Shown here: piece by piece, positions 1-64,000 of the stretch
Numbering within the stretch: the first letter of the stretch is position 1
How the letters are laid out: every line of letters begins with the position of its first letter
Assembly: GCF_000143415.4 (NCBI RefSeq)
Contig: NW_003314410.1
Span: 62,001 to 126,000 of the forward strand
Reading direction: 5' to 3'
Length of the DNA: 64,000 nucleotides
Origin: Selaginella moellendorffii
Lineage: Eukaryota > Plantae > Lycopodiophyta
The notes under the pieces: model-generated
Seen by the model: the letters and a program-made list of their open reading frames with translations, nothing else
Databases searched by the model: none
Told to the model about the DNA's origin: nothing
Program-made: the position numbers and the translations under genes

Positions 1-175
1 GGGGATTTCCATAGCTCTCGCCCGCCAAGCGCACAAGAAGAAAAAACAATATTACTCACTGGTCTTTGCCCTCATTCAAACAACGGTATATTCCTGCACT
101 GACGGCAGATTCTTGTAACAGAATATTCTATAAGCTAAGCAAGTTTTACTATACACGTTGGAAGATCTTCCTGTT

Positions 176-3100
176 TTAAGCTTCTTCCGACACTGTCACC
201 ATGTTTCTCTGCACGGCCGCTTGCAACGCAGCCTCAGCTTCTACTCGATCGAGCTCCGCTTCGTTTAGATTCTGCGAAAGAACAAGGTTGTTAGTGAAAC
301 TCTCAAGAATTAAAAACAACGCTAAGGGCTCAAGAAGAAACTTGGAAGAGTAACTTAGACCACTTAGCTCAAGTATGAAAAACCAAAAAAAGAAAACTCT
401 AAGAAGCTCAGCAAGATTAACTTAGAACCAATTAGCTCAAAAATGAAAAACTCAAAGAAAAGCATTAAGAAACTTAGAACCACTTACCTCAAGAACAAAC
501 TTGGAAGAGTAACTTAGAACCACTTACCTGTTGGAAGTGATTGAGCAGCCTCTTCATGTTCTTGAGCTCTCTGGTGATATCAGACGCTGCCTTGGACTGC
601 TCCTTCAATTTATCCATCTGGTTCTCGAGAAGGAGAGAAGAAAACTTATGTTAGCGACGGACGAGCGGCTTGAGTACCTGACGCTTGAGTGTTTGTTTTT
701 GTTCCACATTAGATGAGACGACGCCCTCAAACTTTCTAGCCAGAGAGGCTACCTCGGCATTTACCTGGTGGATGCTTCCCATCCTCGTCTCGGCCGAGTC
801 GATGACGGTCCCCATCACGACCATCTGCTGCTTGAGCTTCCCCATCTCGCTCTCCGCCGCCGAGAGCTCGTCCTCGAGCTTCCGAGCCTTGGAGACCGAG
901 CCTTCTCGCTCTCGCACCACCTTTGTAAGCTCCCCCTCCGCGAAGCTCGCCTTGTCCTTGAACTTCCTGGCCACCTTCGCCTCCTTGGCGAGTGCGTCCT
1001 GGAGGATGGCCTTCTCCGTCTCCAGCGACGCCACCTTGACGTTTGCGTCTTGCAAGTCCTTGGACAGAGCGTTGAGGTGCTTGCGGAGGTCGTTCATGGC
1101 GTCCATGGCCTTGGAGAACTCGGACCTCAAGCTCTGGACGAGTAGCTCCTCCCTGGCCAGAGCCTTTTGCGTCTCCATGTACTGCTGCTCCGCCAGCGCC
1201 ACCTTCTTCTTCTCGTCGTTTAGAAGAGCCAGGGTGCCGTCGGCCGTCTGGCGGACGTCTTCTAGCTCCTCTTGGACCTTCTTGTTCACCAGGAACGTTT
1301 CTTTCAGCTTCTCGCTCAGGGACTTCACCTCCATCGACGACGCCTGGAAGCTCGTCCGCGTGTTGTCCAGCTCCTGCTTCATCTGGCTCGTCACCAGTTG
1401 CTCTGCTTGCAGTGACTCTCGCAGCGATTTCAGCTTTGTCTCCGTCATCGCCTTGCTCTCCTCCTTTTGCTTCCTCAGGGACTCTATTTCCTTCTGGTAG
1501 GACGTCAGCTCGGCGCCCAGTGCCGACGCCTCGTTCGTCTTCGCTCGAAGGCTATTGACTGCGGAGTTCAGATCTTCTGTCAACTTTTGCACTGACTCGT
1601 GCTCCCGTGCCACAATTCGCTCCAGTTCTTCCACTTGCTGCTGGAAGTTCTCTATGACGAGGCCGGATTGTTTAGCCTCGGCACGAGCGGCATCCAGCTC
1701 CAAGTTTGCTGCCTGTACTTCGCCTTCCTTGGAAGCTAGTGCCGCATTTACAACTTGAAGCTGCTCCTTGCTCACAGCTTGGAGCTCAGTCAGTTCCTCC
1801 TGTGCTTTGGCCAAGCTTTGCTGCGCTTGCTCTGCTCTCGCTGTTGCCTGCGCGAGACGTTCCTCCAAATCATGCACAGTGTCCCCTCTCTCCTCCAGAC
1901 ATGACTGCGATACGATCAACTCTTTCACGAGGTTTTGTATCCTGTCCTCGGCGTCGACCAACGCAGTTCTCGTAGTGAAAATGTCTGACCGTAGCTCTTG
2001 CTCGGTGTTTTCCTGTTCCTTAATGGTTGCCTCTAGACCAACGAGCTTTTCTTCTCTCTCTCGTATTTGAACTCCTCCATTCCGGACTTCGGTCTCTAGA
2101 CCTTGCCTTCGCTGCTCTTCCTGCACAAGCTTGTCTTCGACGGCTTGCACACTGCTCTCCAGGGCCTGGATTGTTTCTCTGTAGGCCTTCACCTTCTTGT
2201 CAAGGTTCTGATTGACGTTTTTCTGGCTGTCCAGCTTTAGCTGCATCTCCTTTGCATTCGAATTGAGGATGGTAATTTCGTTGCAAAGTTCTACACGTTC
2301 TTCTTCTGATCCGGTCAGCTTATTCATAAGATCCGACTTTTGATCAGCCAACTCCGTATGATGTTTTCTCTTTATGTCGATTATAGCAGCTTGTGATTCT
2401 TCCAATTTCGAGTTGGCCTGGTCGCAACGGCAGATGAGTGTCCATGTCTAGTGACACAAATAGAAATAGCATGTACCTCTGCTAACGCCATCTTCGTAGC
2501 TTTTTTAGCTCGACCTTCCAACCAATATAGCGCACCAAGAACTCCCGATCCGACCACTCCGAATAGATTTAAAAATCCTAGTGGTCCACTCTCCGGAGAG
2601 CTTTTCTGGAATTTAAACACAGTGAGTCAAGCATCGGCAAGTTCTTCGATTACCTCTTCGAGAGCTGTGACTGCCTCTACGACTTTCTCTTCCGGGGACG
2701 AGGAAGATAAAACCGGAGGAGTAGCCGCAACTTGCAACTCCGGAAGTGCTGCAATATCGGATGAGACGCGCTCCACTTCCTTGCCGACTGATAAATCTTC
2801 AGGGGCAGAGCTCGAAACGCTAGCTATAGCTTCCTCGTTGACAGATGGAGCAGGGGTAACGGTCTCCACTTCCTTGCCGACTGATAAATCTTCACTTGAA
2901 ACGCTAGCTATAGCTTCCTCCTTGAGAGATGGTGCAGTGGTACTGGCAGGAGTTTCAATGCTTGCCAATATCTCCGCCCTGCTGGCAATTCTCCTCTCGA
3001 TGGATTGGAGCATGTCGAGCCTCAGTTTCTCGGATTCTGGAACCCAAAGCAAACAAAGTCAAGGTAAATCGAAAAAAGAAGCACTGACCCTCTATGTGTG

Positions 3101-3395
3101 GAACGTCGGATTTTGCTCCTCCCGAGATAAGCAGCACTGGCGACACCAACGCGACGAGCCCCATGACAGACCGCCTGGAGAAGCTCCTGTTGCCCTCCGA
3201 TTTCGCTGTGGAAGCAGCCCCTCTTCTCTCGCTCTTGGCCGAGACGCTGAAGGATTTCCTGGATCTGGCGCTCCCCGGCGGCATCGCGAAGCTCTGCGCA
3301 TCGTAATCCTTGCGAAACTCCGACATCCGGAGCCTGTGAACTGTGGAGCACGGGCACGATGCCGCAAATGCGTTGCCAGCCATGGCCGCGATCAT
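176..3395 (-). CDS. MFP1: MAR-binding filament-like protein 1 (thylakoid-anchored long coiled-coil), multi-exon
   Basis: Transit-peptide-like N-terminus (MAGNAFAAS...) with an SRRSV twin-Arg plus hydrophobic stretch, acidic lumenal region, TM segment FLNLFGVVGSGVLGALYW, then >580 aa heptad coiled coil (ORF 651-2405). Last exon ends ...VSEEA* at 176-178. Start is 3395 or 3383. Confidence 0.85.
330..530. repeat. degenerate tandem repeat (AACTTAGAACCACTTA(G/C)CTCAAG-like units) in the last MFP1 intron
   Basis: Motif recurs near 351, 419, 471 and 511. Confidence 0.8.
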
Positions 3396-3644
3396 CTCGT
3401 CGTCCGCAATCACTTCTCAGCAGCCGCTCATACCTCGATCGATCGATCCATCCGGACGAGAAAATTGGAGCGAGACTTATTCCCGATCGCCCGGAATGGG
3501 TCAGCCCTAATAAAATTTCTACCCCTGCAGTTATACAACGGTAAAAGACAAAATCACGGCCGTTCAAAGTACCATCGTATGGCTCCAGTTTTCCACACGT
3601 TGGCATTTGTTTCTCATGGTCCAGGTTTTTCGTAAGCAAGGTGC

Positions 3645-3673
3645 CACGTGTCAGCGAGGCATCTAACCACGTG
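3645..3673. promoter_or_regulatory. paired G-box/ABRE elements in the divergent MFP1/NAA50 promoter
   Basis: gcCACGTGtc at 3645-3650 and cCACGTGg at 3668-3673 in the ~350-bp head-to-head spacer. Confidence 0.55.
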
Positions 3674-3748
3674 GAGATTTCTATCTGGATGAAGAGATGA
3701 CGATAAAGGTTATTCAAACACGATGGAGCCCTAAACATTTTGGTTTTA

Positions 3749-4708
3749 ATGGAGGAGACTATACGCATTTGCGATGGCGAGAGTGCCAGTGATCTCCGCC
3801 AGAGCCTCCAGCGGCTCAATGCGTGCCTCTTTCCGGTCAAGTACAAGGACACTTACTACCGGGATGCCGTGCTCGCGGGGAGCTACACGAAGCTAGGTCA
3901 GTCGATCTCGGTCGATCAATCAGTCTATGGATCGCATTTGGGTGTTCTATCACTGCATTGCGTAGATATATCGTCGGATCGTGTATCTTTCCAGCGAATT
4001 CTGTCTTCCAGTGTCTAGTTTTTCTAGTGTTATCTTCTTCCTGGGTTCGTGCATTCTTGCAAGACTTTTTCTTCCTTTGCTAGACGTGTTATTTTGACAC
4101 GGTTCTTTTCTTTGAGATCCAAGCTCCTTTCTTCGTTTTCTTCGTGCCTTCCAGCTTTTTACAATGACACTTGATATATTGTGGGATCGTGTATCTTTCC
4201 AGCGAAATCACACTTCCAGTCTCTAGTTTTTCTAGTTTTTTTTATCTTCTTCATGATTTTTCTTCCTTTGCGACACAGTTCTTTTCTTTCAGATTCAAGC
4301 TCCTTTCTTACGTTTTCTTCGTGCCTTCCAGCTTTTTACAAGGACGCTTGCGTTGGCAACATTGCCTGTAGGCTTGAAGAAACAGGCCCTTATATCAGGG
4401 TCTACATTATGACGCTGGGAGTTCTTCCATCTTATCGAAGAATGGGAATAGGTGATTCAAGTTTATTTCGTTGGTTTATTTTTTGATTTGCGAGTTTCTA
4501 TCTAGGCTCAAAGCTCCTCCAAAGTGTGCTGGGCTTGTGCCAACAAGACCCGCGCGTTGTCGATGTTTACTTGCACGTACAAACGAACAACGACGAAGCC
4601 ATGGAGTTTTACAAAAACTTCGACTTCCAGATTGTGGACACTATCTTCAACTATTATATCCGACTTGATCCACCTGATTGCTACGTTCTCTCGCTGCGCT
4701 TGAGATGA
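3749..4708 (+). CDS. NAA50: N-alpha-acetyltransferase 50 (NatE catalytic subunit, GNAT), 3 exons
   Basis: LFPVKYKDTYY...AFYKDACVGNIACRLE...VYIMTLGVLPSYRRMGIGSKLL...YLHVQTNNDEAMEFYKNFDF...YYIRLDPPDCYVL. Exons ~3749-3896, 4332-4451, 4507-4708. Confidence 0.93.
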
Positions 4709-4926
4709 CTCCATTTACTATTCTTTCTTCCTTTGAAAGTAAATCAACACCGATACTGTAGGTGGCCGTCACTGGCAACTTTTGTTCTAACAGTGCTCGC
4801 ATTTTTTTCAGACAATGAAATGTACGTGACTTTTTCACTTGAATACAAAAGCTATTTCCTTGCGAATTCCGTCGGGAGCGCAAATTAAATGTAAGAGACT
4901 CAAGGAATGAGTTTGGTCCAGATTAA

Positions 4927-7678
4927 ATGGATGCCAGTCTGTGGATATGGCTTCTGGTTTCTGCCTCGTCCATCCTACTCGTACATGCCGAAGTTTACAT
5001 TGCGTTGTTAGACGGTGAGCCTGTTGTTCATAACAAGGCAACAACCAAAATCGATAGCTCAAGGTTCTCAATTTCATTAAGTGATAAAGCAGGTTTACGA
5101 GTTTTGTTCCTTTGTGCAGTGATCAAGTCCAGATTTATTCCTCATACTTAACCGCTCAACATGATTTTCTACTTGCGTCCACTTTCGGGGAGGAATCGTA
5201 CACGAAGCTATACAGTTACAGCCATCTGCTTCATGGATTTGCTGTGGATATCACGGAGGAACAAGTAAGAAGAGAATGGATCATATGCGGATTCTTGACA
5301 AATTCAATCCTGTTACAGGCAGCTAAGCTCAAATCCACCCAGGGTGTGAAGCTCGTCACCAAAGAAAGAATCATGCGAGCAGTGACAACGTACACTCCAA
5401 AGCTTTTGGACCTCCAACACGGTGCGTGGCCACAACTTGGCGGCCTAAAACATGCTGGTGAAGGAATTGTCATTGGCATTGTCGACACGGGCATCAACCC
5501 CGATCACCCAAGCTTCGCGGGGAACTCGAAGAAGCCTTTCCGTCCAGTTCCGCACTACAAGGGAAAATGTGTGTCCGGCCATGGTTTTCCGGCGAGTGCT
5601 TGCAACGGGAAAGTAATTGGAGCTCAGTTGTTCGGAAAGTCTGTGGGCTACTCCAATGGAGATGGCACAGCGTTCGATGCTGACGGACATGGAAGGTGCA
5701 GTATTAACTTCAGAAACTTTCCAGTTCTCTAACTTGATATAATCTCGCAGCCATGTAGCGTCAACTGCTGGTGGCAACAGCGGCGTTCCGGTGGTGGTCG
5801 ACGGTGTCAACTACGGACTTGCGAGCGGAATGGCACCTCGTGCACGGATTGCAGTGTACAAAGCAGTGTTTGGTGAGAACGGATTTGTTTCAGATATAAT
5901 TGCAGCCATTGAACAGGTATGAAGGGCAAGTCTCCCTTTTTATAACACTATGCAGGCTGTTCGAGACGGAGTTGATATACTGAACCTGTCACTGGGCTCG
6001 GAAAATGTAACTGATGCGACTTCCGTTTTTATGGACCCGGTTGAGCAAGCGCTGCTCTCTGCTGTTCACGCTGGAGTTTATGTGGTACAGTCCGCCGGGA
6101 ATTTGGGCCCGGCCAAGAGTTCAGTCAGGAGCTTTAGCCCGTGGGTGATGACTGTGGCCGCTGGCAACACTGGACGGCACTACAAGGCGTCAGTGCAGCT
6201 TGGAAACGGGAAAACAATTGATGGTCAAGTATTATCACGTAAGTATGGCCATGTCAATGGTTACGTTTCTTTGCTAACATAAAGATACAGCCCCGACTCC
6301 TCAACGTAAGAGCTACCCGATTCTCATGGCGGAGGACTCGTATGTTGGAAGCAACTATTCGGAAAAGAGCTGCGTCGATTCTTCTCGATTTAACCGGTCT
6401 CTAGTTCGCGGTACAATTTTTGTCTGCCAATACAGCTCCCTCGACAGCATCAGCATTCCAAACGTTCTCAGTGTTGCGCACGCAGCGAAGAACCTGAGTG
6501 CTGCCGGATTCGTAATGCTGCTGGATCCGTCGTCCCCTTACGATGGATACATGACATCCCTATATTCTCTGCCAATTCCGGGGCTCGTCATCAACACTGT
6601 TAATGCTAGCTCGGTGAGCAAACGCTTTCTTCGACCCCAGAATTACTAACGTGTTCTTATTTCAGGAGTTTCTGGATTACTACTCCTCTCAGACCAAAAA
6701 AGCTGTTGCTAGGATCAATAAGAACTCCGTCGAATACAACAGGACCGTCCCGATTGTCGCTCCATATTCGTCTCGCGGGCCTAATCTCTTGAACAACAAG
6801 GAAGAACCCGTCGATGTCCTCAAGCCAAACATTCTTGCTCCTGGTGAAGGGATATGGGGAGCATGGTCTCCATCAGCACCCGTGGAAACAGGTAGAAGTG
6901 CCATTTTCAGTTTCCAGTTTCTCTAAGTCTTGTTTTTCCAGGCTCTAAGTTTGTGCTCTGCTCGGGAACAAGCATGGCAGCTCCTCACATTGCTGGCGTC
7001 GCAGCGCTGATCAAGCAAAAGCACCCGAGCTGGACTCCGGCCATGATTTCTTCGTCCATAATGACTACTGCTTCGGTCGTAGACTCCAAAGGTGGTATCA
7101 TCCAGGCCGTCACTGATCAAGTGGTGATTGGAACACCTTTCGACTTTGGAGCCGGATTTGTTAATGTATCAGCAGCACTGGATCCCGGCATTGTCTTTGA
7201 CGCAGGTAAAGAGAGTAGAAAACTCTTAAGTTCTTCTCATTGATTCTTCAAGTGATGGTCAGGTTATCAAGACTATGTGAGCTTCATGTGCTCGCTCAAC
7301 ACTACGCAGGCCTGGAAAGATGCAGTCAAGCAGGCAACGCACTCCGATTGCTCCATAGCTATGGACGCCGCCTACAATCTCAACTCCCCCTCCATCACCG
7401 TCTCCAGCTTGAAAGGAAACGTTGTCGTCCGGAGAAGAGTTTCCAGCGTGAGCGACGTCGCGGAAACGTACACTGCTGCGCTGGTCCGGCCCGAAAACGT
7501 CACGGCGGACATCGTGCCGGCTACTTTCACTCTTGGACCGCATCAGGAAGCGTCATTCGAGCTCCGCCTCGGCCTCACGGATGGAAAGCTCCTCGCGGAC
7601 TACGTTTTTGGCCAACTTATGCTGGTTGGAGATAGAGGACACTCTGCCCGAGTGTTTATAACTGTGGCATCCAAGTGA
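4927..7678 (+). CDS. subtilisin-like serine protease (S8, SBT2-type), multi-exon
   Basis: Signal peptide, I9 prodomain (KLYSYSHLLHGFAV), catalytic D (IGIVDTG), H (DGHGSHVAST across an intron) and S (SGTSMAAPH), PA domain, C-terminal Fn3-like domain. Confidence 0.93.
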
Positions 7679-7758
7679 CGAGTAAACTCCAGGAAAGATT
7701 GATTTGCAAGTTCCCGCAATAAAAGGTGAACTACCTCGAGAGATTTGTTCTGAAACTC

Positions 7759-8307
7759 CTATTCCAGAGATACATTTCGCTTGGTGTAAGCTTGGGCTTC
7801 CTTGATTTCTTCTGGCGAGAGATTCAATCCCGGTGTTTTCTCGAGGAGCTCCAAGCGATCAGCTTCCACTTGCTCGAGTTTCTTCCGGCAAGCTCTCGTG
7901 CTTCCTGGAGCTCCGTTAGAGCGCTACTAGAACGAAGTGAAGCTCTTACCAGATAGAATGAGGAGATTAAAGAGCGTTGGAATGTTCTCGATGGCACGTA
8001 TGAAAGTTATGGAGCTCCAAATCTTGGTGTACTCCTGGCGGCTGCATCGAACCACGACGATGTTCGTGACAGGATTGAAATACTTCACTGCCGCCAGAAA
8101 GATTAAGGAGCTACACGAAAGATAGATCCATGAGCGAGTACCTTGGAGGTAATTGGCGCAAATGGCAGCGCCGTAGAGGCCGAAATTGTCTTGCACGCTC
8201 TTCTTGATCGCTCCAAAGACGTGCTTCTGCGAGAAGCGATGCTGCTTCTTCCTGGCGGCGTCGATTAGAAGCTCCAGCACCAGGTAGCGCAGCTTGCCTG
8301 CAACCAT
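7759..8307 (-). CDS. POP5: RNase P/MRP subunit POP5 (Rpp14/Pop5 family), 3 exons
   Basis: KLRYLVLE...AIKKSVQDNFGLYGAA...LQ|VKYFNPVT..VVRCSRQEY.KIWSSITFI...LSG|STRACRK; stop at 7759-7761. Confidence 0.88.
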
Positions 8308-8314
8308 CTCCCGA

Positions 8315-8334
8315 AAACCCTAGAAAAACCCTAA
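8315..8334. promoter_or_regulatory. two telo-boxes (AAACCCTA) immediately upstream of POP5
   Basis: AAACCCTA at 8315-8322 and AAACCCTAA at 8326-8334; typical of plant ribosome-biogenesis and translation genes. Confidence 0.65.
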
Positions 8335-8377
8335 ACTATGATTCTATGAAGAACATTAGAATGTTTCTTATTGCCTA

Positions 8378-9007
8378 TCAAAAAAACCATCCAAGAAGAG
8401 AATCCAACCAATTCTTCGCGGCATCCGACCATGGGTGCCACCATTTCCTAGCCTTGTACAACGCAATCGACTCTCTCACGTCCTCCACAGTGGACATCGC
8501 GACTAGAACCGGCAGCAAATCGATGAGCACTCGATCCCTCCGGTGATCTCCCGGCCCAAAGTGAGGCACAACGATCCCATTCCCCGGATACCCACTAAAC
8601 GGCAGAGGAGAGTCGTCAATCCAGATTGTCCTCTTGAGATCGACCTCGGCAAGCCCAAGAATCCCCGGCTCCAGGCTCTTGATGCTCTTCGGGCACGAAT
8701 CGTATCCAATCCTGTGCGACACCAGCTCTTTCGATGGATCGATCACGTCGAAGACCTTGCTCACGACGATCAACGGGGAGTGGCTGAAGACGATGATGTG
8801 GAAGTGTGAGGATAGATCGCGCAGGAATTTGTCCAGCCCTGGGCGCTTGGTGACGAGGAGCTCCTCCGTGTATCGTGGAGAGTGGGGAATCTTAAGCGCG
8901 AAATCGTGCTTGAATTTGGGATCTTTGCACACCGGGCTCTTGATGTTGCAAGAGGTGATGAGAGTGCCATCCATATCCAACACCAGCAAAGGTTTCTTGC
9001 CCTCCAT
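8378..9007 (-). CDS. FCP1/SCP/NIF-family HAD phosphatase (CTD small phosphatase-like), intronless
   Basis: LLVLDMDGTL (DxDxT), KRPGLDKFL, IDP, IWIDDSP, NGIVVPHF, DRVLIDLLPVL. Confidence 0.88.
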   Translation of the reverse strand: MEGKKPLLVLDMDGTLITSCNIKSPVCKDPKFKHDFALKIPHSPRYTEELLVTKRPGLDKFLRDLSSHFHIIVFSHSPLIVVSKVFDVIDPSKELVSHRIGYDSCPKSIKSLEPGILGLAEVDLKRTIWIDDSPLPFSGYPGNGIVVPHFGPGDHRRDRVLIDLLPVLVAMSTVEDVRESIALYKARKWWHPWSDAAKNWLDSLLGWFF

Positions 9008-9096
9008 CTCCACGAACCCTAAATCTGGAGAAGACCTATTTAAGAGCTTTTATGACAGCTAATTAGTGTGTTTTAAGCTAACAAATATTATCAAAG

Positions 9097-9126
9097 CAAC
9101 GGTCTCCTGGCTGACGCAATCCTTTT
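9097..9126 (+). pseudogene. collapsed tRNA-Gly remnant
   Basis: CAACGG joined to CTCCTGGCTGACGCA plus TCCTTTT, preceded by the same TTTTAAGCTAA leader seen before the intact copies. Confidence 0.55.
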
Positions 9127-9238
9127 CGTTGAAGGGCTTTTGTTTAGGGTTTATCCAGCTAACCTTTTTGTCTAAGATAATCATATCGTTTTTTGTTTTC
9201 CAGCTTAGTATCATTTTAATCTAAGCAAGATTATTAAT

Positions 9239-9310
9239 GCGTCAGTAGTCCAACGGCTAGGATAATTGCCTTCCAAGCAATAGACCCGGGTTCGACTCCC
9301 GGCTGACGCA
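9239..9310 (+). tRNA. tRNA-Gly(UCC), copy 1
   Basis: GCGTCAG/CTGACGC acceptor stem, anticodon loop CTTCCAA, GTTCGAC T-loop; 72 nt. Confidence 0.97.
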
Positions 9311-9371
9311 ATTATTGTCTAAAACCTCTAGTTTAGCTTAGTATTATTTTAAGCTAAGTAAGACTGTTAAT

Positions 9372-9443
9372 GCGTCAGTAGTCCAACGGTTACGATAATT
9401 GCCTTCCAAGCAATAGACCCGGGTTCGACTCCCGGCTGACGCA
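9372..9443 (+). tRNA. tRNA-Gly(UCC), copy 2 (D-stem C-C mismatch)
   Basis: Near-identical to copy 1 and followed by a T5 terminator at 9449-9453. Confidence 0.95.
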
Positions 9444-9485
9444 ATTCCTTTTTGCCTCCACGTTTTTAGGGTTTATCTAGAATGC

Positions 9486-11861
9486 ATGGCTGCGGCACTG
9501 GTGCGCGCCTCCATTACGTCCATCCCATCTCCCTCCTCCTCCTGGCGCAAGCGCTCCTCTGGGAGCACACTCAAGCTCGAGGTAAGCAACAATCCAGAGC
9601 CGCCGCCGATTGTCGATAGCAGGATCCTCGCCTGGCTCAAGAACAACGGCAAGGACGCCGCCTCTTCCACATCGTCCTCCACCGATTTCGACGATCTGGT
9701 CGGGATCTTCTCGAGCTCCAGCAGCGAGGAGCGCGCCAGCGCCCTCGACAAGCGATGGAAGGAGGACGAGAAGAAGAAGAAGAAGAAGAAGCTCACGGCG
9801 GCGATGGTGGCCAGCGTCGTCGAGTCCCTCCCGGGCGTGAACCAAGCCGTGGCATTCTTCCATTGGGCCGGCGACCGATTCGATCACAACGAGCACACCT
9901 ACAACGCGCTGCTCAAGCTCCTGCTCGCCTCCAGCGGTGCCGAGCACGAGGCCCTCCGCCTCTTCCTCGCCATGCTCGACGCCGGCTACCCCTCCGACTC
10001 CTCCACCTTCGCGGTCGTGCTCCGCGGCCTCCACGCCTCGGCCAAGCTCCGCCACCTCGGTCCCCTCCTCCTGGACGAGATCCGCGACCGCGGCCTCTCC
10101 CCGGACCCGGTCGAGCTCAACACCATCCTTGCCGAGCTGTGCGACGCCCGCGACACCACCACCGCCATGGCGCTCTTCGACAAGATGGCGGAGCTGGGCG
10201 CCGTCAACCACACCACGTACTACAACCTCATCCACCCGCTGTGCAAGGCCCGGCTCCTGGACGAGGCCATGGGGCTGCTGCTTGACATGAAGTCGCGCGG
10301 CATGAACCCGGGGACGCTCCTCCACAACGTCGTCATCGGCGGGCTGTGCCGCGCGGGGCGCCTCCGCCACGCGCTGGGTGTGTACCGCCAGATGAACGAC
10401 GCCCACCCCCCGGACTTCCTCACGTACACCAAGCTCGTCCACGGGCTGTCCAAGGCGGGCCGGCTGCGCGACGCCGTCCAGGTGCTGCAGGAGATGGTGT
10501 CCGCGCGGCACGTCCCGGACAACACCACGCTCACCGTCGTCGTGCAGTCGCTGTGCCTGGGTGACCGCGTCGACGACGCGCGGGAGCTCGTCGAGGAGAT
10601 GCTCCACCGCGGCATGGCGGCGAACGCGATCACGTACTCGGCGCTGGTGGACGGGCTGTGCAAGTGCGAGCGGCTGGACGAGGCGGTGGCGCTGGTNNNN
10701 NNNNNNNNNNNNNNNNNNNNNNNNNNNNNNNNNNNNNNNNNNNNNNNNNNNNNNNNNNNNNNNNNNNNNNNNNNNNNNNNNNNNNNNNNNNNNNNNTGCC
10801 ACCCGGACATCATCACCTACACGGCGCTCATCGGCGGCTTCTGCAAGGCGCGCGACGTCGGCCGCGGCCTGGAGCTGCTGGGCGAAGTCACCCGCCGCGG
10901 CTTCACCCCGGACATCGTCACGTACTCCACCGTCATCGATGGTCTCTGCAAGGCGGGCCGGCTGCGCGACGCCGTGGACATCTTCGAGGAGATGAGCTGC
11001 GCGCCGACCGCCATCACCTACAACTCGCTCATCGGGGGCTACTGCCGGGCCGGGGACATGGACGAGGCGATCCGGCTGCTCGGGAAGATGGTGGACGACA
11101 ACTGCGCGCCGGACGTGATAACTTACACCACGCTCATGTCCGCCTTCTGCAAGATGGGCCGCCTGGACGACGCCTACGAGCTCTTCCAGCAGATGGTTGC
11201 CAACAAGCTCAGCCCCGACGTCGTCACCTTTACGAGCCTGGTGGACGGCCTGTGCGGCGAGGGCCGGATGGAGGACGCGCTGGAGCTGCTCGAGGAGATC
11301 ACCCGCCGGGGCTGCCCGCCGACCATCTACACGTACAACTGCGTCGTCGACGGCTACTGCAAGTCCAACCAGGTGCGCAAGGCCGAGGAGCTGGTGGCGG
11401 ACTTTCGGAGCCGCGGCTTCGTCCCCAACACCGTGACTTACAACATCCTCGTCGCTGGCTGCTGCCGGGCCGGGAGGACGGATCAGGCGCTCCAGTACCT
11501 GGACCAGCTCAACTCGGAAGGCGGCCCCTGCCCGACCAGCGTCGCCATGTACGCTATCATTCTCGACGCGCTGTGCCGGGACGGGCGGACGGACGACGCG
11601 GTCCAGTTCTACGAGGAGATGATCCAGAGAGGATATGTCCCTGCGGCTGCCACCTTTGCCACGGTTGTCTTTGCGCTGTGCAAGGCCCACCAGCCTCAGC
11701 AGGCTCACGAGCTTCTCGAGGAGATGATCAAGTATGGCCACACGCCGGGGCCTGGGACCTGTGACGCTGTCGTCTCTGCCTACTGCCGGGCCGGGATGAT
11801 CCAAAAGGCCGACGAGCTGGCCAGCGAGCTCAGGCTTTACACGGACAAGAGTTCTTCCTAA
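9486..11861 (+). CDS. P-class pentatricopeptide repeat protein, intronless, spans an assembly gap
   Basis: Many 35-aa repeats (PDIVTYSTVIDGLCKAGRLRDA...), Ser-rich targeting peptide, AVAFFHWA motif. Confidence 0.93.
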   Translation: MAAALVRASITSIPSPSSSWRKRSSGSTLKLEVSNNPEPPPIVDSRILAWLKNNGKDAASSTSSSTDFDDLVGIFSSSSSEERASALDKRWKEDEKKKKKKKLTAAMVASVVESLPGVNQAVAFFHWAGDRFDHNEHTYNALLKLLLASSGAEHEALRLFLAMLDAGYPSDSSTFAVVLRGLHASAKLRHLGPLLLDEIRDRGLSPDPVELNTILAELCDARDTTTAMALFDKMAELGAVNHTTYYNLIHPLCKARLLDEAMGLLLDMKSRGMNPGTLLHNVVIGGLCRAGRLRHALGVYRQMNDAHPPDFLTYTKLVHGLSKAGRLRDAVQVLQEMVSARHVPDNTTLTVVVQSLCLGDRVDDARELVEEMLHRGMAANAITYSALVDGLCKCERLDEAVALXXXXXXXXXXXXXXXXXXXXXXXXXXXXXXXXXXCHPDIITYTALIGGFCKARDVGRGLELLGEVTRRGFTPDIVTYSTVIDGLCKAGRLRDAVDIFEEMSCAPTAITYNSLIGGYCRAGDMDEAIRLLGKMVDDNCAPDVITYTTLMSAFCKMGRLDDAYELFQQMVANKLSPDVVTFTSLVDGLCGEGRMEDALELLEEITRRGCPPTIYTYNCVVDGYCKSNQVRKAEELVADFRSRGFVPNTVTYNILVAGCCRAGRTDQALQYLDQLNSEGGPCPTSVAMYAIILDALCRDGRTDDAVQFYEEMIQRGYVPAAATFATVVFALCKAHQPQQAHELLEEMIKYGHTPGPGTCDAVVSAYCRAGMIQKADELASELRLYTDKSSS
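10697..10796. other. assembly gap (100 N)
   Basis: Run of N. Confidence 1.
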
Positions 11862-12167
11862 CTGGAAGAACACCAGAAAAAAGCGCATCATTAAAGAATC
11901 GAAAGAATAGTGTACCAGTTTGAGATTAGTTGAGAAAAGAAAAACAATCGCGGCGCGGGATCAAGCTTTTTCCTTGTTCGCGCGCCCCGCCGGCCTCAAT
12001 GCAGTTGAGGCCGAAAGAATGAAATGCTAGCTAGAAGCTAAACAGGAACTTCCAAACAAGCTAAGTGGTGATCAACCAAACAATGAATTTGTACAGACGC
12101 ACCTTGCGAGGATAAGCAATCGACCGATGATCACGTGGCCAAAAGAATGGTTAAAATCAATCCCGTG

Positions 12168-15557
<3,390 letters not shown>

Positions 15558-17277
15558 AATCCCGCTAGCACCAATTCATCGCTCGATTCCCCGACGGCGC
15601 CGCGGCAATCCCCCCAAAATTTCCCCTCGCGAGCGCGATCCAGCTGACGAATCGGTTACCTGGACGCGCCGCCAGATTTCTCGGCGCCAGCGCCTGCTTC
15701 TCGCCGCCGAGCCGCGCATCGCCGAAAGAAACCTAACCGATGCTTGCGTCGGAGGCGCGCATCCAAGCGGCAAGAGCAAGACTGACCGGGAGAGAAAGGG
15801 AAATATTTTTTACCTAGGAAGACTAGGGGCAAGGGAAAGGCGCAGGGCAATGCACGCCATGCTCGTCAAAAAAGGCGGACACTCCACACACACCGCAGCC
15901 GGCCGACGCGGTATGCCGCAAAACGCACACACACAAACGCACGAATGGAACAATGCCAGACGGCGGACGCAAACTGACGGCGTTTTAAACTCGCGGCGGG
16001 GGGCTGCCAACGGCCAGGGCCAGCCGCGCTGCCACGCGGACGGCGCCGATGGGGCTCCACACGGAATATGCGGCCAAACCCACGGTCGTTTTACCGGTTT
16101 GTATGCGCGTAGACGCTGACACGAGTCACAACACGGCGGGAGAGAGGAAGGAATCTCCTGCCAAACCGGCAGCGAATATCCCTCGCTCGCTACCTCTTCC
16201 TCTTACTTTAGCTGGAGAGTCGATCGAGATCCCCGTGTGTAGGAGATTAAAGACGAGCAGCTTAAACGCTTGATATAAAAAGCAAAAAAGTAACATTCTT
16301 TGCCCTTTTTCCTCTCTTTTTTTTCCTCTCTCTCTCTCTCTCTCGCCTTTTTTTTTTCGCTTTCCCTGTCTGTCGTCCTCCAGACTAGTTCCAGTCTCTC
16401 ATCACCCCTTTCCATGGATAAGACCCTTTCTCTGGATCCAATGCGCCGGTCTGATGCAAAAGTTTGGTGGTGAGAGCGACCGAACCAAACGCAACCAAAC
16501 CAAACCCACCGATTAATCGTGTATGGCTTTAGCGTCACCTACAAAACCTGCGACGAACAGGAGAGAAACACAAGCTTTTAAACATTCCCGAATAGAATAA
16601 AACCTTGGAAAAGCAAGAGTACCTTGCAACAGTGGAAGCACCAAGGCATGATAATAGAAGAACTTCTCCAGAAGCCACATCACGTACTTGGAATATCAGA
16701 GCTTGGGCCGAAGGAAGAAGTGCCACTTTGATGTTTCAGAAGCAACGGGGTGGGCGGCAGCGCAGTGGCAGCACTTGTGATGATCACTGTGGGACTAAAG
16801 TCGGGCCCCCGAATTCACGTTCCAATCATGTGCTCGCGATTCCTGAGGTCCTGTGGATAAATTCATAAACAAACAAGGCTCCCGGACAGTGTCATATCAC
16901 CTCCTGTGCGTCTGATTAGAACCGAAAAGAAATGCGAGAAAAGCTTAAAGACCGGCTTCGTTGGCAAAGGTTTACTTCGTCCTGGGAAAATTCTTCTCAA
17001 TCATACAAAAGTCAGTGGCGAGAGAAGCATCGCAAGCAAAACTAAACAGGAAATTCCATACCAGATATCCACGCAGGCTAAAGCGCGAAAACCGGTGGCT
17101 GTCTGTCTTGAGGTATGTTCCACGTAAAAACAATCTGCTCCTTAAAAAAAAGCACGTAAGAACCAACAAAGACGTGACTTGTCCATCCAAAGCGTTTCCG
17201 CGAAAGGCAGTACACGGTGTCGTACTTAAAAACCTGCGCGGAGCGAATCTATACATTATAGACAGTGGAGTCATACC

Positions 17278-18177
17278 TCACACCCGCTCTTTTTCTTTCT
17301 CCTCGACTTGCTTCAGGAGCCTGGATTTCTCTTCGAGTTCCCGCTGAAGCTCCTCTTCCCAAAGTTCTTCACGAGCTTCTATCTCTTCCCTTTCAGTCTG
17401 TGTATCGAAGTTTAAGCGTTCTGTTAGAAACTGATTTTTGTTTTCTACACTTGCCTTGTCATATTGCCAGTGAACGGATCCATCACCTCCGGCACGACGA
17501 TAATCGTCTCCATCATAGTAAGGATCCTAGAATTGCGTTACGTAAGAAGAATAAAAAATGCTTTAGCTCAAGCTTTTACAAACGAAGCACGAACTTACAA
17601 TCATGGAGCCAGCAACGCAGCACCCGAACGAGAACAGGATCGCAATAAACATATCTGGAAAGAAAATCAGCAGTTCCCGATGACAAGCTGTATCTATTAA
17701 TACGCTTACACATGTTTTTTATCTCTTGCTCGCTCATCACCCAGGTGTTGAAAACTTCTTCGACAGGTCTGGTGGTAGCAAGCGTGAATAAGCCTATTAG
17801 ACTGAAAGAATGTAGCCTGAATTCCGTGTGCTTTTTAGACTTCTGGAGAGAAACTTCCGTTAGGAATGAGAAATACAAACAATATAGAAATGAATGCAAA
17901 CCTTTGCTCGTTCGAACTGCTTGCATTTTGCCGAAACATTACATCCAGACTTCTTCAGCGCACCCGGGAGACTAGAATTCAAGCGCTGGAATTTGAAAAA
18001 CACCACAGAGCGGCCATTGAATGAGCCACACAGTGATTTTCATCACGTTGTTCTTTAGAGCATGAAATTTGGTACCTCCATTTAGTTCATTCTTTCGCAT
18101 ACCTGTGATGCCGTATCAATGCAACCCTTGACGACCGGTGTGGAGCATGTATTGCAAGGCGCCATTGCCACAGCCAT
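17278..18177 (-). CDS. PNSB4: photosynthetic NDH subcomplex B subunit 4 (NDF6), multi-exon, not visible as a single ORF
   Basis: Spliced translation ...WVMSEQEIKNMYMFIAILFSFGCCVAGSMIDPYYDGDDYRRAGGDGSVHWQYDKTEREEIEAREELWEEEL... matches the PnsB4 signature (IKNVYMF, DPFYD..EYR..GGDG, ELWREEL); transit-like N-terminus MAVAMAPC. Confidence 0.88.
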
Positions 18178-18326
18178 TACCCAATCACTTGCTTCCGTGG
18201 CCTTCTGCTGTAAAACATGTGGCATCCTTTATTCGTCCACATAAGCTGGTTAATTGTTGATAAGTGGAAACAAAAGCTCACTTGTTTCTTTGGCCACAGC
18301 CTTCTTCTTACAATGCATATTTCATG

Positions 18327-19303
18327 CTAGCCAAGACGTGCCTCTCGTCTCAAAACCTGCCAGAATTTTTACGCCGCAAAGGATTAAAAGCTAGAACCGC
18401 AGGGACGATGCTTTATCTTACCTCCTCGGAAAATTTGATTAGAATTGTTGTCCTTGGCCGACTCTGGCCTTCCATTGGTACGTAATGAGCCGTTACTCTC
18501 GCAGGAAATCCAGCACCTTCCAACACACCCTGCGAGGAGAGAAAACCTCAGAATTTTTACTTGAAATGAGACATCTATGCCCAACCTTTACAATACCCGC
18601 GACATATGCTCCGCAGTTAAACGCTCCCATGTCCTTGGGCACTGAGATGTATCTAAAAACCATGGCAAAATTAATGCGTTTTTTCGCAGCACAAACTTCC
18701 AGAGAAACTTACTTGTTCACGAGAAGTTCTTTCTCGCTGATCATGTACTCGTCGTCGTGCTCCGTGCCTTTTTCCAACGAGTCGGCAACCTATTCGGAGA
18801 GATCACTTCTACTTGCCTGAAAGAAAAACCACGAGACTTACCTTTCCAAAGAGAGACTTCCAGACGGTGGTGTGGACAAAAGATAAGATTCCTAGCAATC
18901 GTATCTCTCGTTTGTTACCCTATGCGAGAGTTAAAACAAAAAATTAACACGTCTACTAGAGATTCTTACCTTCTCTCTGTGACACAAAAGCTCGAGGAAA
19001 CGGAGACCAACGCCATATCCCTGATCCTCCAATCTTTGAGAGACTTCCATCACATACATTCTCACAGTGAAGCATCGAGATTTTTTACCTGCGCTCGAGC
19101 TCTGCGATGTTATCTACTCGCGTCTGGTTGTACTGCACGATCTCGGAGAACAAAAACGAGAGAGCATTCACACTGACCTGGAAATGCGATCTTGTGCTTG
19201 CATTCTATGAGATCAAGATCATCGTGCTTACCTCGGATTTGCCCTTCCCAAGACGCCGGTCCACGACATTGACGATCTGCTTCACAGCTCTGGCGCCTAT
19301 CAT
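18327..19303 (-). CDS. TRAPPC5: TRAPP complex subunit 5 (Trs31), multi-exon
   Basis: MIGARAVKQ...KGKSEVSVNALSFLFSEIVQYNQTRVDNIAELERRLEDQGYGVG...DSLEKGTEHDDEYMISEKELLVN...TTILIKFSEEVLRREARLG*. Confidence 0.95.
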
Positions 19304-19555
19304 CGCAAGAACCCTAGAAGTAGCTGGCAGGAATCGAGCTCACGACCTCCCTAGAAAGCGAACACGTGGCGAGCTGTCGAGTTGTCCAGATGTGAAAGGT
19401 TAGGGCTAGAGAGGCGCTCGGGAATTGCAAGGTATTCGCTCCTGTCCTGCCTCGACATGAAAACTAGAAACTCCCCACTCCAGTCACTCAAAATTCTCCA
19501 TTCGTCTTCGTCAATTTGTGGATGAAGGAGTTGGGATCCAAAAGAGAAAACCGCA

Positions 19556-19708
19556 ATGTTTTGGGAAATCTTCGCGGGCGTGAAGCCGACGGTGGCGCTG
19601 CGAGCTGCCGGAGCGATCCTGCTCGTGGCAGCTGCCAAGGTCTCCAACGCGATCAAGGAGAATGGAAGCAAACGCTACGAATTGATCAGCACAAGTGATT
19701 CCATGTAG
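19556..19708 (+). CDS. candidate 50-aa single-pass microprotein
   Basis: MFWEIFAGVKPTVALRAAGAILLVAAAKVSNAIKENGSKRYELISTSDSM*; GC3-rich codons in an otherwise unexplained GC island. Confidence 0.4.
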   Translation: MFWEIFAGVKPTVALRAAGAILLVAAAKVSNAIKENGSKRYELISTSDSM

Positions 19709-19751
19709 CGATCAGGACAAACCAATGTAAAAAGTACATTGCAATTAACTT

Positions 19752-19823
19752 TGCCCCCGCAGAGGGTTGAACTCTGGACCTCCAGTTTACAAGACTGGCG
19801 CTCTACCACTGAGCTACAAGGGC
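19752..19823 (-). tRNA. tRNA-Thr(UGU)
   Basis: GCCCTTGTAGCTCAGTGGTAGAGCGCCAGTCTTGTAAACTGG...GTTCAAC...CGGGGGCA cloverleaf. Confidence 0.96.
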
Positions 19824-20671
19824 ATTTCGCATAAAACCCTTTCGACAAAAACGTCTTTCTCAGTCCTGCCCTGCGCGATTAATTAACGCAAGCATTGTGA
19901 AGGGAATATATTACAACGAGACAATGTATAGATACGGCTGTCAGTGGAGATTTCGCTATAATCCATGGCCATGCATCACACCCATAGCATTCTATGTATG
20001 TAACGCATAGCCTAGAGCTATATATCATAGTCGCAATCATGAATCATGCAACATGTCACAATGCATGATGGGGGCAAAATGCGAACTATGTCATGCCATG
20101 CATCACACACCATTGCACTACATTCAAAGCGTGTGTGATGGATGGGACCTCTCGCTCTCTCTCGCACACAAGATCCCTGGAAGAAATCTTAGGTTTGAGC
20201 AACGGATCTTCTTCCAGGTGTGTAGAAACCCTTGCCTTGGAAGTGTTGTTTGCGAAGTTCTTGCGAGTTCTTTCGTGGGTGTGAGAAGTTCGTGACAGAA
20301 ATGCCATAGCCTTGGAGGTTTTTGCGGTCGATCAAGTCCTCCGCCTTTGTCTCTGTGTCGATTATCGGAGCTGGGCTCCCTTTTTTTTTCTTTCTTGATG
20401 AATGGTTTTTTCCTGGAAAACAGTGCAGACTGCTGCATCGACTGAATAGTTCTCGCCCACCGATCGAGACAAACAAAGTTTTTATGTCGGAGAAACTTTC
20501 ACAGTCGCTCAGGAGCTTTTCTTTATTTTCGCTGTTCATCCTCTTTCTGTGATGACTACTGCTTTCCTTTTGCTAATGGCAGTCCTGTGCTTTTGTCTGC
20601 AGCTTCAATCATTTTGAGAACATCTCCATTGCCTCTGGATGTTTTCTAAGAAGTAGCAACCACAGTTTGTG

Positions 20672-23167
20672 ATGGGATCTCTCGATCTCGATCAGTCGTT
20701 CGAGCGGCTCGGGGATTCTTTCAGGTGTCTCAGCCTGGACGCGCGCAAGGAATTTAGCCTCGTGAACTCGGTGAAGCTCGTCATCGAGGACTTCCATTCG
20801 GAGGGCTCTCAGGAAGACAACGCTAGTGGCAGCAAACCAGGAGATTCTCTCGGAGCTCTCGAAGGTTGGCCTCTTTTCTTCTTGCTTTACTTCCTCCTCT
20901 TAAAGCTGAATAAGACTTTCTCGCCAGGAGAGCTCATTCTACTCAAGGCAGCTTTTGCTCTGTCGAATGTTAACAGAAGGCTGAGCCTCGGCAAGCTACT
21001 CGATCTCCAAGGTATGCTTCTGCTTCTTTTTGCTTCTTCTTTTTTCTTCTTTCGTCTTTCCGGCCTTGTTGTTGATAATACCTGTTTAATGCTAGCTTTG
21101 CAGGGAATGTACGAGTGTTTTGCAGAGTGAGGCCTTATCTCCCTCACGAAAATGTCGCCCATGCCTGCGAGGTTGTCTCTCCGACCGAGGTTCGCGTCTC
21201 TTCCAACGGGGAGCCTTCCAAAACGTTCAAGTTTGATAAAGTATTTTCTCCCTCGGCCTCGCAAGGTACGAACATTTTTCATTTCTCGAGATGTAGATTC
21301 TGAAGAAACTTGCTTCAATTCTTGCAGAGGATGTTTTTCTGGACGTGCAGCCGACTATCAAGTCTGCTCTGGACGGCCACAACATTTGTATATTCTCTTA
21401 CGGCCAAACAGGCACTGGGAAGACTTACACAATGGTAAGCACGCTCTGGAAGTGTTCTTCATTTCTCTCAATGCTAACAGTCGAGTGATAAGCAGGAAGG
21501 CCAGAAAGGAGCCCCTGGAATTGTTCCTCGGACACTGCAGCAGCTTTTCAAGGACAAGAATTTGCCAACCAGTGACTATCGCTTCACTTTGAGCATGTTG
21601 GAGATTTACAAAGGAACACTGCGTGATCTTCTGGTTCCTCGGCCGACGCGACTAACAGACCCTCCAGCAAAAAGGTTTGTCTCTGTGACATGATCATTAT
21701 ACGTTCTAAGCCGCTTTTCTTTGTAGCTTGAATATTCATCTGAGCGTTTCGGATCACGTAGAGGTCGAGAACCTGACGGAGTATGTGATAGACAATCTCT
21801 CAGACGCTCTCAAGTTTTACAGGAAAGGTACTCGTGCCAGATCCACTTCGTCCACAAGCTCAAATGAAAGCTCCAGCAGATCACACTGGTTCGATTTCCT
21901 CTTTTCTTCTATTTTTCGTGTATATAGGCTTGACAATATTGATCGTGCAGCTTGGTTCGAGTAAACATTGTTCGCAAGTCCCAGTTAGATAAAGTCTCGA
22001 GAAGCAAAGTGTGGCTTATTGATCTCGGTGGCAGCGAACGCTTCTTCAAAACCCAGGCATGGGGTAAGGTTTTGGAGGAAGGCAAATCCATCAACGTCTC
22101 CCTCACTGCACTGGGAGACGTGATCAGTGCTCTACAAAAAAAGCAAGCACACATTCCTTACAGGTATGCATAGAGCCCTTACTATAGCTCGAATGGTATC
22201 ACAAACATTTTGCTTCTCCAGGAACAGCAAGCTGACGCAAATTCTTCGGGATTGCCTCGGTAAGGAAACTTGTTCTTTTTCATTTTTTCGGTTCTTTTGA
22301 TTGTTTTTTGTCTGTAGGATGTAACTCCAAAGTTGTCATGTTCGTCCATGCAAGTCCCAGGGAGGAGGACTCGGCAGAGACCATTTGTTCCTTGACGTTC
22401 GCAGCTAGAGCGCGAGGAATTCACTTAAGTCGCGACTGTGCAGCAGTAAGATTTTATTTATTTGTTGTTCTTTCTTTCAACCTTGAGGTGATCTCCTTCC
22501 ACAGAAATCCCGGGAGCGAGAAGCGCGGATCTCCAGCATCGTCCAGAAAATGGAGGCTCTGGAAGGTGAGTGCCAGCGCCTAAGTGTCGATATCCAGGCT
22601 CTCGAGTCGACCATCAACGAGAAGAAAAGAAACTCCACACGTTTCAGTGACGCTCATCAGCTCCTCGAAAGCTCTGACCATCGCAACGACAAGCTAACCT
22701 GTGCGGTTACGACGAATCCATCTCCAAGTACACCATCTTTGCCGAGGTTTATGACACCGACGATAAGCAGCCTGTGCAAGAACCGGTGCGCGTTGCAAGA
22801 GTTCAACGAGCCAATCTGGCCGGAAAGCCTGCTCGCCAAGAAGATCAAGAGCTTCGCTAGCTCGGACTCTCCGCAGATTTCCATCGATCTGGGAAGAAAA
22901 CGCGCTATAGTTCCCGCTTCTCGGCAAAGGATTCATCATCCACAGCAGCAGCAGCAGCAGCAAGTAAGAAATCCGGCTCTCATGACTCCAAATGGACAGG
23001 AGGAAGACTCGAGCACTCCAACAAAGGCTGCTCTAGCATCCAGATCTAGGAGCGCAGCTCATGTGAAATGGAGCAAAGAAGAGATGGAGCAGCAACGATC
23101 GTCGAGAACTAAGATCCAGAGGCGGCTCACACTGGAGTGCTCTAGCCGATTGAGCGTCAACTTCTGA
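20672..23167 (+). CDS. kinesin-14 family motor protein, multi-exon
   Basis: Neck [19 protein letters not shown]-loop [42 protein letters not shown]; C-terminal coiled coil, PRFMTPT and poly-Q. Start codon uncertain. Confidence 0.9.
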
Positions 23168-23330
23168 TCAAGCATAAGCTTAGGAAACTACGACCTTTCT
23201 CTATAGTTTGTGCTCGAGTTTGTAAACGAGTTTTCTTGTAGCCAATAACTTCTGATCAAGCGAGCCTAGGAGACTACCATCTTTCTCCAAGTTTGTGCTT
23301 GAGTTTATTACAGAGTTTTCTTGTGCTCAT
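23158..23330 (+). repeat. ~88-bp degenerate tandem duplication covering the kinesin stop and 3' UTR
   Basis: AACTTCTGATCAAGC...TAGGA.ACTAC..CTTTCTC...GTTTGTGCT.GAGTTT...GAGTTTTCTTGT occurs twice. Confidence 0.8.
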
Positions 23331-23378
23331 GATCCATATGATTTTCAGTAGTTTTCCCGGACTATATCAAAGCTATGT

Positions 23379-23401
23379 GAGAGAGAGAGAGAGAGAGAGA
23401 G
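23379..23401. repeat. (GA)n microsatellite
   Basis: Perfect GA run. Confidence 0.95.
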
Positions 23402-23443
23402 TGTAAGAAAAGTCAAGTATAGTCAAATGTGGTCAGCACGAGT

Positions 23444-24001
23444 CTAGCAGTCTAGCCTGTAGAAGATGTTCCAGAAGAGCACAAGTCCGCCAGGCTCGTT
23501 GCCCACGGTGGACACCGTCGCGTATCCTCGCGCGCAACGAAACTCGCCACTCCCCCCAATCACGGCGAGCTCGCGCTGGGGATCCAGGAAGGGATTCTGG
23601 CCATGGAGGCTGATGCTCCCGGCGCGGCCAAAGATCTCCACCGTGGCGCTCTGGAGCAAGCTCAGCGCGGAGAGGGAATCGAAGGTGAACATCCCGCGCA
23701 TTCTCCCGACCCTGGCGGATTGGATCGAGGGCGATCGCGTGAGCAGATCGTCGAACACCGCGACGACGCCGAAGTAAGTGTCGTTGTTGATCTGCGGCGT
23801 GGTGACGAAGGCGGTGGTGGGATTGGAGCCCGAGGTTTGATCGTGCATGTAGAACTGGAGGATGCTCCACGGCCGCTCCATTCGCCCGCTAATGGCTTGA
23901 TCGTCGTTCTCACGCGGCGCCGCTGCTATTGGATCGCTGGTGCCCGATGGCGCCAATGCGAGTAGCGCGAAGAAGAGGATCGCGAGAGAAGAGGGAGCCA
24001 T
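23444..24001 (-). CDS. dirigent protein, intronless
   Basis: Signal peptide, LQFYMHD, FGVVAVFDDLLT, VGRMRG, RELAVIGGSGEFRCARGYA. Confidence 0.93.
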   Translation of the reverse strand: MAPSSLAILFFALLALAPSGTSDPIAAAPRENDDQAISGRMERPWSILQFYMHDQTSGSNPTTAFVTTPQINNDTYFGVVAVFDDLLTRSPSIQSARVGRMRGMFTFDSLSALSLLQSATVEIFGRAGSISLHGQNPFLDPQRELAVIGGSGEFRCARGYATVSTVGNEPGGLVLFWNIFYRLDC

Positions 24002-24559
24002 TCTGGATCGATCAACCAATTCATCGATGTCTCGCCATTTAAAGCCGCGCGTTTGTTTCTTTATTCCCTCACTCACCAAGAGTGCCGCTAGGGAAACTTT
24101 CCCCCCCCAATTCGAAAGCTTTCCAATATTTTAGGGTTTATGGCGATGGCGCATTCTTTTTGCTCGATTCGAATCGTTTCCATGGCAGCAGTTGCGGTAT
24201 GCTGCGCGACTCATTATTTCCCCGGGTCGATCGATCAATAGCCCCCAAGGCAAGTTCTTTTTTAAGCTATAAACAAGTCAATCCTCTTGCTAATCGCGGC
24301 GATTGACTTCTTCTTGGTCGATTTTGCACACTCTGACGATTGTGTCGGTCCAAGATCTTGGAAAAAAAATCGAGAGTGACAATTTGACAAAGTCTACGGT
24401 CGCCGCATTGGAATTTAGACGATGACTTGCGAAGCGAAAGAAATGAGTATGTTCTCACTTTGCGCCTCGATTTTTTTTGTCATTCTTTTTTCTTTGCTCG
24501 TGAGCCGAGCTACTGTTCTCTGTACTATCAGTATGGTTCTCTGAAGATTTGGACCTGGA

Positions 24560-28826
<4,267 letters not shown>

Positions 28827-29025
28827 AAACACGCACCTATATTCTTTTTGTGTAAAAAATATCGTGGAATTAGCAACTTTCGAAATACAAAACAAGGTGG
28901 CTTGCGGCTGTTATTATACCAGGAAGTATATGAGTATGATAGTGATGATTACCGGAACAGAAGGACTCGAGGCCCGCTCCAGTAGTGGACGCAAAATATA
29001 GAACAAAAATATTCTGCCTGCTTAC

Positions 29026-32000
29026 TTATTGATCAATCTCACTGGCATCGCTGTCGTCACTGCAAGAGTTTACGTAGTTAGAGCAGCATGGAAGGAAAAT
29101 AACGTCATGCTACAATCTCACCTTTGCTCTGGCTGCTTGGCTATTCTTCTGGCGTCAAGACCAGTAATGTATCTCTGCGCGACCTGAGTATTTTCCGGTC
29201 CTGCAACGTATCCATCGTCAGTGAGGGGCGAGCTCTATAGAATTACATTGTTGGTAGCTCACCTTTGTTCAGCTGGAAAACATGATACGCGCAACGCTCC
29301 GCCGCCATTCGGACGGGGGTGTTGGAATCCTTCATAGACTCTGCAATCGCTGGTCCTAAGGTAGTTATACGCGCGGCCAATGAGTCTGGTTTGATCTGTG
29401 AACAAACAGATATAATGATAAGGAAATTCCAGCCTCGCAAAAACAAACCAAAAGCATACCTTTGCTATGATCTTTATGCTGCTAAGGGACGCGCGCCTAA
29501 CATCACTGGCATCGTCGTTAAGAAGGCCAACAAGGACAGGGAGCACGTCTGACAAAGACTTCAAGGCGTCGGAGGGCCGAGATTGTAGCTCATAGGCTAC
29601 CAGACGTCCAAAAGCCCGTGTACAGCACTCCCTTACAGAAGCCTACAGACAGCACACAATCAGACAGTGCTGTATAGTTGCACACAAGCATTTGTACCTT
29701 GTCATCTTTGACCCTGGTTTTCAAGGTGTTAAGTGATGCTGAATGCAGAGATGGTGAAGCACATAAGCGGCTAGGGGAGTAACGAATTATTGATGCTAGA
29801 GCAAGTGTCATGCCATGTCTCGACGTCCAAGACGTTCCAGGCACTAGAACGGCATGAAGCAATGCCGAGAAACTGTCATCCACAACGAACTGCAGATAAA
29901 AAAAAGCCAACAGTTACTAAGAAGGGGAGGCAATATGTAAATTAGAACCTGAGAAACGAGACCAAAGGTTTTGCCGGCGAGTATCCTGTGCTCCTCCTCT
30001 TCTGTAGCTAAGAGGTCTTGTAACAAAACCGTAAGTCGATCTAAAACGGCCGAGCTCAGACTTTTGCCGGCATGCCTGACGACCCCCTTAAGAGCAACCA
30101 GCATGGCTCCTTTCACTCCACCTTCCGCAGACTGCCAAAGTTTCAAGTCACACATTGTAACGCGAATACTTAAGTAATACCTGAAGTCCTGTAACAAGAT
30201 CCCCAACAAGAGGATCAACTCTTGTGCTTAGTATCGATAGTTTGCCAAGCGATGCAGCTGCACGTGATCGAACAATTCTAAAGGCAGAAAGAGCAGAATT
30301 ATGGAAACAGAATCGCAACTGGCTAAATGTACCTCGTATTGTCCTGAAGACATTTCATAAAAGTTGTTTGTAGTTGTGGAAGAAACGGTTTCAGAGCGAT
30401 GCCTCCTTTGCTGATGATAATTCCCAGAGTACCTAAAATTGCGCCCTTTACTTGCCAGGTGAATCGGTCTCCAATGATGCGAATGAGAGGCCTGAGAAAC
30501 AAACCAAATAGTTGGCACCAACATTTAAACAAGCGAACTTTACCCCGTTATTGGCACCACAAAAGGTTTAACCGCAGCCTCACTTGTCACGGTAACTAGC
30601 TCCCCAATACCCTCTGCTGCTTGTTCTCTCAAATCAGCAGAACCACTCATGAGCCCCTGCATGGCAAGAAAGCTAGTTAGTGGAAAAACGTAAGCAACAG
30701 CATACCTGCAATAAAATAGGTAAAACCGGCTGCAGTCCCTTTGGCAAACAAAACCCAGGAATTACGACAGGGCCGCCCTGCATAATAAAAATTATAAGTA
30801 AAAAAAAGAGCTGTTTAACTTATAAGCCAACCTTCCGTTTGCGACGCTCTTTGTCCCGGGCAGTGGACACAGCATCACGTAAGACTTTCACATAGGACGG
30901 TTGGTTTTCTTTGGATATGGTAGCAGTCACGGACGCCAATGCTTCCCAAACAGCCTGAACGCGTAAAGAAGTGAACAACAGCCCGGTGTAAAGATGAGAC
31001 TTACTTTAACAGTATTGTCGTTGACATCAGTGAGCATTACTACCAGAGTAGTCAAAATGTTGGGCAGCTCGTCGCTCAGGTCCAGCTTTGTATTTTTGAA
31101 AAGATATCCCGTAAGGTAGGCCGACCATGTCCTGATTGAAGCCTACAACGGACAATAAAAAAGTGAAACACGGACAGGCAATCCTTCTCGAAGGAGCTCA
31201 CGAAATCATACCTGAGTATCACCAAGGCCGCGGACAAGCTCCGAGAGAAGATACTCAAGTCCTTCTCCGTCAATAGCCAAAACAACTGTTTCACCCGCAC
31301 TCTTTGCAAAAGAAGCCACATCCTGTAGAGCAGTGATGAATAATCTCGATAAACCAAAAATTGCACGTACCATTTCATCTGAATCCATTGCCGCGATTAG
31401 GGGCGGCAAAATCGTTGAAAGATGACCATTCAAGCCTGGACCAGCCACTTCTGCCAATGCTCCCAAAGCATGGGCGTTGAACGCACTGCATCCAAGAAGC
31501 TTTTGAATCTGATGTGAAAAATCAATCTTACGTCAGTGGTGGTTGTACGAGCTTGGGTAAAATATGTGGAAGAACAGCTGCAGTTCGAACGCTACAACAT
31601 AGAAAAAATAAAATTTAGCACTTCTTTAAAGTAGATTTTTACCTTAAAATCTGTTTCAGCCCATCTAAGGCTGTGCCAGATGTTTCCGAGACCTCTAAAG
31701 CACCAAGAAGAGATGGGACAATCTCATCAATCGCCTGCATTCCAGCACTCTGTGCAAAAAAGGTTTCATAGCATGCACTATTATCTTAAGATAAACCAAA
31801 ACAAACCTTGAATAAAGTGCCGAATGCAAGTCCCGCTGCCTCTCGTACTTCACTCACACTACAAGCAACAAGAAGTTGAATATTTAGGAATGAAACTTCA
31901 AAACCAGTTGCATGCCTGTCACAGAGAGCGGTTCTTATAGTCGGAATTAGTTCTCCCATGTAAGTTACAAGCTGGAGTTTTCCAGCACTAGCCATAACTT

Positions 32001-35000
32001 CGCTCAACCCCATACAAACTCCCTGCAAAAGAGTTGAGAAATATGTTTTTAAGAAGTAAGAAGCCAAACCTGTCTCGTGCCGTCGTCTTCATCCTCCAGA
32101 CCCTGCGCAAGAATCGGAATTATTGATGGAAGAACCCTGTCTCCCAATTTTCGAACTAGCTCCCCTAAAGATCGACCTGCAACCTGTAATTTCAAACGTA
32201 AAATCAACCTCCTCTAGCAACTTGAAAAGCACCTGACGGCGTTCAGCAGATGATGACGCGAGAGATGATATGAGTGTGCTCATAAGAACCGGCATTATTT
32301 CTTTTAAAGTCTTTGGGGTGTTCGCAACCACTGTTTTCCAGACGTGCAAAGCTGCCTGTAAGAACATCAATCATCACTTGACTTCTTCTCATCAAGCCTA
32401 GGAATCACAATACCTGTCGAACCGTCATACCAACATCCGACCGAAGCATATATAGAGCAGCCAAAATTTCGTTCCGGCGCTGACTTCCCAAAATGTCCAC
32501 AATGGCACGGCCATGGGCTTCGGTGCTTGCTCCTTCATCGTCACTTCCTCCTTCCAATACAACTTTCCCAGACGTCCCGGCCACCTAAGGAGGATAATTT
32601 TATAAAAAAAACTGAAGAAGAAGAATATCACCTTGAAGAGAAGGTCTCCAAGAAGCTCAACAGAACTCTGTCGTATCCGCCAATTATCATGAAAAATCCC
32701 TTCCTCAACAGCAGGAAGGAGTTGTGGTAATGACCTGGAAATGGATAGAGTTTCAAAACAATATCGTGATAAAAATTAAAATACGTTGTTGCATAGTGTT
32801 CGACAAAAACGTGTCCGGCACTCAATGCCGCGTCACGGACCGATTCATTTTCGTCGGCCAGTCCTGAAATGAAGAGAACATTAGATTACAAATTGCAAAG
32901 AAGGAGATCCCACCGTCAAGAATAGCTGGTAAAACACGAGGCAGATAAGTCTGAAACGATAAACCAAGGGAGCTCGGCAGATACTGCAAAATACGAAAAG
33001 ATGAAGAGACTCAAATGATGCAGAACAAGTTACCTTAAATAACGTGAGATAACCATCACGTACTGCAGCCCGTGGGTGCGTACAATTTTCTATGATATCC
33101 GGTAGAAGCTTGTCGAAATAATCCATGCCTAACGCAGCCAAAACTTCGCTCAAGCCTTGAGCAGCCCCAGATCTTTCGACACTACTATTTTCAGACTTCA
33201 ACGTCTCAAGAAGCCACGGCACTAGTGATGGAAAGTTGTCATCTCCCATACCCTTGGTAAGGGAGCCAAGAGCTTTTGCAGCAACAGAACGAACTTCAGG
33301 AATCGGGTCCACTAAAACCTGGAAAACCGCAGATTAGATAGCGAAAGTTCAATGCGTTTCACAAGAACCTTTTTGACCTCCGGAAGCAGTAATAGCATGT
33401 ATGGAAGCATATCTTTGTAATCAGTAACCAAGGAGCACATGTTTCCAACTATCTGAGCGGCCTTTTTCTTCGTCTCCGAACTTCGCTCTCTTAAACCGCG
33501 ATGAACAATAGGGACCACAAGAGCCAAGGCCGGAGCATCCACGGTATTAACAAATATTGTCTGCAGTGCACTAATGTTCGTCAAAGAAACAAGGAATTCA
33601 ATTGTACCTGTAATAGCGCATCAAGAGAAGATTTTGTGTGTTCATTCGGATCAGAAATTCCAACTAGCAGTAAAGGAACAAGCGCCGAAATCTCCGGATT
33701 CTTTATGACACTTCCCACCTTGTTAACAGGCAAATCACCTTAGAAAAAAGAAAACAAATTCAGTAGAAGTAGTAACCTGCTGTAAAGCAGTTTGAGCCGC
33801 TGCTTGAACTTTCGGGTGTGTATCGGTGAGCACCTGCAAGAAGACAACGGTATTTTAAATATCATGTATTTCAAATAGATATGTTTACCTCGCTAAGCTT
33901 CGGGACAATTGTTGGCAAGCATTGCGAGAGCTGCCGAGGAGCACAAAAAGCCATAGCCCCAAGCAGTTGAACACTTCCCTGTTTTGTGCGCCATGCTCGA
34001 TCTTCTAGCCCCTATATTCAGATGAATACACGAAGTAAGAAAGCAATTCCAGTTCAATGAAATTTTCACCTTCAAAAGAGCCGGTAAAACAAGTTTAACA
34101 CCTTGACCGGTAAGTTGCGACATAATAGTCCGAGCAGTTAGATCAGCCGCGTCGCGTACTGCTGAAACGGAGTCGGAGAAACACACAAGCAGCTCTGGTA
34201 GGATTCGTATTACGTACCTGCAGCAAAATGTTAAACAGATGAAATGCTAGTATAATAAATCCTTACGGTTCAAAAAGACGTCCAAGTTTCTCGGAGAGGC
34301 ATTCGAAGCCTAGCAATGCGCCCTCACGAGCTTTTGCGGAGTCTCTGCACCATTTCAACGTAAAACTCGATAACGCAAGCAAAACGACTCACCTGTCCTC
34401 AATGCTAGTTATCAGGACATTCATTACACGGAACTTCTTCAGGCAAGACAGCCCCTTCCCCTTTACTACCCCGGCCAATCCAAATGCAGCTCCGTAGCGC
34501 TCTCCATATTTTTCCGATTGCACAAGTTGTTCAAGCAAGTCTTTTGCGAGTTTCTCAGAATCCACCTGATTATCAAGTTGCTGAATTATCCAAAAACTCA
34601 AGTGAAATACCTGGTGGATCAGCATTAATGGAGCTAGGCAGTTTGACACAGCACGTTGAACTGATTCTGAAGGAGTTTTCAGCATTTCGAGCAGTCTTTC
34701 TAGAATGACAAGTATTTTTGGATCATCCTGGTGGACATTTCGTTATAGGTAGCAAAGAAACGAAAATTATACCTGAGAGAGATGTTTGGCCAAAGCCCCC
34801 ATGAACACCACGACACCTTCCCGAACTAAATCATAGCGTTCTTCGTCAACTGCCTGCGTAGTCAGAGTAATTACAGACAAAACTGTAAAAAGATTTGAAG
34901 CACGTACCTTTCTACTTAAATAGTTTTCGAATATAGGGAGGAGAACCGCAATGCTATCTTTTCCGTGTCTATCGATTATTGCTACGCCAGCTTCCACCAT

Positions 35001-38000
35001 CTTAGACCGGACGTCAGAGTTCGTATCTGCCTGTAGGAAGTAAACCGATACATTTTACTTGCTTATTCAGCACAGAGACGTACCAAGGCTCGAGAAATAA
35101 GAAAAGTTGATAGAACTGGTAAGTCTTTGGCAGTAAGTATGTCTGCAGCTGCTTCGAGGGCCAACGCTACACCTTGTCTTCCAGGCCAACCAGGATCAAC
35201 CTGATTCCCTTCACTAGGAAGATCCCTCGAATAGAGGGTAAACAAAGCCGATAGTGTTTCCTGACACCAACGTAAGCATGCGATAAAAACAATATACAAA
35301 AAGGTTACTTGTGTACTGCTTGGATACTCCTCCATGGCTGCAGCTAACGCAGTGGCAGCCGCTTGACGAACATTTAAGTTCACATGCGACAAGGCTCCCA
35401 GTATGCCTGCGGCATAATCATTTCCAAGATCATGCCCATAAAGGTCCCAGATATCCTCTGCAATGTCTGCTACCACCTAAACAATTCCTAACACATTTGT
35501 TGGGAAAGAAACAACAAGCACCATACCTTTTCAGGATCGTATAATGCAATCCACAGTGCACTTGCTACAACGGCGTTGTGAGGCACTGCACCTTTAGCAA
35601 ATACAGGTACCGATCTGGTCGAGCTTAAGCACGCAACTCGTACATGCGCGTACTTGGAATAAACACCAGCGAGAGTCTGCAAATCAATAAATTAAGATGT
35701 CTAAACAGACGAACTTTAAAAGTACCTCTGGCAAATCTACTGGACTAATACCGCGGGACAACTCATTCAAAATTGGGAGAATCACAGCTTGATAACTTGG
35801 AAATAAACCAAGCACATGATACAGCACCTGAACAGCCAGCCGGAATTTGTTTATGAGCACAGAAAACAACTGCATACCGAAATCATTTTTGAGCGCGGTA
35901 CATGCATTTGAGGAGAGCAATGGATTGACAAGACACGAAGTAGGCCGTCATGAAATTTAGTTTTCTTGGTTTGGAGCAGGACTTGCTCAACAATCTGTAA
36001 AAACTAAAAGTTTAGAACAAAGACGAATTAAACGCAGAGAAATCATACCGGAAAAACTAGAGTGAAAGACTCCGCGGGGAATGGTTCACGCTCGCAAGCG
36101 CTCACAATTCCCGTGATCACTCTCTGAACAACGCCTTTCTCCTCATCCAAGTAAATTTGTAGAGAAAACGACGACACCAATATTTTCATAGCAGCTGCAA
36201 TATCAGTTGCCAGGTATCTGAGTGCTGGAGTCACCGATCCCGTTAATTTGACCATCGTATGGAACGCTTCATCGCTAACAATTGGCGACTTCAGAAGCGG
36301 AAGGACAAGTGGGATCTGATCATTCGTCAAATATGAGTGAAAACTGCAATAATGTATATAGCTTACCAAAGCAGGAAGATGATCATGCACAAAACATAAA
36401 TTGGCATCCGCAACAGCTGCAATAGCTCTTAGAACCACAGTGAACCGCGTCCTTAGATGGCATACTCTGGAACGGACAATAGCCTCTTCTTTTAAAAGAT
36501 AGTCTCTAGCTTCTTCTTTAGTTGGTTTCGATTCACCTGAAAAAAAAAAAAAAAAAAAAGCAATCACATATGGAACATATTGACAAAACAAAAAAAGTAC
36601 CAGTCTTTTTAGAAGCTTTACTCACGTCTCTAGGCGCAGACGGCCGGGAAGCAGACTTCGCCATTGTGTCCTACAGCAAATCTCATTAGCCACCATAAAC
36701 TGTCAAAAACAGCCTAGTACCTTTCCATTTCCGGATTCATTATACATTTTGAATCGACCTTTTGCCTGCTTGACATTTTTATCCACCACCACTTCCGCAA
36801 CATACACCCCGCCTTCAGTAGACAGAACACCTTCAGGAGTGTTGAATATCTGCCAAGGAAGGTTCGAAATTAAACTAGTACGTGAGTAATATCCACCTTG
36901 ATATCGCTGGCATTGAGACCATTGTGAGAGCTCCAATCCGCTAGATCCTTTACACCCTGCAAGGAAGTAAGTACGTAATTCCAATAAGAAGAAGAGAACC
37001 TACATGGATAAAATGATTGAACATTTCATCAGGTATCATTTGCATGACTAAACCAAGCGCAACGATTGCTGCCTTTGAAATGGCCGGTTGTTCACTGGTC
37101 AACCCGTTCGCCCCGGCCAGGACCTGCAGCATGAACAAGTGTATGGCTGATCCAGCATCAAAAAATTCAAATAATAACCTTCCAGACAGCACCGGGATCA
37201 GATCTTAGGACGGCACGAAGGGAACGTTCCCCGTCTTGTTTATTTATGCGTCTTGCAAAGTCCTGGCAAAGAAGTCAGATGCATGTGCCACAGGAAAAGG
37301 TTGCTTACCTTCCAATATGGATTATACTTTTGACCACGCAAGATACAGTCGTGGTGAAAAGCTATTAGGAAATGCGTACAATACAAGGGATCCCGCACTA
37401 GTGATGTACATCCTAGTGATAGTAGTGCTTTAGAAAGAATATCTGATGAAGGAACCTCTAAAGGCGAACTATCATTCTCGATTCCACTGCACATCTGAGT
37501 ATTAGAAAAATACAAGCTTCAAAACATAGGAGTGAGATTTACCGCATTTGCGAATGAAGCTGGTCATGTAAAGTGGGAAGCCAATTCAAAAAGGACTCGA
37601 AAAGCTCCTTCGCATATGCTAAAGACGCTACTTGTAGACGCCCGACAGCAGCTGCTGCAGCTCTTCTTACATCCCATGACTGGTGCCAAAGAAAGCTTAC
37701 GAGGCTCTACAGCAAGAAAATCATTAGCAATTGCTGGCACATGATTGAGTTTATTACCTTGGAACGTTCAGTTAGCCCCTCGTTACTTCCTCTGCAACCC
37801 ACGTAAATTTTGATATTGTGCAAAGATACGATTTGTGCCTACCTGGAGAGCTGATAATTTGAAAAATCTTCAAGAAGTTCTATCAAAGCACTGCAGTCTT
37901 CCGTTTGCATTTTCAAATTCTGTTCATACGTTGTTACATCAAACCAAACCAAACGAGGCAACGAAAAAGTCATACAACTGTCGAGAAAAACGTAGATTCG

Positions 38001-39868
38001 GGAATCGTTATTGACGAAATGATCTTTTCCTTGAGCAGCTTGTCATCTACAAGAATATAAAGAAGGATGTTTATTGGCTCAAAATGTTGTTTGAATCGCT
38101 CACCAGCTCTGCTGTCGATGGATGCAATCTTGAGTAGCAAAAGAAGAGCATAAATCCCGTCTATTCTTTGTGCAGGTTTTCCTATGCCAGTTTTGGCGAG
38201 TTGGATCAGCTGATCAACTAGCGGGAACGCCTGCAAAAAAAGCTGTTTCAGAACAGAACGCCTTACAAGCTTCAAACCCACAAGAATCGGAAGTTCTTCA
38301 TTGAAAAATGCCTGGCGAAGACAACGCAAGTGTGCCCTTCTCATAGTTTCTTTCTCTTTAAGTCCAGCCGAGAAAAAACTTGAGCATTCAGCTGGCAAGT
38401 TACGCTCGGCTTTTCCAAGCGATGAACTTAGTGACGATAGAATGGCCACTCGGACTTCCTCGTTTCCTGTCCCACACATGTAAGCAGCAAAAATATCAAA
38501 GCCAGCACCAGGACTTACCATCGTCTTTGTACAGAGAAATAAGCACCGGGCTGATAACACCTGCAGCGTGAATAACCGCTTTGCCTTGTCCAGCGCCACA
38601 AATGGCGCGCAACGCATAGATCAACCCCAGTCTTTGGTAGACGAACGTCAGTTTACCCTCAGAGCCTGGCACAAGAGCAAGTTAGCCGTGAGTTAGCAAT
38701 GCTCTTAGACACAACTAACCTCCCAGTATGGACTTGATGGCTTGGACCATTGTTAACAGCGAGTCTGTGTCACCCGACTTTTGTGCAATCCAGCTGAGAG
38801 TTTGCAGCGCTTCCCTTCGCCTTCCCTCGTCGTTATGTCGACATTGGAGCAAAACCACGGGTAGAAACTCGCCTGTGTATCTGCTCAAATCCAGCGGTGT
38901 CTGCTTCAAAAGAACTCCAACGGCCTCCAGAACAATCTCAGGGCTCCTCTTGAGCATCCTTACTGCAGCCGGCACGACCACTCCCCCGAATTGATCATGC
39001 GACAGGTGCTTGAAAAGTGGCTCAAACGCTTCGCTGATCGCCTTCGAAGGCTTCTCTCGCGATCCAAGTACCAACTTCACGTAAAGATCGACAAAAAAGG
39101 CCTGACAAGATAACACATTTCACTGCCAAGAGCTCTGCAAATAAACTTCTTACCTTCTTCACCGAAAGAAGAGCTGGATCCCTTGTAGCGAACTCCAGAA
39201 GCACAGAAATGAGCCCGCTTCTCTCCGAGGGCGAGGCCTCAAGCTCAGAGACGTAGTTCTCGTACAAGCCATTCACCTTCAGCATTGAAACTTTCATAAA
39301 TCCCAGGAAAGAGAAAGAAAACCTCCATACCTGGATCAGTGAGCGAAGCAGCAAAGCCTTGGAAGCTAGCCTCAAACGATACCGTGCCTGCGAGAGTGCC
39401 AAGAGCAGCGAAGACTGGACCGCAGCAATCCTGGAGAACGCATTCCTGGCGGACACAACCGCGGGAGCAAAACTCACGAGAAAGCACGTCCATCGCAGGA
39501 GCTTGAGCTGCGTGGAGGCGGTACACACTTTGGCGTTCCTCTCGGCCGCCTGGACAAGCGCGCCAGTGAAAGCCTTGACGAAAGCTGGCAGCTTGAGCGC
39601 CTTGATTATCACCGAGTCCACTGCCAGCTGCGAGGCGCGATCATCGTAGAGATGCAGCGTCGCGAGAACAATCGCAACCAGCTCGGGGACGTGATCCACC
39701 GCGTGCTCGTCTGGAAGGGGCGTCAGCATTGCCGGAATCGAAACCTAGAGCTAGAAATCCATCACCTGGCAAATCGAGCAACGATGACAAGCTCGCGCGG
39801 AAGAGGGAGACGCGCTCCTTGGTGGACGGCGAGCTAAGCCTCGCCGCGACGAGCGCTAGATCGCCCAT
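29026..39868 (-). CDS. GCN1: GCN1 / ILITYHIA HEAT-repeat translational activator, roughly 50 or more exons
   Basis: [108 protein letters not shown]. Confidence 0.97.
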
Positions 39869-40022
39869 GGCGGAGGAACACTCTAAACCCTAAATCTCGA
39901 TCATACAACAATGCGGACAATTTTAAAACATGATCACTTGCGTCTTGCAGAGAACTACTCTCGTAAAAGCGTGAAGAGCCATGGCTGTTCTTCGTCCATT
40001 CCCTACGAGGCTTTAGCTCTTG

Positions 40023-41511
40023 CTACTCGCATTCTTTGCGCTCCTCGCGTCGTTCGTCTTCCTTCGTGACTTCCATTCGCATTGAAAGTTTCTTGGTCGT
40101 AGATTTTCGGATCAATGTGGAAAGAGAACCTGGGAGCTCCAGCACGGATCTGCGAGACGAGCTCGTTAGCTTCCAAGACGAGAGGAAAAAGGATAACGTT
40201 CTCAAGGACAAGTTCTACCTGAGAGTGACGATCTTGGATCAAAAGCACAGCATGTTTTAGTAGCTTTTGTAGATGGATCTGAGCGTCACCCCGGAGCTGC
40301 AAAGAATGCATTCGAAAAGCCAGTTTTGACAAAGACAAAAGCCTTACACTTTCAGTGCCTAGACCCTGGTACAGATTGCCTTTAGCTTGCAAGAGCTTGT
40401 ATAGCTTCTCGATACTTTGCAGCTCATGCTCCAGATCCGAGAAGGAGCTGCCACGACCACCTACGTGCTCAAACATTTAGATGGCTCAACTGAGATGGAG
40501 ACGAAGCGAAAAAATGTAAAATGAACAAACCTTTGCTTGATGCGCGAATTTGCATCAAGTCCCACGACGCTGCGGCATGAGAAACTGCTACTTCACGCCT
40601 ATCCGCTTCTAGAGTGGCTTCTTCCACTTCCCTTGCGAGTTCTTCCTTCTCTTTCATGCATCGCCGTAGCTCCCTCTGTCCCGCAAGAAAAAATCACGTC
40701 TTGATGTCTCTAGTGATCAATCAACCAGAAATGGAACCTGCAGCCTTTGCGTGTCGAGCCCCGCTTTCGACTCGAGCAGCTCCTTGTCCGATGGCGACTC
40801 GAATAAATCATGCTTGATCTCTGCATATCGTGATCTCGACTTCCATAGCTTGCCTGTAGATGTCACAAGAGAATCGTTGGCGAGAGTATAAGATCCTCTA
40901 AAACTTTGGCTCACCATTGAGGCTTTCTCGAGAGTATGACGCGATTTTCATCATCCGGATCCAGGCCGCCTGTGCTCATTTTAGACGACGTTTTACAAAA
41001 ACCGCGACGCGAGAAGATGGTGATATAAGCAGTGGACCTTTTATATGGGAGGGGAGAACACACCAATGCTTCGTGAGAGTCTGCCGCAAGGACGTAAGCT
41101 CTGCGCCTCGCAAGCCCGGCGAACTGCGCGCCGAGAAACAAATGGAAGACGAATCCATTGCTCGACTCCCTCGATCGTCCTGAAACCTCGACTTTGCTTC
41201 CTTCCATCGGGATAACAGCTGAAGGCAAACCCGTGCGCACCTGTAAAGAGAGAAAACTAAAGGAAGGAAACGAGGAAGCCTTGTGTAGAAACCTGGCATT
41301 CGTTGACGAAATAGAACAGGGCATGGCCCTGGAGCAAGAAGAGGCGCCTCTTCCACGAATTGGATCTCCTGCCGCGCTTGTCCAGGTATCCGGCCAGCTC
41401 TGGCTCGGACCACATCACACTCTGGACTGGGGAGTGGGAGTAAGCGCAAGATAAAAAAAAAAAAAAGCGGGAGATGCTAGGCTAGCCTACCTTCATCGTC
41501 GTCCCTTTCAT
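40023..41511 (-). CDS. N-terminal PH-domain protein with coiled coil and short helical C-terminal domain, multi-exon
   Basis: Spliced ELAGYLDKRGRRSNSWKRRLFLLQGHALFYF...PSAVIPMEGSKVE...YVLAADSHEALAAWIRMMK (PH fold). An in-frame acceptor at 40461 continues into DLEHELQSIEKLYKLLQ. Last exon frame uncertain (stop 40023 or 40003). Confidence 0.75.
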
Positions 41512-41565
41512 CGCAATGTTACGCTGAATGGCTAAAGTCACTTGCTAAAACCGTTACTTCCATCA

Positions 41566-41650
41566 GGGGTGGTGGCGCAGTTGGTCAGCGCGTAGGTCTC
41601 ATAGCTTCTGAGTTATCCTGAGGTCGAGAGTTCGAGCCTCTCTCACCCCA
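41566..41650 (+). tRNA. elongator tRNA-Met(CAU) with 11-nt intron (41604-41614)
   Basis: GGGGTGG/TCACCCC stem, CTCATA|gcttctgagtt|ATCCTG, GTTCGAG; canonical plant intron-containing Met-e; T5 terminator downstream. Confidence 0.97.
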
Positions 41651-41866
41651 AATCCCTTTTTTGCCCTTTCCTCTCATGGGAAGCGCGATCGATTTAATCC
41701 CGGTAGTTTCTTGATGTTTAACCCAAAGGTCTCGTTCTTAGTAACTTCACAAGCTTTCGCTAATCGATCAGCTTCTTCCGGCAGATTTCTTAAGTTTGAC
41801 TGTTCGCGGCAATTTGATTTTTCGCCACAATTTCTCGCGGCAAATCGAATCGAGCGGGTTTGACTT

Positions 41867-43834
41867 TTGGCATCGCTGGATCGGCTGAGCGAGGCGATCG
41901 ATCGCCTCGACTTTTGCCCCAGCTCGTCGTGCACGCCGGCGGCGTACGCGTCGCTCCTCCAGCAATGCGGGCGCGCGCAAGCGCTGGAGCAGGGGCGGCG
42001 CCTCCACGCGCGGATCGCCGCCACCGGCCACGCCACCGACCGCTACCTCTGCAACCTCCTCGTCCAGATGTACGGCAGGTGCCGCAGCGTCGGCGAGGCG
42101 CGTTCGGTCTTCCGCGGCATCAAGCGCCGCAACGTCTTCTCCTGGAACATCATGCTCGCGGCGTATGCCCACAACGGGCATTACGATCTCGCGCGGGCGG
42201 TCTTTGAGGAGATGCCCGAGAGAGACACAGTGTCATGGAACGAGATGCTTGGAGCTTACGCGAAGGGTGGTTTGTTGCGTGAGGCGAGAGAGTGCTTCGA
42301 TCGGATACCAGCCCCGGACGTTGTGTCGTGGACGCTCATGGTTTCGGCATATGCCATGGCTGGGCATTTTTTAGAGGCCATTTTGATGTTCCGGCGGATG
42401 GATCTCGAGGGCGTCCACCCCGACCGAGTTATGTATGTGATCATCCTCGACGCTTGTGCAAGCGTTTTGGCGCTGGATCTGGGACGGATCATCCACTCTT
42501 GTCTACTCGACGGGCATGAGCATGATTTTGGGATGAACTTGGTCGTGCGAACCGCGCTCGTCAACCTGTATGGCAAGTGTGGCGCTGTGGAAGACGCTCA
42601 GAGTGTTTTCGACAGCTACTTTCTCTCAAAACAGGGTGATCAATCAGACAAAGAACAAGGTATCACGCTGTGGAACGCGATGATGGCAGCATATGCTCAA
42701 AACGGGCAGATCGCCAGAGCCGTAGACCTCTTCGGCAAGATGCCCGCCAGAGACGTGATCTCGTGGAACACAATGGTTGCCGCGCTTGCTCAGAACGAGA
42801 TGGAGAAAGCCGCCATGGAAACCTTCTCGCTGATGGATCTCGAGGGCGTGCAGCCGAACGAGATCACCTTCATCGCGGCGATCGACGCATGCTCCAAGCT
42901 CGGCAGCCTCGCTATCGCCGAGCTCGTCCACTCGAGCGTCCGCTTCTGCGGCTTCCAATCTGACGTAAGAATCGGAAACGCTCTTCTCAACATGTATGGC
43001 AAATGCGGGTGCGTGGAGGTCGCTAGAGAGGTCTTTCGCAATATGCCAGAGAAAAACGTTGTCTCTTGGAGCGCGCTCATCTCGGCCTACAGCCAAAACC
43101 ACCGCTGCAAGGAAGCTCTCGCTTCGTACCGCCAGATGATCCACGAAGGAGTGAAACCAAACGAGGTGACACTCCTGGGAGCGATCGACGCCTGCGCGGG
43201 ATCTGCCGTAGCAGCGGACGCCGAGGCAATTCACACCAACGTCAGGGACTACTCCAGCTTGATCAACGTCGAACTCGCCACAAACCCGGTGATCGGAAAC
43301 GCGATCATCAACATGCACGGGAAGTGTGGCAACCTCGCCGCCGCCATGGCCGCGTTCGCCAAGCTCGGCTCCAGAAGGAACGTCATCTCCTGGAACACGA
43401 TCATCGGCGCGTATGCCCACTCGGGGAATACCCAGGGAGCGATCGAGCTCTTCCGGGCTATGGCGGTGGACGGGGCAGTACCGCCCAACGAAGGCTGCTT
43501 CACCAGCGTTCTCTCGAGCTGCAACCACGCCGGACTCTTGGGCGACGCTTGCGACTACTTCGCGATGATGGTAGCGGACTTTGGCATCGCCCCCGTGACG
43601 GAGCACTTCCACTGCATGATCGACGTGCTGGGACGAGCCGGGAGGCTGGCGGAGGTGGCGGAGCTGATCAAGAGCATGCCATGCAAGGCCGACGTTATTG
43701 CCTGGACGGCTTTCGTGGATGCGTGTAAGACGCACGGAGAGTTTGGCAAGGCAGGAGAGGTGGTCTTGGAGAAAGGATTTGTGCCATCAAACTCTGGCCC
43801 TTACGCACTGCTTTCTAACATGTACGCTGCGTGA
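41867..43834 (+). CDS. PLS-class PPR protein with E-type C-terminus and no DYW, intronless; start codon unresolved
   Basis: YASLLQQCG, NLLVQMYGRC, repeated MPERDVVSWN motifs, HFHCMIDVLGRAGRL, SGPYALLSNMYA*. Confidence 0.88.
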   Translation: MASLDRLSEAIDRLDFCPSSSCTPAAYASLLQQCGRAQALEQGRRLHARIAATGHATDRYLCNLLVQMYGRCRSVGEARSVFRGIKRRNVFSWNIMLAAYAHNGHYDLARAVFEEMPERDTVSWNEMLGAYAKGGLLREARECFDRIPAPDVVSWTLMVSAYAMAGHFLEAILMFRRMDLEGVHPDRVMYVIILDACASVLALDLGRIIHSCLLDGHEHDFGMNLVVRTALVNLYGKCGAVEDAQSVFDSYFLSKQGDQSDKEQGITLWNAMMAAYAQNGQIARAVDLFGKMPARDVISWNTMVAALAQNEMEKAAMETFSLMDLEGVQPNEITFIAAIDACSKLGSLAIAELVHSSVRFCGFQSDVRIGNALLNMYGKCGCVEVAREVFRNMPEKNVVSWSALISAYSQNHRCKEALASYRQMIHEGVKPNEVTLLGAIDACAGSAVAADAEAIHTNVRDYSSLINVELATNPVIGNAIINMHGKCGNLAAAMAAFAKLGSRRNVISWNTIIGAYAHSGNTQGAIELFRAMAVDGAVPPNEGCFTSVLSSCNHAGLLGDACDYFAMMVADFGIAPVTEHFHCMIDVLGRAGRLAEVAELIKSMPCKADVIAWTAFVDACKTHGEFGKAGEVVLEKGFVPSNSGPYALLSNMYAA

Positions 43835-43948
43835 AACCTTGGAAGTGCATAAGATCACATCAAACTACGTCAAATTTAATTAATTACTTGATTCTTCTGT
43901 ACAAGTGGCTCGACTCTAAAGAGGAGGAAAAAAGAGAGATTTAGAAGT

Positions 43949-44930
43949 CTAGAGCGCGAGTGACGCTCCAGCTCCAGCTGGTTGCTTGGATCCAGCGAGC
44001 TGAAGATTTCCCACCCCACTGGCAACTGGCGTCACGTTGGTGTATTTGGCAATCGCATCTCTCAATCTTTGGATCTGCATCGGAGGTAATCACAGTCACA
44101 GTCAGGTCAGTCCGGCAAAAATCTCTAGAGAGAAATTTTCAATCCAGCTCTCACCTTTGAGATGGTGCAAGAGAATGACTCGAGGTGGCCCTGAGCGCGG
44201 TACACAAAGAAGAGCGGCAGCACCTTGACATTCAAGGCCTTGCAGATCTCCGTGTTGTCATCGTAGTTAATCTTGAGGAAGAGAACCTCCGGATGCTCCT
44301 TTGCGATCTTACACAGCTGCGCGTATTCACCCAAAATCAGTCCCAAGAAAGAAAAAAAACGCTTTTTTTTTGGAGAGGAAAGTAAAAGAAGCATTCAATC
44401 ACCTTTGGATAGAGCGTTCTACAGCCGTTGCAATGTCTTGCGTAGAAATCCACAATGACGAGTCTATCCCCGGCATTGGAGAGTGCGTCAATGAATTCTT
44501 GCATGGAGTGGATTTCCACCATGTTGGGCGCCCCATCCTTATCCCACCATTTCAACCACGGTGCCGTGTTCAACACCTATCACCGCGTCACACATACCGT
44601 TAGAGAAAGAAGAAAAAAATTTCACTTCTAAGTCAAACAAATCACCCGCATACTTGAGGAACTAGAAAATTCCCTCGCAAAGAGGATAAAAAATCTCACC
44701 TTGGACATCCCCGAAGAGCCCGCTCTCAATCTCGAGCAATGTTGCCGCTGCTGCTGCCGATTTCTGACAGCCAGCTGCCGAGAAATCCCCCAAAACTGCG
44801 AACTCCATGGAGCAGCGCCCAATCTCACGCACGAATGCGACGACGACGATGCTACCGACGATTCCCCTACCACAAGCCGCGCGTTCTCACTCGACAAGAT
44901 TCTCGCAGTGGGATGCAAGACCTGCGCCAT
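43949..44930 (-). CDS. atypical Cys/His-rich (ACHT/Lilium-type) plastid thioredoxin, 4 exons
   Basis: Transit peptide; [51 protein letters not shown]...LNVKVLP...[15 protein letters not shown]. Confidence 0.92.
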
Positions 44931-45770
44931 TTCCCGAGGATTTGAGAGACCGCGCGCTGAAATTTCCTCTGATTCAAGCCTATCTAGGATGAAATGGAAA
45001 ACCTCTGGGGCCGCGATCGACAAGAAATGGATGAATGCGCTACCAATTTCGGAAAACTACACACCGCCGGGAAGAGAAGAGTGCACCTGGACAGAGAATC
45101 GCACGCTCGCTCGCTCGATTCCTTGGCGGCTAGCTGACCTAATAGTCTAGACGCTTCCCTTCGCGTGGACGAAAGGGAGTGTTCTTCGATTGTGGATGAG
45201 TCGTGGCCAGTTTCCCCCTTTAAAGCGTCCACACGATTCCGCCCGTCAAACGCATCGCCGCCGTCCGCGTGCCTGGTAGATTCCGGAATAGCACCCGCGA
45301 TCCACGCCATCCGTGTGTCCTCATCCAGTAACGAGTGGCCAGAATTTTCTATACGTGTGGCTAAATGGATATGGAGGGAATTTTGAAAGGAGCTTCCAAG
45401 CTGGAGGCGGGCCATAGTCGATAAGATCCACCGTCCGTTCCTGGCACATCTGACGGCCGCAATAAAAAGTACGACGATCTTTTGACAGGTATAGCCTAAT
45501 GCGGCCCACTAACTCTTTCGGTGGGAGGGATGCATTTGTCAATACCGTGTCAATGTTGTGATGAAATAAGATTTGGAGAACTATGGGCGAATATGATAGC
45601 ATCTTTTCTTTTGTGTGGCAACCCACAAATTCCTGGCATTGACAACTACCATGTGTCGCTGGCTCCATGCTTCGCCACAACTTTGGATCATCTGATACGT
45701 TGCTGGTGTGCCTGTGTGAGCATCAAAACCAGGCACGTCGCCCGTGAGGGACAAATATCTACCAAGAGCC

Positions 45771-47633
45771 CTAATCGCCGCGCAAACAAGTCCACTCCAA
45801 AGAATCTGGGACAAAGGGCATCTCCGCCACAAGCTCGTGGGCTTCCGCCACGTAGCCGCCCCTTGCGAGCGCGTCCACGATACAATTGTAGTGCTGCTTC
45901 GTCGGCCGTACGGCAAAGTCGTACGCCATGGACCGGAGGTAGGACCCGGCGAGAAAGCACCGCCCCGAGTGGCTGCACGCGTTTAGGACGAGCACCCAGC
46001 ACACGGCGTCCGGTGAGACCGTACATTTGGCCAGGTCGAATAGGGCCACCGCCCCGTCGGTGTGGCCGTACGCGCACAGCAGTGTGGCCCAGGAAGCGAG
46101 GGTTTGATCCGGCATTGCGTCAAAGAATTTCTTGGCTCGATTAGGGCCGCCCATCTGGGCGTGGGCGGCGAGCATCGTGTTCCAGGCGATGGCGTCGCGG
46201 CACGGCATTGCCGCGAACAGGCTCCTGGCAGCGTCGATATCTCGATTGGAGCAGTGCATTGCCAGGATCGCGTTCCACGACTGTGGGTTTCGCTGCGGCA
46301 TCGAGTGAAATAGCGCGAGGGCTCGATTGACATCGCTGCTGGTAGCGTGCGCCGCCAGGATTGTGTTCCAGGAAGTGGTGTCGCGATGAGGCATCTGCTC
46401 GAACAGGCATTGCGACTGCTCCAAATCTCCGGCCCTCACCGAAGCGAGCAGCATTGTGTTCCAGGAGGTTTGATTTCCATGCGGCATCTGTGAGAAATGC
46501 CGCCTTGCCATTTCCAAATGCCCTGTCGTGGCAAATGCTTCGAGCAGTAGATTCCACGATTCGATGCTTCGTTCGGGAACACTGCCAAAAGTTCTTCTCG
46601 CGTCCTCAAAACTATTGCTTTCCACAAACGCTGTGAGCATTGCGTTCCAAGCAACAAGATCGCGCTCTTTCATCCCATCAAAGAGATCCTTTGCCAGATC
46701 CAGATGCCCGTTCACGGCATATGCGGTGAGCATCACGGTCAAAGATACCGGCGTCTGGACCGGTATCTCACGAAATATTCGCTCAGCCTCTTCCAGATTC
46801 CCCTCCTGCGCGAAAGCGTTTATCACGGTCGTCCACGCCACGACATTCCTCTCGGGCATTCTATCCAACAGCCACGTGGCACCCGACAGATTCCGGGACT
46901 GGCAATAAGCGGCCAGGATCACAGTCCACGACACGAGATCCCGGAATGGCATCTCATCAAATAGTTTCTTGGCGGCATCCAGCCGTCCAGCCTGCCCGAG
47001 GGCGGCGATCATGGCCGTAGATGACACCAGATTCCTTTCCGGAATTAGCTCGTGAAAGATTTCTATGGCTGAGACTAAATCCCCGAGCTGGGCATTTGCC
47101 GTAAGGATAGAATTCCACGACACAAGATTGACAAGGGGCATTTGCGCAAATACTTCGCAAGATCGATCAAGAAACCCTGCTCGCGCATTTGCTGCTAGAA
47201 TTGTTGTCCAGGAGATGATATCCTTCTCGGGCATCCGATCAAACAGATCTCTCGCGAGATCCAATTCCCCAGCCTTGGCAAATGCCGCGAGCATCGTGTT
47301 GCAAGAGACAATGCTCGCCTCCGGCATGGCGGCGAAGAACAATCGCGCTTGCTGGAAATCCCCATTCCGGGTGTAGCACGAGAGCATCGAGTCCCAGGTG
47401 TAGAAATCTTTGTGCCGGGTGGAATCGAAGACCTCGCGCGCGAGAGCGGCGCCATCGCAGCGCGCGTACATCTGGATGAGCTTGTTGGACAGGAAAGGAT
47501 CGCCATCGGCGGCCCTAAGATCCACGGAGCTGGCCAAGCAAGCGTGGAGCTCTCGAGCCTGGGGCAAATCCTGACAGGCCTCGATCGCGTGAAGGATCTC
47601 TTTTCTCGTATCCCCAGCGATGGCGAGATTCAT
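45771..47633 (-). CDS. PLS-class PPR protein (S-repeat rich, truncated E domain), intronless
   Basis: About 14 tandem 31-aa repeats (FDRMPEKDIISWTT...), ACSHSG, HYNCIVDALARGG, ends in PDSLEWTCL. Confidence 0.9.
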   Translation of the reverse strand: MNLAIAGDTRKEILHAIEACQDLPQARELHACLASSVDLRAADGDPFLSNKLIQMYARCDGAALAREVFDSTRHKDFYTWDSMLSCYTRNGDFQQARLFFAAMPEASIVSCNTMLAAFAKAGELDLARDLFDRMPEKDIISWTTILAANARAGFLDRSCEVFAQMPLVNLVSWNSILTANAQLGDLVSAIEIFHELIPERNLVSSTAMIAALGQAGRLDAAKKLFDEMPFRDLVSWTVILAAYCQSRNLSGATWLLDRMPERNVVAWTTVINAFAQEGNLEEAERIFREIPVQTPVSLTVMLTAYAVNGHLDLAKDLFDGMKERDLVAWNAMLTAFVESNSFEDARRTFGSVPERSIESWNLLLEAFATTGHLEMARRHFSQMPHGNQTSWNTMLLASVRAGDLEQSQCLFEQMPHRDTTSWNTILAAHATSSDVNRALALFHSMPQRNPQSWNAILAMHCSNRDIDAARSLFAAMPCRDAIAWNTMLAAHAQMGGPNRAKKFFDAMPDQTLASWATLLCAYGHTDGAVALFDLAKCTVSPDAVCWVLVLNACSHSGRCFLAGSYLRSMAYDFAVRPTKQHYNCIVDALARGGYVAEAHELVAEMPFVPDSLEWTCLRGD

Positions 47634-47666
47634 GCCAGGGAACCAGGTAGGGTTCTTGGCATTTCC

Positions 47667-48947
47667 ATGGACGAGCGCCACTGGCCGACGCAGGATCACG
47701 TCGATGAAATCCGCAAGAATGTGGAAGCGATGGGCGCTCAATCAGGAGGCTTCCAGATCGTGGCGTCGCCATACCGGATCTGCCCACTGGGCGCCCACGT
47801 CGATCACCAGGGCGGCGCCGTCACGACCATGGCGCTGGATCGTGGCGTGCTCCTGGGATTCGCGGCGGCCGCGGGGCCGGAGATCCGCGTGAGGTCGGCC
47901 CAATTCCCTGGCGAGGTGAGCTTCCGGATCCCGCAAGAATCCACCAACATCGAGCATTGCGACGCGGAGTCCCAGTGGGGTGATCTCGCCCGCGGCGCTT
48001 GCTACGCGCTCCTCCGCGCGGGGCACGCCATCTCCAGGGGGATCGTCGCCTTCCTCGACGGCGGCGAGGGATTCCATGGCTGTGGCGTGAGCTCCTCCGC
48101 GGCGGTGGGGATCGCCTTCCTCCTCGCGATGGAGCGCGCCAACGATCTCCTCGTCTCGCCCGAGGCCAACGTAGAGCTCGACCGGATCCTCGAGAACGAG
48201 TTCCTGGGCGTCAAGAACGGTGTCATGGACCAATCGGCCATTCTCTTCGCGAGACCGGGCTGCCTCACGCTCATCCGGTGCCACGAGCTCGATCGAACGC
48301 ATCAATCTCTCCAGTTTGGAGGAGGAGGAGGAGGATCGAGCTACAAGATCTTGCTCGCCTTCTCGGGCCTCCGCCACGCGCTGGCATCCAAGCCCGGGTT
48401 TAATCTCCGGGTGTCCGAGTGTAACAAGGCCGCCAAGTTCCTTCTCGAGGCCGCCGGGAGGGACAAGAAGAGAAAGGTGGCGGTGCTTGGCGACGTAGCT
48501 CCGGAGGAGTATACTCGGCTCAAAGCGAAGCTAGCGGCGGTGGAGGGCGGCCATCTCGCGAGGCGGGCGGAGCATTTCTTCTCGGAGAGAGCTCGGGTGG
48601 AGGCCAGCGTCAAGGCTTGGGTGGCGGGGGACCTGGCGGAGTTTGGGCGGCTCATGACCGAGTCCGGGCGGAGCTCCATCGAGAACTACGAGTGTGGCTG
48701 CGAGGCGCTGATTGATCTGTGGGGGATACTGGCGGAGGCGCCGGGTGTGTATGGAGCGCGGTTTAGCGGCGCGGGGTTTCGAGGCTTCTGCGTTGCGCTG
48801 GTGAAGGCGGAGATGGCGGACGAGGCTGCGAGGTTTGTGAGGAGAAAGTATCGGGAGGCACAGCCAGAGCTCTCGAAGAATGTTGGTGGCGATCAAGGCG
48901 TGGTGATATGCGATTCTGGCGGCTGCGCATCCCTTATGGATTTGTGA
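47667..48947 (+). CDS. GALAK: galacturonokinase (GHMP kinase), intronless
   Basis: WPT...SPYRICPLGAHVDHQGG, GVSSSAAVG, ENEFLGVKNGVMDQSAI, SSIENYECGCE, GVYGARFSGAGFRG. Confidence 0.92.
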   Translation: MDERHWPTQDHVDEIRKNVEAMGAQSGGFQIVASPYRICPLGAHVDHQGGAVTTMALDRGVLLGFAAAAGPEIRVRSAQFPGEVSFRIPQESTNIEHCDAESQWGDLARGACYALLRAGHAISRGIVAFLDGGEGFHGCGVSSSAAVGIAFLLAMERANDLLVSPEANVELDRILENEFLGVKNGVMDQSAILFARPGCLTLIRCHELDRTHQSLQFGGGGGGSSYKILLAFSGLRHALASKPGFNLRVSECNKAAKFLLEAAGRDKKRKVAVLGDVAPEEYTRLKAKLAAVEGGHLARRAEHFFSERARVEASVKAWVAGDLAEFGRLMTESGRSSIENYECGCEALIDLWGILAEAPGVYGARFSGAGFRGFCVALVKAEMADEAARFVRRKYREAQPELSKNVGGDQGVVICDSGGCASLMDL

Positions 48948-48976
48948 AGCATTTCTCTTTTTTTTTCTTCTTTCTT

Positions 48977-51483
48977 TCAGAGTGGGATTGTTTTGGTCAT
49001 TCTGCTGTGCTCGTTTTCCAGCCTGCGAGAGAGAAGCATTACTTCCGATATAACGGAGTAGAGGATTGGTTCTTTACCTGAAAAAGTTCCAGAGGCCTCT
49101 CCTGAGAACTTCCAAGAACGCAAACATGAACTGCACCACCTGTTGATCCGTGCCGGCACGAAAAGATAAAAAAGAATGCAGCCACGCAAAGCGAAGAAAT
49201 GAGTTGACAACCTGTGCACGTAACAGGCATGAGTTGTTGATATTACTACCACGAGTACTCACCATGGACGCGATGTAGATTGCTTTCTTCGTGAGGATGA
49301 GCTCGTCTCGGAGCCAAGGATTGCGTGACCGTCGCTGGAGCAGCCCCCAGTCCATGACGAGATCCCAATAGAGCTGGTACATCGTTGTACACAAAGATAT
49401 GACTATGAATGATACGAACCAGAGTGTGGAGCCTGTTCTTGCGTACGCAAACTTGGCCATGAGCGAAAGCATTCCGCACAAATACTTGGCAGCGTTGGCA
49501 AGCTGTACTTGATCTCCGTCATGCCATTTCCTGAGGCACTAGAAAAGGCAAGATCACTCCAGGCTCTGGAAGAGAGTCGTACCTGGAGAATTCTCCACCA
49601 CTGCGGAAGCAAAAGCATGGCACACTGATATGTAGTAGTGAAGCAGACTGCAGTGTCGCCAGCCAGAACACGGCCTCCATGGTAGCACACGGAAAAGCCA
49701 AGATCCTTGAGAGCTGAAGCCTGCGATGGAATGGATCTAGCTAGAAAAACGAAAGTGCGGAATAAAAAATGCGGAAGAACACTGATACCTGGCTAGTAAG
49801 CTGGTCAGCAAAGAAAAAATCTGCAAACCTGACCTGCAAAAAGATATCAAAAACGTTCAGCAAGCTACCTCAGGCTGGGATGGAGACGAACTTCAGAAAG
49901 AGGCGAAAAGATGGTCCGGGCGATCAGCCGCAGAAGACCATATCGTGCAGGCTTGTAGAAATAATTGTAAGGAATAACAAGTAGAGCCACCACAACCTGA
50001 ATCCATCTTCAGCAGATTTGTTAGAAGTGGCATGACTGCTTTCTTAGAATCACTGCTTCACTTACCACAATAACAAGAAGCGGCATGTCATTGGTCGTGA
50101 CAGCTTGAATGGCCAAAATATCAGCACCAAGGTAAAGAACCATGCCGAGTAGCAAAATCGCGGCAAGAGCAAGACTTATGAGGAAAATGTCTTGGTGTTT
50201 TAGATCCGCTCCCGGCGCCATCTCAAGCATGGAGGCATAGTGAATCCGCGCCCGCTGCCAGAAGTAGACGTTGCAGGCATACATGCACAAGTGGAGCACA
50301 AATAACGCGAGAGTGCTGTAAAGGATTTAAACGCAGCTCCTTCAAACGTGAACTTTGATCATACCCGAATATTGAAAACGTTGTCAGCATGGCCGCTCCC
50401 CTCTTCCTACGAGAAAGAATATGTAGCAGCACGAAGGCTGCAAGCAATCCCAGGCAGCTCCCCGTCACAAGCCCTGCAAGGCCGCAACACACTTTGCGAA
50501 TTACATGGCCGGTATGCAAGTCACGTACCAGAGTAGAAACTTGTACGCGAGGATGACGAAGTGTAGTACCATCCCTTGATGAAAGTGTGCTTGACAATGC
50601 TGTTCACTTGGTCCATCGTGTCAAGCAACTGCTTCCACGAACAAGTCACAAGATTTTTCCAAGCAGCAAAAGACATGCCTTATGCGAGGTCCGAAAGTAC
50701 GACGTTTCCACAGCTCTCATGTACGCAGAGCTCACGTTTTGTCCTGTGATCTGCAGCGCACGGCAAAGGACCCCGTAAGATTGCTTCCCAGGAACGGAAA
50801 AGCGTGATCACGGTACCTTGTCGAATTTTTTCGTGATTTTCCAGAATGCCATCCTATTTAGCGTGCTGCAGCCAACACACCAAAGATCAGCATTCGCGAA
50901 TTCCTGATCAATCCGGACCTGTAGTTACGTAGAAGAGAAAGTTGTCTGCAAAGATCGGCCACCGCATTGCAAAGAGAGCTCGACTTCCGCGCATCTGTAA
51001 GTAATGGAAATTAGCAAAACTATCAAAAGAGATGCTACAAACCTCCAGTAACTGAGTGGTGATCATTCTCGAGCTGGAGTAGTAGCATACGCGCTCTCGA
51101 TTCGAGTTCTCCTTCCCTGGCGATATAGAAACCATTGACAATGCCGAGCTGCAAATCGAGCGCCCGGAAAAATGCTCGCTCATTCTCGCTAGCGGCGGAA
51201 TCCAGCTCCGTCTCAAATGCCGCATGGCCGCCCCGCGAATGCACAACAATCTGGAACAACATCCCACCAAAATATAATTCGCAACCACGATCGATCGCCA
51301 AGAAAGAAAGATTACTTCGATCTTCCTGCGGCGCCTGCCAAGGAGGTAACCTGGCATCCAAGATCGCCGTGCCGGACCGGAGCGCTTGATCTTGCGGAGC
51401 TCCTTCTTGAGATCCTTGTAATCGCAGTAGGAATCCCGCCATTCCGGCACCAGCTGCCACTGGAGCTGCTTCTGGAATTTCAT
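48977..51483 (-). CDS. PHO1-family SPX-EXS phosphate exporter, multi-exon
   Basis: SPX MKFQKQLQWQLVPEWRDSYCDYKDLKKEL and LNRMAFWKITKKFDK; EXS DFFFADQLTSQ, PQWWRILQ, YQLYWDLVMDWGLL, NPWLRDEL, LEVLRRGLWNFFRLENEH. Confidence 0.9.
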
Positions 51484-51693
51484 GATTCGGCCGCGATGCC
51501 GCTGCTGCTACGCAATAGCGGGCAAGGTTGAGGTCCTCCTCCTCGACGGCATTACGATTGCGCCGCGGGAACTCTGCAAAGCATCGCGCTGCTAGGGACA
51601 TTATAAGAACGGGCGTCCAGCGAACGAGATTCCTATGATGGACAGTGACGCTACCACGGCACGCACAAACAACGCTTCGCCTCTTCCGCAAGC

Positions 51694-51793
51694 NNNNNNN
51701 NNNNNNNNNNNNNNNNNNNNNNNNNNNNNNNNNNNNNNNNNNNNNNNNNNNNNNNNNNNNNNNNNNNNNNNNNNNNNNNNNNNNNNNNNNNNN
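51694..51793. other. assembly gap (100 N)
   Basis: Run of N. Confidence 1.
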
Positions 51794-52527
51794 CAACAAA
51801 AAAAGAAAGACTGAGATCCATATATATGCAAGTTTTTCCCATTTTGGAACTGTGTACTTAATTATCTTATATGATTAATTTAGAAATATTGAGATAATAA
51901 ACATCTAGATAGTAATTAAAATAAAATTCACAAATGAATTATATTACACACACCTACTTTTCCAATCAATGTATGAAACGTAAAAGTTATGTTAATTAGT
52001 GAATATTATACTTGTTTCATCTCCGCTTGTCACCTTTGCGATTGCATCATTGATTTCGATTTTAAGCCACTACAAGGGTGTGGAGCGTAGCATCCATTCA
52101 GTGAGACTTGTTACACGGCCACCACTTTCTTGCATCCAATACCTGTTTGGCAATGCAAAGTTTTTTACAGCAGTGAATACTCAGCTTTCATCAGGCTCAT
52201 ACTGTCCGTCCCAGGAGGCCGAGAAAGGCTGGAGAGCTTAACACGAAGTTAGACAAAAGCTGAACTCGTGCTCTGGTGAGGGAGATCGGGTGTCTAACTG
52301 GTAATACCTACAATGAGACACAGTTAACAGTTTTTTGTTACAGGCAGGGACAGACAAAATAGCGAGGTAAAAAACGGTCAGCTCAATCCGCACCGTTTAA
52401 GTTGTCTGTGATCGTTGAACAGATATTTATTTTTCTCGACGCTCTCTCGATCCTCGCTACCTAGGTTTTGTGTTCTGCGCGAGTGCTTGACGAAGAATGC
52501 GAGCTACTGCTACTGCTGAACGGGTAA

Positions 52528-54625
52528 ATGCAATCTCTGCCAAGGAAGGGGCCGCTGGGAACGGCTTGGCGCGCGGCTCATGTGGAGCGCCGGCTTGCCA
52601 GGAGCGAGATAAGCGCGGCAGACATCGCTACAACTGTTGGTAAGTCTTATCTTCCGTCATGTTTGCGCTCAAAGTCGTGGTTTTTGCGCACTCGAGCTCA
52701 AAGGCGTGGGGTTTTGGCAGATGAAATCCTTCGCTTCCCCGACGTGCCACTGTCTTTGAGAGTGTCCGCTTATCTGTTGCTGGGCGTGGCACGCATTTAC
52801 TCTAGGAAGGTTGTCTACCTCCTGGCAGTCTCCAACGAGACCTGGGAGAAGGTCAAAAGGCTGAGCATCAAAGCTAGCGAGGCTTCTCTACTGGAAACTG
52901 AGCGCCTTTGTGTGGGCTATGCTGGAAACTTGGCTGACTTGCTCGATCCTTTTCGGGAAGAAGAGGTTGTAAACGCAGTACACAGGTACGGGAATATGAT
53001 TGGCAATGTTGCACTGTTAACTTTCTGTCAGCGTTTGTGCAGCAATGTCGATTTGCACGTTGCACTGGCAGAGCACATTACTTTGCAGCCAAACGTAGAT
53101 CATTTTGGATCTTACAACACGGAGCTAGATGGTGAGAACTGGCTTTTTGTCTAGTCGTTTCTAACTTTTTACTTTACAGAAAGATTTCCTGATGGTGATT
53201 TGCCATTCGGCTTCGAAGTTGAGGAAGTCATCTCGCAATGGTATGGTGTGATTCCTTTCTTCAACGAGAGTAACGTACCCTGTACTGCAGCCAAGAGAAA
53301 GAAAACTTGGATGAATGGTCCGGCATTGTGGACGATGGAGTATTTCAGCCGCAAACACCAACAAATGACGTCTTGGCAGACCATAGGGAGCGAGCACCTT
53401 ACAACCTTCTACGTCCAACGGCAATGCGGTCCTTGGCTTCGATCGTTGATGAGATAGCTGATCAGCAAATGCCAGGTGCTCCTTTTCAGACTGTGATAGA
53501 GAGGGAGAAGGCCATTCGCGCGCAAGACTGCGGCTATTTTTCCGAAAAAGAATCAGGTGAGCTACTCTAAGTGTAAAGGCTCGTGACTGTCTTTTATCAC
53601 AGAGTTGGCCTTCGCTCCAAGGACACCTCAGAAACCATGCACTGAGATACGCAGCAACGTCAGGACAAGTAACAAGCGGAAGCGGCTTGCGTTTGATATG
53701 TCGACCATGCTATCGAACGAGTAAGCCGAGTATCACAAATTCGTTTACAACTCTGACTCCCGGGTTTTGGTAGGCTGCTACAGAACCAGCTCCGTAGCAC
53801 AAAAGACCTGCTAAGGCCTCGTAAAAGAGCCGATTGCTGTTATCGACGAATGCTTCTTATGCAAAACATGACTGCTAGGGACCAGAGGTTGCTTCAGCTG
53901 CTAACTGGTAGCCGGCTGCCAGCGAGCAACTATCAACTGAGGACTTACGGTGTTTTGGAACGCGAAACAGAGAGAGGTATTAAGCTTACCTTCCAAGTTC
54001 ATAAGAACTAATTTTTAACAAACTTTTAGAGATCGCCGCCACGAAAAAGCTTGCTGGAGATAATCTGAACGGGGAAGACAATTTGAACGCTTCTATAAAC
54101 CCAGCTGTCGACTCTGTAGCTGATTTACCCGTAAGCTGCGTGATTTTGTTTCATTTTTTTATGAACTCGGTTTTTTTTCTGCAGGACTTTGATTGCCATT
54201 TTGAAGGTGATGATACTTTTTGCACTTTCCACTTCACCATTTCGCTGATCTCCTTACAGAACTTGTAGACGGCCGTGACTCCCAGGCTCCAGACAGTGAT
54301 GTATGCTCCGGACGGACGAGGTCAGTGCTTATCAAGTGGTAAATATATTCTCAATGATGTTTCATGTGACCAGGGCAGTAGCACTTATGTTGGAGAGGCG
54401 CAGCAAACAGGCTTCGAACGCGAGTTTGTCGCTGGAACAAATTCTGACGGGAAAAACTAGAAGAGTTGCAGCTTGCATGTTTTATGACATTCTGGTAACC
54501 TTGTGTATTTTCTATTCGCGACTTGTTTCTGACAGCGTGTGGAACAGGTCCTCGGGTCCAAACAGTCTCTCTTAGTGAAGCAAGCGGTTCCATTCGGTGA
54601 CATAATAGTTAGTGCATCCATGTGA
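52528..54625 (+). CDS. RAD21/REC8-family cohesin kleisin (SYN2/SYN3-like), multi-exon
   Basis: N-domain RKGPLGTAWRAAH...LSLRVSAYLLLGVARIYSRKVVYLL; C-terminal winged helix LSLEQILTGKTRRVAACMFYDILVL...KQAVPFGDIIV. Confidence 0.88.
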
Positions 54626-54886
54626 TTTTTTTTATCACTGCCCTGGTAAGTGATTTTCTCCTGGATGCGTGAATGACTGTAGTATGCTCAACGAAAATTT
54701 AACAAGCTTGATTTCTCGCCTTTCTGATGTTCGAGCATTATGATCTTCAAGGTATTGCTTGCCTCGTCGTATCTGCATTTATACCAGTGTTTTTTTTTTT
54801 TTTTTTTTTTGTTCGTTTGTTTGGTTTTTAGATATTTTGTTTCAGGAATAGAGAGCTCCGGGTGCTACTTTATATTTATACTGTCA

Positions 54887-56208
54887 ATGGTGCTTCTTCC
54901 TCAACGAGCTCGGGTCTCACGGCGAGTAAAGTACGTATCCATTGGTTTTCTTTGTAACTGATTTTCTTTGGCACGTAGGACACCACTTGGCGCCTGCGTG
55001 TGTAGAGCACACCCTAAATACGAAGAAAAGATGATCCGAGCGCCGTTTCCAGGAGGATTGGGCAGCACGTTTTGTTCAGTTATTTGTTTTGGCAAATGCG
55101 CGGCGGGGAGACACACGAGCCTCTGCCAAGCATACCAAGTAAGTTTGCTCTTGTCCTTCTGTTGGTTTTTTATGATTTTTTGGTGATCGCGCAGAATACA
55201 TTCACCCCAACGGAGAGAGTGAAGCAGAGAATCCAGCACGGCTTTGAAAAATTCAAGCAGGAGACTTTCTTGTACGCCAGACAAATCTGAATCCCTGGAC
55301 GGTTTCAATGCCAACTTCCGAATTTGTGCTGTGGACAGGAGGCAACCAAAGCTGTTTCGCGAAGTAGCGGTGAAGCAGACTCCAAAGGTAAGCGCTGTCT
55401 GGTCTTAAGAACGCTCGAAACGGCTCATCTCTTATATTTCTTGTGCAGTTCATGGTCATTGCCTGCTCCGACTCGAGAGTATGTCCCACGACAGTTCTTG
55501 GATTCCGGCCAGGCGAAGCATTTGTCGTCCGCAACATTGCTAACATGGTTCCTCCACCAGAGCAGGTACTCTGTAATTTTCTTGGTTTGGATTCCAAAGC
55601 ATGGTTGTGAAAATCCGGGCAGGCTATGATCTATCCCGGCACTAGTGCAGCTATTGAATACGCCGTCATGGTTCTCAAGGTAACCATTTTCCGGCAAATA
55701 CAAGCTTTGCCAAACCGTCCATAGGTGGAGAGTATAATGGTGATCGGGCACAGCAGGTGTGGTGGCATCCTTGCTCTCATGACTCAGAAGGAAAATGTGA
55801 AACGGAGGTACTTACACACTCTCTCGCTTTGCTTGTTTCTCTCCTTTTCTGGCACTTCTGACGTGATTTTCTAGTCAGTGTTTTTGTTGAAGACTGGATC
55901 CAGATTGGGCTTGCGGCTCGTACCGCGGCTCTCAAGGCAGCAGCTGACAAGGACCTGGAACAGCAGTGCACAATGTGCGAAAAGGTTTGCTCTGCGACCG
56001 CTGCTCTTTCCCCGTTCGTCTGACGATTTCGTGCCAGGAGTCTATCAACTTATCGCTGTCAAACCTCTTGGCTTTTCCCTTCGTGCACGACGCAGTCATG
56101 AATGGCAACCTCACGCTCCATGGTGGCTACTACAACTTTGTGGAGGGCTCGTTCGAGTACTGGCTGTATGGGGCGGATGGGAAGACAGGTGCTCATTCCC
56201 GATTCTAA
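54887..56208 (+). CDS. beta-carbonic anhydrase, multi-exon (start 54887 or 55030)
   Basis: [55 protein letters not shown]. Confidence 0.93.
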
Positions 56209-56443
56209 TCAGCAAGGTATGTCACTAGTTTCATCGGTTTCTTTCTTAAGATGCTGTTGCGTTTGTGGAAGCTAAGGCGGTCGATCAAGCACTTGTAAGG
56301 GAGGAACGAGTTTACAGCACAAGGTTTTGTGATCGCATTGGCAAATTCATCTTATCCTGCTCAATATATTCTTTTTTAGCTCTTTTGGTAAATAAAAGCA
56401 TACTTAAAGCTTGACTATAAAGTTGAAGGGTTGCCCTAAAAAG

Positions 56444-57211
56444 ATGGTAGTGGAGGAGCCGGATGTTGTGATCCACGCTTCGCGCTGGTGTTGCCTCAGA
56501 GATCTTGCGTCTAGGGCTCAGAGGGTATACCAGGTTGAGCCTTTTGTACCAGGAAGATCTCCCGAGGAAGCGACAGTCGACTGGAGCGGTCTTTTTCCAG
56601 GTAGCGAGTTGAAAAGCACTAATCCGCCTCGAGGCGGTGATCTCCAGCCTCTGTTTGACTTCGATGAGCAAGGTATGCCCATAGCCACAGTAAACAAAGA
56701 AGCGAAACGGTGCTCTGGTTGCTGGGAGCAAGCGTTAAACCTTTGCTCCCAGGCCATGACCAAGCTTGGCACCACAGCACACCAGTTTTCTCTCCAGGAG
56801 CGCCAACAGCCAGCCTTGTCCTTGATCCATAAGGCACTGGAGCTTTTCAGGCATAAGCAGCAGGACAAGAATTTATTCCAAGTTTATGTTCTAGGTAATA
56901 GTTTGAGGAAAGTGGGCTTGATTACTCGACCCAGCGAGGAGGTGGTGTTGGAGCTCTTGAATCGACACCCAGTGGTAACGAGCTTGAGATGCGAGCAACT
57001 TGAAAAAGATGATGCCTTTGTGGATGACGGCGGTGGCAAGGCGTGGTATTGTAGCACGTACAACATGTACTGGATTGGGCAGTGTGTGGTGCTCCTGGGG
57101 TTTACTCCCACTAGATGGATTGTGTTCCACCCTAAGCACGGGATTTTCACGGTGCAAAGAGAGCAGTATACTGGCGTCGCAGAGTTCGTCTTAGTGCCCC
57201 TTTTCTCGTAA
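56444..57211 (+). CDS. orphan 255-aa protein, probable divergent papain-like (C1A) fold, intronless
   Basis: Long ORF with TATAAA at 56416; motif order TVDW...EQG...CSGCW...FSLQE...LLNRHPVV...GQCVVLLGF...WIV. Confidence 0.6.
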   Translation: MVVEEPDVVIHASRWCCLRDLASRAQRVYQVEPFVPGRSPEEATVDWSGLFPGSELKSTNPPRGGDLQPLFDFDEQGMPIATVNKEAKRCSGCWEQALNLCSQAMTKLGTTAHQFSLQERQQPALSLIHKALELFRHKQQDKNLFQVYVLGNSLRKVGLITRPSEEVVLELLNRHPVVTSLRCEQLEKDDAFVDDGGGKAWYCSTYNMYWIGQCVVLLGFTPTRWIVFHPKHGIFTVQREQYTGVAEFVLVPLFS

Positions 57212-58571
57212 TTTATTAGCAATCTTCTGTAATTTCTTTTTATTTCAAGAAAGGGAATAGGTGTCCCAGATCTTGCAAAAGTAGCTCACGTCCTGATGTA
57301 AACGTTGGTCTTGTCTTACAAGAGCTTGATCGCGTTTGTCTATATGAAACTTCCACAACAAAAAAACAAGCTTTTTGGCATGAAATTGTCAGACGAATGG
57401 GAAAAGCAGTTCCCAGCTGACTAAGGAAACGCATCCATGCATGTCCTGGTTGTTTAGTCGGCTTGGGTTTGCAGCCCTATCAAATCCCTGCGAGCTCGTT
57501 AAAAGGTTTTGCTTCTTCTGGATTCTTACAGCCATACGTCATATATCACTGTTGAGATGCCATTCTTACGAACGAGAGAAAAGAATGACGTGACTCACTC
57601 GAGAAATGCTTCTGTCACCGGTGGTGATCGTCCCAAGTGACAAATGTTCCCCAAAGCGTCTTACTGCTTGAAGGATGTTCCCTCCTTAGAAGAAGGTAAC
57701 GAAGAAGAAGAATCCTCATCAATCAACCAAGTCGAAAAAATGAATGTTACCAATACTCGTAAAAGGCGCAGGAACGAGCAAACACCAGGTTGCCTCGGCA
57801 GCGAAAGACGTGTTCTATGGTCGTGACAAAACAAATCCCGCTAGAAAATATGCAAGTGAAAACTTACATGCAAAGCCATGTTTACCTCTTGGAAACTTCT
57901 GATGGCGATTGAGTCAAGAGCTTCGGGAGGCTGCTGGCCGCAACAAAGAGATAGCTAGCCATCCAAGTCCCCGGACCTAGGCGGAAAACGCAAGGATCAT
58001 CCATCACCACAGTCTATACGCTATCATCCACAAGACAAACCGTGGTTAAGAGTGCTTGGTTCACATGATCAGTGAGACCAGATGGAGCATTGTGTACGAG
58101 AGGATGAATGGAAAGACGATAATACGAAGCCGTGACGCGGCCGCGCACAACTCTGTCACACAGAGGAAATAAAAATCAAACAATCACACGATCAAAAGAA
58201 CAAAAGGAAATGCGGCCTCCAGAATCTAGCCGGCTTGACGTGGGTTTGGAGCGCTGGAGGAGGCGTAGGGAATCGAGGGCTTCACAATCTCCATCTCCTG
58301 TCGCTCCCTGGAGCTGTGATTCTCCTCGCGGAGAGTGCTGCTCTCCTGACGGTCGGCGTACAGTTTTCTGTCAATCACGCATTGATTTTTTTCTGACATA
58401 AGAGAATGTGCGATAAGCACGTTCTTCTCATGGGATCTTCGCGAAGAAACGTCTCGTGTGGGATTGGGATGATCTAAGTTTGTGAGTGTATACCGAAAGT
58501 TTTTGTGGTGTTCTTTCTCCCTCTCTTGAGTGTTTTTGTGGTTTTTGTGGATTTCATCTTTGGTTGCAAAG

Positions 58572-59996
58572 ATGGTTGTGCGCGTAGAGTCCGTGTCCAC
58601 GATCGTTCCAGCGGTCCCAACACCGCAGCCCTGCACTCTCTGGCTTTGCAACTTCCAAATCCAGGTCCTGGGCGATAACTACATCAAGCAAGTTTACTAC
58701 TACCCAGCTGCTCTGGATCACGTAAGCTCTTTCGATTCGCTGGTGGCGAGCTTGAAGGACTCGCTCTCCCGGATCCTCGTCCCGTACTATCCTCTAGCCG
58801 GGAGGCCCAGGATCGCCGGCCTCGACCGCCCCATCCTCGAGTGCAACGACCGCGGCATCGAGTTCGTGGTGGCCTTCGCCGATGCGAGCTTCGGCGACTG
58901 GGGCAATTCCATGAAGCAGTGCTCCATCGAGCAGGAGCTCAACCCGGCCCAGACCGCGATCACCGATCCGGAGAACTTCCCTCAGCTCAAAGTTCAGGTA
59001 AATCGTTTGACCGGCTTTGATCGGCTTTGACTACTCTCCCAGGTGACCAAGTTCCGGTGTGGCGGGATAGCTCTGGGCCTCGTCACCAGCCACACCCTCC
59101 TGGACGGCTCCTCGTTCTTCCCCTTCCTCAAGGCCTGGTCGGAGCTCCACCGGGGATTCCCACCGCCGAATCCACCGCCCAGCTTCGACTCCAGCCTCCT
59201 CAAGGCGCGGGATCCGCCCTGCGTCACCGTGCCGGTCCGGGACTTCGTTGCTGTGACCCCCGCCATCGCCGAGGAGATGGACAAGGCCGCCCAGGACTTC
59301 AAGCCCAGTTACCACGTCCGGGCATTCCACATGAACGAGCAGCAGCTCGCGGAGCTCAAGCACGAGATCGCGTCTGGCCCGTTCGCCTACGGCAGCAGCC
59401 CAACCTCCTTCGAGGCCGTCTCGGGTCTCGTCTGGAAGTGCATCACCGAGGCCCGTGACTTCGACGACTCGGTGACCAACACTTACATCTACGCGGTGTC
59501 CACCAAGGTGGGCAGAAACCGGTGGCAGCCACCGATGCCGAGCGAGTACTGCGGCACCTCCTCCTTCACGCTCTGCCTGCCGTGCGCCGTGGGCGATCTC
59601 AAGACCAAGCACGTCTCCCACGCCGCGCGGCTCTTCCACGAGGATGTCCGCAACGTAGGCCAGGAGAGGATCCAGTCTACCATCGACTGGATGGAGGAGA
59701 CGCTGCGCAAGGGCCATGATATCGGGCTCAACGTCTCCCCACCCAGCACCGGGATGGGGATCTTCAGCATCAGCTTGCACTCGTTCCCGGTGTACGAGTT
59801 TGAGTTTGGGTGGGGGCGGCCGGCCCACTTCTCGATGGTGCTGGAGTCGTGGTATGGCAACGGGGTGATGGTGCTACTTCCCACGCCTCAGGGCGGGATG
59901 CGAGAGCGCCGGATTGTGGTGATGCTGCTCGAGGAGCAGATGAAGAGGCTGCTGCAAAGCGAGCTCTTTGCGAGGTTTACAACCCTGGACTGCTAG
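58572..59996 (+). CDS. BAHD acyltransferase, 2 exons
   Basis: LKDSLSRILVPYYPLAGR, ECNDRGIEF, conserved intron at LKVQ|VTKFRCGG, HTLLD (HxxxD), FEFGWGRP. Confidence 0.95.
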
Positions 59997-60249
59997 TTCC
60001 TCTCCGCACAGGAGCTTCAAATAAGATTGGCGAATGGTCCCCTTGACTCCATGGTATGGGCCCTGTTTCTGTGGTTTTCATCACGCAAGCTTTCGATAGA
60101 AATCAATGCACGAAGGCTACTTTTGTTTTTGGAGGTGCTGCTCTTCATGCTGTAGGAGAGTAAATTAGTTTGTTCCACGCAGATTGATTTCTCGCGGTCT
60201 TTGGATCTAGTGCTCCACTCTCATCTCCTACAACATGAAAATCCAATGC

Positions 60250-60580
60250 CATAAAAGAAAGGCTAGAGGGGATCAAGAATTTGTGTTGAAACTCTCACAC
60301 CAGGTTCGCTCTTTCTTTTCGATTGCAACGCAAAAAGGAGCCAGTGACACTGCAAAACAACGAACTCTCAACGCGAACTCACTGATGTGGACAACGCTGT
60401 GCGAATATGAACAATCAACAATACTTAGGTTTAGGTTATCGTGTCTTTCGATTTGTTCTAATTTCTTGTCATGAAGAAGCCAAGTGACATGCTGGTGTTG
60501 CTCAACGACGATACGAACTGAAAAACGCCATGTCACAGCGTGTGCCATACTTGGTTGGCAACGTTTTGGAGAGATTGTGA
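60250..60580 (+). repeat. inverted copy of the 61.8-63.7 kb repeat unit
   Basis: Reverse complement of segments such as TTGGCTTCTTCATGACAAGAAATTAGAACAAAT, AGCGTTGTCCACATC and TGAGAGTTTCAACAC. Confidence 0.85.
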
Positions 60581-60699
60581 TCAAAGGAACCTGCCCAGCC
60601 TTCTGGTAGCACACCACATGGCCATTTATCTTTGCAGAATTACCTCATTATAGTGGAGTCAATCAAAAACTCCTGGCTAATGGTCTTTATTCATGCCTT

Positions 60700-61363
60700 T
60701 GACCATTAACATTTTTCAGGATGGAAATTTTTCAGTATGCAAGAGGTGTAGAAGGCAGAGTAAACCACTGGAAGTGTACCTGAGCTATGAAGAACCGGAG
60801 GCTAGCCGTGTTGCAGCCAGCGAGCGATCCTGGCAAACTGGCGTCGAGTGTTTGGAAGAAGCTGATGCGTCTTAACAGCAAGCCTCTCCCTTTCACAGAG
60901 ACGAGGTAGGGGACTACAAAACTCGCGTTTGCGTCTCGGCTCCAAGGTGGCCACGTCCCCGAGTTGATCCAGGAAAAGGTTGTGAGTTTTGTGGAGAGAT
61001 ACAACCAGCAGTACACCAAGGAGACCGAGACTGCCCGTGATACTGCAACTTCAAAGCGAAAGGACGCAATGCTCAGGCACGAGCTCGAGTACTTGAGAAG
61101 CGGAAATGAGCTGGAGCTGTTGAGTCTACTCCCGAATGCCAGGGACGAAGAAGAACCCTCAGACAGAGCCAGAGGCACGACTGGACGAAGGCTGGACAAA
61201 AGGCTGGATGAAAATACTCAGGCACAAGCGATTGGACTGGAAGAAATTCCTCGGCCCTGGAAGAGGACACGAAGCTGCTCGTGCTCACGCCAGAAGGGAC
61301 CGGCTTGGAAGTTCTGGAAGTGACGAGCCCGAGGTCTTCAAGCTCGGACAAACTCTTGAGTAA
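60700..61363 (+). pseudogene. degraded coding-like segment of unknown family
   Basis: GC/purine-rich with broken overlapping ORFs (60693, 60964, 61136); in-frame TAG upstream of the 60964 ORF. Confidence 0.35.
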
Positions 61364-61794
61364 CTGCTACAGCTTCCACAAGCTCGTCTCTGGGAATGTT
61401 TTTTGACATAACTACTGGACAAATTTTTGCAACTTTGTATATGTATTCATTTCTTTTCAAGGAAACTACTTGTGTAGATCGTCTCGTTTTGCCACTGCCA
61501 AAGCGTAACTTCCATCTACCCATCGTTAGCTGGCTCTGGAACGTTACCGTTGCAATCTCATGGCGTTCCAAAAACAAAAGGATGTTAGGGAAACCATAAA
61601 GAAAACTAAAGCCTCTCTCCTGGCGTTGTCCAGTTCTTTGAACAAACATTTTGGTTAGAACAAATAGCTCACGGACCTCTTAAACTTCGCATTTCGTTGA
61701 ACAGAAAACATCCTAGTTAGACAAACCAATATATGAGTTGATTCAGGCGTCTTTTCTTGTAAATTCACGCTATGCACATTCCTTTGCCTTTGGA

Positions 61795-63680
61795 GTTTTC
61801 ATGGTCGTCGTTTTCATTGTGGATTGAAGTTCTGGCCCAACGTTGTTTCTCGCAGGCTTGCATTGAGCGCAGCAACAATTAAATCTCTCCAATCTCGTAG
61901 CATTTTTCTTCTTGGACATAGTCTTAACATCACGTCACTTGTTTTTTTTCATGACAAGAGATTAGAACAAATTTAAACACACGCAAACCTTGAAGCTAAG
62001 TATCATCAACTTTTAATCATCGTTAGTTTTGTTCGTATTCACAAATTTCCCTTCGCGTTGAGAGTTGCTTGGACTGTTGCTTTGCACTTAGCTTGTTTGA
62101 GTTGTTTGATTGAGCATATCATCTTAGCTTGACTGTGTGGCTCCCTTTTGCGTTGAGCATAGCATCTTCTTGACCCCGTCGTCGGCACTCTCAATTGAAA
62201 AGAAAGAGCAAACCTGAATTCTTCAAACGTTGAGAGTTTCAACACGAGTTCTTGAATGCCTCTAGCCTTTATTTTATCGTTGATAATTCTAGAGCATACC
62301 TCTTGGCTCGTTGCAAGCAGCTTCGCTTTCTTGTCTCCAGCAAGTCTCTCTTGTTTCGTTGTCTTACTCTCTTGTTTCGTTGCCTTACACAAAGAAAAAT
62401 AAATAAACTTACCTTTGCGAAGTGGAGGGGCTGGTCAAGGATCAACGACGGATCATGATCGTTGTTTTCATTGAGGTTTGACCATTGTCATGTATGTCTT
62501 CAGCTGGATTGAAGTTCTGAAGATTGCAGGTGCCTAACGTTGTTTCTCAGCTCGCAGGTCTTGCGTTGAGCGCACCAACAACATAACTCGAAGCACTGAC
62601 AATCTCTCCAAAACGTTGATACAAAATCCTTGCGTTGAGCGCAGTAACAACATAACTAGGAGCACTGACAATCTCTCCAAAACGTTGATACAAAATCTCT
62701 CCAATCTAGTAGCATTTTTCTTCCTGGCACACGTCTTATCGTCATTGAGCTGTCACTTGGCTTCTTCATGACAAGAAATTAGAACAAATCCCCGTTGTTT
62801 TGCACTTTGCTTGTTTGAGTTGTTTGAGCACATCATCTTAGCACGGGCTCCCTTTTGTGTTGCAATTGAAAAGAAAGAGGGAACCTGGTGTCTTCAAATG
62901 TTGAGAGTTTCAACACGAATTCTTGATCGCCTCCTTTCTTTTATCGTTTATCATACCTCTTAGCAGCTTCGCTTTCTTGTCCCTGGCAAATCTGTGTCTT
63001 ACTCGCTTATTGCTAACGCAAAGAAAAGCCCTTACCTTGAGAGGTGGAGAGGTGCGGCAGTTGACCGGTCCGGCCAAGGATCAGTGACGGATCATGATTG
63101 TTGTTGTCATTGTTATGTACGTCTTCAGCTAGATTGAAGTTCTGAAGATCTCAGATGCCCAGCGTTGTTTCTCAGCTGACCGGTCTTGCGTTGAGCGCAG
63201 CAACAACATAACTCAAAGCACTGACAATCTCTCCAAAACGTTGACACAAAATCTCTCCAATCTAGTAGCATTTTTCTTCTTGGCACACGCTGTGACAAAG
63301 CGTTTTTCAGTGCTTATCGTGGTTGAGCAGCACCAACATGTTGGCTTCTTCATGACAAGAAATTTCGAAACACACGCGAACCTGGCAACATGAAACTAAG
63401 TGTCGTTGATCTAGTTTGTTTGTATTCACAGAGCGTTGTCCACATCCTTCGCGTTGAGAGTTCCTTGGCCCGTTGTTTCACTTTGCTTGTTTGAGTTGTT
63501 TGTAGTGTCACTGCCTCCCTTTTGCGTTGCAATCTTCAAACGTTGAGAGTTTCAACACGATTTCTAACAGACCTCTTAAGCAGCTTCGCTTTCCAAATTT
63601 CTGTCTTACTCGTTTACTGCTAACGCAAAGAAAGCCCTATCTAAACGAACTTACCTTGCGAGAGTGGAGAGAGAAGCTGG
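61795..63680. repeat. three degenerate tandem units of ~600-650 bp, with a nested ~69-bp duplication at ~62560-62697
   Basis: GATTGAAGTTCTG...CGTTGTTTCTC...TTGAGCGCA...TCTCTCCAATCT...CATGACAAGA...TTGAGAGTTTCAACACGA...CTTACCTT repeated from ~61820, ~62505 and ~63130. Confidence 0.9.
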
Positions 63681-64000
63681 AGCTCCGATCAATGGGCAGC
63701 GTGGAAGGGTCGCGACCCCAACCCCAAGACATCCCGTCCGCGGCATCCACCGCCCCAGCCCTTCATCAACGATGAACCCTAAACGTAAGCTAAGTACCAC
63801 TATATATAGGCAGGACAAAAAGAGGAAGTTCTCAATTAGTCCAAAACGAAACTTAATTACTCGTCGCTAGCGGGAGGGGACAAGGAATCCTGCTGATCGG
63901 ACAGCCTGCTGGATGGCTCTTCCGTGCTGCTGTTGCGTGCCTGCACAGCTTCTGGATCTCAGCCGGCGATACATCGCACCGTCGTGGACATGGAGATGAT

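Follow-up and report, generated by a model that had tools for sequence, protein, structure and literature searches.

A tightly spaced TRAPPC5 and PnsB4 gene pair of Selaginella moellendorffii, joined in assembled RNA by an intergenic intron, looks like the read-through loci of Arabidopsis and not like an operon-like message

The conjoined genes of animals, also called tandem chimeric genes, as a rule give rise to fusion proteins, coding exons of the two genes being spliced to each other. In land plants, a bicistronic CDC26-TTM3 transcript was reportedly described by Lorenzo-Orts and colleagues in eLife in 2019, and nuclear polycistronic loci of green algae are said to have been described by Gallaher and colleagues in 2021. 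Green-algal bicistrons work through leaky scanning, and a single added AUG lowers ORF2 output to background (PMC11291117). The closest known case to the locus presented here is that of the Arabidopsis read-through transcripts with intergenic splicing, found at 271 loci (Kurihara et al. 2022, Commun Biol, PMC9768141). The intergenic intron is spliced at 158 of these loci, and at 106 of the 158 the poly(A) site of the first gene lies inside the intron; splice-site mutants accumulate more mRNA of the first gene. Second ORFs on the read-through RNAs are rarely translated, the RNAs accumulate in upf mutants, and monocistronic mRNAs as well as start sites of the second gene are present at most loci (PMC9768141). 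A search of a literature collection returned no report linking Selaginella with nuclear bicistronic or polycistronic mRNAs.

The two genes compared here with these systems, TRAPPC5 and PnsB4 of S. moellendorffii, are co-oriented on the minus strand (19303..17278) of the window, the whole stretch of 64,000 nucleotides that was analysed, and each is complete and intron-rich (Table 1). A preliminary description of this DNA had placed the TRAPPC5 stop codon at 18327-18329 and the PnsB4 start at 18177, on the same strand and 149 nt apart, and all of these coordinates proved correct when re-read. The 149 nt extend from the stop codon TAG (18329-18327) to the ATG at 18177-18175; when the NCBI start, ATG 18225, is used instead, the gap between coding sequences is 101 nt. 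The flanking gaps, again from CDS to CDS, are ~1.4 kb towards a divergent kinesin gene, with a tRNA-Thr gene inside, and ~1.7 kb towards a JmjC gene, the latter including the ~845 nt of the PnsB4 3' UTR. The spacing of 101 or 149 nt is unusually tight even against these local neighbours. The window matches S. moellendorffii scaffold GL377714.1 with 100% identity, while the second haplotype, GL377569.1, has 97.8% identity to it and leaves the arrangement unchanged; the stretches that hold the locus are GL377714.1:75278-84225 and GL377569.1:2224744-2233691. TRAPPC5 and PnsB4 are annotated by NCBI as two separate genes. The layout looks like one already known from Arabidopsis and not like an operon-like message. 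The reading that we favour, and hold to be fairly probable, is that the two genes are expressed separately, the terminator of one and the start region of the other lying in a common spacer, with a minor read-through isoform promoted by the intergenic intron.

The identity of TRAPPC5 was examined by searching Pfam and PDB with single exons. The translations of exons 4 and 7 match the Pfam TRAPP profile PF04051, as far as its position 153 of 154, and among solved structures exon 7 is most similar to yeast Trs31 chains, at residues 239-271 of 283. Because both matches run so close to the end, the protein is taken to finish near its normal C-terminus. The NCBI product at this position, likewise of 194 aa, is a TRAPP protein that carries PF04051. 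By its Bet3-like domain and its closest similarity to Trs31, the upstream gene is assigned to the TRAPP core subunits, as one of Trs31/TRAPPC5 type.

PnsB4 proteins are marked by one transmembrane helix, the motif DP(F/Y)YD..YR..GGDG..HW.Y(D/E) and an acidic coiled C-terminus, and an alignment of the family shows the motif to be invariant. Exon 5 of the downstream gene matches the solved PnsB4/NDF6 chains 7eu3_9 (E 7.6e-6), 9grx_4 and 7wff_d, which belong to NDH-PSI complexes of barley, Arabidopsis and one further source. The full-length product is on record at NCBI as a protein of S. moellendorffii, isoform X4 of this gene being named PnsB4-like there, and a profile built with the S. moellendorffii protein included finds 346 family members, mostly named angiosperm PnsB4, with E values down to 1e-84. 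Motif and similarity to the PnsB4 chains of solved NDH-PSI complexes identify the downstream gene as PnsB4/NDF6, and the names that both genes had received in the preliminary description thus hold.

PnsB4 has eight protein accessions at NCBI, which represent four isoforms with differing 5' ends; isoform X3 starts at 18177 and is therefore without ATG 18225. Homologues in other taxa start MAH.., resembling the MAVAM encoded at 18177, which argues that the conserved start is 18177, with 18225 as an in-frame AUG upstream of it. The likely PnsB4 start is thereby corrected to the conserved ATG 18177, in place of the ATG 18225 of two NCBI isoforms. ATG 18225 is kept in both RNA forms observed, the one with the spacer unspliced and the one with a 55-nt intron removed. 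A protein look-up with the 195-aa form that these RNA contigs encode returned no record, only the two NCBI haplotype scaffolds.

Table 1. Features of the TRAPPC5/PnsB4 locus, in window coordinates
Feature	Position	Strand	Details
tRNA-Thr(UGU) gene	19751..19824	minus	Rfam match; co-oriented, ~390 nt upstream of probable TRAPPC5 5' end
Probable TRAPPC5 5' UTR	19304..19358	minus	main contig of run X1 stops at 19358, loose end AGATCGGAAGAGC
TRAPPC5 (Trs31-type TRAPP core subunit) CDS	18327..19303	minus	194 aa, 8 exons
TRAPPC5 exons 1-4	19303-19232, 19177-19089, 19033-18970, 18919-18842	minus	
TRAPPC5 exons 5-8	18789-18713, 18652-18586, 18529-18422, 18356-18327	minus	
Spacer	18178..18326	minus	149 nt, TRAPPC5 stop to conserved PnsB4 ATG
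Spacer intron, observed	18227..18281	minus	55 nt, GT..AG; joint 18225->18281 (CT..AC, cut +1), run X4 only
Spacer intron, predicted	18208..18281	minus	74 nt; donor common with 55-nt intron; acceptor TTTTACAG
AATAAA	18228..18233	minus	sole canonical poly(A) hexamer in spacer (hexamer scan); at 3' end of 55-nt intron
In-frame upstream ATG of PnsB4	18223..18225	minus	adds 16 residues; start of NCBI isoforms X1 and X2
PnsB4 (NDF6) CDS	17278..18177	minus	6 exons, 179 aa from ATG 18177 in the form observed in RNA, stop 17280-17278
PnsB4 exons 1-6	18177-18103, 17985-17902, 17842-17710, 17654-17599, 17526-17455, 17397-17278	minus	
PnsB4 3' UTR	16433..17277	minus	~845 nt; RNA contigs ending near 16351-16436
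PnsB4 3' UTR introns, alternatively spliced	17061-16993 (69 nt), 16899-16850 (50 nt)	minus	RNA contigs

Transcription of the locus was followed in Logan assembled contigs of four sequencing runs (X1, X2, X4 and X7) from four studies, chosen out of 24 runs of which none is recorded as RNA. These contigs lack every one of the 12 introns that interrupt the two coding sequences, and the runs were for this reason taken as RNA: removed are the seven TRAPPC5 introns, of 50-65 nt, and, in all four runs, the five of PnsB4, of which intron 5 (17454..17398) is GC-AG. The contigs carry variants of both haplotypes and run through both genes, with gapless coverage over 18103-18354, the spacer included. In none of the four runs does a contig end or break inside the spacer, and in runs X1, X2 and X7 it is contained in an unbroken piece, 18103-18354. 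Every base of the spacer is thus transcribed, and an intron can join the 3' region of TRAPPC5 to the 5' region of PnsB4. Single contigs over both genes were obtained from run X7 (2066 nt, 16800-19175) and run X4 (1814 nt, 17062-19682); a k-mer (De Bruijn) assembly joins any two transcripts that have 31 nt in common, and a two-gene contig is not the same as a single molecule. At the other end of TRAPPC5, the main contig of run X1 directly abuts Illumina adapter sequence at 19358, and contig depth upstream of this position is low in runs X1, X2 and X7. This adapter-flanked contig end is probably the 5' end of TRAPPC5.

The preliminary description had left a choice between one mRNA encoding both proteins and a promoter of PnsB4 within TRAPPC5. 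With the spacer gaplessly covered, and therefore no silent intergenic DNA, and with an intron joining the genes, either one of these alternatives or a combination of them must hold.

The GTGAG donor at 18281 that had been picked out in the spacer is indeed used in RNA, as the joint in run X4 demonstrates, and lies 46 nt past the TRAPPC5 stop codon. The intron that had been drawn from it, 18281..18208 and 74 nt long, needs correction: its acceptor is used in none of the four runs, and the RNA shows an intron of 55 nt (18281..18227) whose acceptor AG, at 18228-18227, lies 1 nt before ATG 18225 and 49 nt before ATG 18177. Splicing of this intron is alternative; it is removed in one of the four assemblies (run X4) and retained in the main contig of the other three. 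NCBI isoform X3, with its start at 18177, would be explained either by removal of the 74-nt intron, which may thus occur as well, or by transcription that starts downstream of 18225.

A donor in the first gene's 3' region spliced to an acceptor in the second one's 5' region (18281..18227, GT..AG, run X4) is the arrangement that distinguishes the Arabidopsis class. As in that class, two co-oriented protein genes are covered by RNA, here in assembled contigs and not in single molecules. The AATAAA at 18233-18228 is followed by a U-rich stretch and by a CA at ~18210, and is likely to be the poly(A) signal of TRAPPC5, which would place cleavage near 18210. The putative signal lies inside the 55-nt intron, so that splicing of the intron removes it, and a poly(A) signal of the first gene within the intergenic intron would again match the Arabidopsis cases. 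Signs of coexisting monocistronic mRNAs are a further likeness. The locus departs from the Arabidopsis cases in its host, a lycophyte, in its very short gap (149/101 nt) and in the dominance of the unspliced spacer form, in three of the four TRAPPC5/PnsB4 assemblies. Intergenic splicing across a terminator, so far described in Arabidopsis, probably occurs in a lycophyte too.

These features suggest a model, in keeping with the favoured reading, where TRAPPC5 and PnsB4 are packed head to tail so tightly that their transcripts overlap or abut in the spacer. Most TRAPPC5 mRNA would probably be cleaved and polyadenylated just past the AATAAA, and most PnsB4 protein would probably be made from an mRNA of its own, whose 5' end would lie within the spacer or towards the end of TRAPPC5. 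As ~100-150 nt are common to the terminator and the start of the next gene, some polymerases would run on; the 55-nt intron, and with it the poly(A) signal, would then be spliced out to yield a TRAPPC5-PnsB4 read-through RNA of the kind that the spliced contig represents. If this RNA behaves like its Arabidopsis counterparts, it would yield little PnsB4 protein and would be subject to nonsense-mediated decay.

Read depth bears on whether the two genes are expressed together. In run X1, mean depth is 88 for the contig that extends from TRAPPC5 through the spacer into PnsB4 exon 1 and 20.6 for the contig of PnsB4 exons 2-6, and the two branches that leave PnsB4 exon 1 sum to ~43. In run X2, the contig with PnsB4, the spacer and TRAPPC5 exons 7-8 has a mean depth of 163 and TRAPPC5 exons 2-5 one of 82. 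The TRAPPC5/PnsB4 depth ratio flips ~7-fold between the two runs when taken from contig means, a poor measure for ranking gene parts, and weakly suggests that the two genes vary independently; a swing of this size is not what a single shared mRNA predicts. Overlapping but separate expression is favoured because of this flip, the 10-13 AUGs that precede the PnsB4 start (see below), the annotation of two genes by NCBI and the absence of the pairing from the other taxa compared. Against separate genes stand the spacer's freedom from contig ends and breaks, the failure to identify a promoter element for PnsB4, and runs X4 and X7, each with one contig over both, and the share of two-gene RNA could be substantial.

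The same depth ratios would fit a stricter separation, in which the units overlap purely as separate ones and read-through molecules do not exist: the promoter of PnsB4 would lie within TRAPPC5, in its final exon or intron, removal of 55 nt from the spacer would be no more than optional splicing in the PnsB4 5' UTR, and the two-gene contigs would be assembly joins, such as De Bruijn assembly makes between transcripts sharing at least 31 nt. The two genes of the NCBI annotation agree with this account, and donor 18281 would need a start site just tens of bases upstream of it, within TRAPPC5 exon 8 or intron 7. However, neither a start site nor a promoter motif was found within TRAPPC5. The spliced-spacer contig of run X4 continues unbranched through the spliced junction of TRAPPC5 exons 7 and 8, and RNA polymerase II rarely terminates as close as ~100 nt to a poly(A) signal, so that part of the polymerases should continue into PnsB4. 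We therefore regard a complete lack of read-through as unlikely, and retain a minor read-through isoform in the favoured reading.

The converse possibility is that both proteins come mainly or necessarily from one capped and polyadenylated bicistronic mRNA, transcribed from the TRAPPC5 promoter, PnsB4 being translated by reinitiation or another non-canonical route. Single contigs with both spliced genes in runs X4 and X7, coverage of the spacer in all four runs and a gap far below the neighbouring 1.4 and 1.7 kb are as such a message would have them. What the ribosome would meet on it speaks otherwise. On an RNA that begins at the probable TRAPPC5 5' end, 19358, there are 10-13 AUGs before PnsB4 ATG 18177, depending on the form of the spacer, and ORF1 is 194 codons long; reinitiation after an ORF of 194 codons is inefficient. 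Within the spacer itself, where two upstream AUGs had been counted, there are five when it is unspliced and four with the 55-nt intron removed. The uORF that opens at ATG 18242, or at ATG 18318 in the form lacking the 55-nt intron, has TAATG at its end and overlaps the PnsB4 ATG, which may aid reinitiation at PnsB4, but such an overlap could also arise by chance. Nothing in the spacer suggests an internal entry element: its RNA fold is no more stable than those of shuffled sequences (z = +1.03), and a search of Rfam, which found only the tRNA, gave no family match in the spacer. The products of the two genes act in unrelated compartments.

Comparison with the described bicistrons is no more favourable to a shared message. 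The pair resembles the green-algal loci in its co-oriented ORFs, in an inter-ORF distance as short as ~100 nt and in belonging to Viridiplantae. The green-algal loci, though, are exclusively polycistronic, with a weak ORF1 start and no intervening AUGs, whereas here ORF1 is long, the few or no AUGs of a leaky-scanning architecture are replaced by the 10-13 upstream of ATG 18177, and the two genes vary in a seemingly independent manner. Both the flip in depth ratio between runs X1 and X2 and NCBI isoform X3, without ATG 18225, point against exclusive polycistrony. In the algae, which need leaky scanning, one added AUG sufficed to bring ORF2 output to background (PMC11291117), and in Arabidopsis second ORFs on such RNAs are seldom translated and the RNAs are decay targets (PMC9768141). 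With CDC26-TTM3 the pair has in common a land-plant nuclear locus, two unrelated proteins and adjacent co-oriented ORFs. It differs in that CDC26 is a very short upstream ORF in a pairing conserved across plants, while TRAPPC5 is a full-size ORF in a pairing absent from date palm and from three transcripts of other species.

Taken with the ~7-fold variation in depth ratio, this makes a functional bicistronic mRNA as the source of both proteins, in our judgement, quite improbable. In favour of the bicistronic unit proposed in the preliminary description stand the gapless transcription of the spacer and the joining intron; the production of both proteins from one RNA is not supported, given RNA seen as assembled contigs, the 10-13 AUGs, the depth ratios, the absence of the pairing from the other taxa compared and the two genes of the NCBI annotation. 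We are very doubtful of an extended version, in which PnsB4 would come mainly from a two-gene mRNA, optional splicing of the spacer intron, by removing the TRAPPC5 poly(A) signal, would decide whether the message encodes TRAPPC5 alone or both proteins, reinitiation would proceed via the TAATG uORFs, and the locus would exemplify a more general use of shared nuclear messages in a compact lycophyte genome. If it were true that a 194-codon ORF and a chloroplast NDH subunit share one translated land-plant mRNA, the range of eukaryotic polycistrons would widen beyond cases with a small ORF1 and leaky scanning, and a true bicistron would suggest that lycophytes have retained an algal habit.

A protein that runs from TRAPPC5 into PnsB4, by fusion or stop-codon read-through, has nothing beyond proximity in its favour. 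The frames of the two genes differ in the unspliced, 55-nt-spliced and 74-nt forms of the spacer, stop codons intervene, and TRAPPC5 ends near its normal C-terminus (Pfam 153/154, Trs31 271/283). The earlier view that a fusion protein is unlikely is thus borne out, and we consider such a product, excluded by reading frames and stop codons, extremely improbable. The locus is like the conjoined genes of animals in that the terminator of the first gene would be read through and a late donor of that gene spliced into the second, and unlike them in that the TRAPPC5 donor lies past the stop codon and both ORFs stay intact.

The two haplotypes show no difference in the 149 nt of the spacer. This identity was considered as a sign of constraint and rejected, the PnsB4 introns being equally invariant (1 difference in 360 nt, against 6.9% in the TRAPPC5 introns), which marks a block of low divergence. 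Synteny was compared from the PnsB4 side, with three PnsB4 RNA contigs of other species and with date palm. The three contigs, of 44-53% identity, have ordinary 5' UTRs with no TRAPPC5 upstream; they are probably from ferns, since a Ceratopteris protein shares the same truncated form. In date palm, PsbQ and not TRAPPC5 is the upstream neighbour of PnsB4. Across these distant plant lineages the pair thus lacks the conservation seen for CDC26-TTM3. Among the 120 listed of the 346 PnsB4 relatives there is no lycophyte besides S. moellendorffii. Some Selaginella species no longer have plastid ndh genes and may for that reason lack PnsB4.

For annotators the locus carries a warning, in that assembled RNA chains neighbouring genes together in the compact genome of S. 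moellendorffii. A public full-length nanopore cDNA library of this species exists, made by FLEP-seq2 and comprising ~5.1 M reads (CNCB PRJCA034589; PMC13130582).

Downstream of the pair, the long PnsB4 3' UTR was considered as the site of a third cistron, which was rejected, its ORFs being without any Pfam match. Upstream of it, the tRNA-Thr(UGU) gene is part of the local context of the TRAPPC5/PnsB4 pair only.

Transcription extends upstream of TRAPPC5 toward the co-oriented tRNA-Thr(UGU) gene (see table). Among the four RNA runs, which come from four studies and were read as assembled contigs, low-depth transcription of the interval between the two genes (19359-19700) was found in X1, X2 and X7; in X4 the interval lies on one contig with TRAPPC5, reaching 19682. 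The RNA here could be linked to the tRNA or initiated farther upstream. In run X1, two contigs meet exactly at 19358/19359 and both terminate in Illumina adapter sequence. Such a junction suggests a sharp RNA end, arising either from initiation of TRAPPC5 transcription or from RNA processing.

Features of PnsB4, the tRNA genes and the date palm comparison region
Feature	Position	Strand	Remarks
tRNA-Thr(UGU) gene	19751-19824	minus	~390 nt upstream of TRAPPC5, co-oriented
PnsB4 intron 3, alternative donor	17703-17710	minus	6 nt downstream; NCBI isoforms
PnsB4 intron 5	17398-17454	minus	GC-AG
PnsB4 3' UTR	16433-17277	minus	~845 nt, unusually long; RNA contigs
PnsB4 3' UTR, two alternatively spliced introns	17061-16993; 16899-16850	minus	RNA contigs
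tRNA-Gly(UCC) tandem pair	9238-9311 and 9371-9444	plus	60 nt between genes
tRNA-like gene	41566-41650	plus	85 nt; called anticodon of four bases, 'cata'
PnsB4/PsbQ-family gene pair, date palm CM018771.1	6897-8231 and 10001-12158		head to head

The long 3' UTR of PnsB4 is itself subject to splicing. Both of its introns lie far 3' of the stop codon, and the mRNAs spliced there should themselves be candidates for nonsense-mediated decay. No Pfam matches were obtained for ORFs within the 3' UTR. Within the coding region, the GC-AG intron was removed in the contigs of all four RNA runs. Use of the alternative intron 3 donor in the NCBI isoforms yields ..NMCKHMF.. versus ..NMYMF.. immediately N-terminal of the PnsB4 transmembrane helix, and only the shorter form (..NMYMF..) was detected in the RNA contigs. 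In the 5' leader, run X7 carries a two-base difference at 18194-18195 (TC>GG on the plus strand) that is absent from both assembled haplotypes, GL377714.1 and GL377569.1.

In date palm, PnsB4 is separated by ~1.8 kb from a PsbQ-family gene, which may be a relative of an NDH lumen subunit.

Elsewhere in the window, two tRNA-Gly(UCC) genes stand in tandem, and the tRNA-like gene with the four-base anticodon call may be an intron-containing tRNA.
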